Positions 1-64,000 of a stretch of 64,000 nt of DNA are shown here, piece by piece. The stretch lies in assembly GCA_965227515.1 (NCBI GenBank), contig CBDDFZ010000001.1:2624001-2688000 (forward strand). The letters run 5' to 3'. The stretch comes from Alphaproteobacteria bacterium (GTDB lineage: Bacteria; Pseudomonadota; Alphaproteobacteria; CALKHQ01). Position 1 is the stretch's first letter. Each line of letters opens with the position of its first letter. The translations under genes and the position numbers were made by a program. The notes below the pieces were generated by a model. It was not told the origin of the DNA. It ran no database searches and saw only the letters and a program-made list of their open reading frames with translations.

Positions 1-1
1 T

Positions 2-3000
2 GCCGCGCGCGGCGGCGCACAGGCGGCGGGTGCGGCGCTGCAGTACCAGCAGACCGCCTCTGGCCTCAACATCATCTCCGACACGGCCTTCGAGACCGAC
101 GGCTACACCCCGACCTCAGACGTCACCCTGTTCGACGCAGGCGCCACAGCCAATGCGTCGGCCACCGTCGACGGCGACGGTGGCGATGTCGTGGTCTGGT
201 CCGAGAACGACACCGCCTTCCATGGCGCCATCGCCGCGGCCGGCGGCGCCAATGGCGGCGATGGTGGCTTCGTTGAAATTTCTGGCGCACAGATTGTCGC
301 GCAAGGCAGCTTGGACGTGGGCGCCACAGCGGGCGATGCCGGCCGTGTGCTGATCGATCCAGTCACGCTGAATCTGTCCAGCGTCATTGGTGCGCTGAAC
401 AGCGTGCTCGGCGCAGGTGGCACCGGCGGCGCTTTCGATTTGGTGGCCGAAGAGACGATCAACGTCGATGTGGCCGTCGATACGAGCGGTTCGGCGGTTG
501 CCGGTAGCCTGAATTTCCTCGATGAGAACGCCGACGCCAATCTGACCGTCAATCTCGACAATGGCATCAATCTGGGCGCCAGTCAGACGATTTCCGGCGA
601 GGCGACGGTCGTCAATGTCAATACGACAGCCAATGGCTCGATCCAGGATGCGGTCGACATTGCCCTCAATGTCAACGGCGATCCGACGGCGACTGTGCCC
701 GTCGTGAATCTCGCGGTTGGGACATATAGTGGTGCTGGCAATGTCAATGTCATGGTCAACAAGGCCATGACGATCCAGGCGGCGGTGCTCGACGGCAATC
801 CGCTGCCGGCTACGGCTGTTGGCGCGCCGGTCCCATTTGTCCTGCAACAGGGCAATGGCATCGACGACATCGGCTTCATCGTCGCGCCGCCGCAGAACCA
901 GACGATCACCATCCAAGGTATCAATATCGATCGGATGGCCATCGGCATCACGACCGGTGGCATGCCAGCGTTGCCGCCGGGCGGTTCCGACGGGGAGTTG
1001 GCTGCGATAACGGTGCCGGAGGGGCCATATGGCCGGCTGGTCGTTAACAACAACGACTTCACCTTAATCGGCACCGCCGCGGTCATGGTCAGCGACCTGC
1101 AGCAGCTCGACATCTTCAACAATTTCATCTTCGGTTCGCAGAGTGCCGATTATGGCTTCCATGCCATGAACATCGGCCCAACCGGGCTCAACCCGATCGG
1201 CGAAGAGAATGATTTCGGGGACGACGACACCCACGAGATCAACCGCAACATCATGGCGGCCGGTGACGGCTTCATCAGTTTCTTCACCGACAGCGATAGC
1301 AACCCGTCCGAGTACAACTACAACGGCAACGGCCCGGAGATTCTGGCGCTTGGCTTCGACAAGCATGCCATCCACATGGTCAACGTGTCGGGCAAGATGG
1401 AGGTCAACGACAACCGCATCATTGGTGCTGCGGTCGGCATCCACGTGGATGGGGCCTTGATCCAGAATGGCACGACGAACTATCTGCTCGAGCAGCTCAA
1501 CATCGACCGCAACGTCATCTTGAACATCTATGAAGTGTTCGATGACGACCTGACCACGGTCGCCACGACCGAGCCCTATGAGACCACGTTCGGCGAGATC
1601 GGCATCGTCGCGCGCTATGCCGAGAACGTCTCGATCGACAACAATTTCATCTCCAACGACTTGGTGATTCCGGGTGGCGACAACGGTCTGGCGACCGCCG
1701 ACGCGGTGCCGAACGATGCCATCATCGGCGCCGACGACAATGGCTTGCCCGGACCGGTGTTCTCCGGCCCGTCGTTGCGCATCGGTATCTACGGCGAGGA
1801 GTTGATCGATCCGAACGGTGGCGACGATGTGGCTGGCGTCACAATCGACGGCAACACCATCGTCAAGGAAACGAACTTTGAGCTGGCTGGCGTCGAGGTG
1901 GCCTCGATCGAAGGCATCGGCAACCACGACGGCGGTGGCGGCTACCATGGCGGGCCGGAGACCTTCGGCATCTACCTCTACAACGGCCATGGCGACGTCT
2001 CGATCAGCCAAAACAGCCGTGCGTTCGCGACCGAGACGATCGAGGACCTGTTTATCAGCAGGGCCTCGCCCGAGGCCGATGGCATCAACAATTTCGATAT
2101 CGGCATCAACGTGTCGTTCGGCACAATCTCCGAGCCGCCGGTGATCCCGCTGATCGACAATCTGTGGGTCAACAACAACGACATCGTCAATGTCGGCCAC
2201 ACCGGCATTCGCATCTGCGATGGCCAGTTCGATTGCGGCGGCAGCCTGGACGATTGGCTGTATGACTACGAGCCGGGCTTGGGCTTCGGCGACATCTACA
2301 ATGTCACCGCCGACGGCAACGTGATCCTGAATTCCAACTTCGTCGGCCAATTCACAGGGTTCGAGTCATCCGGCGCAGAAATTGCGGCCGCGTTCTTCGC
2401 CGAGTTTGCCGGTCTCGAACGTGACATGCCGGTGAACGAGGAGTCGATGAGCTCCTCGCCCTTCCGCTATGGCATCCTGGTCAAGGGCACCGGCATGCTG
2501 GACGGCGAGGGCGGCGGTTCGTCGATCTCGGCCAGCAACAACCTGATCTTCAACCATCCCGGCCAGCAGGAATTCGACAATGTCTCGCTCGCCAGCTACG
2601 GCGGCGGCGGTCGCTGGGGCAACTCGACGGGCATCAAACTCTACGACACCATCGGCGAAAACGCGTTCCTGAACGGGAATGCCATCAACGAGGTGACGAA
2701 CGGTATCGTTATCGAGGCCGGTTTCGACTTCGGCAGCATGATGTTCCTGACCAATGGTTGGGACGACGAGAACTATGGTCCGGGCTACTACGGCCTGCTG
2801 AACGGTTGGGCGAACCAGAACTACGTCCGCGGCAACGATCACGCCATGTACCGTGGCACTGGCATCGACACGTTCAATGTCGAGAACATGTTCGTCCAGA
2901 ACAACAAGGTCGTGATCGAAGAGGTCGGCGGTTTCCCGACAATCACCAATCCGGGCGGCGTCCTGGGCTTCAACACCGGCATCAAGGTCGAGCAGACCGA

Positions 3001-6000
3001 CTGGACCAATATCGGCAACAACTTCCTGCACTACTCGAACCAGTCCATCGGCATCGGGCAGATTGGCGGTCCGCAGCTCGGCGATCCGGCCGGCTATAAG
3101 GGCATCCTCTCGCTCAACAACCGGTGGGCGCAGGTCGAAGACAACGATCTGATCGGCTACAATTTCGGCCTGGTCTTCTTCGACGAGTTCTTCGACATCC
3201 ATGATCCGTCGGAGCGGATGACCACGTACAACGCGTACAACAACGCGATCTGCTTCTACAATCCGCTGGCGTGCGACCAGTTCCTGCCGTTCTCGTTGTC
3301 GTCTCTGGCCAACCCGGAGCTCGCGACCTACAACGCGCTGACCTTTGGCGATCCGAACTTCCCGTTCACGGTCGACAGCGAGGACTTCGATCCCGAGCAC
3401 GGCTATTTCGGCGTCAGCTACGGGCTGGCGTATGAGGTCAATTTCGGCGACCTTGACGACCCGACCCAGGGTAACTTCGTGCAGGACTACGGTGTCGGCA
3501 TGGGCGGCCTGGGCGCGATGCACGCCAATTTGTACGGCAACTTCATCGACGATACCGAGGCCTATGGCATCATCCTGAAGCTGAACGACGTCAACAACGT
3601 CGTCGGCAATAACATCACCAGCGGCCTGCGTTTCGGCGAGCCGGTAACCTTCGATGTCGGCGCGGCGCTGGACGAGATCCTGGGCGGCGGCCGTCGTGGC
3701 GGCCATGATGGCGGCGGCGACCGGGCGTTCGGCGTCCAGGGCGTGATGGACAGCACCGGGCTCGGCGACTTCTCCTCGCTGTTCTTCGGCGGGGACACCC
3801 GCTTGTTCCTCTCCGAGCCGTCGGGCGTGGCGATCGACGTCGGCCTCTACGGCATCGGCTATGTGATCGACCTGCTTGAGGACGAGACCTTCACCATCGA
3901 CGGCGACCACACCGATCCGAAGGCCAACATCGCCTTCAACAAGGTGATCTGGGAAGGTCCGCTGGCGCCGGGCAACAGCGATGGCTTCACCGGGCTGGAG
4001 TTGTCGGAAATTTCCGGCATCGGCAATGGCGATGGCGGTTACGATGGCGATCCGTTCGACATCACCGTCTTCAACCCGTTCGAGGTTGGCGCGGTCATGG
4101 CGTCCGGCGGTCTTGGCCGGGTGCTGATCGAAGGCAACGACATCAACCTGAACTACTACGCCGACCATGGCATCCTGGTGAACTACAACCTGGTGCCGGA
4201 TGGGCTGGACGACCACTTCAAGGCGCTGCTCTCGGAGACGGAGAGCACCAGCGGGTTCACCTCTGACGTGGGCGGTCTTGGCGAATTCGGCTATCTGCTT
4301 GAGCTGATCCAGCTGCCGCCATTGGATGGCGGGTTCGACGATCCGGCGGTTCAGATCCTCGACAATGTGGTCGACTTCGACAACCCGATCACCATCGACT
4401 ACCCGCCGCTGTTCGGCGACGATGTCAAAGATGTCGTGGAGTTCGACGGGCTGACCGCGGGCTACGACGGCGACTATCGCAACCCGACTTATGTCGTGCG
4501 CGGCGCGCCGTCCGGCATTCGCGTCGACAACATCTGGCGCGGCGATGTGATCGTCGACAACAACGACGTCTTCATCAACCAGCCGCTACTCGGCGAATAC
4601 GACTACTTCTACGTGCCGGCCGGCTACGACGGCGACCAGTTCGTCGAGTACGAATTCGGCGCGTTCTCGGGCATCCATGTCACCAATGTCGGCATGGTCG
4701 ACCTGCGCGATCTCGCCCAGATCGTGATCGGCCTGCTGCCGGGTCTGTTCGGCGACAACGTCGGCATTCCGATCGAGTTGGCGAGCGGCGACTACGACGG
4801 CGGCTACGGCTTCCCGCTGCAGTTCCCGATCAGCCAGTCGAACCTGCGCATTTCGGACAACGATATCCGGGTGTTCAACGAGGTCTTCATCCGCGGGCGC
4901 ATGGACGAGTATCCCGAGGGGCTCACCGAGGTGTCGTTCGATAGGGAGTATTGGGGCGACTACTACCGCACCAACGGCCTGATCAACGGCATCGTGGTCG
5001 AGCACCTGACCGGTGACGTCGAGATCGGCGGACCGGGGGCTCGCGAGGGCAACGAGGTGCGCCTCGGAATCTTCGCGTACGAGATGACCGAGCCGACCGA
5101 GATCGAGGAGCGGCTCCTGGTCAATGGTGGCCGGTGGGGCGGATGGGACAACAAGCTGGGCGGTGTTGCGCTGTGGCTGCGCAACGTCGGCGGCGACGTC
5201 AACATCCACAACAACTACCTGACCGAGGCCGCCTACGGCATCGTGCTCGAGACGCTGAAAGGCGCCTATACCGAGCCGTGCATGGAAGCCTACATCTGCG
5301 AAGGCCCGCGGGACGACATCACCGATATCAGCAACTTCGGTGGCGGGTTCGGCGGTCTGTTCTCGTTCAAGGACTTCCCGCTGGCCGGCCCCACGGACGT
5401 CACGATCTTCGAGAACTTCCTCGAGGGCAACGTGCTGTTCGCGCTGAAGCACAACGTGCCGGCCGACTTCCTGCCCGACGGCACCATCAATGCCCAGGGC
5501 AACTGGTGGGGCACCATCGACGAGGCCGAGATCGCCGCCCAGATTTCCAGCGGCTACGGCGGCACCATGTCGCTGGGCAGCTACGATGGTGGCGGCAGCT
5601 ACTACGAGAAGGCCATGGTGGACTTCTCCAACTTCCTGCTGACCGGGGATGAGCTGACGATCTACATCCCGCGCGATCCGGACGAGATGGCGCCGATCGG
5701 GGCACGCGACAACATCATCGGCTTCCAGCCGGGCGATCTTGCCGATGCCGACGAGGCGCTTCTGGAGTTCATCGCCGTCGCGCTGAACCTGCAGCTTCCG
5801 GAACAGACCAATCCGGACCAGGTGCCGGGCGATCAGCAGTCGGGCCGTTCGCAGACGGACGCCACCAACGACTTCAACGAGCTGTATTCCAATCCGTTCG
5901 GGTTCCCGTTGGAGACCGACCTGGCGTCGCTGACGCCGGCGGCCGGTGCGGCGTGTTCGCTGGTGGCCTCGCCCGGTGGCGGCCTGTCGCTTGCGTGCGG

Positions 6001-6127
6001 CGCGGGTGCCGGGCTTACCGACGAGGGTTTGGAAGCGCTGCAGCCGGCAGCGGGCGACGGTGCGCCGCCGTCCAGCTTCCAGGACCTGCTGGACACCTAC
6101 TCCAACTTCTGGTCCGCGTTCCAATAG
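2..6127 (+). CDS. Giant filamentous-haemagglutinin-like (TpsA-type) / parallel beta-helix exoprotein, 5'-truncated by the window edge
   Basis: Frame is open from position 2 to TAG at 6125-6127 (>2000 aa). Contains the FHA-family motif GDGGDVVVWSENDTAFHGAIAAAGGANGGDGGFVEISG, many I/V-x-N-N-x-I beta-helix rungs and an INAQGNWWG motif; very D/G/N-rich. Confidence 0.8.
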   Translation, partial: AARGGAQAAGAALQYQQTASGLNIISDTAFETDGYTPTSDVTLFDAGATANASATVDGDGGDVVVWSENDTAFHGAIAAAGGANGGDGGFVEISGAQIVAQGSLDVGATAGDAGRVLIDPVTLNLSSVIGALNSVLGAGGTGGAFDLVAEETINVDVAVDTSGSAVAGSLNFLDENADANLTVNLDNGINLGASQTISGEATVVNVNTTANGSIQDAVDIALNVNGDPTATVPVVNLAVGTYSGAGNVNVMVNKAMTIQAAVLDGNPLPATAVGAPVPFVLQQGNGIDDIGFIVAPPQNQTITIQGINIDRMAIGITTGGMPALPPGGSDGELAAITVPEGPYGRLVVNNNDFTLIGTAAVMVSDLQQLDIFNNFIFGSQSADYGFHAMNIGPTGLNPIGEENDFGDDDTHEINRNIMAAGDGFISFFTDSDSNPSEYNYNGNGPEILALGFDKHAIHMVNVSGKMEVNDNRIIGAAVGIHVDGALIQNGTTNYLLEQLNIDRNVILNIYEVFDDDLTTVATTEPYETTFGEIGIVARYAENVSIDNNFISNDLVIPGGDNGLATADAVPNDAIIGADDNGLPGPVFSGPSLRIGIYGEELIDPNGGDDVAGVTIDGNTIVKETNFELAGVEVASIEGIGNHDGGGGYHGGPETFGIYLYNGHGDVSISQNSRAFATETIEDLFISRASPEADGINNFDIGINVSFGTISEPPVIPLIDNLWVNNNDIVNVGHTGIRICDGQFDCGGSLDDWLYDYEPGLGFGDIYNVTADGNVILNSNFVGQFTGFESSGAEIAAAFFAEFAGLERDMPVNEESMSSSPFRYGILVKGTGMLDGEGGGSSISASNNLIFNHPGQQEFDNVSLASYGGGGRWGNSTGIKLYDTIGENAFLNGNAINEVTNGIVIEAGFDFGSMMFLTNGWDDENYGPGYYGLLNGWANQNYVRGNDHAMYRGTGIDTFNVENMFVQNNKVVIEEVGGFPTITNPGGVLGFNTGIKVEQTDWTNIGNNFLHYSNQSIGIGQIGGPQLGDPAGYKGILSLNNRWAQVEDNDLIGYNFGLVFFDEFFDIHDPSERMTTYNAYNNAICFYNPLACDQFLPFSLSSLANPELATYNALTFGDPNFPFTVDSEDFDPEHGYFGVSYGLAYEVNFGDLDDPTQGNFVQDYGVGMGGLGAMHANLYGNFIDDTEAYGIILKLNDVNNVVGNNITSGLRFGEPVTFDVGAALDEILGGGRRGGHDGGGDRAFGVQGVMDSTGLGDFSSLFFGGDTRLFLSEPSGVAIDVGLYGIGYVIDLLEDETFTIDGDHTDPKANIAFNKVIWEGPLAPGNSDGFTGLELSEISGIGNGDGGYDGDPFDITVFNPFEVGAVMASGGLGRVLIEGNDINLNYYADHGILVNYNLVPDGLDDHFKALLSETESTSGFTSDVGGLGEFGYLLELIQLPPLDGGFDDPAVQILDNVVDFDNPITIDYPPLFGDDVKDVVEFDGLTAGYDGDYRNPTYVVRGAPSGIRVDNIWRGDVIVDNNDVFINQPLLGEYDYFYVPAGYDGDQFVEYEFGAFSGIHVTNVGMVDLRDLAQIVIGLLPGLFGDNVGIPIELASGDYDGGYGFPLQFPISQSNLRISDNDIRVFNEVFIRGRMDEYPEGLTEVSFDREYWGDYYRTNGLINGIVVEHLTGDVEIGGPGAREGNEVRLGIFAYEMTEPTEIEERLLVNGGRWGGWDNKLGGVALWLRNVGGDVNIHNNYLTEAAYGIVLETLKGAYTEPCMEAYICEGPRDDITDISNFGGGFGGLFSFKDFPLAGPTDVTIFENFLEGNVLFALKHNVPADFLPDGTINAQGNWWGTIDEAEIAAQISSGYGGTMSLGSYDGGGSYYEKAMVDFSNFLLTGDELTIYIPRDPDEMAPIGARDNIIGFQPGDLADADEALLEFIAVALNLQLPEQTNPDQVPGDQQSGRSQTDATNDFNELYSNPFGFPLETDLASLTPAAGAACSLVASPGGGLSLACGAGAGLTDEGLEALQPAAGDGAPPSSFQDLLDTYSNFWSAFQ

Positions 6128-6151
6128 GTCGCGGTACCGGTTCGATACAGG

Positions 6152-6190
6152 CGGCGGCCCGGGCGACTTCGCCCGGGCCGTTTGCTCTTC
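6152..6190 (+). terminator. Rho-independent terminator
   Basis: Perfect stem CGGCCCGGGCGA / TCGCCCGGGCCG (6155-6180) followed by TTTGCTCTT, ~27 nt after the exoprotein stop. Confidence 0.75.
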
Positions 6191-6275
6191 AGGCGGTACA
6201 ACACGGCCCAGGTGGTTTCCAACCCCGGCCATGCTGGGCTAGGGTCGCGTCCACCGCGTCATCATGGGCAGTGCA

Positions 6276-7271
<996 letters not shown>

Positions 7272-7296
7272 GGCGGGCGAAGGCGCGAGCGAGGCG

Positions 7297-7875
7297 TCAG
7301 GCGGCGTCGCGCGCCGTCTTTAGCGCGGTCGCCCACCACGACAGCTCATCCAGCAGGCCGTTGGCGGACGCGGCCAGGAAGTCGAAATCGGCGAGCGTCT
7401 TCTCGCCCTTCAGAATGGCCATGAAGGTCTCGCCGGCGATGTGCACAGCGGTACCCAGCGGCGCCATGTTGAAGCCGCCCAGCATGCCGCGCAGCTGCGA
7501 CACCGAGCGCGCGCCGCCCACGCCGCCATAGCCCACGAAGGCCGCCGGCTTGCGGTAGAACTCGCTGAAACTGTAGTCGATGGCGTTCTTCAGCACGCCC
7601 GGGACACCGTGGTTGTACTCCGCGGTCAGGAAGACGAAGCCATCCAGGCTGTCGAGCTTGGCGTTCCAGCGCTGTGCCGCCGGGTTCTGTGGCGGTGCCA
7701 TCGCCGGCGGCGCATCCTCGTCAAGCAGCGGCAGCGCATAGTCGCGCAGGTCGACGACCTCCACCTCCATGTCATCGCGCTTGACGGCGATGTCTTCGAA
7801 CCACGCGGCCAGCGTTGCGCTGAAGCGCTTGCCGCGCGTGGTTCCCACGATGATGCCAATTCTGGGCTTGGTCAT
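7297..7875 (-). CDS. NADPH-dependent FMN reductase
   Basis: IIVGTTR, TAEYNHGVPGVLKNAID, YGGVGGAR motifs; ATG at 7875 with GAGAGG RBS. Confidence 0.92.
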   Translation of the reverse strand: MTKPRIGIIVGTTRGKRFSATLAAWFEDIAVKRDDMEVEVVDLRDYALPLLDEDAPPAMAPPQNPAAQRWNAKLDSLDGFVFLTAEYNHGVPGVLKNAIDYSFSEFYRKPAAFVGYGGVGGARSVSQLRGMLGGFNMAPLGTAVHIAGETFMAILKGEKTLADFDFLAASANGLLDELSWWATALKTARDAA

Positions 7876-7984
7876 GTAGCGTCCTCTCATCCAGGCCTGT
7901 GGTGGTATATTCTGGTAACAAGGGATACATAGGTGACTGGCCGTTTTGTGGAAGACGGCACTTTTTGGTAACGGAGGCACCTGC

Positions 7985-8380
7985 ATGAAACCGCCTGCCC
8001 ATGTGCCCAGCGGCTGCCGCCCCATCGTCGAGATCCTGTCGCGGATCGGCGACAAGTGGTCCCTGTTGGTGGTGCGCGAACTGGGCGACCGCACCATGCG
8101 GTTCAGCGAGCTGAAGCGCGCCATCGAGGGCATCTCGCAGAAGATGCTGACATCGACGTTACGTGGCCTGGAATACGATGGTCTGGTTGAGCGCACCGTG
8201 CATCCGACGGTTCCGCCACGGGTGGAGTACGCGCTGACCCCGCTCGGCCGTGACCTGGAAGGGCCGGTGTCGGCGCTGAGCGACTGGGCGCAGCGCCACC
8301 GCGGGGAGATCGAGGCCGCACGTGAACGCTTCAAGGCCGCCGAAAGCGATGACGCGGCCGGTGCTCACCGGGCGGCCTGA
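7985..8380 (+). CDS. HxlR-family winged-helix transcriptional regulator
   Basis: IGDKWSLLVV...RFSELKRAIEGISQKMLT..LR.LE.DGLV.R.V.PTVPPRVEY.LT; divergent from the FMN reductase; GGAGG RBS. Confidence 0.93.
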   Translation: MKPPAHVPSGCRPIVEILSRIGDKWSLLVVRELGDRTMRFSELKRAIEGISQKMLTSTLRGLEYDGLVERTVHPTVPPRVEYALTPLGRDLEGPVSALSDWAQRHRGEIEAARERFKAAESDDAAGAHRAA

Positions 8381-8546
8381 ACTTCGGGACCAACCGCGCC
8401 GGGCCCGCGGGCTGCTGGCGGCCCCGCCACCGCCCTTGCATACATAAGCATCAACCATAGGTTGCCGGCAGTGAGGCGCGCCGATGGCTGCGCATGCGAT
8501 GATATGCATGCCCGCCTGCGGCGTCGCGTGATCGAAAATGCTTGAG

Positions 8547-8561
8547 GTTCGTTTAATGTTC
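8547..8561 (+). promoter_or_regulatory. Alphaproteobacterial LexA (SOS) box
   Basis: GTTC-GTTTAAT-GTTC, an exact GTTC-N7-GTTC match in an AT-rich intergenic region upstream of the DUF6456-like gene. Confidence 0.7.
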
Positions 8562-8567
8562 CCTTAA
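8553..8567. promoter_or_regulatory. CtrA full binding site
   Basis: TTAA-TGTTCCC-TTAA, an exact TTAA-N7-TTAA match overlapping the LexA box. Confidence 0.65.
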
Positions 8568-8629
8568 TAGTCCAATATTGGTGAATGGGAATCACAACCA
8601 TAAAGTGTAGTCAGCCGAGGAGAACGCCG

Positions 8630-9121
8630 ATGCGGGCAGCCAGAAAGAGCGACAGTGTCACACTCACGGCGGCACGGCACCAGCACGACACCATCGATGT
8701 GGTGCCGACCGAGGCGGCCGGCGTAACGGCGCATCGTGTGCGCACGCCGTTCGCCCTCGACCGCTATCACGCGCGCGGCGAACTGGCGCCGGGCGAACCG
8801 GTGGAAAACAACCGGCGTTATGACGCCGGGGAGCGATTGCGGGCCGACTGGACCAGGGCGGGGCTGGAGCCCGCAGTCGTGGCGCGCTATCGGGACCTGG
8901 TCTCCGGCGGCGTTTCCGGGGGTGGGGGGCTTCGACACGACGTCCACGCACACCGGATGGACGCGCACCGGGCGTGGAAAAAGGCGATCCAGAAGGTGGG
9001 ACCGATCGCCAGCAACGAGGTGATCGAGGCGTGCTGCCTGGGCAATGCCGTGCGCGGCAAGGTGCGGCTGGAGATTCTGCGCCGCGGCCTGGCGGTTCTG
9101 GCTGACCACTACGGCCTCTAG
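8630..9121 (+). CDS. DUF6456-like protein (GafA C-terminal / GafZ-like putative transcriptional activator or antiterminator)
   Basis: Motifs AGERLRADW..AGL.P, A+++VGP, ACC and C-terminal LRRGLAVLADHYGL match my recollection of the DUF6456 consensus. GAGGAG RBS at 8617-8622 before ATG 8630. Confidence 0.7.
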   Translation: MRAARKSDSVTLTAARHQHDTIDVVPTEAAGVTAHRVRTPFALDRYHARGELAPGEPVENNRRYDAGERLRADWTRAGLEPAVVARYRDLVSGGVSGGGGLRHDVHAHRMDAHRAWKKAIQKVGPIASNEVIEACCLGNAVRGKVRLEILRRGLAVLADHYGL

Positions 9122-9181
9122 GGCACACGCAAAACGAGTGCATCGGCCTGGAAGTTCAAAATTATGTTGATCTTTGTGGGT

Positions 9182-9196
9182 GTTTTTGTTATGTTC
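9182..9196 (+). promoter_or_regulatory. LexA-like box (1 mismatch) upstream of terminase genes
   Basis: GTTT-TTGTTAT-GTTC in an AT-rich spacer. Confidence 0.5.
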
Positions 9197-9347
9197 TGTT
9201 TCAGGAGATGCATGCAACGGGGTTGATCGGCAGCGAGACCGATTGACCGGGTTGCGGGCCAGGTCGGGCGGCCAATGAGCTCGTGTCTCCCACCCATGCT
9301 CAAAGATTCCATCCAATCCACCGAGCGATTGCGAGGCTTGCACAGTC

Positions 9348-9689
9348 ATGACCATGCACAAATCAGGCGCCGTGATCGACGGCGGGACGACGGCTCCAAT
9401 GAAGCGGATCAACGGCGGCGGTGCGCCGGCCTGCGCGGGCCTGGTGTTCGTGGCCGAGGACGGCACCGTCAGCCGTGCGCAGCTTGCCCAGATGCTGCTG
9501 CAGGACCGCGAGCTTGCGTACGAGGAGGGCACACCGGCTGCGGCCGTCGCCGCCACCGTGGCGCTGTATCGGATATGCGGCCCGGACACGGCCGACCCGG
9601 ATGCCGTGGTGTCCGAGCTGGAACGCCTCAGCGACGACGACCTGGCACAACGGGTGCGCGACCTCGAAGAACAACTGAAGGACGTGTGA
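9348..9689 (+). CDS. Putative small terminase subunit (short, no evident HTH)
   Basis: Directly upstream of and overlapping (GTGA) terL. Helical DRELAYEEG..AAAVAA.VAL and LSDDDL segments resemble TerS oligomerisation/C-terminal regions; 113 aa. Confidence 0.55.
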   Translation: MTMHKSGAVIDGGTTAPMKRINGGGAPACAGLVFVAEDGTVSRAQLAQMLLQDRELAYEEGTPAAAVAATVALYRICGPDTADPDAVVSELERLSDDDLAQRVRDLEEQLKDV

Positions 9690-10504
9690 GCGTGCCGGCC
9701 CGCAACGGTGCAAACGGTGCAAACGGAGCCAACGGTGCGCGCGGCAATGGCGCGGCGAAGGGCGGGGGCGTTGTTGCAACCGTCGTCACACCCAAGGCCG
9801 CGTCCCACCGCGACCTGCGCGAGCAGCTCGCCGCCGTCTTGGCGGAGCAGGTGCGCCGCAAGGCCCGCAATCGCATGGCGCACTACCGGCCCTATCCCAG
9901 GCAGCTCGAATTTCACGCCGCCGGCGCGCGGCACCGCGAGCGTTTGTTCATGGCCGGCAACCAGCTCGGCAAGACCGTGGCCGGCGCGTTCGAGGTCGCC
10001 TTCCACCTGACCGGCCGCTACCCGGACTGGTGGCCGGGCCGGCGTTTCGCGCGGCCGATCCGCGCCTGGGCGGCCGGCGTGACGGCGGAGTCCACGCGCG
10101 ACAACCCGCAACGCCTGCTGGTCGGCGCGCCGCAGCGCAAGGAGGAATGGGGCACAGGCGCCGTTCCCGGCGACAGCCTGGCCGGCACCATTACCGCGCG
10201 CAGCCTGTCCGGCGCGCTCGACAGCATCGTCGTCGCCCACGCGGCCGGGGGCAATTCGGTGCTCGCCTTCAAATCCTATGAGAAGGGGCGGGAGAAGTGG
10301 CAGGGCGAGACCCTGGATCTGGTCTGGTACGACGAGGAGCCGCCTTTGCCGATCTATATCGAGGGCCTGACCCGCACCAACGCCACCGGCGGCATGACCA
10401 TGGTGACGTTCACCCCGCTGCTCGGCATGTCGGAGGTGGTGCGCATGTTCCTGGAGGACGCGTTGGACGACACCGACCCTGCCCCGGCGGGGGCCGCGGC
10501 CTGA
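9686..10504 (+). CDS. Large terminase, N-terminal ATPase half (P22 gp2-like)
   Basis: Q-motif YPRQLEFH, Walker A AGNQLGKT, RYPDWW.GRRF, Walker B VWYDEEP, motif III TFTP. GTG start at 9686 overlaps the upstream TGA. Confidence 0.88.
   Translation: MSVPARNGANGANGANGARGNGAAKGGGVVATVVTPKAASHRDLREQLAAVLAEQVRRKARNRMAHYRPYPRQLEFHAAGARHRERLFMAGNQLGKTVAGAFEVAFHLTGRYPDWWPGRRFARPIRAWAAGVTAESTRDNPQRLLVGAPQRKEEWGTGAVPGDSLAGTITARSLSGALDSIVVAHAAGGNSVLAFKSYEKGREKWQGETLDLVWYDEEPPLPIYIEGLTRTNATGGMTMVTFTPLLGMSEVVRMFLEDALDDTDPAPAGAAA
9704..9739 (+). repeat. 9-bp tandem repeat x4 (AACGGTGCA-like) encoding (NGA)4 at the TerL N-terminus
   Basis: aacggtgca aacggtgca aacggagcc aacggtgcg. Confidence 0.8.
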
Positions 10505-10505
10505 A

Positions 10506-11249
10506 ATGTCGCGCCACGTCACCCGCATGACCATCGACGACGTCACCCACATCGACGACGAGCAGAAGGCCAGGATCGTCGACAGCTACCCGCCGCACGA
10601 GCGCGAGGCGCGATTGCGCGGCATGCCGCAACTCGGTTCTGGGCGCGTGTTCCCGGTCGGCGAGGCGGACATCGCCTGCACCGCGATGGCGGCGCCGGAC
10701 CATTGGTGCCACATCGGCGGCATCGACTTCGGCTGGGACCATCCGACCGCGGCTGTCAAGCTGCTGTGGGACCGCGACGGCGACATTGTCTATGTCGCCC
10801 AGAGCTACCGCGTGCGCGAGGCGACGCCGGTGATCCATGCCGCGGCCCTGCGCCCCTGGGGGGGCGACATGCCGTGGTCGTGGCCGCAGGACGGCTACCA
10901 GCACGACAAGCAGTCCGGCGTCTCGATCGCCGCCGCCTACCGGGCCCAGGGCCTGAAAATGCTGGACAGCCATGCTCAGTTCGAGGACGGCAATTCCGGC
11001 GTCGAGGCCGGGCTGATGCAGATGCTGGAGCGGATGCAGACCGGCCGCCTGAAGGTTTTCGAGCACCTGACGGACTGGTTCGACGAGTTCCGGCTCTACC
11101 ACCGCAAGGACGGCCGTGTGGTGATGGAGCGCGACGACCTGATGGCCGCGACCCGCTACGCGCTGATGTCGCTGCGCTACAGCCGCGCTGTGCGCCGCCC
11201 GGCCCGCGCGAGGCGCGCGCTGACCGAGTACGCGATCTTCGGTGATTGA
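10506..11249 (+). CDS. Large terminase, C-terminal (lid + RNase H-like nuclease) half
   Basis: MTIDD..H.....YPPHEREAR.RG.P.LGSGRVF, GIDFGWDHPTA, WPQDG, DDLMAATRYA; acidic catalytic residues present. Confidence 0.88.
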   Translation: MSRHVTRMTIDDVTHIDDEQKARIVDSYPPHEREARLRGMPQLGSGRVFPVGEADIACTAMAAPDHWCHIGGIDFGWDHPTAAVKLLWDRDGDIVYVAQSYRVREATPVIHAAALRPWGGDMPWSWPQDGYQHDKQSGVSIAAAYRAQGLKMLDSHAQFEDGNSGVEAGLMQMLERMQTGRLKVFEHLTDWFDEFRLYHRKDGRVVMERDDLMAATRYALMSLRYSRAVRRPARARRALTEYAIFGD

Positions 11250-11276
11250 AGGTGTGTTGCTATCGCGGAACCGGCA

Positions 11277-11346
11277 CCAGCCCTCTCCCCCACCCGACCG
11301 CCCACGTGAGTATCCTGCTGGGCGGTCGGGTGGGGGAGAGGGCTGG
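11277..11346. repeat. Perfect 28-bp-stem palindrome (REP-like), copy 1
   Basis: CCAGCCCTCTCCCCCACCCGACCGCCCA, 14-nt loop, exact reverse complement; near-identical copy at 32425-32495. Confidence 0.9.
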
Positions 11347-11395
11347 CGCAGACTGATCGCGCGATGCTCCACCGGAGCATCGATTGCGAAAAAGT

Positions 11396-11410
11396 GAACA
11401 TATCATGATC
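11396..11410 (+). promoter_or_regulatory. LexA-like box (1 mismatch) upstream of the head genes
   Basis: GAAC-ATATCAT-GATC, immediately upstream of the AAGGAG RBS of the 11422 ORF. Confidence 0.45.
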
Positions 11411-11421
11411 AAACAAGGAGA

Positions 11422-11637
11422 ATGACCATGGGTGGATTGTTGTCACCGCCACAGAAGGCCTCCCCACCGCCGCTGCCGGCGCCGGTGCCCCGCGACGATG
11501 CCGAGGTGCAGCGCGTCGCCGCCGAGGAACGCCGCCGCCGCCGTGCCCAGTCCGGCCGCAGCAGCACCATCAAGACCTCCGGCCAGGGCGTCACCGAACA
11601 GGCACCGGTCGGCCACAAGCGCCTGCTTGGCGAATAG
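11422..11637 (+). CDS. Small podovirus pre-portal virion protein (T7 gp7.3-like position)
   Basis: MGGL.SPP Pro-rich start, RRR..GR.STI.T.G.G, C-terminal KRLLGE: the typical small gene preceding T7/BPP-1-type portals. Strong RBS. Confidence 0.65.
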   Translation: MTMGGLLSPPQKASPPPLPAPVPRDDAEVQRVAAEERRRRRAQSGRSSTIKTSGQGVTEQAPVGHKRLLGE

Positions 11638-11677
11638 GTGGCCGTTGCCGCTATCGCCATGCAACGAGGATGACGAG

Positions 11678-13342
11678 ATGAGAGACACCGCACGGGAATT
11701 GCGGGCACGGTTCGAGGCGTTGGCTGGCCGGCGCGGGCCGTGGGAGGCGCATTGGCAGGAGATCGCCGAGCGCGTGCTGCCGCGCCAGGCCGGCTTCACC
11801 GGCCGCACCACGCCGGGCGCCAAGCGCAACGAGAAGATCTTCGACAGCACGGCCCCGCTGGCGCTGGAGCGTTTCGCGGCGGCGATGGAGTCGATGCTGA
11901 CGCCGCGAGGCCAGCGCTGGCATCATTTGCGGGTCGCGGACGAGGAGCTTGGCCGGCGCGACGACGTGCGCGCCTGGCTGGAGGCGGTGGAGCGCAGGCT
12001 GTTCGCCAGCCGCTATGCGCCGCGCGCCAACTACGCCTCGCAGCAGCACGAGATCTACATGTCGCTGGGGGCGTTCGGCACCGGGGCCATGTTCCTGGGC
12101 GACGACCCGGTGGCGGGGCCGACCTACCGCGCCATCCACCTGGGCGAGCTTTACGTCGACGAGGACGCGCACGGCCGCATCGACACCGTGTTCCGCAAAT
12201 TCGAGCTGACCGCCCGCCAGGCGCGCCAGTTCTTCGGCGCCGACCGGCTGCCGGACACGATCCTGCGCGCGGGCGAGGATGCGGGCGACCGCAAGTTCGC
12301 CTTCCTGCACGCCGTGTTCCCGCGCACCGCGCGCAATCCGGCGAAGCTGGACAGCCGCAACATGTGCTTCGCCTCGTGGTACCTGGCGCTCGACGGCAAC
12401 GAGCTGATCGGCGAGGGCGGGTACCGCACCTTCCCCTACATGATCAGCCGCTACGTCACCGCGCCGGGCGAGGTTTATGGCCGCTCGCCGGCGATGGCGG
12501 TGCTGCCCGACATCAAGATGCTGAACGAGGCGGCGCGCACCATCATCCGTGCCGCCCACCGGCAGGTCGACCCGCCTATTCTGGTCCACGACGACGGCGT
12601 GCTCGGGCCGCTGAACCTGCAGCCAAACGCGGTCAACGTCGGTGGGCTGTCACCGACCGGCGAGCCATTGGCAAAGCCTTTTAACAGCGGAGGGAAGATC
12701 GACATCGGTCAGGAACTGCTGGAGGCGTGGCGGGGCTCGATCAAGGACGCATTCCTGGTCAGCCTGTTCCAGGTGCTGACCGACCATCCGAACATGACCG
12801 CCACCGAGGCGTTGGTGCGGGTGCAGGAGAAGGGCGCGTTGATCGCGCCCGCCGTCGGCCGCCAGCACTCCGAGGCGCTGGGGCCGATGATCGCGCGCGA
12901 GATCGACATCCTGACCCATCGCCGTGCTCTGCCGCCGGCGCCGCCGGTGTTGGCCGAGGCGCGGGCCGACCTCGAAATCCGCTACGACAGCCCGATGGCC
13001 CGCGCCCAGCGTGCTCAGGACGTCAGCGGCATCGCGCGGCTGGTGGAAACAGTCGCGCCGCTGTTGCGCATGCATCCTTCGGTGGTCGACCTGTTCGATG
13101 CCGACGCCATCGTGCGGCTGGCCGGCGAGGCCTATGGCGTGCCGCATGGCGCGCTGCGCGCCGAGGCCGACGTCGAGGCGCATCGCGCGCGGGCCGCCGA
13201 GGAAGGCACAGAGCCTGCACCGGGCGACGATGTGCTGGGCCAGCTTGCCGGGACTCTCGGCGCTCTTGCCCCGACCATGGCGGACGATCCCACGTCGGTG
13301 CCCCTTGAGACCGGGGTTGTCGCGCCGGGGGCGACGCCATGA
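11678..13342 (+). CDS. Portal / head-to-tail connector protein (T7/BPP-1-like podovirus type)
   Basis: WEAHWQEIAE..LP, IFDSTA..A, LGAFGTG, GEVYGRSPAM..LPDIKMLN, MTATE...R..EK, I.Y.SP.ARAQ motifs. Confidence 0.9.
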   Translation: MRDTARELRARFEALAGRRGPWEAHWQEIAERVLPRQAGFTGRTTPGAKRNEKIFDSTAPLALERFAAAMESMLTPRGQRWHHLRVADEELGRRDDVRAWLEAVERRLFASRYAPRANYASQQHEIYMSLGAFGTGAMFLGDDPVAGPTYRAIHLGELYVDEDAHGRIDTVFRKFELTARQARQFFGADRLPDTILRAGEDAGDRKFAFLHAVFPRTARNPAKLDSRNMCFASWYLALDGNELIGEGGYRTFPYMISRYVTAPGEVYGRSPAMAVLPDIKMLNEAARTIIRAAHRQVDPPILVHDDGVLGPLNLQPNAVNVGGLSPTGEPLAKPFNSGGKIDIGQELLEAWRGSIKDAFLVSLFQVLTDHPNMTATEALVRVQEKGALIAPAVGRQHSEALGPMIAREIDILTHRRALPPAPPVLAEARADLEIRYDSPMARAQRAQDVSGIARLVETVAPLLRMHPSVVDLFDADAIVRLAGEAYGVPHGALRAEADVEAHRARAAEEGTEPAPGDDVLGQLAGTLGALAPTMADDPTSVPLETGVVAPGATP

Positions 13343-13632
13343 TGTGGCTGACCCGCCGTGGCCTGCGCAAGCGCCAGGAGGTCTACCGCCGCGTGTTCGA
13401 GACCCCGGCCGGCCAGGAAGTGCTGTCCGACCTCGCCACCTTCTGCCGCGCCTTCACCAGCACATTCGTGCGCGGCGACCCCTATTCCACCGCGCTCGGC
13501 GAGGGCCGGCGCGAAGTGTTCAACCGCATCGCCGGGCTGATCGCCCTGGATGAGGACGGCTACGCCCGGCTGATGGCGCAGCACCTGCTGGAGCCGGATC
13601 AGGCCGGCCACCGGCTCGCCGAAAAGGAGTGA
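13339..13632 (+). CDS. Bbp19-like small phage protein
   Basis: Y.RVF.TP.G.EVL.DL..FC....STF..GDP..TA..EGRR.V pattern; ATGA overlap with the portal stop. Confidence 0.75.
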   Translation: MMWLTRRGLRKRQEVYRRVFETPAGQEVLSDLATFCRAFTSTFVRGDPYSTALGEGRREVFNRIAGLIALDEDGYARLMAQHLLEPDQAGHRLAEKE

Positions 13633-13635
13633 GAC

Positions 13636-14508
13636 ATGCAAACCGAAACCATGACCCAAACGACCGCCGCCTCGCCCGGACCAAACGCGGCGAGCGCGTT
13701 GCCGGCCTGGGCCGCCAGCCTGCCGGACGATATCCGCGCCCTGGTCGCCAAGAAGAAGTGGCCGGATATCGCGGCTGCCCTGCGGTCATACCAGCATGTC
13801 GAGCGCCGGCTCGGCGAACTGAAGCGCAAGGCGCTGGTGGAGGTGCCGGCGGAGGATGCCGATCCGGCGGCGTGGTCGGCGCTGTTCGACAAGCTCGGCC
13901 GGCCGGCCCGGCCCGATGACTACGATCTTGCCGGCATGGAGGCCGGTGAGGCGGAAGAAACGCCTGCGATGACCGCGTTTCGCCAACTCGCCCACGACAT
14001 TGGACTCAGCGCGACCCAGGTGAGCGCGCTCAGCGGTTGGTGGCAGGGCTTGGTCGAGGACTGCCGCGCCTTGCACGAGGACGATGCGGATGCGGATGCT
14101 GCGGCCGCGGCCGTATCCGTCGAGGAGGTGCTGCGCCAGCACTGGGGCGCCGACTATGAGCGCCGCCGCGCCATGGCCGAGCGCGCCTACATGCAGTTCG
14201 CCGACCCGCGCGTCGGCATCGGCGACCGTGGGCTCGCCGCGCTGGAGGAACTGAGCGACGCCGCCGCGGTGATGGACATGCTCGCCGACATCGGCCAGGC
14301 GATGAGCGAGGACGTGCGGGTTGGCGGCGAGGGTACTGTCGACTTCGGCCTGTCTCAGGACGACGCGCGCAGCCAGCTTAGTCAGCTCAAGCGCGACAAG
14401 GCGTTCATGGACGCCTATCTCGACAAGCGCCACCAGGACCACGACCGCGCCGTACAGCGTGCGCGGGCGCTCAACCGCATCGCCGCCGGCGTCGACCCGC
14501 ACGGCTGA
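13636..14508 (+). CDS. Putative capsid scaffolding/assembly protein
   Basis: W..SLP.D, SY..+E..LG, LGRP..PDDY, AH..GLS..Q, L...WG.DY, G..M.ED, D..H..H..AV: pattern of podoviral scaffold genes that normally precede the major capsid gene. Confidence 0.7.
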
Positions 14509-14588
14509 CGCTTTCGCGGCCCGCATTGAACCCTCCCGCCGCCAGTTGCGACCCCATGAGTGGAGCAACTGGAGGGTGGGAGGCGATC

Positions 14589-15665
14589 ATGAGCTTTGCG
14601 GCGAAGCTGGATCCTAAATTTTCGACCAAGGTGCTGGAGTCCGTGTTCCCAGACCCAATTATTGGCGGGTTCGGGGCGCAGGAAATCCACGGCACCGAGA
14701 ACAAGGACATCATCTGGGGCGATGATGGGCCGACCGCGGCGGGCCCGTTCTGGACCATTCGCGGCAATCACGCCGACATCCTGTACGGCCATGGCGGCGA
14801 CGACACCATGTATGGCGAGCACGGCGCCGACACCCTGTTTGGCGGCGAGGGCGCCGACCATCTCGATGGCGGCACCGGAAACGATTTTCTGGATGGCGGT
14901 GCCGGCAGCGACAATCTGTTCGGTGGTGCCGGCAACGACCTGATATTCGGCGGCGACGGCATCGACAACCTGCATGGCGAGGCTGGCGACGACAGCCTGT
15001 TCGGCGGGGACGACTTCGATTGGATCAACGGCGGCGCCGGCGATGACTGGATCGATGGCGGCGACGGCAACGACTATCTGATGGGCGAGGCCGCCGGCGA
15101 CCTGGACCACGGCGACGACATCATCTACGGCGGCCTGGGCGACGACGAACTGCGCGGGCGCAGCGGCAACGACAGCCTGTTCGGCGGTGTCGGCAACGAC
15201 GTGCTGAAGGGCGAGTTCGGCGAGGACTATCTGTCCGGCGGCGATGGCGACGACATCCTGTACGGCGGCTATGACGGGGCCGACATCGCACCGACCGGCA
15301 GCTACACCGACGGCTGGGAGATCGCGGTCAAGCTGGACGACGGCAACGATGTGCTGGATGGCGGGGCCGGCAACGACCTGCTGATCGGCGGCGGCGGCGC
15401 CAACATCTTGACCGGCGGCAGTGGCGCCGACGGGTTCGCCCTCGACAACTACATCTCCAACCTGTCGGCGGTGCCGGACTACTTCCAGCCCAACATCATC
15501 ACCGACTACAGTTGGTCAGGCGACGGCGACAAGATCGAAGGCCACCACGCGGTCAGCGTCGGCGGCAACACCACCCACGTCTATGCCGACGACGACCAGT
15601 TGCTGTTCATCCTGACCGACCACGACCTCGCGACCGATGGCATCCACCTGGTCTGGTTCGGGTAG
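14589..15665 (+). CDS. RTX-type Ca2+-binding (GGXGXD nonapeptide) secreted protein
   Basis: More than 15 L.GG.G.D repeats, no N-terminal signal peptide, GGGAGG RBS. Confidence 0.88.
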
Positions 15666-15668
15666 GCG

Positions 15669-17810
15669 CTATTCACCAATCCCGAGCGCGCCGAGCAGGA
15701 ACGCATAGCGCATCGCCCAGGCGCGATAGCGCTCATGGCGCCCGGAATCGCCGCCATGGCCCGAATCCATGTCGGTGTGCAGCAGCAACAGCAGGTCGTC
15801 GCCGTTCAGCGCTCGTATCCGCGCCACATACTTTGCCACTTCCCAGAACCGCACCTGCTCGTCGCCCACCGCCGTGGTCAGCAACATCGCCGGATAGTCG
15901 CGGTCGGCCAGGTTGTAGTAGGGGTCGTAGGCGCGGATCCACCCATACTCCTCGGCCTCGTTCGGGTTGCCCCACTCGTTGTATTCGCCGGTGGTCAGCG
16001 GCAGCGACGGGTCCAGCATCACGTTCAGCACGTCGACGAAGGGCACGTCCAGAATGGCGGCGGCGAACAGGTCCGGGCGCATGTTCAGGACCGCGCCGAC
16101 AGTCAGGCCACCGGCCGAGCCGCCGGTCAGCGCCAGGCGGTCCGCCGACGTGTAGCCTTCCGCGATCAGGTGCTCGGCCACCGCGATCACGTCGGTGAAC
16201 GTGTTCATTTTGTTGGCCATACGGCCGCCGTCATACCAGGGGTCGCCCAGCTCGCCGCCGCCGCGCACATGCGCCATGGCATAGATCACGCCGCGGTCCA
16301 TCAGGCTGAGCTTGGTGAAGTCGAAATAGACGCTGTTGGCATACCCATAGGCGCCATAGGCTTCGATCAGCAGCGGCGCGCTGCCGTCCAAAGGCGTGCC
16401 CCGCGCCATTGCCAGCGAGATCGGGATCTGGGTGCCGTCCGGCGCGGTGGCGAACAGGCGCCGCACCTCATAGTCCTCGCTGTCGAACGGCCCGGCGATG
16501 GGCGCGCGGTCGACCAGCGTCGACTCCGCCGTCGCCATGTCGAGCGCATAGATGCTCTGCGGGGCGATCATGGACTCGTAAACGTAGAGGTACGCGTCGG
16601 TGTCGTCGGACGGGTTCCACTCGCTGTAGACCGTGTAGGCCGGGTCGGGGAAAGCCACCTGGCGCACCGCGCCGGTTGCGCGGTCGTAGATCTCCATCTT
16701 CTTCAGGCCGTCCTCGACGATGTAGATCTGGATGAAGCGGGTGAAGATGTTGGCGCCGGTCAGCGCGATGTCGTCGCGCGCCGGCACCAGGGTCTCCCAC
16801 GCGGCACTATCGACGCCGGCGACGATCTCGGGAATCGAGGTCGCGGCCAGGCGGTAGAACTCGCTGGTGTCGTTGATGCGCACCACCAGCTGGTTGCCGG
16901 CATGGGTCGCGCCATACCAGATGCCTTCCTCGCGCGGCCGCACCAGGATCGGTTCGGCATCCGGGTCGTAGATATCCAGCAGCCTGATCTCCGACGTGTC
17001 GCTGGCGGCGCTGAAGATGGCCAGGAACCGGTTGTCGGAGGTCAGAAAGCTGCTGAGCCAGTACTCCGGGTCGTCCTCGGTGTAGATGACCTGGTCGGGG
17101 CCATCGCTGCCCGGCACATGGCGCCGCAGCTCATAGCCGCGCAGGGTATCGTCGGTGGCGATGTAGTAGAGAGCGGAGGCGTCCGGCGCCCAGAGCGCGC
17201 TATCGGTGCCTTCGATGGGCGCACCGATGTCCTCGCCGGTTTCCAGGTCGTGCAGGATGGTGTGGTAGTCGATGCCGCCTGTGGTCGATACGGCATAGGC
17301 CAGATACCGCCCATCCTCCGACACGTCCCAGAACGGCACGCTGAAATAGTCGTGGCCCTCCGCCAGGGCATTGACGTCGATGACCGTTTCCACCGGCCCG
17401 TCGCGGCTGCCCGCGTGGCGATAGAGGCTCCAGTAGTCCTCGTCCGCGCCGACCTGCCAGAAGTACCAGTAGTCGCCAAAGCGGATCGGATAGGTGCGGT
17501 CGCTGTCGGCGAGCCTGCCCGTCATCTCGTCGAACAGGGCCTGTTCCAACGCCGACACGGGCGCCATCACCGTGTCGAGATAAGCGTTCTCCGCCGCGAC
17601 GTAGTCGAGCACGCGCTGGTCGTCCTCGCCGCTCATCCAGGCGTAGTCGTCGACCAGCCGGTCGCCGTGCATCTCGATGACCAGTTCCTCGATGGGGGCG
17701 ACCGGTGGCGTAGCGGCCAGTGGATCGAGCAGGGAGGCCGGTTGCGGCGGCAGGTCCTGCGCCCAACCGATCGACGGCACCAACAGCAGCGCGACAACAA
17801 TTCTGCGCAT
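15669..17810 (-). CDS. ptrB: S9A oligopeptidase B with signal peptide
   Basis: HGD...D.Y.W, YGAYG, AHVRGGGELG..WY, GGSAGG nucleophile motif, VPFVD, EWGNP, GHGG.SGR. Confidence 0.9.
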   Translation of the reverse strand: MRRIVVALLLVPSIGWAQDLPPQPASLLDPLAATPPVAPIEELVIEMHGDRLVDDYAWMSGEDDQRVLDYVAAENAYLDTVMAPVSALEQALFDEMTGRLADSDRTYPIRFGDYWYFWQVGADEDYWSLYRHAGSRDGPVETVIDVNALAEGHDYFSVPFWDVSEDGRYLAYAVSTTGGIDYHTILHDLETGEDIGAPIEGTDSALWAPDASALYYIATDDTLRGYELRRHVPGSDGPDQVIYTEDDPEYWLSSFLTSDNRFLAIFSAASDTSEIRLLDIYDPDAEPILVRPREEGIWYGATHAGNQLVVRINDTSEFYRLAATSIPEIVAGVDSAAWETLVPARDDIALTGANIFTRFIQIYIVEDGLKKMEIYDRATGAVRQVAFPDPAYTVYSEWNPSDDTDAYLYVYESMIAPQSIYALDMATAESTLVDRAPIAGPFDSEDYEVRRLFATAPDGTQIPISLAMARGTPLDGSAPLLIEAYGAYGYANSVYFDFTKLSLMDRGVIYAMAHVRGGGELGDPWYDGGRMANKMNTFTDVIAVAEHLIAEGYTSADRLALTGGSAGGLTVGAVLNMRPDLFAAAILDVPFVDVLNVMLDPSLPLTTGEYNEWGNPNEAEEYGWIRAYDPYYNLADRDYPAMLLTTAVGDEQVRFWEVAKYVARIRALNGDDLLLLLHTDMDSGHGGDSGRHERYRAWAMRYAFLLGALGIGE

Positions 17811-17927
17811 CAGTTTCCCCCACTCAAGCGTGTCATTTTCCAGTCAATACCGCGCACCGATTAGCATCCGAACGCGCCGAAATCATGGCGGTGCGGTCTG
17901 GGTGCGCCATGCACGATCGTAGGACGT

Positions 17928-18323
17928 TCAGGCCGACGGAGGCCAGGGGCCTTCGACCAGGCTGGCTTCCTCGCGCTCGGTCGGCCAGGGCGGCATGGTG
18001 ATGCCGACGGCGCTCAACGGTTCGTTGCCGGTGGCGCGGAACTGGAAGTGGGTGCCGAGCGGAATGGTCAGGCAGGTGCCGACCGAGAGCGCCGCCACCG
18101 CTTCCTGACCGTCGTGCTTGCGCCACATCTCGCCGCTGCCGCCGACCACGTACCAGATCTCCTCGACCGTGCGGTGGGTGACCGCGCGCGAGACCTTGCC
18201 CGGCGCCAGGGTGAAATGCGCCATGCTGCCGCCGGCCAGTTGCAGCAGGACGCGCACGTCCGACCCGTCGGGTGCTTCCACATCCGCCTCGGCGGGAAGC
18301 TGCATGGTGTTGAAAGCGGTCAT
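17928..18323 (-). CDS. Cupin-domain protein
   Basis: APDGSDVR.L, HRTVEEIWY, IP.GTHFQFR, TMPPWP. Confidence 0.85.
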   Translation of the reverse strand: MTAFNTMQLPAEADVEAPDGSDVRVLLQLAGGSMAHFTLAPGKVSRAVTHRTVEEIWYVVGGSGEMWRKHDGQEAVAALSVGTCLTIPLGTHFQFRATGNEPLSAVGITMPPWPTEREEASLVEGPWPPSA

Positions 18324-18452
18324 CGCCGTTGTCCCAGTGCCGTTGCGGCACCACCCTATGCGACCCGGCAAGAAAGAAACAGGCGGTGCACCCTGGGGGG
18401 GGGTGAAACTCGTGGCGCACCGCCTGCAACTCACAGATTCGGAAGCGAGGGT

Positions 18453-19889
<1,437 letters not shown>

Positions 19890-19951
19890 CTCGGTGTCCC
19901 CGTGCTGTGTTGCATTGCACAACAATTGCGATGGCGCAGAGACTGGCTTGC

Positions 19952-20042
19952 GAATTTACAAACCGCAATAAATGATTGAATTTACACCAGAAAACGTGTT
20001 AGTGTTTGTAAAGATCGACGTGCGAATCTGTTAAGGTGTAAA
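19952..20042. promoter_or_regulatory. Putative operator array for the ScfR/RamB-type regulator in the divergent aceA promoter
   Basis: TTTACAAAC (19955) / GTTTGTAAA (20004) and TTTACACC (19981) / GGTGTAAA (20035) inverted pairs; GAATTTACA direct repeat. Confidence 0.5.
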
Positions 20043-20061
20043 GGCTGCGGGAGGGGTGTAG

Positions 20062-21531
20062 GTGCTGCAACGCAAAAATTCGGCCAAGGCGGCAACGGTG
20101 CCAGCGGTTGGCGCGAAGGTGCGCCGTGCGCGGATGGCGGCCGGCCTCAGCCAGGTTGCGCTCGCCGAGCAGCTGGGCATCTCGGGCGCCTACCTGAACC
20201 TGATCGAGCACAACCGCCGCAACCTGACGGTGCCGTTGCTGCTGCGCCTTGCCGAGCTGCTGCCGCTGGACCTGAGCCAGTTGACCGACGGCAATCTGGA
20301 CCAGCTGTCCAACGACCTGATGGAGGCATTCGGCGACGAGGCGGTATCGCACCTGGATATCAAGACGTCCGACGTGCGCGACCTGATCGATGCGCACCCG
20401 GCGGTGGCGCGTGGAGTCGTGGCGCTCTACGACGCCTATCGGAATGCGAACGAGGACGTGCGCGCGCTCCGCGCCGACGGGCCGGCGGTGGACGCGGGCG
20501 CGGAGAATGAAAGACCGGCAGGCGAACGCCCGTCCGGCGAAATCGTGTCGGACGTGCTGCAGGCCGCCGACAACCATTTCCCGACTTTGGAGCTGGCGGC
20601 GGAGCGGGTCGGCGCGGACATCTCGCACAGTGGCGAGGACAGGTTCCGCGGCATGTCGACCTTCCTGGCCAATGCCTTCGGTGTGCGGGTGGCGGTGCTG
20701 CCGGCCGATCCCAGGCAGCTGACGATGCGGCGCTACGACCCGGCGGCGCGCACGCTGGAACTGTCGGAGAGCCTGCCCTCGGCCAGCCGCAACTTCCAGG
20801 TCGCCTACCAGATCGCGCTGCTGGCGGCGGAGCGCGAGATCGAGGAGATCATCGCGGCGCATGGCCTGGACGGCGAGGATGTGCACACCCACGCGCGGAT
20901 CGCGCTCGCCAGCTACTTCGCCGCCGCGTTGCTGATGCCTTACGACGACATGCTGCGGCAGTCACAGGCGCTGCGCTACGACACCGAACTGCTGCAGCAC
21001 CATTTCGGCACCAGCTTCGAGCAGGTTTGCCACCGGCTGACCACGCTGCAGAAGAAGGGCGCGCGGGGCGTGCCGTTCCACATGCTGCGCACCGACATCG
21101 CCGGCAACATCTCCAAGCGCATCTCCATGTCCGGCATCCGCATCCCGCGGCACGGCGGCGCCTGCCCGCGCTGGAACATCTATCACGCGTTCCTGCAGCC
21201 GGGCGTCATCAACGTCCAGGTGTCGGAGACGCCGGAGGGCGCGCGCTATCTGTGCATCGCGCGCACGGTGTTCAAGCGCGCCGGCGGGCACGGCGTGCCG
21301 GTCAGCACGCTGGCGATCGGGCTCGGCTGCGACATCGCGCATGCCGCCGCCCTGGTCTATGCCGACGGCATCGACCTGGAGAACCCGGCGCTGGCGGTGC
21401 CCATCGGCACCACGTGCCGACTGTGCGAGCGGCTGGATTGCCGGCAGCGCGCCTATCCGCCGGTGAACATGCCCCACGCCATCGACGAGAACGTGCGCGG
21501 CGTTTCGGCCTTCACGATCCGGTCGGCATGA
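20062..21531 (+). CDS. ScfR/RamB-type XRE-family short-chain acyl-CoA regulator
   Basis: N-terminal XRE HTH (LGISGAYLNLIEHNRR), FAAALLMPY, SFEQVCHRL.TL, D.AGNISKR, C-terminal C..C.R.DC.QRA.PP; divergent from aceA. Confidence 0.92.
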   Translation: MLQRKNSAKAATVPAVGAKVRRARMAAGLSQVALAEQLGISGAYLNLIEHNRRNLTVPLLLRLAELLPLDLSQLTDGNLDQLSNDLMEAFGDEAVSHLDIKTSDVRDLIDAHPAVARGVVALYDAYRNANEDVRALRADGPAVDAGAENERPAGERPSGEIVSDVLQAADNHFPTLELAAERVGADISHSGEDRFRGMSTFLANAFGVRVAVLPADPRQLTMRRYDPAARTLELSESLPSASRNFQVAYQIALLAAEREIEEIIAAHGLDGEDVHTHARIALASYFAAALLMPYDDMLRQSQALRYDTELLQHHFGTSFEQVCHRLTTLQKKGARGVPFHMLRTDIAGNISKRISMSGIRIPRHGGACPRWNIYHAFLQPGVINVQVSETPEGARYLCIARTVFKRAGGHGVPVSTLAIGLGCDIAHAAALVYADGIDLENPALAVPIGTTCRLCERLDCRQRAYPPVNMPHAIDENVRGVSAFTIRSA

Positions 21532-21707
21532 TCGGCCCGAAACTATTCGCTGACCGGGGTGCCGACTTGTCATAAGATTCGTTCTAATGAAGACGGCCTA
21601 ATGAAGACGGCGCAACTCAGGCTGGGTGCCTGTGACGTGCGTGACGTCGGACGTGCCCAGGACCTTGATACCGGGATCTTGAAACCGGAACCTTGATGGG
21701 GTGAGAC

Positions 21708-24700
21708 GTGGGGCGCCGGGTTCGCCAGTGGCTGGAGGGTTTGGGCCTGGAGCGTTACGCCGACGCGATGGCGGCGAACGACGTCGACTGGCGTGCCCTG
21801 GTTCACCTGACCGACGATGATCTGAAGGAGCTCGGCGTCTCGCTGGGCCACCGCCGCATCATGCTGACCGCCATCGAGGCGCTGGAGCGGGATGGCCGGG
21901 AAGATGGGGCCGGTGGGCCGCCGACGTTGCAGGCCGGACGGTCGGCGTCGCAGGAGGGCGAGCGCCGCCAGCTCTCGGTCATGTTCTGCGACCTGGTCGG
22001 CTCGACCGCGCTGTCCGGGCGGCTGGACCCGGAGGAGCTGCGCGAGGTCTTGCGCCGCTACCAGAACATCGTCGTCGAGGCGGTGCGCTTCTACGACGGC
22101 TATGTGGCCAAGTTCCTGGGCGACGGCGTGCTGGCCTATTTCGGCTGGCCACAGGCCCACGAGGACCAGGCCGAACGGGCGGTGCGCGCCGGACTGCGCA
22201 TTCTGTCGGCCATCGAGGCCGCGGACGGCAGCCGGCCGCTCGACATGCAGGTCAGGATCGGCATCGACACCGGGCCCGTGGTGGTGGGCGACCTGGTCGG
22301 CGACGAACTGTCGGATACCGAAGCGGTCATCGGCTCCACCCCCAATCTGGCGGCACGGCTGCAGGGGGCGGCCGAGCCGGGCCAGATCGTCATCGGGCAG
22401 GTGACGCGGCGCCTGTTGGGCAGCGCGTTCGAGATGACCTATTTGGAGCCGATGGCGCTGAAGGGCTTCGCCGATCCGGTGCAAGGCTGGGTCGTGCATC
22501 GCGAGGTGGATGCCGAAACCCGCCTCCTGGCCGCACATCGCCAGCGCCTGACGAAACGGGTCGGCCGCGAGCATGAGCTCGGCCTGTTGCAGGAACGTTG
22601 GCGGCGGGCAGCCGCAGGCGATGGCCAGGTCGTCATGCTGGTGGGCGCGGCCGGCATCGGCAAGTCGCGCATCGTGCACGAACTGCGCCGCGAGATCGGC
22701 GAGGACGAGGGCACCAGCCTGTCGCTGCAGTGCTCGCCGCATCGCACCAACAGCGCGTTCCACCCGGTCATTCAGTACATGCGGCACGCCGCGGACTTCG
22801 CGCTGGACGACGATCCGGCGACCAAGCTCGACAAGCTGGAGGCCTTTCTGGACGCCTCCGGCGAGGATGTAGCCCAAGTCGCGCCCGTCTTTGCCGCCGT
22901 GATGTCGCTGCCCGGCGAGGAACGCTACGGCGCGCTGGACCTGTCGCCACAATTGTTTCGTGGCGAGGTGATCCGGCTGTCGGTCGACCACATCATCGGC
23001 CAAAGCCGCAAGCACGGCATGTTGTGCGTGGTCGAGGACGCCCATTGGATCGACCCGTCGATGACCGAACTGGTGGGCGAATTGATCGCGCGGGTCCAGG
23101 GGGAGGCGGTCTGTGTGCTGGTCACCAGCCGGCCGGAATACCGGCGCCCATGGCCGGATCATGCCCATCTCAGCACCATCAACCTTGCGCGCCTGAGCCG
23201 CCCCCAGGCGGCGGAGATCGTGCGAGCGATTGCCGGTCCCGCGCTGCTGCCGGCCATCGTGGACCAGATCGTGGACCGCTCCGATGGCGTGCCGCTGTAT
23301 GTCGAGGAACTGACCCGCGCGGTGCTGGAGGACGTGTCGGCGGCGACGGACGGTGCGGCCGACCGTCTGGTGCCGGCATCGTTGCAGGCGTCGCTGGTGG
23401 CGCGGTTGGACCGGCTGGGCGAGGCGAAGGAGGTTGCGCAGGTGGGCGCGGTGATCGGCCGGGAGTTCACCGAGGCCGGCGTGTGCGCCGTGCTGGGCTG
23501 TGCGCCGGCCGAGATCGCCACCGAACTCGCGCAATTGGAGAAGGCCGACCTTGTCGTGCGGCGCGGCAGACCGCCCAGCGTGACCTACACCTTCAAGCAC
23601 GCCCTGGTGCAGGACGCGGCCTATGGCACCATCCTGAAGGCGCGCCGGCGCACGATCCACGCCCGCATCCTGGCCGACCTGGAAAGCCAACTGGGCCAGC
23701 AGGTGGAAGAGCGGGTGGAGATGCTGGGCCATCACGCCCATCGCGGTCAGGTGTGGGACAAGGCGTTCCAGTACCTGGTCGCCGCCGGCAAGCGCGCCAT
23801 GCAGCGCTCGGCCCTGCACGAGGCCGCCAGCCATTTCGAGCGCGCGCTCGATGCGTCTGAGAACGTGCCCCAGACCCCCGACCTGCTGCGGGAGACGATT
23901 GCGGTGCGCTACGAGCTTCGCAACGTGATGTGGGGGCTGGCGCGCTTCGACGACATCTTGACGACGCTGGCGGCGGCCGAGGAGGACGCGGCCCAGCTCG
24001 ACGATCCGCTCAACGCCGGCTGGATCTCGGTGTTCCGCAGTGCCAGCCTGTGGCAGCTCGGACGGGCGGACGAGGCGGTGCGTGCGTCGGAGGATGCGCT
24101 GGCCGTTGGCGAAGCGCATGGGGACCTGTCGCTGAGCGTGGCGGCGAATTTCTACCTGGGGTGCGCCCACGTCACTGCCGGGGCGCACGGCCTGGCGGAG
24201 ACCCACTTCGGCAACGTCGTCGACATGCTGCCCGGCGAGAAGGCACGCCTGCGTTGCGGTCTGCCGTTCGCGCCGGCGGTGATTGCGCTGTCGTGGCTGG
24301 TCTGGGCGTATGCCGAGGACGGGCGGTTCGCCGACGGCGCACGCAGCGCGGATGAGGCGCTGGATATCGCCAAGGGGATCGGCCAGCCGTTCAACATCGC
24401 CCACATCTATTACGACCTGGGCTACTTCCACCAGATCCAGGGCGACCTGGACAGCGCCATCTCGGTGCTGGAGCGGTCGTACGACATGGTCAACGAGTGG
24501 GGCTTCACCTACCTGTCGCCGTTCATCATGGGCTTCCTGGGCCATGCCCGGGCGGTGGCCGGCCGGGTGCAGGAGGGCCTGCTGCTGCTGCAACAGGCGC
24601 AGGTCGCCTATCACAAGGTGGGGCTTGGCCTTTTTAGGGCGCTGGTCAGCGCGCAACTTGGCGAGGCGCAATTCCTCGCCGGCGATCCAGGGCTGGCGGC

Positions 24701-25019
24701 GACCACCACCACCCAGGCCCTGAGCCTGGCGCGCAGCCGTGGCGAGCGCGGATTTGAGGCCCATGCCCTGCGCATCCTGGGCGACATTTCGGCGAGCCGG
24801 CAGGTCGGCGACCACGCCCAGGCGTCAGCCCACTACAATGAGGCTCTTACGCTGACCGAGGCGTTGGGCATGCGGCCGTTGGAGGCACGGCTGCACCGGG
24901 CGCTTGCGCGCTTGGCCGAGCGCACCGGCGACGAGAAAGCGGCAGCACGGCATGCCGCGCGCGCCGCCGCCATCGCCGAGGAGATCGGCATGGCCTTCTG
25001 GCCAGAGCGAGATAACTGA
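21708..25019 (+). CDS. SAM + class III adenylate/guanylate cyclase + AAA ATPase + TPR protein
   Basis: WL..LGLERY (SAM), ERRQLSVMFCDLVGST, GDGVLAYFG, NLAARLQ, GAAGIGKSR, EDAHWID, FKHALVQDAAY, C-terminal TPR-like helices. Confidence 0.9.
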   Translation: MGRRVRQWLEGLGLERYADAMAANDVDWRALVHLTDDDLKELGVSLGHRRIMLTAIEALERDGREDGAGGPPTLQAGRSASQEGERRQLSVMFCDLVGSTALSGRLDPEELREVLRRYQNIVVEAVRFYDGYVAKFLGDGVLAYFGWPQAHEDQAERAVRAGLRILSAIEAADGSRPLDMQVRIGIDTGPVVVGDLVGDELSDTEAVIGSTPNLAARLQGAAEPGQIVIGQVTRRLLGSAFEMTYLEPMALKGFADPVQGWVVHREVDAETRLLAAHRQRLTKRVGREHELGLLQERWRRAAAGDGQVVMLVGAAGIGKSRIVHELRREIGEDEGTSLSLQCSPHRTNSAFHPVIQYMRHAADFALDDDPATKLDKLEAFLDASGEDVAQVAPVFAAVMSLPGEERYGALDLSPQLFRGEVIRLSVDHIIGQSRKHGMLCVVEDAHWIDPSMTELVGELIARVQGEAVCVLVTSRPEYRRPWPDHAHLSTINLARLSRPQAAEIVRAIAGPALLPAIVDQIVDRSDGVPLYVEELTRAVLEDVSAATDGAADRLVPASLQASLVARLDRLGEAKEVAQVGAVIGREFTEAGVCAVLGCAPAEIATELAQLEKADLVVRRGRPPSVTYTFKHALVQDAAYGTILKARRRTIHARILADLESQLGQQVEERVEMLGHHAHRGQVWDKAFQYLVAAGKRAMQRSALHEAASHFERALDASENVPQTPDLLRETIAVRYELRNVMWGLARFDDILTTLAAAEEDAAQLDDPLNAGWISVFRSASLWQLGRADEAVRASEDALAVGEAHGDLSLSVAANFYLGCAHVTAGAHGLAETHFGNVVDMLPGEKARLRCGLPFAPAVIALSWLVWAYAEDGRFADGARSADEALDIAKGIGQPFNIAHIYYDLGYFHQIQGDLDSAISVLERSYDMVNEWGFTYLSPFIMGFLGHARAVAGRVQEGLLLLQQAQVAYHKVGLGLFRALVSAQLGEAQFLAGDPGLAATTTTQALSLARSRGERGFEAHALRILGDISASRQVGDHAQASAHYNEALTLTEALGMRPLEARLHRALARLAERTGDEKAAARHAARAAAIAEEIGMAFWPERDN

Positions 25020-25105
25020 GGCTGGTTGCGTTTCGCGCGACGGTGCCCTCGGCCTCCCGGCACTCTCCCAAGTCGCGGGAGAGGGGATTGATGCGCGACC
25101 AAGAA

Positions 25106-25204
25106 CCCTCTCCCCCTCGTGGGAGAGGGAGGGACCCGAACCTGTCCTTGGGCCCGGCCTACGGCCGGTCCCGAGGGCCGACAGGTTTGGGAGGGTGAGG
25201 GGGG
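25106..25204. repeat. CCCTCTCCC/GGGAGAGGG-type intergenic palindromic repeat
   Basis: CCCTCTCCC-CCTCGT-GGGAGAGGG...GGGAGGGTGAGGGGG between convergent genes. Confidence 0.7.
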
Positions 25205-25224
25205 CGTTTGATGCCCCGAAATCT

Positions 25225-26226
25225 CTAACCGCCGCGGCCGGCGCGGGCGGTGATGTGCTGGTGCACCCACTGGCGGGCATTGGGGATCAGCACCGAGAAG
25301 ATCAGCAGCAGGCCGATGACGCCGGTCTGGATGTGGCCGGTGATGTTCTCCAGCGCCATGCCGTTCCTGAGATTGAGCACGATCAGGATCGCCAGCACCG
25401 CGCCGAACATGGTGCCTGAGCCGCCGAAGATGCTGATGCCGCCGAGCAGCACCATGGTGATGATGTCGAGCTCGAAGCCGAAGCCGATGTCGCCGCGCAC
25501 CGAGCCCACGCGCGCCGAATAGAGCAGGCCGGCCAGCGCCGCCAGGCTGGCGGAGATGATGAACAGCGCCGCTTTCACCCGCCGCACCCGCACGCCGGAG
25601 TAGAGCGCGACGTCGCGGTTGTTGCCGATGACGTAGACCTGCCGCCCGAAGGCGGAGAAGTGCAACACCACCACCAGCACGATCAGCAGGACGAAGAACA
25701 GGATCAGTGCCAGCGGGAACGGGCCGATCAGCGGCTGCTGGCCCAGATCGTCGAACCACTGCGGGAAATCGGTGATGCCCCGATCCTCGACCAGGATGTA
25801 GGCCGCACCCCTGTAGCCGATCAGCATGGCGAGCGTCACCACCAGGGAGGGCAGGCCGACCACCGCGATCCAGAATGCATTGAAGGCGCCGGCCAGCGCA
25901 CCGACCCCGAACGTGAGAATGATCGCCGCCCACACCGGCACGCCCTCGGCGAACATCCAGCCGAACGCGCAGGCGCACAACCCCATCACCGACGACACCG
26001 ACAGGTCGATCTCGCCGTTGATGATGATCAGCGTCATCGCCAGCGCGATGATGATCTTCTCGATGGAGACCTGGAACAGGTTGATCTGGTTGCCGACGGT
26101 CAGGAATTCCGGCGACAGCACGCCGTTGACGACGATGGTGACCGCCAGGATCAGCAGCAGGAAGCCCTCCCAGCTGTTCAGGCGGCGCACGATCGCGGCG
26201 ATTGGCGAACCGGAGTGCTCGGCCAT
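25225..26226 (-). CDS. rhaQ: Sugar (rhamnose-type) ABC transporter permease
   Basis: [35 protein letters not shown]. Confidence 0.8.
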
Positions 26227-26227
26227 C

Positions 26228-27325
26228 TCAGGAGGTGCCCTTGTTGCGGGTGGCGAGCGTCGTCTGGCGCAGTGCCGCGCGCCGGTGGCGCAGGCCCGCC
26301 AGCCGTTGCAGCAGGAAGCTGTCGGCGGCGACCGCCAGCAGGATCATCAGGCCCAGCACGGCATCGCGCCAGAACTCGCTGATCAGGTCCCAACGGCCCA
26401 GGCTGTAGTCGATCAGGTCGACCAGGATGGCGCCCAGCAGCACGCCGATGACGGTGCCCGACCCGCCGAAGATGTTGACGCCGCCGACCACCACGGCCGC
26501 GACCGACTTCAGCTCCAGGCCCAGCCCTGCGACCACGGTGATGTTGCCGAAGCGCGCGAGGTAGGCGAAGCCGGCCAGCCCGGCCAGCGCGCCGCACAGC
26601 ACGAATGCCAGGAACACGATCCGCTGCGAGCGGATGCCGGCCATCACCGCCGCCTCCGGGTTCGACCCGATGGCGTAGAACTTGCGGCCCAGGCGCATGC
26701 GGCTGAGGAACAGGTGGACCACCAGCACCACCAGCACCGCGATGAAGAAGGTCAGCCGTATTTCTATATCGCCGAACGACAGCGGGTTGCCGCCGACGGC
26801 GTCGATCAGCCATTGCGGCGTCAGGTCCGACAGATTGGTGCGCGGCAGGTCGATCAGCCACTGCGGCAGCGCGCTCGACGTGATCGACCGTGCCTCGCCG
26901 TATTCGGTGACCAGGGTGCGGAACAGGGCCATGGTGCCCAGGGTGACAATGATCGCCGGCACCCGGCCATAGGCCACCAGCACGCCATTGAAGGCGCCGA
27001 ACAGGGCGCCGACGCCCACCGCGATCAGCACCGCGATCGCGCCGTTCATCTCCGGGTTGGAGGCCAGGACGTCGCCGACGAAATAGGCCGTGAAGCCAAC
27101 CGTCGAGCCCACCGACAGGTCGATGTTGCGGGTCATCACCACCAGCGACTGGCCGACCGCGAGTAGCACCACGATGGCGACGCTGGAGGTGATGCGGTGG
27201 AAGGTGCGCGCGTTGTAGTAGTTGTCGATCACCGCGCCGAAGAACACGACGACCAGCACCATCACCAGTACCAGCGCGAACAGGCGCAGCGTCTGTGGGT
27301 GCAGGCGCTCGAACAGCGTCATCAT
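26228..27325 (-). CDS. rhaP: Sugar (rhamnose-type) ABC transporter permease
   Basis: [39 protein letters not shown]. Confidence 0.8.
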
Positions 27326-28833
27326 TAGGCGGCGTCCAGGGTGTCGGCCTGGCCGGTCGCCAGCCGCATGACCTGTTCCTGGGTGGCGGATTCGGCCCCG
27401 AAGATGCCCATCTGCCGGCCCTCGCGCATCACCAGGATACGGTCGGCCATCGCCATCACCTCCGGCAGGTCCGACGAGATCACGATCACCGCCACGCCGG
27501 CGGCGGCAAGGTCGCGAATGATCTGGTGCACCTCCGCCTTGGCGCCGACGTCGATGCCGCGGGTCGGCTCGTCGACGATCAGCAGCTTCGGCTCGGCGGC
27601 CAGCCATTTCGACAGCATCACCTTCTGCTGGTTGCCGCCGGACAGCCGGCCGACCGCCTGTTCCAGGTTGGTGGTGCGGATGTTCAGCCGCTGGCGGTAG
27701 CGGTCGGCGAGCCCGTATTCCTCGTCGCGCTTGACCAGCCCGAAGTGGTTGAGGAAACGGTCGAGCGTCGGCAGCGACACGTTGGGCACGATCGCCATCG
27801 GCAGCGCCAGGCCCAGCTTGCGCCGATCCTCCGACACATAGGCGATGTGCAGCTTCATCGCGGCGCGCGGGCTGTTGATGGTGACGGGCTTGCCCTCGAA
27901 ACGAATCTCGCCCTCGTCAGCCGGTGCGACCCCGAACAGCGACAGCGCGATATCGGTGCGGCGCGCGCCGACCAGTCCGGCGAAGCACAGGATCTCGCCC
28001 CGGCAGACATCGAACGACACGTTCTCGAACACGCCCGCCTTGGTCAGGCCGTCGACCGACAGCAACACCTCGTCGGTGCGGCTGCTCGGCGCGCGCCCGA
28101 AGAAGTCCTCCAGGTTGCGGCCGACCATGTCGCGGATCAGGCTCTCCGCCGTCACGTCCTTGACCGCGTTGGTGGAGGTGTGCTGGCCGTCGCGCAGCAC
28201 GGTCACCCGGTCGGCCAGCTCGAACACTTCCTCTAGCCGGTGGCTGATGTAGACCACCGCGACGCCCTGCTCGCGCAACGTGCGCGCAATCGACATCAGC
28301 TGCTCGACCTCGTGCGCCGACAGCGAGGCCGTCGGCTCGTCCATAATCAGTACCTTGACGTCGAGCGAGATCGCGCGGGCGATCTCCACGGTCTGCTGCT
28401 CGGCAAGCGTGAGGCCGCTGGCGGCGCGGGTGACGTCGAGCGACACACCCAGGCGCGCGATCAGCTCGCGGGCCCGCGCCCTCATCTTGCGCCAGTTCAC
28501 CACGTGGCCCATGTCCAGGTGGCTGATGAAGATGTTCTCGGCGACGTCCAGGTCCGGGAACACCATCGGCTCCTGGAAAATGGCGGCGATGCCCATGGCC
28601 TGGGCGGCCTGGGTGCTGCCGATGGTGACCGGCTGGCCGCCGACCAGGATTTCGCCGGTGGTCGGCTGGTGGACGCCGGTCATGATCTTGATCAGGGTCG
28701 ACTTGCCGGCGCCGTTCTCGCCGACGACCGCATGAATCTCGCCCGGGAACAGGTCGAGCGTGATGTCGCTCAGCACCACGGTGCCTGAGAATTGCTTGGA
28801 GATGCCACGAAGCTGGAGGACCGGCTCGGTCAT
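27325..28833 (-). CDS. rhaT: Sugar ABC transporter ATP-binding protein (two NBDs)
   Basis: [38 protein letters not shown]. Confidence 0.85.
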
Positions 28834-28995
28834 CGGGTTTCCTGTCGCGCGCGAACCCAGGGCTGCCCCGGTGCACAGCCGCGCTGGCACGCGCCGCCCC
28901 GCCGGTCACCGACCAAGACGGGCAGCGGAGATGAATTGTGGCGGGGACCGCCGCGCCCGCGGGTGGCAGGCGCAGCGGTCCATCACGTGTCGGAA

Positions 28996-30051
28996 CTACT
29001 GGGCGGCAGCTTCGACGTTATCGGCGTTGTAGACCGTGAACGGACCCATCAGCACGCGGTTGCCCACGTCGCGGGTCGGGTCCTTCTCGACCGTGTAGGT
29101 GCCCATGCGGCCGGCCTCGAAGGTGTCGCCCTCCACGCCTTCCATCTGACCGGTCGCGATCAGGTAGGTCACGTAGTAGGTGAGGTAGCCGAGGTCGACG
29201 AAGCTCCACAGCGCGAATTCCGGCGCGCAACCGTTCAGCGTGTAGGAGACCATTTCCGCCGGCACGCCAAGGCCGGAGACCTTGACCTCGTCGCACATGT
29301 CCTCGTCCTGCATCGCCTTCGCCGCGGCCACGATGCCGACGGAGGTCGGCGCCATGATCAGGCCAAGGTCGGGATGCTGGTCGATCAGGCTGAGCGCGCG
29401 CTCGTAGCTGACTTCCAGGATGTCGTCGCCATACACGGTGTCGACCAGTTCCAGGCCGGCATACTTCTCGTCTTCCAGCGCGGTGTGCATCGCCGCGATC
29501 CAGGCGTTCTGATTGGCCGCGTCGGGCGTCGCCGACAGGATGGCGAACTGGCCCTCGCCGCCCAGGATGGAGTGCGTCATGTCGGCCATGACGACGCCGA
29601 TGTCGCTGAAGTCGACCTGGGCCACGAACAGGATCTCGCCCTCCGCCGACGGGATCGGCGAATCCCAGGTCACGACCTTGACGCCGGCCTCACCGGCGGC
29701 AACCGCGGACGGGGCGATCTGGTCGCCGGCGTTGTTCGACAGCATCACGCCGTCCTGGCCCTGGGTGGCCGCGGTGGTCATGATTTCGATCTGACCGGCG
29801 ACGCTGTTCTCGGGCGTCGGGCCGACATAGAGCAGCTCGCCCGGGTTCCCCAGCTCGGCATGGGCTTCCTGCGCGCCCTGGTTGGCCTGGTCGAACGGCA
29901 GGATGCCCAGGAACTTGGGTAGCAGCACCAGGTTCGCCTCCAGGCCCGTCTCGGGCACGATCGCGTCCTGGGCCAGCGCCGTCGTGCTGGCCAGCGCGCC
30001 CATCAGGCCCACGCTCGCGGCAGTGAGGCAGGCAACGGTCTTCTTCTGCAT
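28996..30051 (-). CDS. rhaS: Rhamnose-type ABC transporter substrate-binding protein
   Basis: Signal peptide, [31 protein letters not shown]...DLGY, AGRMG.Y; substrate assignment inferred. Confidence 0.75.
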
Positions 30052-30255
30052 GGGAATGATCCCTCCCTTGTCGGCGATCTGGATGACCGCTCAGGTTTTC
30101 GGCGCGTTGTGCGCTTATCGTTCTGGAGCGCCGATCTTTTCGGTGCCCCCCACCGAAGTCAAGGACGATCGCGGAATAATCCGGCCGCCATATCCGTCAT
30201 TGCAATAACGGCGTCGTGCGACCGCCACGCCGCCGGTAACCAAAGGGAGGACACC

Positions 30256-31551
30256 ATGGCGGAAGACCATCGAGACCAAACGAGCGTGCAGGAATATTTC
30301 GCGGCCGATCCGGAGCAGGCGGATCGCGAAGTGTTTGGCCGGGTGTCGTACCCCGACCGGCGCGGCTTCCTGCGCGGGGCGGGGCTTGCCACCATGGGCG
30401 CCATGGTCGGTGCCACGATCCCGTTCCACCGCAACATGCCAGCCGGGCTGGTGCCTGCCGCCCTGGCGCAAGACGATGTGCTGGTCGGCAAGGACGGGCT
30501 GACGCTGCTCAACGACCGCCCGGTCAACGCGGAGACGCCGCCGGAACTGCTGGACGATCCGATCACGCCGGTCGACCGGCACTTCATCCGTAACAACGGC
30601 ACCGTGCCGGCGGACACCAGCGCGGAGGGCTGGACCCTGACCGTCGACGGCCTGGTCGACAACGCGATGGAAATGACCATCGCCGAGCTCAGCGACCAGT
30701 TCGAGGTCGTGACGATGGCGCTGAACCTGGAATGCGGCGGCAACGGGCGCGCGTTCTTCGATCCGCCGGCCAGCGGCAACCAGTGGACCTACGGCGCGGT
30801 GGCGTGCTCGGAGTGGACCGGCGTTCGCCTGAAGGACGTGCTCGAGGCGGCCGGCGTGCAGTCCAACGTCGTCTACACCGCGCACTACGGCGCCGACGGA
30901 CACCTGTCCGGCGATGCCAGCAAGGTGCCGATCTCGCGCGGCGTGCCGATTGCCAAGGCAATGGACGACAACGTGCTGATCGCCTTTCAGATGAACGGGG
31001 GGCCGATCCACCCGATGAACGGCGCGCCGCTGCGTCTGGTCGTGCCGGGCTGGCCGGGGTCGTGCTCGCAGAAGTGGCTCACCCGCATCGAGCTGCGCGA
31101 CCAGGTGCACGACGGTCCGAAGATGACCGGCACCTCCTATCGCGTGCCGGCCTATCCGGTGGCGGCGGGCCAGGACGTGCCCGAAGAGGACTTCATCATC
31201 ATCGAGCGGATGCCGGTGAAGTCGCTGGTGACCTTCCCGGCGAACGGCGCCGACGTCGGCATGGAAACGGAAGTGCGCGGCCATGCCTGGTCGGGCGACC
31301 GAGAGATCGCCGGCCTCGACATCTCCTTCGATTTCGGCACGTCCTGGCAGGCCGCCGACCTCGACCCGCCGGTCAATTCCGGTGCGTGGCAGAACTGGCG
31401 CACCGGCATAAGCTTCCCACTGGCCGGCTATTACGAGATCTGGGCGCGGGCGACGGACAGCGACGGTGCGATGCAGCCCTTCGCTATCGACTGGAACCCG
31501 AAGGGCTATTTGAACAACACGATGCACCGCGTCGGCGTGCGCGCCGGCTGA
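30256..31551 (+). CDS. Tat-exported sulfite oxidase-family molybdoenzyme (SorT/SorA-like)
   Basis: DRRGFL Tat motif, NAETP, FIRNNG, ECGGNGR (Mo-ligand Cys), GAPLRLVVPGWPG..SQKW, WNPKGYLNN. Confidence 0.9.
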   Translation: MAEDHRDQTSVQEYFAADPEQADREVFGRVSYPDRRGFLRGAGLATMGAMVGATIPFHRNMPAGLVPAALAQDDVLVGKDGLTLLNDRPVNAETPPELLDDPITPVDRHFIRNNGTVPADTSAEGWTLTVDGLVDNAMEMTIAELSDQFEVVTMALNLECGGNGRAFFDPPASGNQWTYGAVACSEWTGVRLKDVLEAAGVQSNVVYTAHYGADGHLSGDASKVPISRGVPIAKAMDDNVLIAFQMNGGPIHPMNGAPLRLVVPGWPGSCSQKWLTRIELRDQVHDGPKMTGTSYRVPAYPVAAGQDVPEEDFIIIERMPVKSLVTFPANGADVGMETEVRGHAWSGDREIAGLDISFDFGTSWQAADLDPPVNSGAWQNWRTGISFPLAGYYEIWARATDSDGAMQPFAIDWNPKGYLNNTMHRVGVRAG

Positions 31552-31633
31552 TCGTGATTGCCGAGACCTTGGCCGGGGCGGCGCATTGCCGCCCCGTGCC
31601 GCTGCCAGACGTCGACCGAGCCTGGAGACACCC

Positions 31634-32395
31634 ATGACATTGCCGAAGACATTCGCGGCGACCCTTGCGGTCGCGTGCGCCCTGTCGGCTGCCCCGGCGG
31701 CGGCCGATCTGGCCGAGCGGCTTGCGAACGCTGACATCGGGTCCGGCGAAGCCTCCGCGCAGATATGCATGGCGTGCCACAGCATGGACGCGGACCGTTC
31801 TGCCCGCATCGGGCCGCCGTTGTTCGGTATCGTCGGCGCGCCGGTCGCTGCCGATCCGGACCACCGCTACTCCGACGCGATGCTGGGGTTCGGTGGTGAG
31901 TGGACCGTGGACCGGCTCGATATCTACCTGCGCAGCCCCATGGATGCGATCCCCGGCAACATGATGGGTTTCCCCGGGATTCCCAACGACCAGGACCGCG
32001 CCAACCTGATCGCCTATCTGGGCACGTTGGCGGACACACCGCTGACGCCCGAAGAGATGGCGGCGATGGCCGACCCGGAAATGTCTTCGGACAGTGACGG
32101 CGAGGCGCCGGAAGACGCGTCGGAGACTGTGGGCGATGCGGGGCCGGATTTCGGCGTGCTGGTCGACGAGCCCGGTGTGGAGGCGACCTTCTACGCCTGC
32201 ACCGCGTGTCATTCGGAGATGATCGTCGCCCAGCAGGGGCTGACCCGCGAGCGCTGGGACAAACTGCTGGATTGGATGGTCGAGGAGCAGGGCATGGTCG
32301 AGTTGGACGCAGACCGGCGCGCCGAGATCCTGGACTATCTCTCGGTCCACTACGGCACCGACCGCCCGAACTTCCCGCGGCCGGGCGATAATTAG
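31634..32395 (+). CDS. Di-haem c-type cytochrome, likely electron acceptor of the sulfite dehydrogenase
   Basis: Signal peptide, CMACH in a c2-like domain (GP.L.G, PG..M.F.G), second CTACH domain (QQGLTRERW...WM...QGM). Confidence 0.85.
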   Translation: MTLPKTFAATLAVACALSAAPAAADLAERLANADIGSGEASAQICMACHSMDADRSARIGPPLFGIVGAPVAADPDHRYSDAMLGFGGEWTVDRLDIYLRSPMDAIPGNMMGFPGIPNDQDRANLIAYLGTLADTPLTPEEMAAMADPEMSSDSDGEAPEDASETVGDAGPDFGVLVDEPGVEATFYACTACHSEMIVAQQGLTRERWDKLLDWMVEEQGMVELDADRRAEILDYLSVHYGTDRPNFPRPGDN

Positions 32396-32424
32396 GTATC
32401 GGTCAGCTGTCGCTGAAGTCTGCG

Positions 32425-32495
32425 CCAGCCCTCTCCCCCACCCGGCCGCCCAACGAAAGTATGCTGCTGGGTGGCCGGGTGGGGGAGAGGGCCGG
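32425..32495. repeat. REP-like palindrome, copy 2
   Basis: Near-identical to 11277-11346; lies between convergent genes. Confidence 0.9.
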
Positions 32496-32513
32496 TGCCG
32501 ACTTGATTGGATA

Positions 32514-33284
32514 TCACGCGCAGGGCACCGCGTTCTCGGTCGCCTCGCGCACGGCCAGCACCGTGTCCGGCCGCGCCTGCATGATCGTCACCTGCTGCAG
32601 ATAGGCGGTGATCGCCTGGAACTTGCCGTGGTCCATGCCGGTGGCCATCAGCGCGAAGGCGTGGTCGTCCACCGTCCAGCTCACGGTCTGGGCGCCGGGC
32701 GACGCCCCCATGTCGATCGGCGGCACCCCGGCGGCAAACGTCAGCCGGCAGCCATTGCGCCCGGCATAGTGCGCCACCCGCAGAGCCTCTGTCTCCGCCG
32801 CCGCGACCAGCGTCAGGTTGGCGGCCCGCAGATCGGGCATGCCGCCGGCCTCGACATTGGCGACGGCGCGCACCGCACCGATGTCGGACGCGGCGAAATC
32901 CTGGGCCAGGAAGTCGGCGTGCACGTCGGCCAGCGTCGCCGGCGACCAGATGCCGGCGAGGTAGATGCCCACCACCAGCAGGACCGAGGCCGCGGCCGCG
33001 GTCGACCATGCGACCACGCTGCGGTGGCGCGGCCTGCGTTCCGTTTGACTCACGGGCGTTTCGCCAACAAGGCCGGGCAAGGCGGGGCGCAGTCCCGCCA
33101 GCGCCCCGGAGGCCGCGTGCAACTCACGCGCTGCCGCCGCGAGGTGCGGTTCCGCGCTCAGCCGTTGCTTGAACGCTGTCGCCTGGTCCGGCGGCAGTTC
33201 GCCATCGTGCCAGGCGTTCAGCAGCTCCCAATCGGCGTCGGCGATCTCCTGATCGTCTTGAATGTCGTCATCGAAGGGCCGCAT
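32514..33284 (-). CDS. Transmembrane anti-sigma factor
   Basis: LNAWHDGEL N-terminal anti-sigma motif, single TM helix, PDL....L periplasmic domain; downstream of the ECF sigma. Confidence 0.8.
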   Translation of the reverse strand: MRPFDDDIQDDQEIADADWELLNAWHDGELPPDQATAFKQRLSAEPHLAAAARELHAASGALAGLRPALPGLVGETPVSQTERRPRHRSVVAWSTAAAASVLLVVGIYLAGIWSPATLADVHADFLAQDFAASDIGAVRAVANVEAGGMPDLRAANLTLVAAAETEALRVAHYAGRNGCRLTFAAGVPPIDMGASPGAQTVSWTVDDHAFALMATGMDHGKFQAITAYLQQVTIMQARPDTVLAVREATENAVPCA

Positions 33285-33289
33285 GGCGT

Positions 33290-33787
33290 TCAGGCTCGCT
33301 TGGACGTGGCGCCGCGATGGCTGCCAACTTCATGGATCAGGGCCTTGCGCGCCCGGCTGATGCGGCTCATCACGGTTCCCACCGGCACGTCCATGACCTC
33401 GGCCGCCGCGGCGTAGGTCAGGCCCATCACATCGATCAGAAACAGGATTTCCCGCTTTTCCGGCGGCAGCTTCTCGAACGCAAGGCGAAACAGGATATCC
33501 CGGGCCGGGCCGTCGGGGTCGGCGGTCCTGCGAGATAGACGGCTGAGGGCGTGCCGGTATTCCCGGCGCACCCGCCGCTTGCGCAGTTCATCGAAATGGA
33601 TGTTGCGGATGACCCGGAACATCCACGGCCTGAGCGCGTCCAGTTCGCCCGGTCGCTCGGCCGCGCGCAGCGCCCGCTCGATGGCGTCGTGCACCAGATC
33701 CTCGGGATCGTCCCCGGCGCCGCAGATCGAACGGGCATAGGCGCGCAGCTCCGGCAGCAGGATCTCGAGCTGGCTGAGCGACGCCAT
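33290..33787 (-). CDS. ECF RNA polymerase sigma factor
   Basis: LRAYARS, EDLVHD, WMFRVIRN, GLTY..AAEVMDVPVGTVMSRISRAR. Confidence 0.92.
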   Translation of the reverse strand: MASLSQLEILLPELRAYARSICGAGDDPEDLVHDAIERALRAAERPGELDALRPWMFRVIRNIHFDELRKRRVRREYRHALSRLSRRTADPDGPARDILFRLAFEKLPPEKREILFLIDVMGLTYAAAAEVMDVPVGTVMSRISRARKALIHEVGSHRGATSKRA

Positions 33788-33805
33788 CGGGATGCGCCTG
33801 ACAGG

Positions 33806-34555
33806 TCAGCCGCGCCCGATATAGGGCATGGTGGTCGCCATGATGGTCATGAACTGGATGTTGGCATCCAGGGGCAGGCTGGCCATGTGGACCACCGCGT
33901 CCGCGACGTGCTGCACGTCCATGCGCGGTTCCGGCTTCATCGTGCCATCAGCCTGGGGCACGCCGTCGACCATGCGCGCGGTCATGTCGGTGGCGGCATT
34001 GCCGATGTCGATCTGGCCGCAGGCGATGTTGAACGGCCGGCCGTCCAGCGAGGTGGTGCGGGTGAGCCCGGTGACCGCGTGCTTGGTGGCGGTGTAGGGG
34101 GCGGAGCCGGGGCGCGGCACGTAGGCCGAGATCGAGCCGTTGTTGATGATGCGGCCGCCCTGTCGGTCCTGCTTGCGCATCAGCCGGAAGGCGGCGGCGG
34201 TGCACAGGAAGACGCCAACCAGGTTGACGTTGACGACCTTGATGAAGTCCTCGGCCGCGATGTCGCCGACCGGAGCCGGAGGCACGTTGCCGCCGGCGTT
34301 GTTGAACACCACGTCCAGCCGCCCGAACCGGTTCTCGATCTCGCCGAACAGCCCCTCGACCGCCGCCGGGTCGGTAACGTCACAGGCGATGGCGTGGCCG
34401 TTGCCGGTGCTGTCGGCGGCCACGGTCTCGTCCAGCGTCGCCTGCCGCCGGCCGGTGGCCACGGTGGTGTATCCTGCCGCCATCAGCGCCAGCGCGCTGG
34501 CCCGCCCGATGCCCGAACCCGCGCCCGTCACCAGCGCGATCTTGCTCCCTGCCAT
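33806..34555 (-). CDS. SDR oxidoreductase
   Basis: [25 protein letters not shown]. Confidence 0.92.
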
Positions 34556-34581
34556 CTCAACTAACCTCCCCGTCCTCATCG

Positions 34582-34643
34582 TTCGGCCCAAATTGTTCGG
34601 GCCAGATCATTCGGCCCAATTCATTCGGCCCAATTCTTTCGGC
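34582..34643. repeat. 14-bp intergenic tandem repeat (~4.5 copies)
   Basis: ttcggcccaaattg / ttcgggccagatca / ttcggcccaattca / ttcggcccaattct / ttcggc. Confidence 0.85.
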
Positions 34644-34650
34644 GGGCAAC

Positions 34651-35106
34651 CTAGTCCGGCGCCATGTCGAAGTGAAGCACATCCTCCCGGATGCCGAGCT
34701 TGGTGTAGAGGGCGATCGCCGGATCGTCGCCATGGTCGGCCTGCACGAAGATCGCATGCGCGCCACAGGCGGCGGCAATCGGCTTCAGGTGCTCGATCAG
34801 GCCGGTGGCGATGCCCCGGCGGCGATGTTCCGCCGCCACGGCCAGGTCGTATATGTAGACCTCGCTGCGCTCTTGCTCGAACTTGACCAACTCATAGGCC
34901 GCCAAGCCGCCAACCACCGTGCCGTCATGCAGCGCCGCGAGCGCGATGAACGTGTCGTCGCTCAGCAGGCGTGTCAGGTACGCGTCGTCGGGCTGGTTGC
35001 CGCTGTAGGTCTCGGCATCGTCGAACGCCGCGCCGAACAGGTCGAGCATGGCGCGGAACAGGGCGGTATCCGGGGCGGCCAGCCGGCGAATGTCGTACGC
35101 CGACAC
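34651..35106 (-). CDS. AAC(3)-I family aminoglycoside 3-N-acetyltransferase homolog
   Basis: LFG.AF.D.ETY...QP...YL..LL...[28 protein letters not shown]...[30 protein letters not shown]. Confidence 0.88.
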
Positions 35107-35135
35107 AGCGTCAAGCCGCCCTGGACGTTACCGCG

Positions 35136-35501
35136 CTACCGGGAGCGGCAGAGCGCCACCAGGGTGTTCTCGTAGTCGCCGTCGTCGTAGCTGATGCTGA
35201 GGTTGATCGCGTCGAGCTGGGTGATCACGCCGGGGTACCACACGCCGCCACCCTGCCAGTTGCATTCGACCCGCGAGCCGATGCCCCAGTCGTAGTACCG
35301 GACGTAGGCGGACGGCAGGGTTTCGAAGTCGCCATCGTCGTAATTGATGGAGATCATGTCGCCGGAGACGTTGGAGACGACGCCGGGATAGTAGTAGCCG
35401 GCGCCCTGCCAGTTCCCCAGCACCCAGTCGCCGGGCTGGAAGGCGAGGGCGGGGCTGGCGAAAAACACCAGCAGCGAGAAGGTGGCGAGGAATTTGCGCA
35501 T
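35136..35501 (-). CDS. Secreted protein with two Tudor/Agenet-like repeats
   Basis: Signal peptide (ALA-FQ), two repeats G..V...W.G....YPGV+.......+.YDDGD.E. Confidence 0.7.
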   Translation of the reverse strand: MRKFLATFSLLVFFASPALAFQPGDWVLGNWQGAGYYYPGVVSNVSGDMISINYDDGDFETLPSAYVRYYDWGIGSRVECNWQGGGVWYPGVITQLDAINLSISYDDGDYENTLVALCRSR

Positions 35502-35639
35502 ATCATTCGCTCCGTGCGTGCAAGCCGGCGCGATGCTGAAGCGCCGTCGTGTGAAGGGGCCGCGTTGACGTGCGGCCCAACCACACATTCCTACGTCACA
35601 TGCATCTGCTCGGGCAACGGCCTCGGCCACGGCGCGCGG

Positions 35640-36041
35640 CTACATCAGCGACACGTCCCAGAACACCGCCTCGATCTTGTGGCCGTCCAGGTCGCGCACG
35701 AAGCAGCCATAATATGGCTCGCCATAGTGGGGGCGGGGGCCCGGCTCGCCGTCCGGCGCGGCGCCGGCGTCCAGGGCCGCCTGCCAGAACGCATCGACCA
35801 TCGCCTTGTCGACGGCGGCGAAGCCGATGTGGCTGCCATTGGCGACGTTCGCCGGCGTGCCGTCGGCCGGCGTCTGCACCCAGAACTCCGGCCATTTGCG
35901 GCCATAGGCGATGGCGCCGGGGAACTCCATGATGCGCGTCGCGCCGAGGGTGGCCATGACCTTGTCGTAGAACGCGGCGGCACGATCGAAGTCGTTGGTG
36001 CCGAGCGACAAGTGCGAGGTGATGCTGGGCATTTCGTCCAT
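35640..36041 (-). CDS. VOC/glyoxalase family protein
   Basis: SHLSLG.ND..RA..FYD, NG.HIGF.A, G.PG.RPHY...YY.CFVRDLDGHKIEAV. Confidence 0.9.
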   Translation of the reverse strand: MDEMPSITSHLSLGTNDFDRAAAFYDKVMATLGATRIMEFPGAIAYGRKWPEFWVQTPADGTPANVANGSHIGFAAVDKAMVDAFWQAALDAGAAPDGEPGPRPHYGEPYYGCFVRDLDGHKIEAVFWDVSLM

Positions 36042-36211
36042 TTTTTCGGTCCACCCTTCGGTTCGTTTCAGGCGTTGATTGCCCTACATAAATGCCATCT
36101 CCTGACAGCATTATGTCAGCAGATGGCAGCCCCTTGCGACACGCCGTGGGGCTGGCGCGGACGCGGCAAAGATGCATGATTGCCAGCCCACGATTCGACC
36201 GGAGCGAGTCT

Positions 36212-37171
36212 ATGTCCCTCCTCAAAGCCGATCCGATCTACAAGCCGTTCCACTACCCGTGGGCGTACGACGCTTGGCTGATGCAGCAGCGCATTCACTG
36301 GCTGCCGGAGGAGGTGCCGCTGGCCGACGACGTGAAGGATTGGCACAAGACGCTGACCGATGCCGAGCGCAACCTGCTGACGCAGATCTTCCGGTTCTTC
36401 ACCCAGGCCGATGTCGAGGTGAACAACTGCTACATGAAGCACTATGCGCAGGTGTTCCAGCCGACCGAAATCCAGATGATGCTGGCCGCGTTCTCCAACA
36501 TGGAGACGATCCACATCGCCGCCTACTCGCACCTGCTCGACACCATCGGCATGCCGGAGATCGAGTACCAGGCCTTCCTCCGCTACAAGGAGATGAAGGA
36601 CAAGTACGACTACATGCAGCAGTGGGGCATCGGCACCCCGCGCGACGTCGCCAAGACCCTGGCGGTGTTCGGCGCCTTTACCGAGGGGCTGCAGCTTTTC
36701 GCCAGCTTCGCGATCCTGATGAACTTCCCGCGCATCAACAAGATGAAGGGGATGGGCCAGATCGTCACCTGGTCGGCGCGCGACGAGAGCCTGCACACGG
36801 CCTCCATCATCAAGCTGTTCCGCACCTTCGTGAACGAGAACCCGGAAGTCTGGGACGACGAACTGGAACGCGATCTCTACAAGGCGTGCGAGACCATCGT
36901 GACCCACGAGGATGCGTTCATCGACCTGGCGTTCGAGATGGGCGCGGTGCAGGGCCTGTCGGCGGAAGAGGTGAAGGCTTACATCCGCTATATCGCCGAC
37001 CGCCGGCTGGGCCAGCTCGGCCTGCAGCCGATCTACCGCACGTCGTCCAATCCGCTGCCGTGGATGGACGAGATGCTGAACGGCGTAGAGCACACCAACT
37101 TCTTCGAGAACCGCGCCACCGAGTACACCAAGGCCGCGACCCAGGGCACCTGGGACGAAGCGTTCGACTGA
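36212..37171 (+). CDS. nrdB: Class Ia ribonucleotide reductase beta subunit
   Basis: YKPF.YPWA, HWLPEEV, FFTQAD, E.IH..AY, EG.QLF.SF, RDESLH, NFFE.R.TEY. Confidence 0.95.
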   Translation: MSLLKADPIYKPFHYPWAYDAWLMQQRIHWLPEEVPLADDVKDWHKTLTDAERNLLTQIFRFFTQADVEVNNCYMKHYAQVFQPTEIQMMLAAFSNMETIHIAAYSHLLDTIGMPEIEYQAFLRYKEMKDKYDYMQQWGIGTPRDVAKTLAVFGAFTEGLQLFASFAILMNFPRINKMKGMGQIVTWSARDESLHTASIIKLFRTFVNENPEVWDDELERDLYKACETIVTHEDAFIDLAFEMGAVQGLSAEEVKAYIRYIADRRLGQLGLQPIYRTSSNPLPWMDEMLNGVEHTNFFENRATEYTKAATQGTWDEAFD

Positions 37172-37237
37172 GCGGCTGGGGCGGCTAGCTCAACTGGCCG
37201 GCCCAAAATACCGGCGGCAGAATTCATCGAACTTTCC

Positions 37238-37354
37238 CGTCATTGCGAGGAGCGGCGACCATGGTCGCTGCGACGCGGCAATCCAGTGCAACCTAGTTGG
37301 CTACAGAGCTGTCGCCTGGATCGCCACGCCGGCATTCGCCGGCTCGCGATGACG
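37238..37354. repeat. CGTC-type palindromic repeat (CGTCATTGCGAG...CTCGCGATGACG)
   Basis: Terminal inverted repeats with internal GCAATCCA/TGGATCGC hairpins. Confidence 0.8.
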
Positions 37355-37404
37355 CCAAGAAAGGTGGTTAGCCCAACGGTGGCGTCGTTGGAATAACTCA
37401 AACC

Positions 37405-37501
37405 GTCGTCCCGAGGATCCATCCCACCGTGCGCGCGATGCCTGCAACGGATCCTCGGCACCTCGCTCCGTTTGATGAACGAAGCTCGGGCCAAGGATGA
37501 C
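37405..37501. repeat. Second palindromic repeat (GTCGTCC...GGATGAC)
   Basis: Inverted ends and an internal CCGAGGATCC/GGATCCTCGG pair. Confidence 0.6.
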
Positions 37502-37582
37502 AACGAAGAGAATTGGCACCGGCAGCCAATTTGCGCCGTCATTGCGGGCAGCGGCAAGCCCGTGCGCCACCGTTCCCCCGCA

Positions 37583-40500
37583 TTACTGCGTGCGCAGGCG
37601 GGCGAGCAGCGACAGGGTGACCCGGCCGGTAATCGGAATGCCCTGGTCGGCCTGGTAGGCCGAAACGGCGGATACCGTCGACGGACCGACCACGCCATCG
37701 GCGCTGCCGATGTTATAGCCGGCGGCGATCAGCAATTGCTGGATCTCCTGGATCGCGGCCGGGCTGATGGCGCTGCCGGTCGCGGCACCCTGCACCACGC
37801 CGCCGGGCTGGCCGGCCGGTTCCTGTGGCACCAGCGGGGTGGGATCGGCCTGCGCCGGTGCGATCGGCACGACCGTGGGCTCGATCACCGGGGCCGGCGT
37901 TTCCACCACCGGCGGCGCCGAGCGGGTCGGCTCCAACAACGGGATCAAGGCGAGGTCAACGGCAGGCTCGACCTCGGCGGCGTCCATATCGGTTTCGGCG
38001 ACGGCGCCTTCTTCGTCGACCGCGTCGGCCGTATCGTCGGGCAACAGGTCTTCCAGAGCGACCGCCGCATCGTCAGCCGCCGCATCGTCGAGCGGTTGGT
38101 CGTCGGATGTCTCGCCCAGCAATTCATCGGCCAGCGCGTCTGCCTCGGCCGCTGCCGCGGCCACCGCTTCGGCAAGTTCGGCTTCCGCCGCGGCCTCTGC
38201 CTCCGCGAGTGCGGCTGCTTCCGCTTCCGCGGCCGCTGCCGCTTCGGCCTCTGCCTCGGCGAGGGCGGCCGCTTCCGCTTCCGCGGCTGCTGCGGCCTCG
38301 GCCTCCGCTTCGGCGAGGGCGGCTGCTTCCGCTTCCGCGGCCGCGGCGGCTTCGGCTTCTGCCTCTGCGAGGGCGGCTGCTTCCGCTTCGGCGGCTGCAG
38401 CGGCTTCGGCCTCGGCGTCGAGCAGTGCCTGGGCTTCTTCCTCGGTCAGGCGGCTCGGCGCCAGGACAGGCAGGATCGCGATGAACTCGGGGTCCGGAAC
38501 AGTCTCATCGGCAGCATCAGCGTCGGCTGTTGCATCGACATCGGGTGCGTCCCCAACCGGCGCATCGCCATCAACATCGGCGGCCACGACCTCCACGCCG
38601 TCGGCATCCAGGCTCGCGCCATCGTTGGCCGGGGCGTCCTCGGCGGCAATTTCGCCGGCGCCGTCTTCGACCACGTCGGCACTTGCCACGGCATCGCCTT
38701 CCGGCACCTCGTCGGCCACCGGACCGTCCGCTGACGCGATCTCATCCGGTGTATCGTCGGGCGCGACGTCCTCGGGCGCGACGTCGGCGGTGTCCGCCGG
38801 GGCGATGCCCGCGGCGTCGCCGGTCGAGACCGTGTCCAACTCGGGCGGCAGCACGTCGATGCCTGGCGGGTCGACGGAGATGCGCCGCGCCTCCTCCAGC
38901 ATGTCCGGCGTCATCGAGATGGCGACCTCGTCGGCCTTCTCGGCGGCACCGGGGAAGCCGTGATTGGCCGCGCGCGACAGCCAGACATGGGCCAGGGTGG
39001 GGCTCTGCGGCAGCCCAAGCCCGTTGAGGTAGAGCAGGCCGAGTTCGTATTCGGCCGCGGCGAGGTTGTCATCTGCGGCGAGCCTGAACCAGCGCGCCGC
39101 TTCGGTGTCGCTGGCCGGCAAGCCTTCGCCGGCCCGATAGATCTGCCCCAGGGCCAGCCGCGCCTCCGGGTCGCCCCGTTCGGCCGCCGACATGTACCAG
39201 AGTGCGGCGGTGAACGGGTCCGGCTCGGTGCCGATGCCCTGCTGGTAGATCTCGCCCAGCCGGGCCTGCGCCGTGACGTTGTTGCTCGCGGCGGCCTGCT
39301 CCAGCAGGCGGATGCCCTCGGCCGCATCCTCCGCGACGCCGTCGCCCGCCAGATAGCGTTCCGCCAATGCGACTTGCGCATCGGTGTCGCCGCCGGCTGC
39401 CGCCGCCATCTGGGCCTCGACGTCGGCGGGCACGACCACGTCGTCCTGCGGGTCCTGCAACGCATCGGCGGCGCTGGCGCCGTCCTCGGTGAAGATCGCG
39501 TCTGGGATCTCGACCGTCAGGTCGGTCAGGTCGCCGTCGGGCGCGGTACCATCTGGCGCGGTGCCGTCATCGGCGACGCCGGCGTCGTTGTCCCCGGCGG
39601 CATCGGCGATCGCATCCGGGTCGGCCGCGACATCCTCGGCGCCGCCATCGGCGGTTCCAACGTCCTCTGGAGCATCCCCGGAACCGTCGTCGGTCACGTC
39701 CGCCACGCCATCCGACGCGGTGTTCGGATCGGTGATGGTCAGGTCTTCCAGAGACGGCACATTATCGGGCGCATCGGCGACATCCTGCGAGGGGCCGCCA
39801 TCGGCATTGCCGCCAAACGGGTCGCCATCGGCCAGGCTCGGCCCGTCGTCACCGCCGCTGCTGAAGATGGAGGTCACGTCGGCCAGCGCCTCCTCGAACG
39901 AGGCGTCGGGCCTGGTCCACCAGTAGGCCAGCACCGCGACGATGACCAACGCGCCGAGCGCGACAAGCCACGCGTATGGCCGGAAGAACCACGTCGCCCC
40001 GGCGCCGGGCCGGCGGCTGCGGCGCAGGTTGCGTCCGGCCAGTTCGCGGCGCGCTGCGGCGGCGCGCATGGCGCGCTCGACATCGTCACCGCCCTCGCGC
40101 GCGTCCAGGTCGTCGTCGAGCGGCGCGGGGTCCAGCGGCCCCGGAAGCGGCCCCGAACCGGCCGCGGCCCTGGGCACGGCCGACAGCACCGGTTCCTCGC
40201 GGTCGGACGGCAGCATCGCTTCCGGCGATTGCGGCGGTTGGACGGGTGGGGCCTGGATCGGTGTTGGGGGTGCTGCCTGCACTGGCTGAGCGGGCGCCGG
40301 CCGAGGTGCGGCCGGTGCCGGTGGAGTCGGAGTGGGAGGCGTTGGGGCAGGCGGCGTTGGCGCGGCCGCCGCAGGCTTGGCCGGCGTGGCATTCTTGGTC
40401 AGCGCCGCGACCCCGATCTGGCCGGCGTTCTCCGCCAGCTTGCTGCCGGTGGCCTGGCCGCCGACCACTGTCGCCAGCGAGGCGATGGCGGCAAGCAGGC

Positions 40501-41197
40501 TGTCGTCGTCGCTGGGCGGCGGCTTGGCGGTGTCGACGCTGGCACTGGCGGCGGTTGGCGCCGGCTCGGATGGCGCTGGCTCGCTCGGCGCTGGCGTGTC
40601 CTCCGCAGCCGGTGCGTCGAACGGCGTGGTCTCGCGGCGCGGCCCGGAGTCGTCGGGCACGTGCGGTTGCGTCATCGATGCCGGCGCGATGATGGTCGCG
40701 TCGTCATCGTCGTCCATGGCTGCTCCGGCGGGCGGCGCAATCGCCGCGGCGCCGGCCAGGCTGGCGCTGCCGATGTTGAGCACGCGGGTCTCGTCGGACG
40801 GCGGCGGCAAGTCCGCCGGTGGCGGCGTGGGCGAGCGCGCGGCTTTCGCCAACGTGTCGTCGCTCGCGCCTTCCAGGAAGGGATTGTCGCCGTCCAAGTC
40901 AGACGGGGGGACGTCCGGTGCACTTGTATCCGGTGCGCTTGTATCCGATGGCGCGCCGCTGCCCGCCGCGGGTTCCGGCGGGGGCGCGGCCGCAGCCTCG
41001 TCGGCGCCCTCCGGCTTGTCTGCCGTCTCGGCGGAAGATGCGTCGCCGGTTGAGGTGACGGCGGCATTGCTGTCGCCGGTCAGGGTCTTCGCCAACCACT
41101 GCTCCAGCGGCATGTCGGATGCCTCGGCAGCGGCACGCGCCACCCGAAGCGTGTCCTCGTCCAACGAGTCGATATCAATCGGTTTATCTGCCGCCAT
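37583..41197 (-). CDS. PodJ-like polar scaffold: PodJ-type N-terminal motif, disordered region, one TM, Sel1-like repeats, C-terminal peptidoglycan-binding domain
   Basis: N-terminal AR.AA..S.M.LEQWL, TM (WLVALGALVIVAVLAYWW), about four Sel1 repeats (AQ..LG..Y..G.G), C-terminal IQQLL...GY..GSADGVVGP.T..AV..YQ. Confidence 0.75.
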   Translation of the reverse strand: MAADKPIDIDSLDEDTLRVARAAAEASDMPLEQWLAKTLTGDSNAAVTSTGDASSAETADKPEGADEAAAAPPPEPAAGSGAPSDTSAPDTSAPDVPPSDLDGDNPFLEGASDDTLAKAARSPTPPPADLPPPSDETRVLNIGSASLAGAAAIAPPAGAAMDDDDDATIIAPASMTQPHVPDDSGPRRETTPFDAPAAEDTPAPSEPAPSEPAPTAASASVDTAKPPPSDDDSLLAAIASLATVVGGQATGSKLAENAGQIGVAALTKNATPAKPAAAAPTPPAPTPPTPTPPAPAAPRPAPAQPVQAAPPTPIQAPPVQPPQSPEAMLPSDREEPVLSAVPRAAAGSGPLPGPLDPAPLDDDLDAREGGDDVERAMRAAAARRELAGRNLRRSRRPGAGATWFFRPYAWLVALGALVIVAVLAYWWTRPDASFEEALADVTSIFSSGGDDGPSLADGDPFGGNADGGPSQDVADAPDNVPSLEDLTITDPNTASDGVADVTDDGSGDAPEDVGTADGGAEDVAADPDAIADAAGDNDAGVADDGTAPDGTAPDGDLTDLTVEIPDAIFTEDGASAADALQDPQDDVVVPADVEAQMAAAAGGDTDAQVALAERYLAGDGVAEDAAEGIRLLEQAAASNNVTAQARLGEIYQQGIGTEPDPFTAALWYMSAAERGDPEARLALGQIYRAGEGLPASDTEAARWFRLAADDNLAAAEYELGLLYLNGLGLPQSPTLAHVWLSRAANHGFPGAAEKADEVAISMTPDMLEEARRISVDPPGIDVLPPELDTVSTGDAAGIAPADTADVAPEDVAPDDTPDEIASADGPVADEVPEGDAVASADVVEDGAGEIAAEDAPANDGASLDADGVEVVAADVDGDAPVGDAPDVDATADADAADETVPDPEFIAILPVLAPSRLTEEEAQALLDAEAEAAAAAEAEAAALAEAEAEAAAAAEAEAAALAEAEAEAAAAAEAEAAALAEAEAEAAAAAEAEAAALAEAEAAAEAELAEAVAAAAAEADALADELLGETSDDQPLDDAAADDAAVALEDLLPDDTADAVDEEGAVAETDMDAAEVEPAVDLALIPLLEPTRSAPPVVETPAPVIEPTVVPIAPAQADPTPLVPQEPAGQPGGVVQGAATGSAISPAAIQEIQQLLIAAGYNIGSADGVVGPSTVSAVSAYQADQGIPITGRVTLSLLARLRTQ
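38160..38420 (-). repeat. Low-complexity (AEAEAAAAA/AEAEAAALA)n coding repeat
   Basis: Approximately 20-aa periodic Ala/Glu repeat in the PodJ-like protein. Confidence 0.85.
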
Positions 41198-41307
41198 GGC
41201 TCAGCTCTGGCCCTGCCTGCCCCCAATGTTGCCGGTGCAATGCCGCGGTCCCCGTACCTCTCGAACATAACCGGCGCGTAATGCGCAGCATAACTATCTT
41301 CAGGCTG

Positions 41308-41649
41308 CTAGCCCATACGCATTCCGCCCGGCCCGCCGCCCGGACCACCGCCCAGGCCACCCAGGCCGGACAGATGGTTGAGGAGCTGCTGGCACTTCTC
41401 TTCAACCGCGGCCACCCCGGCCCGCAGCGGCGCCAGATCCTGGTCGCGCAGTGCCTGCAGCACCTGGTCGACCGACGCGCCGCCCGCATTCGCCGTCTTG
41501 CCGTCGTCGTCGACCAGTTCCACTTCCTTCGCGGCCGCGACCAGGATGGCGTGGGCCACCCAGGTTCCGACCGACACGCCCTGGCGCTGCGCCGCGATCT
41601 CCGCCGCCTTGGCGGCCTCCGCCGGAATTTCGACGCTTTGGCTAGTCAT
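41308..41649 (-). CDS. Small protein with PodJ-N-like (ribbon-helix-helix-like) motif and coiled coil
   Basis: EIPAEAAKAAEIAAQRQGVSVGTWVAHAI parallels the N-terminus of the downstream PodJ-like gene. Confidence 0.55.
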   Translation of the reverse strand: MTSQSVEIPAEAAKAAEIAAQRQGVSVGTWVAHAILVAAAKEVELVDDDGKTANAGGASVDQVLQALRDQDLAPLRAGVAAVEEKCQQLLNHLSGLGGLGGGPGGGPGGMRMG

Positions 41650-41727
41650 GTCACGCTCCGTTCTCGCTGACACCGTCAGCGCCTGTTTATCGTTGATGGC
41701 CCGCTATCTGGGCGAAATTGTGCCGCG

Positions 41728-43140
41728 CTATCCCTCGCTGGCACCGCCACCGGCCGACCCGGCGCGCCGATCGAGCATTTCGACGATCGCGTTCAGGTCG
41801 TCCTCGTTCTGGTAGCGAATGGTGATGTCGCCGCCGCGCCGCCGCGGCTTGATGGCGACCGCGCGGCCAAGCGCGCGGCCGATGCGGGATTCCTTCTCCA
41901 CAACGGTGGGCGGCTTGGCCTTGGCGGCCTGGATTTTCGCGGCCCCCGGAGTAGGCCCCTCCGCAGAACCCCGGGCCAGCGCCTCGGCCTGGCGGACCGA
42001 CAGGCCCTCGGCGACGATGCGCTCCGCCATCGCCTGCGGGTCGGCGGCATTGACCAGGACACGCGCGTGCCCGGCCGACAGCCGGCCATCGTCGATCATC
42101 TCCTGCACGGAGTCGGGCAGGCGCAACAGCCGCACCATGTGGCCGATATAGCTGCGGCTCTTGCCGATTTTGCGCGCCATGTCGTCCTGGCTCAGGCCGA
42201 ATTCGGTGATCAGGCGCTGGAAGCCCGCGGCCTCTTCCAGCGCGGTCAGGTCGGTGCGCTGCAGGTTCTCGACCAGGCTGATCTCGGCCGCTTCCGCCTC
42301 GGCGGCGTCGTGGACCACAACCGGCACGTCGCTGAGGCCGGCCTGCTGTGCCGCGCGCCAGCGCCGTTCGCCGGCGATGATGTCGACCTTGTCGGAGCCG
42401 GGCCGTGGGCGGACGACGATGGGCTGCAAGATGCCGTGGCTGCGAATGGACTCCGCCAGTTCGTCGAGTTGTCCGGTATCGAACCGGCGGCGCGGCTGGC
42501 TGCTGCCGGGCTGCAGTCGGTCGACCGGCATCCGGGTGGGCGTGTCGCCAGCCTTGGCGGCCGGCGGTTGCGGAGGTTCGACAGGTGCGTCCGGCGTCGT
42601 CGCTGCGGCAGGCGGTTGGGGCGGAGCCGGTTGAGGTGGCGCTGCCGGCGTTGGTTTCGCTGCGGGTGTCAGTGTCAGCCTTGGGCCGGGCTCCTTGCCA
42701 TCGCCCTCGCGTCGTGCGGCGCTGGTGACCTTCAGGCGCAAACGCTCCAAAGCGCCGACCGCGCGTGCCGTCTCCTCATCCGATGTGGCGGGGTCCGACG
42801 CGGCGGGCTCCAAAGTTGCGGGGTCCGATGTGGCGGGCGGGGTGTCCGGAGCGCCGGGCGCGGCCTCGTTGACCTCGGCAGCGGTTATGTCTGCCGCACC
42901 TGGCGTTTGCTCTGCCTCGTCACCAGCGTGCGGTGCATCGCTGGCATCGTCGGCGGCGACCTCGGTAACGTCCTGGCCAGCGCTTTCCGCGGCCTCCGGT
43001 TCCGCGCTCGAAACCTGGTCTTCATCTGCCGCGCTGCTCGACGTCGGCTGATGGATCAGGCTGACCAGCCAGTCATCGGCGTCTACCTGGGGCGACTTGC
43101 CGCTGCCGGCAGGTCCAGGGGGGTCGTTCTCAGGCGCCAC
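41728..43140 (-). CDS. ParB/Spo0J-family protein with long disordered N-terminal extension
   Basis: QPRRRFD...L.ELA.SI..HGILQPI.VRP, IIAGERRWRAAQ.AGL, ENLQR.DL..LEEA, HTH, GHAR.L; no parA adjacent. Confidence 0.9.
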   Translation of the reverse strand: MAPENDPPGPAGSGKSPQVDADDWLVSLIHQPTSSSAADEDQVSSAEPEAAESAGQDVTEVAADDASDAPHAGDEAEQTPGAADITAAEVNEAAPGAPDTPPATSDPATLEPAASDPATSDEETARAVGALERLRLKVTSAARREGDGKEPGPRLTLTPAAKPTPAAPPQPAPPQPPAAATTPDAPVEPPQPPAAKAGDTPTRMPVDRLQPGSSQPRRRFDTGQLDELAESIRSHGILQPIVVRPRPGSDKVDIIAGERRWRAAQQAGLSDVPVVVHDAAEAEAAEISLVENLQRTDLTALEEAAGFQRLITEFGLSQDDMARKIGKSRSYIGHMVRLLRLPDSVQEMIDDGRLSAGHARVLVNAADPQAMAERIVAEGLSVRQAEALARGSAEGPTPGAAKIQAAKAKPPTVVEKESRIGRALGRAVAIKPRRRGGDITIRYQNEDDLNAIVEMLDRRAGSAGGGASEG

Positions 43141-43334
43141 GGTCGGATCTCCATTGGCAATGACCGGGCGCCCCGGCGGACGCCGAGGAAGGCGGGCGTC
43201 CCTGGGGGGACATCGGGGCGACGGTCCCGGCCGCGATCAGGCGGCCGACCACATCTTTTGGTGCATTGTCGCATGGATAGTCAATTGGTTGCGGGGGAGG
43301 GCGGCTCAGCCTATGTATGCGCGAAGCGCATCGC

Positions 43335-43409
43335 TGGGGTGTGGCCAAGCGGTTAAGGCACCGGTTTTTGGTACCGGCATCGCAGGTTCGAATCCTGCCA
43401 CCCCAGCCA
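43335..43409 (+). tRNA. tRNA-Gln (anticodon TTG)
   Basis: TGGGGTG acceptor stem, D-arm GCCAAGCGGTTAAGGC, anticodon arm CCGGT-TTTTGGT-ACCGG, T-arm GGTTCGAATCC, encoded CCA. Confidence 0.97.
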
Positions 43410-43455
43410 ATCGCGGCAGCGCCAGCGCGACGCCGCGCGCCAACTTAACGGGTGG

Positions 43456-43857
43456 CTAAATCCCCAGGCGCTTGGCCAGCGCGCGCAGATAGCGCCGGTC
43501 TGCATCGGTGAAGTCGCCCTCCTCGATATCGACCTTGTAGTCCTCCAGTTCCTCGCGGGTCTCGTCGGACACGTCGGCGGCCTGCAACTGCTCGATCAAC
43601 GCCAGGTCCTCGTCCGCCGATGCCGGGTCGATGGGGGTCGGCCCCTCGTAGTCGTCGTCATCGTCGTCGTCGGCGTAGTCGTCGTCATCATCATCGTCGT
43701 CGTCGCCGGGCGCAGGCACCAGCAGCATGTCCCAGGAGACGCCGGTCTCCTTGATCTGGGCGTCGATGGAGCGGGCGGCGGCCAGCGCCTCCTCGTCGCT
43801 CTCGCTGCCCAGTTGTTCCAGCAAGCCGATAAAGGCCTCGCGTTCGATATCGGCCAT
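43456..43857 (-). CDS. Acidic hypothetical protein
   Basis: Helical N- and C-terminal parts joined by a poly-Asp linker; GGAGA RBS. Confidence 0.7.
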   Translation of the reverse strand: MADIEREAFIGLLEQLGSESDEEALAAARSIDAQIKETGVSWDMLLVPAPGDDDDDDDDDYADDDDDDDYEGPTPIDPASADEDLALIEQLQAADVSDETREELEDYKVDIEEGDFTDADRRYLRALAKRLGI

Positions 43858-44025
43858 CAATGTCTCCGATCAGGTCCTTGAGGATGGTGCACGGCGCGGC
43901 GCGTGACTGCGGTCACATGCGTCTGCTCGCATGGCGGTGCAATATGGTGCAGATGTTGACGGCGCCGCAATGGCTGAGCCTGTTGGCGATGCAATTTCCG
44001 CGGGTGCGACGTATAAGGTGCGGCC

Positions 44026-45054
44026 ATGGCCGACGCAATGACACCATTCCAGGAAAGCGTGCGCGCACCGATCGATCTCCCACTTTCGGTGGCGCCGATG
44101 ATGGACTGGACCGACCGGCACGACCGCTATTTGCTGCGGTGCCTCAGCCGGCGCACCAAGCTCTACACCGAGATGGTGACCACCGGCGCCGTACTGCACG
44201 GCAACCGCGACCGGTTGCTGGCCATCGATCCGGCCGAACACCCGGTGGCGCTGCAACTCGGCGGCAGCGACCCGCCCGATCTGGCCGAATGCGCGCGCAT
44301 CGGTGCCGGCTACGGCTATGACGAGATCAACCTGAACGTTGGCTGCCCGTCCGACCGGGTGCAGTCCGGCCGCTTCGGCGCTTGCCTGATGGCGGAACCG
44401 GCGCTGGTGGCGGAATGCGTGGCGGCGATGCAGGCGGCCACCGACGTGCCGGTGACCGTGAAGCACAGGCTTGGCATCGACGACCAGGACGAGGAGGCGA
44501 GCCTGAACCGGTTCGTCGATACGGTGGCCGACGCCGGCTGCCGGCACTTCATCGTGCATGCGCGCAAGGCGTGGCTTTCGGGCCTCAGCCCGAAGCAGAA
44601 CCGCGACGTGCCGCCGCTGCGCTATGAACTGGTGGCGGCACTCAAGCGCCGCCGGCCCGACCTGTTCGTCGTGCTGAACGGCGGGGTGACGTCGCTGGAG
44701 GCGGCGAAGGCGCATCTGGCGGAGGTCGATGGCGTGATGATCGGCCGCGCGGCCTATCAGGAGCCCTACATCCTGGCGGCCGCCGACCGCGAAATCTTCG
44801 GCGACCACGCGCCCGCGCCGAGCCGCCACGAGGTGCTGGCGCGCATGGCCGACTACGCGGAACGGCAGGTCCCGCTGGGTGTTCCACTGAAGTCGATCGC
44901 CCGCCACATGACCGGGCTGTTCAATGGGCTGCCCGGCGCGCGCGCCTATCGCCGGCGGCTGAACGACCTGATGCAATCCCGCGATGCCGACAGCCGTGCG
45001 CTGCTCGCGGCCGCGGCCCATATCGACGAGAACGCCCACGCGGCCGCGGCATGA
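44026..45054 (+). CDS. dusA: tRNA-dihydrouridine(20/20a) synthase
   Basis: SVAPMMDWTDRH, LQLGGSDP, EINLNVGCPSDRVQSG.FGACLM, VHARKAWL.GLSPK.NR. Confidence 0.95.
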   Translation: MADAMTPFQESVRAPIDLPLSVAPMMDWTDRHDRYLLRCLSRRTKLYTEMVTTGAVLHGNRDRLLAIDPAEHPVALQLGGSDPPDLAECARIGAGYGYDEINLNVGCPSDRVQSGRFGACLMAEPALVAECVAAMQAATDVPVTVKHRLGIDDQDEEASLNRFVDTVADAGCRHFIVHARKAWLSGLSPKQNRDVPPLRYELVAALKRRRPDLFVVLNGGVTSLEAAKAHLAEVDGVMIGRAAYQEPYILAAADREIFGDHAPAPSRHEVLARMADYAERQVPLGVPLKSIARHMTGLFNGLPGARAYRRRLNDLMQSRDADSRALLAAAAHIDENAHAAAA

Positions 45055-45097
45055 TTTCTGCCTGTGGCCGTCTGGACCGCCATATTTGGAGGATAAC

Positions 45098-45808
45098 GTG
45101 TCGGAAACCCTGAATGGACGCCACTTCGTGGTGACCGGCGGCAGCGGCGCGCTGGGCTATGCGGTCGTGCAGCGCCTGGTTGACGCCGGGGCGACCTGCT
45201 ACGTGCCGTGCCGCGAGACGGCGGTGCCGGACTATCTGGCCGCTCTGGGCGCCCAGGCGGTGATCGCGACCGATATCGACCTGACCGACCAGGCACAGGT
45301 CGATGCCTATTATGGCGACCTTCCCGGCCTTTGGGCCTCGATCCAGATTGCCGGCGGGTTCGCCATGGCAGGCATCGCGAAGAGTGGCGCGGACCTGGTG
45401 CACCAGCAGTTCGCGATGAACGCGCTGTCGTGCATGCTGAGCTGCCGGGCCGCAGTGGTGCGGATGCGCGCCGACGACACCTATCACGGGGGGCGGCTGG
45501 TCAATATCGCGGCACGTCCGGCGCTGGAGCCGCGCAGCGGCGCGAACATGACCGCCTACACCGCCTCCAAGGCGGCAGTGGCCGGGTTCACGCAGGCACT
45601 GGCGGCGGAACTGAGCGACGACGGCATCAACGTCAACGCGGTGGCGCCGTCCATTCTGGACACGCCGGCCAACCGCGCGGCGATGCCGAAGGCCGATCAT
45701 GGCTCGTGGTTGAGCCTGGACGACGCGGCGGACCTGATCATGTTCCTGGCCTCGCCAGCCAACGCGGCCGGCAGCGGGGCGGTCATCCCCATGTACGCGC
45801 GCGCCTGA
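45098..45808 (+). CDS. SDR oxidoreductase
   Basis: TGGSGALG, YTASKAAV, PSILDTPANR..MP; GTG start after GGAGG. Confidence 0.9.
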   Translation: MSETLNGRHFVVTGGSGALGYAVVQRLVDAGATCYVPCRETAVPDYLAALGAQAVIATDIDLTDQAQVDAYYGDLPGLWASIQIAGGFAMAGIAKSGADLVHQQFAMNALSCMLSCRAAVVRMRADDTYHGGRLVNIAARPALEPRSGANMTAYTASKAAVAGFTQALAAELSDDGINVNAVAPSILDTPANRAAMPKADHGSWLSLDDAADLIMFLASPANAAGSGAVIPMYARA

Positions 45809-45855
45809 GTACCGACCCGTAGCCGGGCCGAACGTGTGAATAGCAGATCAAGCAG

Positions 45856-46374
45856 ATGATATTGTCAGGCGCCGCCCGGGTGCCCTCACATTGCGAGAAG
45901 GCGTCGATGGACGCGGGACAGAACGACCTGTCGAGTCTGAAATCGGGCATCAACATGCAGGCCGCGGCCTATTACCGGGGCTTGTGCGACGCTCATGGCC
46001 AGCCAGGGCGCCAGCATGTGCGGCCCGAGGACATGGTGCCGTTCCTGTCCCACGTCATCCTGATCGATGTGCTGCGCGACCCGCTGGACTTCCGATATCG
46101 TGTCGTCGGCTCCTATTACTGGGAGTTCTGGCAATCCAATCCCACCGGCAAGCGCATGTCGGAAGTGCCGGGGCAGGGACCGGGCAGCCGCATCTGGCAG
46201 CGGCTGGAGGGGGTGGTGCGCAACAAGCGCCCTGTCAGCACCGACATTCCCTATGTCGGGCCGAAGCGGAACATCTTCACCGCCGAGGACTGCGTGATGC
46301 CGCTGGCCGGCGACGGCGTGCATGTCGACATGATCATGGTCACGTGCGAGTACCTGTCGCGCATTGAAGAGTAG
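45856..46374 (+). CDS. PAS_5 (DUF1457)-like domain protein
   Basis: P.R..+.PEDM...L..V.L.DV..DP.DFRYR.VG, +MPL..DG..V.M+. Confidence 0.75.
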   Translation: MILSGAARVPSHCEKASMDAGQNDLSSLKSGINMQAAAYYRGLCDAHGQPGRQHVRPEDMVPFLSHVILIDVLRDPLDFRYRVVGSYYWEFWQSNPTGKRMSEVPGQGPGSRIWQRLEGVVRNKRPVSTDIPYVGPKRNIFTAEDCVMPLAGDGVHVDMIMVTCEYLSRIEE

Positions 46375-46406
46375 GCTGCGGGCGTTCCAGTGCTAATAGT
46401 GCGCCC

Positions 46407-48905
46407 ATGATCGGCGTTTCCGACATCATCATGGTGATCGCGAGCCTGCTGCTCGTGGCCGGCATGCTGCAGTTCTTCGCTCAGCGGATGAACGTGCCGC
46501 ATACCGTGCTGCTGGCGGCGGCGGGCCTAGTGGTGGGGTTCCTGGCGCTGTGGTCGCTGGCTGCCGAGGAGCCATGGTTGGCCGGCGAGCTGTTGGCCTA
46601 TGTCGTGGCGTTCGAGATATCGTCCGAGACGTTCATCGACATTTTCGTGCCGACGCTGCTGTTCCAGGCGGCACTGACTATTTCGGCCCGCCGGCTGCTG
46701 GACGATATCGGCCCGATCTTCGTGCTGTCGGTCGTGGCAGTGGTGGTCAGCACGCTGGCCATCGGCTACGGGCTTGCCGCGGCTTCCGAAATCGCACTGA
46801 CCGTGTGCCTTCTGATCGGCGCCATTGTCGCCACCACCGATCCATCGGCGGTGGTCGGCCTGTTCCGCGATACCGGCGCGCCGCAGCGCCTGGGCATTCT
46901 GATCGAGGGCGAGAGCATCCTGAACGATGCGGCGGCGATTGCGCTGTTCGGCATCTTCCTGGAACTCCTGCTGTTCCAGACGCTGCCGGACCCGGGCAGC
47001 ATCGCGCTCGCCTTCTCCTACGACGTCATCGGCGGGCTGGCGGTCGGCCTGATCGGGGCCTGGTTCGCCTGCTTGGTGCTGGCGCGCCTGCACGGCATCG
47101 CGCTGGCCGAGGTGACGGTGACCGTGGCCCTCGCCTACATGGTCTATGTCGCCGCCGAGCATTATGTCGACGCGTCCGGCGTGGTCGCGGTGGTCACGGC
47201 CGGCTTCTTTATCGGCTGGTATGGCCGCACCCGGATCGGCCCGGACAGTTGGGATTACCTGAACCGGGTCTGGAGCCAGCTCAGCTATTGGGCGAGCGCC
47301 CTGGTCTTCCTGCTGGCGGCGATGTCGATGCCGCGCCGCATGGTCGATGTCGGCTGGCACGACGTCATCCTGCTGCTGGTGGTGATCGGCTGCGCGTTCG
47401 CGGCGCGAGGCGCTGTGCTGGTGACGTTCTTCCCGATCCTGGCCCGCCTCGGCTGGAGCCAGCATGTCAGCCCCGGCTACATGGCCGCGATCTGGTGGGG
47501 CGGGGTGCGCGGCGCGCTGACCCTGGCATTGGCGCTGGCCGTGACCGAGCATCCGCAGCTCGATGCCCACGGCGATGTCCGCGCCACGGTGGCGACGCTG
47601 GCCACCGGGTTCGTGCTCTTCACCCTGTTCGTCAATGCCACGACCCTGCCGGTGGTGATGCGCTGGCTGAAGCTCGACAGGCTGAACCGTGCCGACCAGA
47701 TCGTGCGCGATCGCGCGATTGAGCTGGCGCTGGAAAAGGCGGGCAGGGACCTGGAGGATGTTGCCGAGCAATACCGCTTCGAGGGCGATCTGCTGGACCG
47801 GGAGGCCGACCGCCTGCGCAAGCGTCGCGATGCGTTGCGCGAGGCGGAGACGCCGACCTCGGCCCTGAGCGTCGACGACCAGGTCTATGTCGGGCTTTCG
47901 GCGCTGGTGGCGGCGGAGGGAGAGCTGTACCGCGCGCACTTCAGCGACCAGATCCTGTCGCGCTACGCCAACCGCACGCTGACCACCTTCGTGGCGCGGC
48001 TGTCGGATGCGACCAAGACCGGCCATATGGAGGGCTATCGCACGGCGGCGGAACGTGTCCTGGAACTCAGCCCGTGGCTGCGGCCGGCGAGTTTCGTGCA
48101 TCGGCATCTGCGCCTCGGCGCGCCGCTGGCCTATGCGCTGGCACGCCGGTACGAGTTGCTGCGCGCGCTCAGGATCGGGCTGCTGGACGTGATCGCGCTC
48201 AGCCGGGAGCGGGTGGCATCGCTGGTGGGCGAGGCGGCGGTGAAGGAGATCGCCGCGGTGCTGCAGCACCGCTATGAGGACGTGCAGTCGGCGCTGATGG
48301 CCATCGAGCTGCAGTATCCGGAATACACCCAGCATGCGAAGACCGAGCAGTTGCGCCGGATCGCGCTCAGGTTCGAGGAACGCGCCTATCGCCGCCTGTT
48401 CGAGGACTCCATCGTCGGGCAGGATGTGTTCGACGCCTTGCAGCGGGAATGGCGCAAGCGGTGGGCGCGGTCGCAGCGCCGGGTGCGGCTCGACGTCATG
48501 CCGCCGACGGCGGAGCTGGTGGCCCGCGTGCCGCTGTTCCAGGGGCTGACCCAGGCGCAGCGCCTGTCGCTGACCGCCCTGTTGCGCGCCCGCCTGGCGA
48601 TGCCGAACGAGGCGCTGGTCAATCGCGGCGACCGTGGGGACTCGATGTTCTTCGTGCTGTCGGGCACGGTCGAGGTGCGCAACCGGGCGAACGTCATCGA
48701 ACTCGGCGCCGGCGACTTTTTTGGCGAGATCGCGCTGATGCTGCGCGAGCGGCGCACCGCCGACGTGGTGGCGACGGGCTATTGCGAGTTGCTGGAGCTG
48801 CGCGGGCCCGATTTTCGCGGGTTCCTGAGCGGCCATCCCGATCTGGAGGCGGAAATTCTGGATACGGCCCGCGCCCGCCTGCGCGAGAACCTGGCGTCGC
48901 AATGA
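46407..48905 (+). CDS. CPA1 Na+/H+ antiporter with C-terminal cyclic-nucleotide-binding domain
   Basis: ATTDPSAV, EGESILNDA, WGGVRGALTLALA, C-terminal GDSMFF..SG, FFGEIAL..RRTADV. Confidence 0.93.
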   Translation: MIGVSDIIMVIASLLLVAGMLQFFAQRMNVPHTVLLAAAGLVVGFLALWSLAAEEPWLAGELLAYVVAFEISSETFIDIFVPTLLFQAALTISARRLLDDIGPIFVLSVVAVVVSTLAIGYGLAAASEIALTVCLLIGAIVATTDPSAVVGLFRDTGAPQRLGILIEGESILNDAAAIALFGIFLELLLFQTLPDPGSIALAFSYDVIGGLAVGLIGAWFACLVLARLHGIALAEVTVTVALAYMVYVAAEHYVDASGVVAVVTAGFFIGWYGRTRIGPDSWDYLNRVWSQLSYWASALVFLLAAMSMPRRMVDVGWHDVILLLVVIGCAFAARGAVLVTFFPILARLGWSQHVSPGYMAAIWWGGVRGALTLALALAVTEHPQLDAHGDVRATVATLATGFVLFTLFVNATTLPVVMRWLKLDRLNRADQIVRDRAIELALEKAGRDLEDVAEQYRFEGDLLDREADRLRKRRDALREAETPTSALSVDDQVYVGLSALVAAEGELYRAHFSDQILSRYANRTLTTFVARLSDATKTGHMEGYRTAAERVLELSPWLRPASFVHRHLRLGAPLAYALARRYELLRALRIGLLDVIALSRERVASLVGEAAVKEIAAVLQHRYEDVQSALMAIELQYPEYTQHAKTEQLRRIALRFEERAYRRLFEDSIVGQDVFDALQREWRKRWARSQRRVRLDVMPPTAELVARVPLFQGLTQAQRLSLTALLRARLAMPNEALVNRGDRGDSMFFVLSGTVEVRNRANVIELGAGDFFGEIALMLRERRTADVVATGYCELLELRGPDFRGFLSGHPDLEAEILDTARARLRENLASQ

Positions 48906-49044
48906 CCCGTGCGAAGACCTGCAACAAACGGCCGACCTCGGCCCCGCGCATGGCAGCTATGCAGCAACTTCCTTTCCTGACAGGACTGTCCTATATCAAG
49001 GCTAATTGCGAAAGAGACGCATCCGCAACAACTGGAACCCGAGC

Positions 49045-49602
49045 ATGGACACGCTGACCGCCCTGATCACCCGCACCAGCACGCCGAAACTGGGCGACCC
49101 GGCGCCGTCCAGGGAGCATATCGACACCATGCTGCGCGCCGCGGTGCGCGCGCCGGACCACGGCAAGCTGAAGCCCTGGGAGTTCCTGGTGGTTGAGGGC
49201 GACGCCCGCGTGCGGCTGGGTGAGGTGATGGCCGAGGCGCTGCTGGCGCGCGAGCCGGAGGCGCCGCCGCAACTGGTGGAGAAGGAGCGCACCAAATGCT
49301 GCCGCGCCCCGACGATCCTGGTGGTGGTTGCCAAGGTGACGCCGGACCACCCGAAGATCCCGGTGGTCGAGCAGGTGCTGTCCGCCGGCTGTGCCGCCCA
49401 GAACATCCATCTCGCCGCGCATCACATGGGTTATGGGTGCATCTGGCGGACCGGCGCACCGGCACGCGACCCCAAGGTCAAGGCGGCCCTGGGTCTGGCG
49501 GAAATCGACGAGATCGTCGGGTTCATGTATCTCGGCACCGCGCAAGCGGAGATGCCGGTGCGCGAGATCGACGCCGCGGAACACACGCGGGTCTGGCCGT
49601 AG
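49045..49602 (+). CDS. Nitroreductase family (YdjA-like)
   Basis: R.S..L..P.P, RAPDHGKLKPW.F, EQ.LSAGCA.QN+.LAA...GYG..WRTG. Confidence 0.9.
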   Translation: MDTLTALITRTSTPKLGDPAPSREHIDTMLRAAVRAPDHGKLKPWEFLVVEGDARVRLGEVMAEALLAREPEAPPQLVEKERTKCCRAPTILVVVAKVTPDHPKIPVVEQVLSAGCAAQNIHLAAHHMGYGCIWRTGAPARDPKVKAALGLAEIDEIVGFMYLGTAQAEMPVREIDAAEHTRVWP

Positions 49603-49609
49603 GCTTCGG

Positions 49610-50155
49610 CTAGGTTTCGGCCAGGGCTTGGCGCTCCATGGCCAGCGCGCGGGGGCGCTCGGCACGCGGCAGGCCGTCGTCGCGCGCGATGTCGACGTCG
49701 ACCCCGCCAAGAATCATGGTGACGCGGCCGTCCTGGATCAGCGGCAGCAGCAGGCGCCGAAACGTCCACTCCACGCCGCGCCTGGACCGGGAGCGGTTCT
49801 CCGCATAGACCGGCCGCTGCAGGTCCCGGCACCGGTTGAAGTCTGCGCGTATCTCCGCCTCCTGCTCGCGCAGGTCGGCTTGCGCCAGGGTTCTGCCGGT
49901 GAAGTCGTCGCCATACTTGTTGGCAAGCTCGGTGCCGACCAGGCGAAAGACATAGGCGTCAGGGGCGTCGGAGTCCCAGACAACATCGACCAGCTTGATG
50001 ATCGGCAGCAGCCCGGGCGCGATGTCGGTGGGGTCGATGTCGGCGCGCGAGATCGGCCGCCCCAGCCGTTCGGCGAGGCCATGCCAGTAGTCGTAGAGTT
50101 CCTCCAGTCGTTCGGAGCGAAGGTCTGCGGGTTTCAGGTCGTCCGCGTGCGTCAT
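49610..50155 (-). CDS. PAS_5-like domain protein
   Basis: LY.YW, R.DIDP.DI...LP.I.L.DV, FRLVGT, RLLLPL..DG.V..+LG. Confidence 0.8.
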   Translation of the reverse strand: MTHADDLKPADLRSERLEELYDYWHGLAERLGRPISRADIDPTDIAPGLLPIIKLVDVVWDSDAPDAYVFRLVGTELANKYGDDFTGRTLAQADLREQEAEIRADFNRCRDLQRPVYAENRSRSRRGVEWTFRRLLLPLIQDGRVTMILGGVDVDIARDDGLPRAERPRALAMERQALAET

Positions 50156-50204
50156 GTCCTGCCGTGCAACTGGGGGCGCCGGCGGGCATGTTCATTTTTC
50201 TTGG

Positions 50205-50219
50205 ATAATAATTGGTTAA
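50205..50219. promoter_or_regulatory. Possible CtrA site (1 mismatch) upstream of the PAS_5 gene
   Basis: ATAA-TAATTGG-TTAA; includes a TTAACC half-site on the minus strand. Confidence 0.35.
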
Positions 50220-50265
50220 GCGGCTCCGGCCGCACGGCGCGGAGCTTCGGCCGTGGCGGATGGCG

Positions 50266-51048
50266 TCATTCCGCCGGTGCCGACAGGCCTTCCGATTCCA
50301 TGATCATGGCCATGGCGGCCTGCGCATGGTCCAGGCCGCCTTCGCCGGCCTCCACGCTGATCGTGCCGTCATTGTCCAGGTCGCGGCCATGGACGACCCC
50401 CTGCATCAACTCCAGAACGGACTGCGCCTTTTCGACGACCCAGGCCGGATCGTCGGACGTGCGCGCCGACTGCGCCAGATCGAGCGCGCGGGCGGCCCAG
50501 TCGGTGGCGTTGGCCAGGCTGTGGCTGGCATGGCCGGCCTGTTCGAGCACCAGCGCCGAGACCGCGCTGTCCTCGCCGGCGGTCTCGAACAACTCGTCCA
50601 GCGCCGCGTCGATATCGCCATGGTTGGGATTGTCGCTGTCGCCGCCGCTCAGATGGGTTTGGCCGAGCGGGAAGGCCGCACCGGCGTCGAGCGCGAAGCC
50701 CAGGTGCACCGCCGCACCGTCGGCGGCCAGGATCAGGCCGTAACCCAGGCTGGGGCCGTCGGGCTCCAGGGTCGGGTCGATGGCATTGACGACGTGGCCG
50801 AGGTGGTTCTTGACCAGCTCGATATTGTCGGGATCGGCCAGCGCCAGTTCGGCGTGTTCCAGCGCGATCGACGCTTCAGCCACCGCCGTCGGCAGCAGGC
50901 CGTCGCCGGCCGGCGTATCGTTCCAGCTCCACATCACGTGCCCGATGTGGGTGTGCATGCCACCGCGGGTATCGGCCAGCACGTCCAGCGCGGCACCGGT
51001 GCTGACAGCCAGCGCGGCGGCGACGGCGATGCTCATCCTGGCGGCCAT
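50266..51048 (-). CDS. Secreted helical hypothetical protein with EF-hand-like loop
   Basis: Signal peptide, H.HIGHV, DTP.G.GLL, H..HV.NAIDP, DLDNDGTI. Confidence 0.65.
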   Translation of the reverse strand: MAARMSIAVAAALAVSTGAALDVLADTRGGMHTHIGHVMWSWNDTPAGDGLLPTAVAEASIALEHAELALADPDNIELVKNHLGHVVNAIDPTLEPDGPSLGYGLILAADGAAVHLGFALDAGAAFPLGQTHLSGGDSDNPNHGDIDAALDELFETAGEDSAVSALVLEQAGHASHSLANATDWAARALDLAQSARTSDDPAWVVEKAQSVLELMQGVVHGRDLDNDGTISVEAGEGGLDHAQAAMAMIMESEGLSAPAE

Positions 51049-51221
51049 GTTTTTCCCCCTGTCGGTCGGTATCTGGTGTGGTCCCATGGTGCGACCGCTC
51101 TATCGGGAACGCGGCAGCACGGTGGCCGGTTCCGCCGATCGCAGGGGAGGTTTAGCACCGAATTGGGGTAATGTCGTGGCGCGCGCGTGAACGCGATCGC
51201 ACAGCAGCCCGATCTTTCCGC

Positions 51222-51866
51222 CTATTCGGCGTCCGGCTGGTTGGCCGGCGCGGCATCGCGGAATGCGGGCAATTCCACGCAACGGTCGTGCACCGCCATC
51301 AACCGGGGGCTGACCGAGGTGTCGCAGTCGAAACGCACCGCGCCCGCAATCTGCGGCACCAGGCACACATCGGCCAGACCCGGCTTGTCGCCAAAGCAGA
51401 ACGGCGTTTCGGGCCCGTGCGACACCAGCATCCGCTCGGCCGCGACCAGCCCGTTGCCGACCCAATACCGCACCCATTGCGCCGTGGCGTCAGCGTCGGC
51501 GCCGAACTGGCTGGCCAGCCGCTGCAGCACCCGAAGGTTGCTCAGCGGATGGATATCGCATGCGATCACTTGCGCGAACGCCCGCACCCGTGCGCGCTCG
51601 GCCGGCGTCGGCGGCAGCAGGGGCGGCTCGGGGTGTGTCTCGTCCAGGTATTCGATGATGGCCAGCGTTTGGGAGAACAACTGGCCGCCGTCGTCCAGCA
51701 CCGGCACGCCGGCGGCGGGGTTCATCGCCAGGAACGCCGCGTCGCGCTGCTCGCCCTTGCGCAGGTGAACCGGGATGTACTCGTACGCCAGCCCCTTCAG
51801 GTTGAGCGCGATCCGCGTGCGGTAGGACGTGCTGCTGCGAAAATAGTTATAGAGTTTCAAAGGCAT
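51222..51866 (-). CDS. maiA: Maleylacetoacetate isomerase (GST zeta class)
   Basis: LY.YFRSS.SYR.RIALNLKG, NP...VP.L, IACDIHPL.NLRVL, ADVCLVPQ, P.NQPDA. Confidence 0.92.
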   Translation of the reverse strand: MPLKLYNYFRSSTSYRTRIALNLKGLAYEYIPVHLRKGEQRDAAFLAMNPAAGVPVLDDGGQLFSQTLAIIEYLDETHPEPPLLPPTPAERARVRAFAQVIACDIHPLSNLRVLQRLASQFGADADATAQWVRYWVGNGLVAAERMLVSHGPETPFCFGDKPGLADVCLVPQIAGAVRFDCDTSVSPRLMAVHDRCVELPAFRDAAPANQPDAE

Positions 51867-51964
51867 GCCAGGCGTTCTTGATGCGGGGGACGGGGGCGCA
51901 ACATTGTGGCGCACTCACGCGATGGCGACTTGCCGATCGCCCGCGACCATAGCATTGTCGCGCC

Positions 51965-52825
51965 ATGCGCACAGGAAAACGAATCGGCCTGGCCACGGCG
52001 GTCGCGTTCAGTGCCGTCGTGTTGCTGGCTACCACCGGACCGTCGTCGGCCGACCGCCCGGAGGACGAGGTGGCATGGGGTGCCATCGCCGGACCGACCA
52101 GCGGCAACCCTTCGGTCATCGGCACCTACAGCAATGGCTGCGTCGCGGGTGCGGCCCCGCTGCCGCTGGAGGGGCTTGGCTTCGTGGTCATCCGCACCGA
52201 GCGGAACCGATATTGGGGCCATCCCAACCTGATCGCGTTTGTCCAGGATCTGGGCTACGCCGCCCTGCGCGACGGGCTGGGCACGCTGATGATCGCCGAC
52301 CTGGGCCAGCCGCGCGGCGGGCCGATCTCCGGTCACGCCAGCCACGAGCTGGGGCTGGATGCCGACATCTGGCTGCGGCTGCTGCCGAGCACGCTGATCA
52401 GCGCGGCCGAGCGGTCGGCGCCGACCGACATCTCGATGATCACCGCCGACGAGAGCGCCATCGACCGGACGGCGTGGACCCCGGCCCACGTCGAGCTTTA
52501 CCGGCTGGCGGCGACTGACCCCAGGGTGGACCGCATCTTCGCCCACCCGGTGATCAAGCGCGAATTGTGCGTCTCGGTAACCGGCGACCGCAGCTGGCTG
52601 GCCAAGATCCGGCCCTGGTACGGCCATGACTCGCACATGCACGTGCGCCTGTATTGCCCGTCAGGCAGCCCGGATTGCCGCCCGCAATCGGCGATCCCGG
52701 CCGGCGATGGCTGCGGTGCCGACCTCGACTGGTGGTTCGGCCCCGGCCCGCACACGCCATCCGACACGCCGCCGCCACCGCCGCCGCCGTTGCTGGACGC
52801 CTGCGTCGACCTGCTGGCGCAGTAA
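51965..52825 (+). CDS. mepA: Penicillin-insensitive murein endopeptidase
   Basis: IG.YSNGC, RNRYWGHP, QPRGGP..GHASH..GLD.DIW, RPWYGH..HMHVRL.CP. Confidence 0.93.
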   Translation: MRTGKRIGLATAVAFSAVVLLATTGPSSADRPEDEVAWGAIAGPTSGNPSVIGTYSNGCVAGAAPLPLEGLGFVVIRTERNRYWGHPNLIAFVQDLGYAALRDGLGTLMIADLGQPRGGPISGHASHELGLDADIWLRLLPSTLISAAERSAPTDISMITADESAIDRTAWTPAHVELYRLAATDPRVDRIFAHPVIKRELCVSVTGDRSWLAKIRPWYGHDSHMHVRLYCPSGSPDCRPQSAIPAGDGCGADLDWWFGPGPHTPSDTPPPPPPPLLDACVDLLAQ

Positions 52826-52835
52826 ACCCATCATC

Positions 52836-53010
52836 GTCGCCCTCGCCCTTGTGGCGAGGGCCCATTGCCGTGCCGAATTGGACGGCGGCCCAGGCTCGCT
52901 CATTCTTAATGCAGGATTGTGTGCCACGACGCCACTTGGGCCAAGCAAAGCGGGGCCAATTTTTGATGCGTGGGACAAGGATGGGTCCTCGCCACAAGGG
53001 CGAGGACGAC
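52836..53010. mobile_element. MITE/REP-like element with 30-bp terminal inverted repeats
   Basis: GTCGCCCTCGCCCTTGTGGCGAGGGCCCAT ... ATGGGTCCTCGCCACAAGGGCGAGGACGAC (2 mismatches), non-coding interior. Confidence 0.7.
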
Positions 53011-53024
53011 AGAGTGGGAGAAGC

Positions 53025-54680
53025 CTAAGCCGACTTGTTGAGGGCGGCCAGCGCCGCCGGTGTGTCGACATCGGTCAGCACGCCGGTTGAGGGCATCGCC
53101 ACCTCGCAAACCAGCTCCGCGAAGTCGCCGATCAGGTGCTTGGCGCCGACGTCGCCGGCAACGCCCTTCAGCTCAGGAAAGAACCGGCGGCCCCACAGCA
53201 CCGGGTTGCCGCGCTTGCCGCGATAGGTCGGCACGCAGATGGTGCGCCCCTCCACCGGATTGAACGCGGCGATCAGCCGGTCGAGATCGCCTGCCGTGAC
53301 CTGCGGCATGTCGCCGAGGCAGACCAGGGCGGCATCGACCTCGTCAGGCATTTCCCCGATGCCGGTGCGCAGCGAGGTGCTGAGCCCGTCGGCGTGGTCC
53401 GGATTGTGGACGAAGGCCACGTCCAGCCCCTCCAGCGCGGCTTCCACGCGCTCGCGCTCATGCCCGGTGACCACCAGCACCGACTGGGCCTTGCTGGCGA
53501 GCGCGGTCTCCACCGCGCGGCGCACCATCGGCGCGCCGTCGATGTCGACCAGCATCTTGTTGGTGGCGCCCATGCGGCGCGACTGGCCGGCGGCGAGCAC
53601 GATGGCGGTGACGTTGGGCGCCCGTTGCACCATGGACCTGGCCCTCGTGTCCTCGGCGCGCGGCTGCGGCCGGCTTGGAATTTCGGTCAGCAAGCCGCCG
53701 ACGCCCATCGCCATGATATCGGCGCGGGTCACCGGCACCCGTGCGGCGACGCGCTGCAGCACCCAGTCGAAGCCGTTCAGCTTCGGCGAGCGGGCGCAGC
53801 CCGGCAGCCCGATGACCGGCACCTCGGAATCCCCGTGCGGGATCGCTCCGATCAGGAGGAGGTTGCCGGGGTCGACCGGCATGCCGAAATGGTCGACCCG
53901 GCCGCCCGCGGCTTCGATGCCGGCGGGCAGCACGTCCTGACGGTCGACGATGGCCGACGCCCCGGCAATGAACAGCGCATCCGGGCCGGTCTTCAGTGCG
54001 GCGGCGATGGCGTCCGCCAATGCAGCGGTGTCATGGGCGCAGCGCGACGTATGCCCCAGTGAGCCGCCGACGCTGGCCAGCCGGTCGTCGGTCACCCGCT
54101 CGGTGTTGTCGAATATGGCGGGCTTCATGCCCTCCAGCGTGGTCTGCACCAGCGCAGCGGTCAGCGGCCGGTAGGGGGCGAGGCGCACCGCAGGGTCCGC
54201 GCCCTCGGCGGCGGCAATGGCGCGATCCAGGTCGGCGCGCGGCACCGCGAACGGAATGATCTTGATGGTCGCCGCCATCTGCCGCGTGGTGGCGGCGTCG
54301 TAGGCGGGCAGGGTGGCGATGGTGATCGCCTCGTCGATGGCATTGATGGCGTCGATCCGCGCCCGGTCGACCAGCACGATGCCGTCGGCGTCGGCGATCA
54401 GGTTGCAGCGCCCGGTGAACGGTGCGGCGACCGACAGGCCCGGCCCGGCGACGGCATTGGCCAGCTCGGCGGCGGCCTCGTCTTCCGCAACATCGTCCTC
54501 TGCGAGCCGGGCGGCGATGACGGTTTCGTGCCCGGCGCCGGCCAGCAGCGCCACATCATCGGTACTCAGCACACGGCCCTTTTTGAACACGGTGCGGCGG
54601 CCGTCGCTATCGTTCAGCCGGACGGCATGGGCCAGGATGGCTCCCTCGGCCTCGGCGACGGCGATATCGCCGAAGATCAT
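53025..54680 (-). CDS. Molybdopterin-binding domain + MocA-like molybdenum cofactor cytidylyltransferase fusion
   Basis: GMPVDPGNLL, PGCARSPK.NGFDWVL, C-terminal LAAGQSRRMG..NK, LGDMP, RGNPVLW, GDVGA, DVDTP. Confidence 0.88.
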   Translation of the reverse strand: MIFGDIAVAEAEGAILAHAVRLNDSDGRRTVFKKGRVLSTDDVALLAGAGHETVIAARLAEDDVAEDEAAAELANAVAGPGLSVAAPFTGRCNLIADADGIVLVDRARIDAINAIDEAITIATLPAYDAATTRQMAATIKIIPFAVPRADLDRAIAAAEGADPAVRLAPYRPLTAALVQTTLEGMKPAIFDNTERVTDDRLASVGGSLGHTSRCAHDTAALADAIAAALKTGPDALFIAGASAIVDRQDVLPAGIEAAGGRVDHFGMPVDPGNLLLIGAIPHGDSEVPVIGLPGCARSPKLNGFDWVLQRVAARVPVTRADIMAMGVGGLLTEIPSRPQPRAEDTRARSMVQRAPNVTAIVLAAGQSRRMGATNKMLVDIDGAPMVRRAVETALASKAQSVLVVTGHERERVEAALEGLDVAFVHNPDHADGLSTSLRTGIGEMPDEVDAALVCLGDMPQVTAGDLDRLIAAFNPVEGRTICVPTYRGKRGNPVLWGRRFFPELKGVAGDVGAKHLIGDFAELVCEVAMPSTGVLTDVDTPAALAALNKSA

Positions 54681-55402
54681 GCCGCGGCGTCCTGGGAAGT
54701 GTCCAAATCCGGCGGGCGGCGTAGCACCTGGGTGATCTGGCCGACGATGGAAATCGCGATCTCGGCCGGCGAGGCGGCGTTGATCGACAGGCCGACCGGG
54801 CCGTGGATGCGGTCGAGGGCGGCCTGGTCATGGCCCAGGGCGGTCAGCCGCTTCAGCCGGGCGGCGTGGGTCTTCCGGCTGCCCAGAGCGCCGATGTAGA
54901 ACGCGTCGGACTTGAGTGCTGCGTCCAGCGCCGGGTCGTCCAGCTTCGGATCGTGGGTCAGGGTGACGATGGCGGTGCGATGGTCGGGCTTGAGGCGCTC
55001 GATCGCCTCGTCTGGCCAATCGTCGGTCAGGTCGATGCCGGGGAAGCGGTCGCGGGTGGCGAACGCGCCGCGCGGGTCGACAATGGTCACCGCATAGCCG
55101 GTGGCGGTGGCAATCGGCACCAGCGGTTGGGCGATGTGGACCGCGCCGACCAGGATCAGGCGCAACGGCGGCGACCAGACCTGGATGAACAGTTCGCGCT
55201 CGCCCAGCGTATCGGTACCGCTCTTGTCGTTGCGGATGCGGTCCTGCACCGCCTGCAACAGTTGCGGCGCGGCGGCGATATCGCCCTGGACGGTGTGGCC
55301 GTCGCTGATCGACTGGGCACCGTCGGCCAGATCGGTGATGACCGCGATGGCGCGTTTCTCGGCACGCGCCGCGCGGACGGCGTCGAAGACCGCGCGCTTC
55401 AC
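54677..55402 (-). CDS. XdhC/CoxF family protein (C-terminal Rossmann part)
   Basis: GAVHIAQ.L, DPR..FA...RFP, LTHDPKLDD.AL, YIGALGSRKTH, GP.GL.I.A.SPAEIA. Confidence 0.9.
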   Translation of the reverse strand: MKRAVFDAVRAARAEKRAIAVITDLADGAQSISDGHTVQGDIAAAPQLLQAVQDRIRNDKSGTDTLGERELFIQVWSPPLRLILVGAVHIAQPLVPIATATGYAVTIVDPRGAFATRDRFPGIDLTDDWPDEAIERLKPDHRTAIVTLTHDPKLDDPALDAALKSDAFYIGALGSRKTHAARLKRLTALGHDQAALDRIHGPVGLSINAASPAEIAISIVGQITQVLRRPPDLDTSQDAAA

Positions 55403-55749
55403 GACATCGCCTCCACGAACACTTCGACCTTGCCGCCGCAGGCAAGCCCCACGTGCCAAGCGTCCTCGTGGCTGACGCCGAAGCTGAGCCGCCGAGGCTC
55501 GCCGTCGCGCATCGCCTTCAGCGCCTCTTCGACCACGGCACCCTCGATGCAGCCGCCGGAGACGGAGCCGACCATGGCGCCGTCCTCGTCGACGGCGAGT
55601 TGGCTGCCGATGGGCCGGGGCGAGGAGCCCCAGGTCTTGACCACGGTGGCCAGCGCCACTTTTCGGCCCGCGTCCTGCCAGTCGGCGATCTGCTGCAGAA
55701 TGGCGTCGGGGCCGGCGAAAAGCGTGTCTGACGTTGTGGTTTCGGTCAT
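55399..55749 (-). CDS. XdhC/CoxI family protein (N-terminal part)
   Basis: ALATVV.TWGSSPRP.GS, GSVSGGCIEGAV, VGLACGG. Confidence 0.9.
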   Translation of the reverse strand: MTETTTSDTLFAGPDAILQQIADWQDAGRKVALATVVKTWGSSPRPIGSQLAVDEDGAMVGSVSGGCIEGAVVEEALKAMRDGEPRRLSFGVSHEDAWHVGLACGGKVEVFVEAMS

Positions 55750-57011
55750 GCCGCCTGCTCCATCCGGTGATCTATTTGCCTTTCGCCAAGGCGGCTCAGC
55801 GCCTCGGAAAGCTCGCTCAGGGTGTTGAGATTGTGCACCGGGCGGAAGTCGTCAACGTGGGGCAGGATCGCGCGGATGCCCAGCGACTTCGGCTCGAAGC
55901 CGTCGAAGCGCAGCAACGGGTTGAGCCAGATCAGCCGGCGGCAGGACTTGTGCAGGCGCTCGACCTGGTCCTCCAGCCCCTCGGCCGCGTCGCGGTCCAA
56001 CCCGTCGGAGATCAGCAGCACCACCGCGCCCTGGCCCAGAACCCGGCGCGACCACAGCCGGTTGAAATCCTCGATGCACGAGCCGATGCGGGTGCCGCCC
56101 GACCAGTCCTCCACCGCCTCGGTGCAGCCGGCCAGCGCCACGTCGACGTCCTTGGCCCGCATCTGGCGGGTCACGTTGGTCAGCCGGGTGCCGAACAGGA
56201 AGGTGTGCACCCGGTCGCGGTCGTTGGTGATGGCGTGCAGGAAGTGCAGCATCATGCGCGAATAGCGGCTCATGGAGCCGGAGATATCGCACAGCACCAC
56301 CAGCGGCGGATGGCGGCGGCGTCGCGTGCGGCGTTTCAGCGGGATCGACTGGCCGCCGGTGCGCAGTGCGGCCCGCAGGGTCGCGCGCATGTCGATGCGC
56401 CGTCCGGCCGGGTCCTGGTGGAAGCGCCGGGTGGGCACGTCCATAATCGGCAGCCGCATGCGGGCGATGGCGCGCTTGGCCTCCTCCACCTCCTCGGCGG
56501 ACATCTCCTCGAAGTCGACCGACTGCAACAGTTCGTTGTCGGACACGGTCATCACCGCGTCCAACTCGATCTCGGTGTCGTCGCTCACCTCGTCGACGTC
56601 GGTCTCTTCCTGCTCCGGCTGGTTGCCGCGCATCGCGTCCTCGATGCGGCGGTTGATCTGGCTCTTCTCCGGCGGCTTCGACGGGTCGTCGAACGAGAAG
56701 GTGGGCAGTACCAGGCTCATCATCTGTTCCAGGATCTTCGGGTTGCGCCAGAAGACGTGGAACGCCTGGTTGAACAGCTCGCGGTGGGCGCGCCTGTTGA
56801 CGAACACGGCGTGCAGCGCCCAGTAGAAATCGTCGCGGCGGTGCAGGCCGACCGTTTCCACCGCCTTCACGGCCTCGATCACCTTGCCGGGACCGATCGG
56901 CAGGCCGGCGGCGCGCAGCACGCGGGCGAAGTGCATGATGTTGGCGAATAGCATGCCCTTGCCGCCGGTGACGCGGTTCCAGGGGGCGTCCTTGTCGAAG
57001 ATGGTCTGCAT
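55746..57011 (-). CDS. coxE: CoxE-like VWA-domain protein
   Basis: FAR.LR.AG, CDISGSM..YSR, F.FGTRLT, DWSGGTRIG, SDGLDR, WLNPLL. Confidence 0.88.
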   Translation of the reverse strand: MQTIFDKDAPWNRVTGGKGMLFANIMHFARVLRAAGLPIGPGKVIEAVKAVETVGLHRRDDFYWALHAVFVNRRAHRELFNQAFHVFWRNPKILEQMMSLVLPTFSFDDPSKPPEKSQINRRIEDAMRGNQPEQEETDVDEVSDDTEIELDAVMTVSDNELLQSVDFEEMSAEEVEEAKRAIARMRLPIMDVPTRRFHQDPAGRRIDMRATLRAALRTGGQSIPLKRRTRRRRHPPLVVLCDISGSMSRYSRMMLHFLHAITNDRDRVHTFLFGTRLTNVTRQMRAKDVDVALAGCTEAVEDWSGGTRIGSCIEDFNRLWSRRVLGQGAVVLLISDGLDRDAAEGLEDQVERLHKSCRRLIWLNPLLRFDGFEPKSLGIRAILPHVDDFRPVHNLNTLSELSEALSRLGERQIDHRMEQAA

Positions 57012-57037
57012 GGGCTCAGTCCTTGCCACCACTCATT

Positions 57038-57128
57038 CGTCATGCTCGGGCTTGACCCGAGCATCCACGAGATGGCGGCTCAAGCCGCCAATTAGACGTG
57101 GATGCCCGCAACAAGTGCGGGCATGACG
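57038..57128. repeat. CGTC-type palindromic repeat
   Basis: CGTCATGCTCGGGCTTGACCCGAGCATCCAC ... GTGGATGCCCGCAACAAGTGCGGGCATGACG. Confidence 0.85.
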
Positions 57129-57172
57129 GTGGTGGTGCGGGGCAGGCAGTGTCTTGGTCTCCGACCGCCCGC

Positions 57173-58090
57173 CTAGATCGCCGGCGTCGCGGCCAGTTCG
57201 GCGTTGACGCTGTTCAGGATGCGCTGCGCCTCGGAGCCCTGCAGGCGCGCGATGTCGTCCTGGTACTTCAGCAGCGCGCCCAGGGTGTCGTTGATGGTCT
57301 GCGGGTCGAGCTCGATCACGTCCAGGGTGGTCAGCGCCTTGGTCCAGTCGATGGTCTCCGCGATGCCCGGCAGCTTGAACAGATCCAGCGTGCGCACCTC
57401 CTGGATGAAGGCGACGACCTGCTGGGTCAGCCGCTTGTCGGCATCGGGCGCCTTGATGCGCAGGATTTTCAGCTCCTGCTCGGCGGTCGGGTAGTCGACC
57501 CAGTAGTAGAAACAACGCCGCTTCAGGGCGTCGTGGATCTCTCGGGTGCGGTTCGACGTGATGATGACGATCGGCGGCTGGGCCGCCTTGATCGAGCCGA
57601 TCTCCGGCACCGTCACCTGGAAGTCGGACAGCGCCTCCAGCAGGAACGCTTCGAACGGCTCGTCGGTGCGGTCCAGCTCGTCGATCAGCAGCACAGGCAC
57701 CCCGCCCTCGTGCGGCTCCATCGCTTGCAGCAGCGGCCGCTTGATCAGGAAGCGCTCGGCGAAGATATCCTGGCCCAGATTGTCCCGGTCGGCGGTGCCC
57801 GCGGCCTCCGCCAGCCTGATCTCGATCATCTGGCGGGCGTAGTTCCATTCGTAGACGGCCGAGGCGACGTCCAGCCCCTCGTAGCATTGCAGGCGCACCA
57901 GATCGCGCCCCAGGGTCTGGGACAGCACCTTGGCAATCTCCGTCTTGCCGACGCCGGCCTCGCCCTCCAGGAACAGCGGGCGGTTGAGCTTCAGCGACAG
58001 ATAGACGGCGGTGGCCAGGCTACGGTCGGCGACGTAGTCGCCACCGGCAAGCAGTTCGGTGACGGCGTCAACCGAGGTCGGCAATTCCAT
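57173..58090 (-). CDS. coxD: CoxD-like MoxR AAA+ ATPase
   Basis: LEGEAGVGKTE, RLQCYEGLD, LLIDELDR.DE.FEA, TSNRTRE.HDALKRRC. Confidence 0.92.
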   Translation of the reverse strand: MELPTSVDAVTELLAGGDYVADRSLATAVYLSLKLNRPLFLEGEAGVGKTEIAKVLSQTLGRDLVRLQCYEGLDVASAVYEWNYARQMIEIRLAEAAGTADRDNLGQDIFAERFLIKRPLLQAMEPHEGGVPVLLIDELDRTDEPFEAFLLEALSDFQVTVPEIGSIKAAQPPIVIITSNRTREIHDALKRRCFYYWVDYPTAEQELKILRIKAPDADKRLTQQVVAFIQEVRTLDLFKLPGIAETIDWTKALTTLDVIELDPQTINDTLGALLKYQDDIARLQGSEAQRILNSVNAELAATPAI

Positions 58091-58177
58091 GAGCGGCAGG
58101 ATCCCAGTTCGATAGCGGTGGAGGCGCCCGTCGAACGGGCACTGCACTATAGAATCTGGCAACTGATTGGCAACAAG

Positions 58178-58204
58178 GCGAGGGGGCGCGTCAGCACGTC
58201 GCTG
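58178..58204 (+). repeat. Left copy of a 27-bp direct repeat bounding an island
   Basis: GCGAGGGGGCGCGTCAGCACGTCGCTG, identical to 62050-62076. Confidence 0.92.
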
Positions 58205-58358
58205 GTAATCACTTGAACTGGCCAGTTCGGGTCGATTGGCCGCATCATTTGCATTCTTGAACTTGGTGCTGCACCATTGCGCGACCCACATTCGCCGTGG
58301 AGTGCGGGCCGTGATTTTGCAAAGCCATTTTCTGCGATCGACGCCAGCATCCCTACTG

Positions 58359-59018
58359 ATGCGATTGGCCCTACTGTGCGTGGTGGGCCTGATCGTGGCC
58401 ATCCCTCCGGTGCGCGCTCAAGACGCGCCCGATGACGCCCAAGGCGTGACGGAGGAGACCCAGAACACATCGCCGGAGGACAACTTCGCGGTGGTCGCGC
58501 GGGTTCGGGTGCGTGCCGACACGCTGATGCCGGAAGTCATGGAGATCGGGGTCTATTGCGCGATCTATTCGGCGCTTTACACCGACGAGGCCGACAAGGG
58601 CGGGGCGTTGGTCGGAGAGAGTTACATCTACTTCTATCGAAGTGACGTCGACTTCGATTCCGTGTTGCGCGCGATGGACAGGCCCGACATTCACTCGGAC
58701 TACAATGTCCAGTTCCATAAATTTGAGGGCGACGACATAAATCAAACCGTGGAGGCGATCTTCCAAAGTGCTGAACGGGGTTCCTTGCGGCCCCTGCATG
58801 CCTGGACTCACGGCGACTGCACCCTTTTCGTGGTCGACGAGCGGCCGCCAAATCAGTCCTACCTTCCGCAGGACTGCACTGGGGAGCGCGAGGCGCCGCC
58901 GGCCTTTCTCGGCCACTGCATTTGGCCGGGTAGCGAACCCAAGATCGTTGCCGAGTTCACCCGTCCGGGGCTGGACGGCGTCAGTTTCGGCGGGGCAGGC
59001 GATGGTGGTGGAGAGTAA
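58359..59018 (+). CDS. Secreted hypothetical protein, island paralog 1
   Basis: Signal peptide (VRA-QD); shares V.C.+, W..G.C and C.WPG..P motifs with 59002..59727 and 60289..60921. Confidence 0.7.
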   Translation: MRLALLCVVGLIVAIPPVRAQDAPDDAQGVTEETQNTSPEDNFAVVARVRVRADTLMPEVMEIGVYCAIYSALYTDEADKGGALVGESYIYFYRSDVDFDSVLRAMDRPDIHSDYNVQFHKFEGDDINQTVEAIFQSAERGSLRPLHAWTHGDCTLFVVDERPPNQSYLPQDCTGEREAPPAFLGHCIWPGSEPKIVAEFTRPGLDGVSFGGAGDGGGE

Positions 59019-59727
59019 GGCAACGCGGCGGTCGGAATACGGCCAGCGTGCTGCCGCACCTGCGCGCCTGACGGCCCTTGTCACGGCACTGGCAGTCGCT
59101 ACAGCGCTGGCGTGGCCAGGTTCGTCCAACGCCGAGGACGGCGATGAATGGCCGTCGCTTTTTGACATCGTGGTTACCCCGCCTCCTGCTATGCAGATAG
59201 CGGTGCCGATTGAGGTCACTAACCTGGTTCGGTCAGCGAACGTCGTGCTGGTCCAGTGCTACCTGTCGGCTGGGGCTGCTGGCTCTGGGCTGTTGGATGA
59301 AGTCACTGGGCTGCCGGACGAATCATATCCGGTCGTTGGTGCGGGAACTGTGGTGCTTCATCAAGAGGACGTGGACTTTGCGCGCTGGCGGCAGTTCTTC
59401 GACCCTAGAAGGAACCCGCTAGCGTCCGGCCTGCACGTCGAAGTATTCGGGGGCAATCGTATCGTCAAAACCGTGATGGTTCCGATAGCCACCGTCGATG
59501 AGACAGTCTCGATTGAGACCTGGGTCAACGGATGGTGCGACATTGAAATCTACGATGGATTGCCGAACCAGCCGCTTCAACGAATTGATGGACAGTCCGG
59601 GGTCGTAAGAGGCTCGCCGAGCTTATGCAATGGCAATGGGCTACGCGATCATCTGGAAGAGTGCGTGTGGCCGGGCTCCACGCCAAAAGCGGTGATCATT
59701 TTCACGCGCGACGGACTGGGGGACTGA
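59002..59727 (+). CDS. Secreted hypothetical protein, island paralog 2
   Basis: Signal-like region ending SNA-ED; VQCYLS, ETWVNGWC, ECVWPGSTP, FTRDGL. Confidence 0.7.
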   Translation: MVVESKATRRSEYGQRAAAPARLTALVTALAVATALAWPGSSNAEDGDEWPSLFDIVVTPPPAMQIAVPIEVTNLVRSANVVLVQCYLSAGAAGSGLLDEVTGLPDESYPVVGAGTVVLHQEDVDFARWRQFFDPRRNPLASGLHVEVFGGNRIVKTVMVPIATVDETVSIETWVNGWCDIEIYDGLPNQPLQRIDGQSGVVRGSPSLCNGNGLRDHLEECVWPGSTPKAVIIFTRDGLGD

Positions 59728-59808
59728 GATGTTCAGGACGGTGGCCAGGTCGCGATGGCAAGTCGCCGTAGCCATCCAGGTTCTGACCGGCAGGGTCGGG
59801 TCTGGGCC

Positions 59809-60279
59809 ATGACAGAACGTGCCGACAAGGCGATGCGCGAGACGGTGCGGCAGTGGCTGATCGATGCCGAAGTGGGCCTGATCGATCGCAGTACGCTGGT
59901 CCAGCGCATCGACCGCACCATCGGTGATATGGATGCGCCGCCGCACTACTTGTTGCAGTTGTCCACGGGGGCCTCTGTGGCGTACGAGCCGCGGGTCGAC
60001 CTGGCCCTCGAGCCACAGACGCACGCCGATCTCAAGTCGCTGGCCGCACGGCTGCTTGCAGGTTTCCAGGCCGGCGAATTGTCGTCCAGCAGGGTGGCGG
60101 AAATCGCCTTCAAGACGAGCCTACTTGGCGCCGCGCACGCGGACCCAGTATTGGCGACATTCGCACGTATCAGCGACGAACTGCATTTCATCGAGGTCGG
60201 TGCCGGCGCCACCACGGACGATTTCGAGCGGTTTGTGGTCGACGCGCTCCGGCGGTTGTCGGACGGTGCAACGGGGTAG
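59809..60279 (+). CDS. Hypothetical cytoplasmic helical protein (island)
   Basis: Co-oriented ORF between paralogs, no signal peptide; no family recognised. Confidence 0.55.
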   Translation: MTERADKAMRETVRQWLIDAEVGLIDRSTLVQRIDRTIGDMDAPPHYLLQLSTGASVAYEPRVDLALEPQTHADLKSLAARLLAGFQAGELSSSRVAEIAFKTSLLGAAHADPVLATFARISDELHFIEVGAGATTDDFERFVVDALRRLSDGATG

Positions 60280-60288
60280 GGGGCTGTC

Positions 60289-60921
60289 GTGGTCTTGACG
60301 AAGTCGCAGCGTGAATTCGAGGGCAGCAGAGGGGTGCGCAGGCCAGGGTTTACCACTCCGGTAATAGCTATCGCGTTGCTCTGGGCCCACGCTCACGCCG
60401 ATCCCGCTTGGGCGGAAGAGGACGGGGAGCTGACGCAAATGGCCGTACCGGTGCAAGTTCGCATCGATCGCCTAACGTCTGACGTGACGGTAGTCGAAAT
60501 TGCCTGCGAGCTGTACTCGTCGTTCGCCAGCACAGACCAGGCCATTGCCGAAGGCAGTTTCTTGCTGGCGCGAGCCGGCGTTGGCGATGTACTTGGCCCG
60601 GATACAGTGTTCGACGGCAATTCCATATCTGAGAACCTATCGGTAATGGTCGCCTCGATCGAGGGTGCCGTGTCCCTGGAAGCGTGGACGCACGGTATGT
60701 GCAGACTGGAATTCCACGGAGAATTGGCTGGCTCGGGCGAGTCGTCGAACGATGTTCTCACGACGTCGTCAGACGTAGAAATCGCAACGGACTGCCAAGG
60801 CGGCGCTTTGGGTGCCGCCTCATTTATTGGCCACTGCGTCTGGCCAGGCACCAATCCCGACACAGCCGAGATCACGTTCGAACGGCCCGGTGTGCTGACA
60901 AGCGTTGTCGACGACATGTAG
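60289..60921 (+). CDS. Secreted hypothetical protein, island paralog 3
   Basis: Signal-like region ending AHA/AWA-EE; IACELYS, EAWTHGMC, HCVWPGTNP, FERPGV. Confidence 0.7.
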   Translation: MVLTKSQREFEGSRGVRRPGFTTPVIAIALLWAHAHADPAWAEEDGELTQMAVPVQVRIDRLTSDVTVVEIACELYSSFASTDQAIAEGSFLLARAGVGDVLGPDTVFDGNSISENLSVMVASIEGAVSLEAWTHGMCRLEFHGELAGSGESSNDVLTTSSDVEIATDCQGGALGAASFIGHCVWPGTNPDTAEITFERPGVLTSVVDDM

Positions 60922-60942
60922 CCGGGCGATCGGTCGCTGCCA

Positions 60943-62016
60943 ATGAGATCAACGTCCTGCACAGGCATGCACCGCGTCCGGCGCTGGCCAGGAGTGCTGG
61001 CCGCTGGGATGGCATTGGCCTTACCGCACCAAGCCAACGCCGAGGATAACGACCAGTCTGTCATCTATCTGGACGGCGCGCTCTTCTTCGAGGGCTGGGC
61101 CATTGACACCCCGCTCGATCTGGACGGCACGCTGAAATTCGATGGTTTTGGCGGCCGTGAGCTGACCGGATCGGTCGGCACGCTCACCTTCACGGGACTT
61201 GGCGGCCCGGCAATCGATGACAGCGTCGGCATTCTTTCATTCACCGGCCTGGGTGACCCTGAGATCGAGGACAGCATTGGCACTTTGTCGTTCACTGGCC
61301 TGGGTGACCCTGAGATCGAGGACAGAATTGGCACGCTCGCCTTCACCGGTTGGGGAGGGTCGCTGGCGCCTGAGGGCATTCTGGAACTCGGTATGCGCGG
61401 CTGGGGCGTGGACGGTGGACCGGGTGATACGCAGGACCTGGCCATGAAAGGTTGGGGCGGCGAGGCATCGCCCGATGGCTTCAGAGATCTCGTGTTCCGC
61501 GGTTGGGGCGATGCCGCGGCGTCATGGGACGAGGTACAACTCCGGTTCTTCGGCCTCGGCGTCCTGCCGCCGCCATGCAGCCCGGCTGACTATGCGAGCG
61601 GTAATTTGGTGGCGCGGCCATCCCGCAATCCGGCCAACGAACACCATTATCAGCGCTTCACGTGCATCACTGACTGGTGGTCGGCCCACCAGGCGTGCGA
61701 CTCCGTCGGCGCCCATCTGGTCACAATCGTGTCGGCGGAGGAGCAGGACTACGTCGCCGCACTCGCCAGGGGGTGCGATGACCCCGGCTGCTGGTTGGGC
61801 GGCACGGACAGCGACGTCGAAGGCAGCTTTCGATGGGTGACCGGGGAGCCCTTCGGCTACCGAAACTGGAAGTCCGGCGAACCCAACGACGATTGCGACG
61901 GCGAGGACTTCCTGCACATTCGCACCGGCGGCGACTGGAACGACCAGGCGCACGACGGCAGCTGCCACAATTGGGGGCTGATGCAGTACATCTGCGAGTG
62001 GGAGGCCCGCGAGTAG
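60943..62016 (+). CDS. Secreted protein with 17-aa repeats and C-terminal C-type lectin domain
   Basis: Signal peptide (ANA-ED), L.F.G(L/W)G repeats, CTLD motifs W..A..AC...GAHLVTI.S.EEQ, WLGG.D...EG.F.W.TGE, NW..GEPND, WND, YICE. Confidence 0.85.
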   Translation: MRSTSCTGMHRVRRWPGVLAAGMALALPHQANAEDNDQSVIYLDGALFFEGWAIDTPLDLDGTLKFDGFGGRELTGSVGTLTFTGLGGPAIDDSVGILSFTGLGDPEIEDSIGTLSFTGLGDPEIEDRIGTLAFTGWGGSLAPEGILELGMRGWGVDGGPGDTQDLAMKGWGGEASPDGFRDLVFRGWGDAAASWDEVQLRFFGLGVLPPPCSPADYASGNLVARPSRNPANEHHYQRFTCITDWWSAHQACDSVGAHLVTIVSAEEQDYVAALARGCDDPGCWLGGTDSDVEGSFRWVTGEPFGYRNWKSGEPNDDCDGEDFLHIRTGGDWNDQAHDGSCHNWGLMQYICEWEARE

Positions 62017-62049
62017 CCTCGCGACCTGTGCGGTTCTGCGCGAAGCCAA

Positions 62050-62076
62050 GCGAGGGGGCGCGTCAGCACGTCGCTG
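62050..62076 (+). repeat. Right copy of the 27-bp direct repeat
   Basis: Identical to 58178-58204. Confidence 0.92.
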
Positions 62077-62164
62077 CCACGCCCCTGTCGCTCGCCTTAA
62101 CGGCCCGCGAGGCTCAGCTCATGATTTCCGGAAGTGGCCGATGGCCAAGCAGGTGCGGGAGCAC

Positions 62165-62527
62165 CTACTTCGCGTACCAGTTTCCGTCCTGGCCGAGCAG
62201 CATGGTGCCTGCCGGCACCTGGGCATAAATCCGTTGGGCGGCACGAATGCCGACCTGCGCCACCGGCGCGCCTGTCTGGTTGGCGGCCGACTGATAGGCG
62301 GCGCGGCGCTGCGCGTTGATCTCCTCGACCAACTGGCGCACGCTCGCCGGAGCGTTGGCGTCCAGCAACTGGACGAACCCGTCCGGCCGCTCGCCGATCT
62401 GCCGGGCCGAATAGGCATCCAGCAGGGGATTTGCCAAGGCCGCGCCGGTAAGCACGACCAGGGCCACAAGCGCCGCCGTGCTGCCTTGCACGATTCGGCG
62501 TAACGCTGTGCTGATCATCTGAGTCAT
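62165..62527 (-). CDS. ydbL: YdbL/DUF1318 family periplasmic protein
   Basis: Signal peptide, IGERPDG+, LV..IN..RR..Y...A, G.W..K. Confidence 0.85.
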   Translation of the reverse strand: MTQMISTALRRIVQGSTAALVALVVLTGAALANPLLDAYSARQIGERPDGFVQLLDANAPASVRQLVEEINAQRRAAYQSAANQTGAPVAQVGIRAAQRIYAQVPAGTMLLGQDGNWYAK

Positions 62528-62775
62528 TGGCTTTCTCCCGGTAAACCAAATAGCTCCGGCTGATCTGCAAAGATGTCGTCCAATGCCTGGTCGACCTTCA
62601 ACAGCACTTCCTGCTCGATTGTGATTTTGACTTCGAACACGTAGGGCCCTTCGGGCAATTGGATGCAGGCTGCTGTCGATCCCATCAGCATGCTGGCGAA
62701 CACACACGACCGCCAACATAGCGTTCGCAACAGGTAGCGATCAAATGCGTCGGAAATGGGGTTATTGAATGTCAA
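62524..62775 (-). CDS. ynbE: YnbE family lipoprotein
   Basis: Lipobox TAAC, P..P....V.I.IEQE+..KVD..LDD+....P.LF; lies between ydbH and ydbL. Start uncertain. Confidence 0.75.
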   Translation of the reverse strand: MTFNNPISDAFDRYLLRTLCWRSCVFASMLMGSTAACIQLPEGPYVFEVKITIEQEVLLKVDQALDDIFADQPELFGLPGESQ

Positions 62776-62787
62776 AATGGGGCGCCC

Positions 62788-64000
62788 CTAGTCCGCAAAC
62801 TCGAAGGTGGACTCCCCAAAACTGCTGTCATATCCGGACTCTAGGATCATTTGTTCAATTTCGGGCGGCAGGCCGAATCCGATCAGCGTATTGCGGATCA
62901 AGTCCTCCAATTCGCCATCGACGTGCAGCGTCAGATCCACATCCTCGCCGTCAAAGACTTCGGGATTGCGCCCCAGGATACGAAAACTTGCCGACAGGTC
63001 GCCGGCCACCGGGCGCATCATGCGCAGTTCCAGCGTATCGTACTGAAAATCCTTGATCAGATCGATCAGCAAGTCGACGCCCAGGTTTTCGTCGGCGAAC
63101 GCGTTCAGGTCCGGGCCGCCATCATAGCGGATAACGCCCGGGCTCTCGGCAATCAGGAACGCCTCCGGAATCACCAGATCGCCGCCGACCACCAGGATCG
63201 GAATCTCGCCGTTCAGCTTGCCGGTGGCCTGGATGCCGTCGAGCTGGGCCATCAGCATCAGGTCTTCCAGCTCCACGCCGACAACGTCGAGGGCGAATTC
63301 CTGGCGATCGGCGCTGAGGTCGATCCAGGTCTGGTCGGAGACGACGGTGCCGCCGGCCAGCCGGATATCGGCGCCGAGTATGTGGATGATGTCGGGCTCG
63401 TCGATCTGGAAGATGATCTCGGCGTCGTTCATCGGCAGGCCGGGGTCGATGCCCGACGCACGGATCACCTGCACCGGCGCGGTCTGGATCGGCCAGAGCT
63501 CGGTCAGGCGCACGTCGCCGTTCACCTCCTCGAACGCCACGCCGTCGAACTCGGTCGTCACGTCGATCAGGCGCAGGTCGACCTGCGGGGTGGTACCTTG
63601 CTCGGTCCAACTCACCGTGCCCGAGGCATCCAGCGTGCCGGTGGTGCGGGTCAGGCGGTCCAGCTCCGGGATCAGGTCGCCCGGCTGCAGCAGGCCGGGC
63701 GCGAATTGCAGGTCCAACAGATCGAACTCCGCCGAGCCGCGGTTGCCGGGCTCGATGACGTGGCGTCCCGAGTAGTCGAGCACGAGTTGCACCGAGTCAT
63801 CGGCCAGCCGGCCATTGAAGCCGATCACGTCGTCATTGGAGTAGGTCATATTGTAACGCAGGCTCATCGGCGGCAGCACGTCGGCCAGGTCGTCGGCGAC
63901 CACGCGGCCGGCGGTGCTGGAGAGCCTGAGGAAGATATCGGGATCGAAGTCGTCGTAAGTCAGGTCGAACCGAAAGCTCGACATCGACACGTCGTGGGAA
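62788..64000 (-). CDS. ydbH: YdbH family intermembrane bridge protein, 5'-truncated by the window edge
   Basis: G.L.GEIP+, L.A..PG.IRY, F.YD.L, +.G.NP.V..G..V.L.+.+.G; ydbH-ynbE-ydbL synteny. Confidence 0.85.
   Translation of the reverse strand, partial: SHDVSMSSFRFDLTYDDFDPDIFLRLSSTAGRVVADDLADVLPPMSLRYNMTYSNDDVIGFNGRLADDSVQLVLDYSGRHVIEPGNRGSAEFDLLDLQFAPGLLQPGDLIPELDRLTRTTGTLDASGTVSWTEQGTTPQVDLRLIDVTTEFDGVAFEEVNGDVRLTELWPIQTAPVQVIRASGIDPGLPMNDAEIIFQIDEPDIIHILGADIRLAGGTVVSDQTWIDLSADRQEFALDVVGVELEDLMLMAQLDGIQATGKLNGEIPILVVGGDLVIPEAFLIAESPGVIRYDGGPDLNAFADENLGVDLLIDLIKDFQYDTLELRMMRPVAGDLSASFRILGRNPEVFDGEDVDLTLHVDGELEDLIRNTLIGFGLPPEIEQMILESGYDSSFGESTFEFAD

Follow-up and report, generated by a model that had tools for sequence, protein, structure and literature searches.

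A cluster of about 6 kb in an alphaproteobacterial genome, in which a DUF6456 gene is followed by terminase, portal and scaffold genes of podoviral type, raises the question whether these genes belong to a phage, to the remains of one, or to a particle system that the host has made its own. The window considered in the current analysis is a stretch of 64,000 nucleotides, and positions are those within it. The source genome (G000, 5.52 Mb) is an assembly of two contigs, and its order has been sampled by four species (G000 to G003); G001 represents a genus sister to that of G000, G003 belongs to the same genus as G001, and X2 is a close relative of G000. The sequences point to the cluster, referred to as locus 1, being the regulator, packaging and portal part of a domesticated BPP-1/BcepC6B-like podovirus, which would form an SOS-controlled particle system resembling gene transfer agents (GTAs) and distributed over several loci. 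We give this explanation a rough probability of 0.55.

All the genes listed for this region in an earlier note have been identified, co-oriented on the plus strand, and family searches agree with their names (Table 1). The flanking genes, encoding an HxlR regulator and an RTX-repeat protein, are also as described there; an FMN reductase and an aldo-keto reductase flank the locus as well. Its GC content (0.66-0.70) is that of the surrounding genome, and genes for integrase, replication, capsid, tail or lysis are not found within 8547-14508, both in agreement with the note. The scaffold protein is so named because its gene sits between the Bbp19-like and capsid genes in complete phages. The portal is present as a single copy in G000 and shares 66-67% identity with that of G001 and at most 46% with that of any cultured phage; the small gene preceding it is also found in L042, L043 and L060. 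A REP-like palindrome with a fold z-score of -10 and 264 blastn matches across the genome is missing from X2, where position 11256 is joined to 11396. The occurrence of this host REP element inside locus 1 suggests a long residence in the host.

Table 1. Features of locus 1, its surroundings and locus 2 in G000 (window positions; locus 2 on contig C1)
Feature	Position	Strand	Remarks
HxlR regulator	7946-8380		flanking gene
LexA box, perfect, GTTCGTTTAATGTTC	8547-8561	+	38 nt upstream of DUF6456 start codon
DUF6456 protein, 178 aa	8585-9121	+	PF20057, 46.1 bits against a cut-off of 26.3
LexA-like box, 1 mismatch	9182-9196	+	upstream of TerS; perfect boxes at the equivalent site in G001 and G002
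Short TerS, 113 aa	9348-9689	+	aligns with C-terminal part of other TerS; without family match
TerL-N, ATPase core	about 9686-10504	+	matches Terminase_6N positions 1-152
TerL-C, last ATPase strand, lid and P22-type nuclease domain	10506-11249	+	Terminase_6N positions 163-210 and Terminase_6C
REP-like palindrome of host, 28-bp stem	11278-11346		between TerL-C and portal module
LexA-like box, 1 mismatch	11396-11410	+	26 nt upstream of small pre-portal gene
Small pre-portal gene, 71 aa	11422-11637	+	conserved, 54% identity in G001
T7/BPP-1-type portal	11678-13342	+	Head-tail_con, E 5e-129
Bbp19-like small protein	13339-13632	+	PF25181, E 1.1e-18
Scaffold protein	13636-14508	+	phrog_3742; role named by position; final gene of the locus
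RTX-repeat protein	14526-15665		flanking gene
Locus 2	C1:2,952,061-2,966,278		capsid, 160-aa head protein, tail tube A, nozzle, small internal proteins, fibre, spanin-like, amidase, holin-like and lipoprotein genes

The large terminase (TerL) is encoded by two genes. A GTG codon overlapping the TerS stop codon is the likely start of TerL-N, the start being uncertain within 9686-9770. This half contains the Walker A (GNQLGKT), Walker B (DEE) and TFTP motifs. TerL-C carries the nuclease Asp motifs and is matched, with an E-value of 2.6e-50, to the P22 nuclease domain of known structure (4DKW). The ATPase and the RNaseH-like nuclease of a P22-type large terminase are both present, with Walker A/B and nuclease Asp motifs conserved, but the single polypeptide typical of this class is replaced by two genes with one fixed split point. 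Eight TerL-N homologues stop at the same position, directly past 'VVR.FL', and TerL-C has an ATG of its own ('MSRHVTRMTI'), the start being identical in G001, G003, L041, L043 and L075. The two halves lie 3-16 kb apart in some genomes. The dN/dS of TerL-N is 0.37 between genera and 0.24 within the genus. A model of the TerL-N/TerL-C complex scores 0.70 against 0.00 for the best control, with no less than 55% of contacts shared between runs and a partner pLDDT of at least 78, a result that may reflect likeness to solved terminases since TerL is a split gene; among solved complexes 58 of 80 attain that mark, and among mismatched pairs 2 of 110. The two-gene TerL is thus a real form of the enzyme, with its split at a fixed point.

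The short TerS described earlier is indeed present in G000 but is specific to it. Its only alignments are to residues 143-231 of the G001 protein, which has 260 residues, and to the C-terminal parts of the TerS proteins of L041 and L075; its Pfam search gave no match, the N-terminal DNA-binding part of Terminase_2 type being missing. TerS of G001 retains this N-terminal domain, to which a weak Terminase_2 match has been assigned. The truncation in G000 could be decay.

In phages the capsid gene normally follows the scaffold. The unlinked podoviral capsid and tail locus that the earlier note had proposed to search for has been identified 314 kb from locus 1 on a 4.07-Mb contig; it is of the same podoviral lineage and also carries lysis genes, and one further gene of the element, coding for 96 residues, is on the second replicon. 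The families assigned to locus 2 include Phage_capsid_2, phrog_394, phrog_376, a gp14-like protein, the T7 fibre N-terminus and amidase with PG_binding, besides a holin-like ORF with two transmembrane segments and a lipobox protein. Its capsid protein shares 49% identity with that of phage MW202898; matches were also obtained with tail A, the nozzle and phrog_4177. The structural genes all occur once in G000, and TerL has paralogues elsewhere.

That the element belongs to a phage satellite or an active temperate phage, still mobile between cells, would be in keeping with the closest relatives of each gene being phage genes, with the whole module being contiguous in one MAG (L041) and with the complete set of G001 spanning about 39 kb. 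We consider it very improbable in view of the 314 kb between the loci of G000, the host genes that separate the loci of G001, the lack of integrase, replication and repressor genes beside locus 1 or locus 2, and dS values equal to those of the host. The GC and GC3 of the element are also host-like, unlike those of the elements in which the TerL paralogues reside, whose GC is lower. A functional BPP-1/BcepC6B-like prophage has been rejected as well, the genes being not contiguous and without those for integrase, repressor and replication.

The search for orthologues in related genomes, suggested in the earlier note together with a dN/dS test, has revealed in G001 the same gene set, likewise cut off after the scaffold and with TerL split in the same way. 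There an ABC-transporter gene follows the scaffold and the capsid locus lies 18 kb further, the two being separated by host genes with orthologues elsewhere in G000. Pieces of the element have been found in all four species of the order (DUF6456 and nozzle in 4/4, capsid and TerL-C in 3/4, portal in 2/4); no portal was detected in G002 or G003, and no capsid or TerL-C in G002, in assemblies of 340-350 contigs where pieces of the element are on short contigs. Between G000 and G001, dS is 0.34-0.98 for 10 element genes and 0.44-0.66 for four host neighbours, and dN/dS is 0.32-0.65 for the element genes, higher than the 0.18-0.33 of the host neighbours. Between G001 and G003, 10 genes have dN/dS of 0.22-0.59 and the pooled value over 2352 codons is 0.344 (bootstrap range 0.30-0.39). 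The dN/dS thus remains below 1 at both distances, and dS between G000 and G001 is as in host genes. These observations indicate that the element has probably been inherited vertically with its host since before the two genera diverged within this small order of Alphaproteobacteria, as judged on four species.

The same data bear on a non-functional prophage remnant, split by rearrangement in the common ancestor and slowly decaying, in which conservation would be incidental. Such decay would accommodate the dN/dS above host level, the truncated TerS of G000, the 3.2 kb inserted between the TerL halves of G003, the several genes not found in G002 and G003, and the 2.7-kb low-GC insert between head and tail genes and IS481 copy found in or beside locus 2. 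It is harder to reconcile with about 20 genes free of stops and frameshifts in G000, G001 and the pieces of G003 at dS of about 0.4-0.5, which bears out the intact ORFs of the earlier note, or with the pooled dN/dS of 0.344, which covers the time after the loci had split. Insertions in the element fall between genes and none inside them, and all coding indels between X2 and G000 sum to multiples of 3; among 40 of the 289 differences between these two that were listed, 37 are coding (27 synonymous, 10 non-synonymous). With regulatory boxes conserved in all four species in addition, a decaying remnant appears distinctly unlikely.

The alphaproteobacterial LexA motif is a GTTC-N7-GTTC direct repeat close to the promoter, and a motif of this type also precedes lexA in G000, which supports the consensus. 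In the 5.52-Mb genome, perfect boxes whose spacer is AT-rich number no more than 10, three of them 34-38 nt before genes of the element and a fourth before lexA. With up to one mismatch, 11 boxes fall in the two loci (20.65 kb) against 0.49 expected from 132 genome-wide, an enrichment of 22-fold over a baseline of the whole genome, AT-rich intergenic DNA included with everything else. Perfect boxes upstream of DUF6456 and/or TerS are present in G001, G002 and G003, and hence, with G000, in 4/4 species. The predicted LexA box of the earlier note is therefore real, enriched and conserved; the CtrA box proposed beside it fared less well, as the sole TTAA-N7-TTAA match is confined to G000, overlaps the box at 8547-8561 and is missing in G001. 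The element is apparently wired to the DNA-damage (SOS) response of the host through LexA.

Bacteriocin-like elements that are induced by SOS are typically under direct control of LexA. Such control would suit a domesticated PBSX-like killer or altruistic-lysis particle, packaging host DNA without delivering it and acting, for example, by releasing DNA or killing competitors, and the evidence for domestication fits such a particle equally well. BcepC6B has three large internal proteins of ejection type (gp15-17, about 7 kb), counterparts of which were not found in the element, where about 2 kb with three small ORFs occupies their place; DNA delivery may therefore be impaired or work otherwise, as a killer or lysis particle would have it. 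The purifying selection on terminase, portal, scaffold and TerS, which killing alone does not need, and the retention of fibre and nozzle speak against this possibility, and we consider it rather unlikely.

As a putative counterpart of GafZ, the DUF6456 protein may activate the element or act as its antiterminator. Exactly one DUF6456 gene is present in each of the four species, with identities of 57-61% among them and dN/dS of 0.40 between genera and 0.33 within the genus. Homologues of GafA carry the annotation DUF6456 according to PMC9638019, and GafZ is presented as the antiterminator of a multi-locus GTA in PMC11150451. The protein shares with these regulators the DUF6456 domain, and the same family search matches Caulobacter among 14 control genomes. 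The domain (residues 67-157) is the sole Pfam match in the 178 residues, with no N-terminal DnaA-like part of GafA or GafY-like part; the structure model is poor (pLDDT 41.8) and a search for relatives in PDB found none. The nearest clusters of look-alikes in the ESM Atlas are mostly viral, so the regulator may be a phage inheritance and not diagnostic of a GTA. The 'GTA-type regulation' proposed earlier is thus putative, with this Pfam domain as its basis.

If locus 1 is part of a domesticated podovirus as proposed, DNA damage would lead to cleavage of LexA, the loss of which would derepress the DUF6456 gene together with the operon of TerS and TerL and those tail genes that carry a box. The DUF6456 protein, acting like GafZ/GafA, would then activate the scattered structural operons or allow transcription to continue through them, and TerL-N and TerL-C would reassemble into one P22-type headful terminase. 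As TerS of G000 is without its DNA-recognition domain, the terminase would fill podovirus heads with host DNA, and the lysis genes would free the particles. The element is unable to replicate or integrate, and in G000, with its loci 314 kb apart, one head could not hold both; self-packaging may occur in G001, given its shorter span.

The features found here, namely structural genes derived from caudoviricetes without replication or integration genes, apparent vertical inheritance and purifying selection, are among those of the generic definition of GTAs and viriforms (PMC9662315). The definition also covers particles that enclose mainly random host DNA with at best some of their own genes, delivery of this DNA to recipient cells, and production under host regulators, which for the present element would be predictions. 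From its sequence the element looks like an independently tamed relative of GTAs. The earlier proposal of such a system is favoured by every in-silico test of domestication that the note had put forward, but not in its CtrA part or its regulation of GTA type. More tentatively, it is possible that GTAs have here arisen independently for a fourth or fifth time, and for the first time with genes from a short-tailed (T7/BPP-1-like) phage, the system being fired directly by SOS through a GafZ-like DUF6456 protein and using a naturally two-piece terminase. Related scattered sets have been seen in Kiloniellaceae and other alphaproteobacterial MAGs, and would in that case make up a widespread, overlooked class of viriforms.

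The element resembles RcGTA and CcGTA in having structural phage genes without replication or integration genes, which are dispersed among several loci, passed on vertically and subject to purifying selection, with host regulators (here predicted) and a DUF6456 protein as dedicated regulator (here putative). TerS of RcGTA binds DNA only non-specifically, and TerS of G000 has lost its DNA-binding part. Head and tail of these GTAs are HK97 siphovirus-like, whereas the T7/BPP-1-type portal, Phage_capsid_2 and podoviral tube and nozzle found here are unrelated, and TerL is of P22 type and split in two. CtrA or quorum sensing governs the known systems, in contrast to the apparently direct LexA/SOS control, and the GafA N-terminal or GafY-like part is not seen in the DUF6456 protein. 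An RcGTA-like GTA (Rhodogtaviriformidae) has been rejected on the Head-tail_con portal, the capsid, tube, nozzle and TerL families and the lack of an HK97-type cluster.

The gene order agrees with that of BcepC6B/BPP-1-like phages (TerS, TerL, small gene, portal, Bbp-like, scaffold, capsid, small head genes, tail A, tail B, gp13/gp14-like, fibre, lysis), and the portal is 40% identical to that of this group, represented by Burkholderia phage BcepC6B and Bordetella phage BPP-1. The 42-kb genome of BcepC6B is contiguous and encodes an integrase, a repressor, a polymerase and a primase besides the three large internal proteins. All of these are missing here, where the module is cut after the scaffold and TerL is of another, P22/Xfas53-like type. 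TerL of Xfas53 itself is one gene of 470 residues, as against two genes in the element.

PBSX is SOS-induced and packages host DNA; it is a contiguous myovirus-like prophage of Firmicutes, unlike the scattered podoviral genes described here. Dd1 of Desulfovibrio is a GTA with podovirus-like shape, of which, to our knowledge, the genes are unidentified. BaGTA of Bartonella, according to its description (bioRxiv 10.1101/2024.11.20.624540), resembles the present element as a domesticated alphaproteobacterial GTA with several loci that a dedicated antiterminator joins. It differs in that it is chimeric, stems from two other phages and has a module for run-off replication, and in having the Q-like BrrG as regulator in place of a DUF6456 protein.

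The locus at 8547-14508 of the window appears, from its genes and those of its relatives, to be part of a non-autonomous set of podovirus particle genes that is vertically inherited, maintained by selection and apparently SOS-controlled. Its genes have been assigned by Pfam and PHROG scans (table), which bear out the gene content claimed in the earlier note. The composition is host-like as had been stated, the GC content of the locus resembling that of the host, and the description of the large terminase as P22-type is right, its C-terminal half (TerL-C) matching the solved P22 nuclease domain 4DKW with an E-value of 2.6e-50. The small terminase (TerS) consists of the C-terminal part alone; the TerS of G001, a species of the sister genus, retains a weak Terminase_2 N-terminus. 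Genes for an HxlR regulator, an FMN reductase, an aldo-keto reductase and an RTX-repeat protein flank the locus. A consensus promoter scan of 8300-14700 gave 0 sigma-70 sites, and terminator-like sites in this stretch are no commoner than in shuffled sequences. Two window ORFs of 709 and 713 aa have zero matches in PADLOC, and the former has none in Pfam or PHROG.

Structural proteins of the nearest phage record, MW202898, whose portal is 46% identical to that of the source genome (G000), were used as tblastn queries against the whole of this genome. The unlinked podoviral capsid and tail locus that the earlier note proposed to look for has been identified; it follows the window locus on the same strand, 314 kb downstream. 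Its head and tail families comprise Phage_capsid_2, phrog_394 (tail tube A), phrog_376/Phage_nozzle and a gp14-like internal protein. They are accompanied by a T7 fibre N-terminus, a Laminin_G_3 protein, an Rz-like protein and an amidase with a PG-binding domain, and by a holin-like ORF (52 aa, two helices) and a lipobox protein, both recognised by script. At its borders are a LacI gene at one end and, at the opposite end, genes for an IS481 transposase and a chemoreceptor. Between a 160-aa head gene and tail tube A lies a low-GC insert whose ORFs, three in number (246, 176 and 344 aa), match nothing in Pfam, PHROG or PADLOC; the site holds 1.8 kb in G001 and just 0.3 kb in G003, another species of the order. 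A further gene of 96 aa, with no Pfam family, stands alone on the second replicon and is homologous to a small gene within the structural module of MW202898 and of a metagenome-assembled locus, L041. Every gene of this dispersed element except TerL is present in one copy in the source genome. The absence of integrase, replication and repressor genes holds for all the loci, none of which adjoins such a gene. With the loci 314 kb apart and genes for replication and integration missing, an active phage can be excluded.

Positions of the features in the window, on replicons C1 and C2 of the source genome and in two related species
Feature	Position	Assignment or remark
2041-aa open frame	window 2-6127 (+)	runs off window start; Pfam none; GC 0.59-0.63, below rest of window
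DUF6456 gene	window 8585-9121	Pfam, 46.1 bits against a cut-off of 26.3
TerL-N	window, frame ending 10504	Terminase_6N positions 1-152
TerL-C	window 10506-11249 (next frame)	Terminase_6N positions 163-210 and Terminase_6C
Palindrome	window 11278-11346	member of host REP-like family; 28-bp perfect stem; 264 blastn matches in source genome
Portal	window 11678-13342	Head-tail_con, E 5e-129
Bbp19-like gene	window 13339-13632	Phage_Bbp19
Scaffold	window 13636-14508	phrog_3742; role from position in complete phages
Capsid	C1:2,952,061-2,952,936	49% identity to MW202898, full length (tblastn)
Low-GC insert	C1:2,953,500-2,956,100 (L027 3500-6100)	2.7 kb, 44-46% GC
Tail tube A, nozzle, phrog_4177 gene	C1:2,956,137-2,959,251	tblastn, MW202898 queries
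96-aa gene	C2:543,079-543,369 (L026 8080-8370)	minus strand
Extra split TerL	C1:1,756,178-1,757,667 (L075 10112-11685)	
Extra split TerL	C1:3,334,327-3,335,816	
Tandem-repeat arrays, G001	L023/L022 junction, rc coordinates 14,290-14,640	
Insert between TerL halves, G003	contig C176 (L081 1133-4358)	3.2 kb

The GTDB order of the source genome comprises 4 species in 2 genera. The synteny in relatives that the earlier note wished to see examined is conserved in G001, which has the same gene order (DUF6456, TerS, TerL-N, TerL-C, small gene, portal, Bbp19 and scaffold) and the same break after the scaffold gene. There follow host genes (an ABC transporter, an arabinofuranosidase and regulators), and the capsid/tail locus lies 18 kb beyond the break on the same strand. 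The orthologues of these intervening genes in the source genome, at 73-85% identity, are on the other replicon or elsewhere. Since the break is the same, the separation of scaffold and capsid is older than the two genera. DUF6456 and nozzle genes have been identified in all 4 species, capsid and TerL-C in 3 and the portal in 2. The gaps in G002 and G003 are uninformative because in these fragmented assemblies (350 and 340 contigs) the pieces of the element are on short contigs that end inside it.

The age of the element and the selection acting on it have been estimated with a scripted Nei-Gojobori analysis. Between the source genome and G001, ten element genes have dS values of 0.34-0.98, mostly about 0.5, and four neighbouring host genes 0.44-0.66; the method gives too low a dS at a GC3 of about 0.9, and setting element genes against host genes is a relative measure, independent of the absolute values. 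As the two ranges are alike, the element is as old in these genomes as the divergence of the genomes itself. The dN/dS ratios between the genera are 0.32-0.65 for element genes and 0.18-0.33 for host genes. Between G001 and G003, members of one genus compared after the split architecture arose, ten genes gave 0.22-0.59 and a pooled ratio of 0.344 over 2352 codons (bootstrap range 0.30-0.39). The ratio, for which the earlier note proposed a test, is below 1 both between the genera and within one genus. No stop codon or frameshift occurs in the element genes of any copy recovered. The genes could instead be the remnant of a prophage that is slowly decaying, but the pooled ratio speaks against this, as do reading frames still intact at a dS of about 0.4-0.5, and such a remnant is unlikely.

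The reading of a maintained gene set may also be viewed at shorter range in X2, a close relative represented by public-run contigs (sharing 0.32 of the sampled words) that span the entire window locus. Each coding indel or group of indels between the two sums to a multiple of three, and 27 of the 37 listed coding differences are synonymous (37 being coding among the 40 shown of 289). X2 is without a 139-bp segment that carries the palindrome between TerL-C and the portal module. That this host repeat has colonised the locus likewise points to long residence.

The alphaproteobacterial LexA motif is GTTC-N7-GTTC, and its presence before the host lexA gene supports its use for this host. The source genome has 68 perfect matches, just 10 of them with an AT-rich spacer, and of these ten one is before lexA and three are at 34-38 nt before element genes, namely DUF6456 (box at 8547), nozzle and the 96-aa gene (37 nt upstream). 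With at most one mismatch, 11 of 132 boxes genome-wide fall inside the two loci, which total 20.65 kb and where 0.49 would be expected, a figure based on the whole-genome rate and not on AT-rich intergenic DNA alone. Perfect boxes also precede DUF6456 and TerS in G001, where one abuts a good -35/-10 pair, DUF6456 in G003 and TerS in G002. The LexA boxes of the earlier note stand; boxes are conserved before DUF6456 and/or TerS in the three other species, and the element is under apparent SOS control. The CtrA boxes claimed along with them do not: CtrA control has been dropped, since the single CtrA-type match coincides in part with the LexA box in the source genome and is not present in G001.

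All four genomes encode one gene of the DUF6456 family. Homologues of the GTA regulator GafA carry the DUF6456 annotation (PMC9638019), and GafZ of Caulobacter is described as an antiterminator of a GTA with dispersed genes (PMC11150451). The regulator may be phage heritage rather than a GTA hallmark, because its look-alike clusters in the ESM Atlas are mostly viral and it has a weak PHROGs match. A tblastn search of 50,697 phage records gave nothing at E 1e-3, and among PDB sequences the regulator has no match either, the best E being 0.81; the AlphaFold model built with 4 orthologues is poor (mean pLDDT 41.8). In G001 the leader that separates the LexA-boxed promoter from TerS contains two tandem-repeat arrays, one with about 10 copies of an 8-nt unit and the second with a unit of about 15 nt. 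Tandem repeats in Caulobacter serve as a terminator that is overridden by GafZ (PMC11150451).

The large terminase is a genuine two-gene form. The gap from the TerL-N stop to the TerL-C ATG is 1-2 nt in the source genome, 115 nt in G001 and 3.2 kb in G003. Among metagenome-assembled loci the stop and start overlap (ATGA) in L041, and TerL-C is 11-16 kb from TerL-N, 3' of the scaffold gene, in L040, L042 and L043; it is also 3' of the scaffold gene in L058, within which TerL-N was not found. Every TerL-C opens with a conserved Met-Ser-Arg-His-Val-Thr. A programmed frameshift or a sequencing error is ruled out by the conserved TerL-C ATG and a gap that varies from 2 nt to 11-16 kb. The nearest cultured phages are Xfas53 (61.6%), in which TerL is one gene, and Rhizobium phages (60.7%). 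An HMMER search of the whole protein library with TerL-N gave 3349 matches at E 1e-3; among 12 sequences inspected from the 150 listed, some (P0001, P0020 and P0029) are complete short proteins with the same end point, and others are full-length, about 490 aa, and continuous through a linker of 5-8 residues. TerL-N has no match at 0.01 among PDB sequences.

In a model of the TerL-N/TerL-C complex, residues 2-16 of TerL-C form a strand that packs on the ATPase core at residues 42-68 and 216-231. The score is 0.70 (best control 0.00), a mark that 58 of 80 solved complexes attain, as do 2 of 110 mismatched pairs, with contact agreement of at least 55% and partner pLDDT of at least 78 across runs; as the halves belong to a known fold, this pass indicates likeness and is not proof of binding. 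Kept as two genes, in some genomes kilobases apart, the split terminase is a natural experiment on the build of a packaging motor.

Two more split TerL copies are encoded in the source genome, 58.6% identical to that of the window, each in a 3.4-kb repeat with a Terminase_2 TerS. The repeats are 95.7% identical to each other, and the surrounding DNA, of lower GC (0.56-0.65), carries an AAA_25 gene, an 848-aa gene of unknown function and an Asp-protease-like gene; they may be other mobile elements or satellites. The DNA between the halves in G003 is coding and unidentified, and those of its ORFs tried have no PADLOC match. Among the TerL-N matches listed, P0033, P0060, P0070, P0074 and others (about 780-860 aa) have the ATPase core matched in two separated stretches and look like intein-bearing terminases. 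L043 has its element genes in GC-rich islands (0.66-0.70), and the DNA around them (0.52-0.60 GC) carries genes for a cadherin-domain protein, an FkbM methyltransferase and a PBECR1 nuclease, which may be of host or of phage origin.

The set carries the genomic signature of a domesticated, GTA-type particle system, with DNA transfer, killing or lysis alone as candidate roles. If a podovirus-derived, multi-locus and SOS-wired set is indeed under selection across a whole bacterial order, the domestication of phage particles would be commoner and more varied in origin than thought, regulators of the DUF6456 type could be a general handle for such systems, and gene transfer or altruistic lysis would be tied directly to DNA damage. 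In the literature covered, which takes in few subscription journals, neither a podovirus-derived GTA nor a TerL that is split by nature is described.

Just three GTA lineages have a known genetic basis, as stated in PMC9662315. The element belongs to none of the structural families of RcGTA, the Rhodobacter agent, and represents an unrelated lineage, in agreement with what had been claimed for its head. None of these three lineages of GTA is known to be short-tailed. Portal (54-58% identity), Bbp19 and scaffold genes have also been identified in Kiloniellaceae (Denitrobaculum, Pelagibius and others; L035-L039 and L053), with no TerL or capsid gene found within 10 kb and a capsid homologue (36-37% identity) on the same strand at 17-22 kb further downstream, in a neighbourhood that is colinear across genera; these loci may be a sister scattered element. 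In the temperate podovirus BcepC6B about 7 kb between gp14 and the fibre gene encode three large internal proteins, whereas the element has at this position about 2 kb with three small ORFs, which are conserved in the three other species of the order and have a similar spacing in L041.
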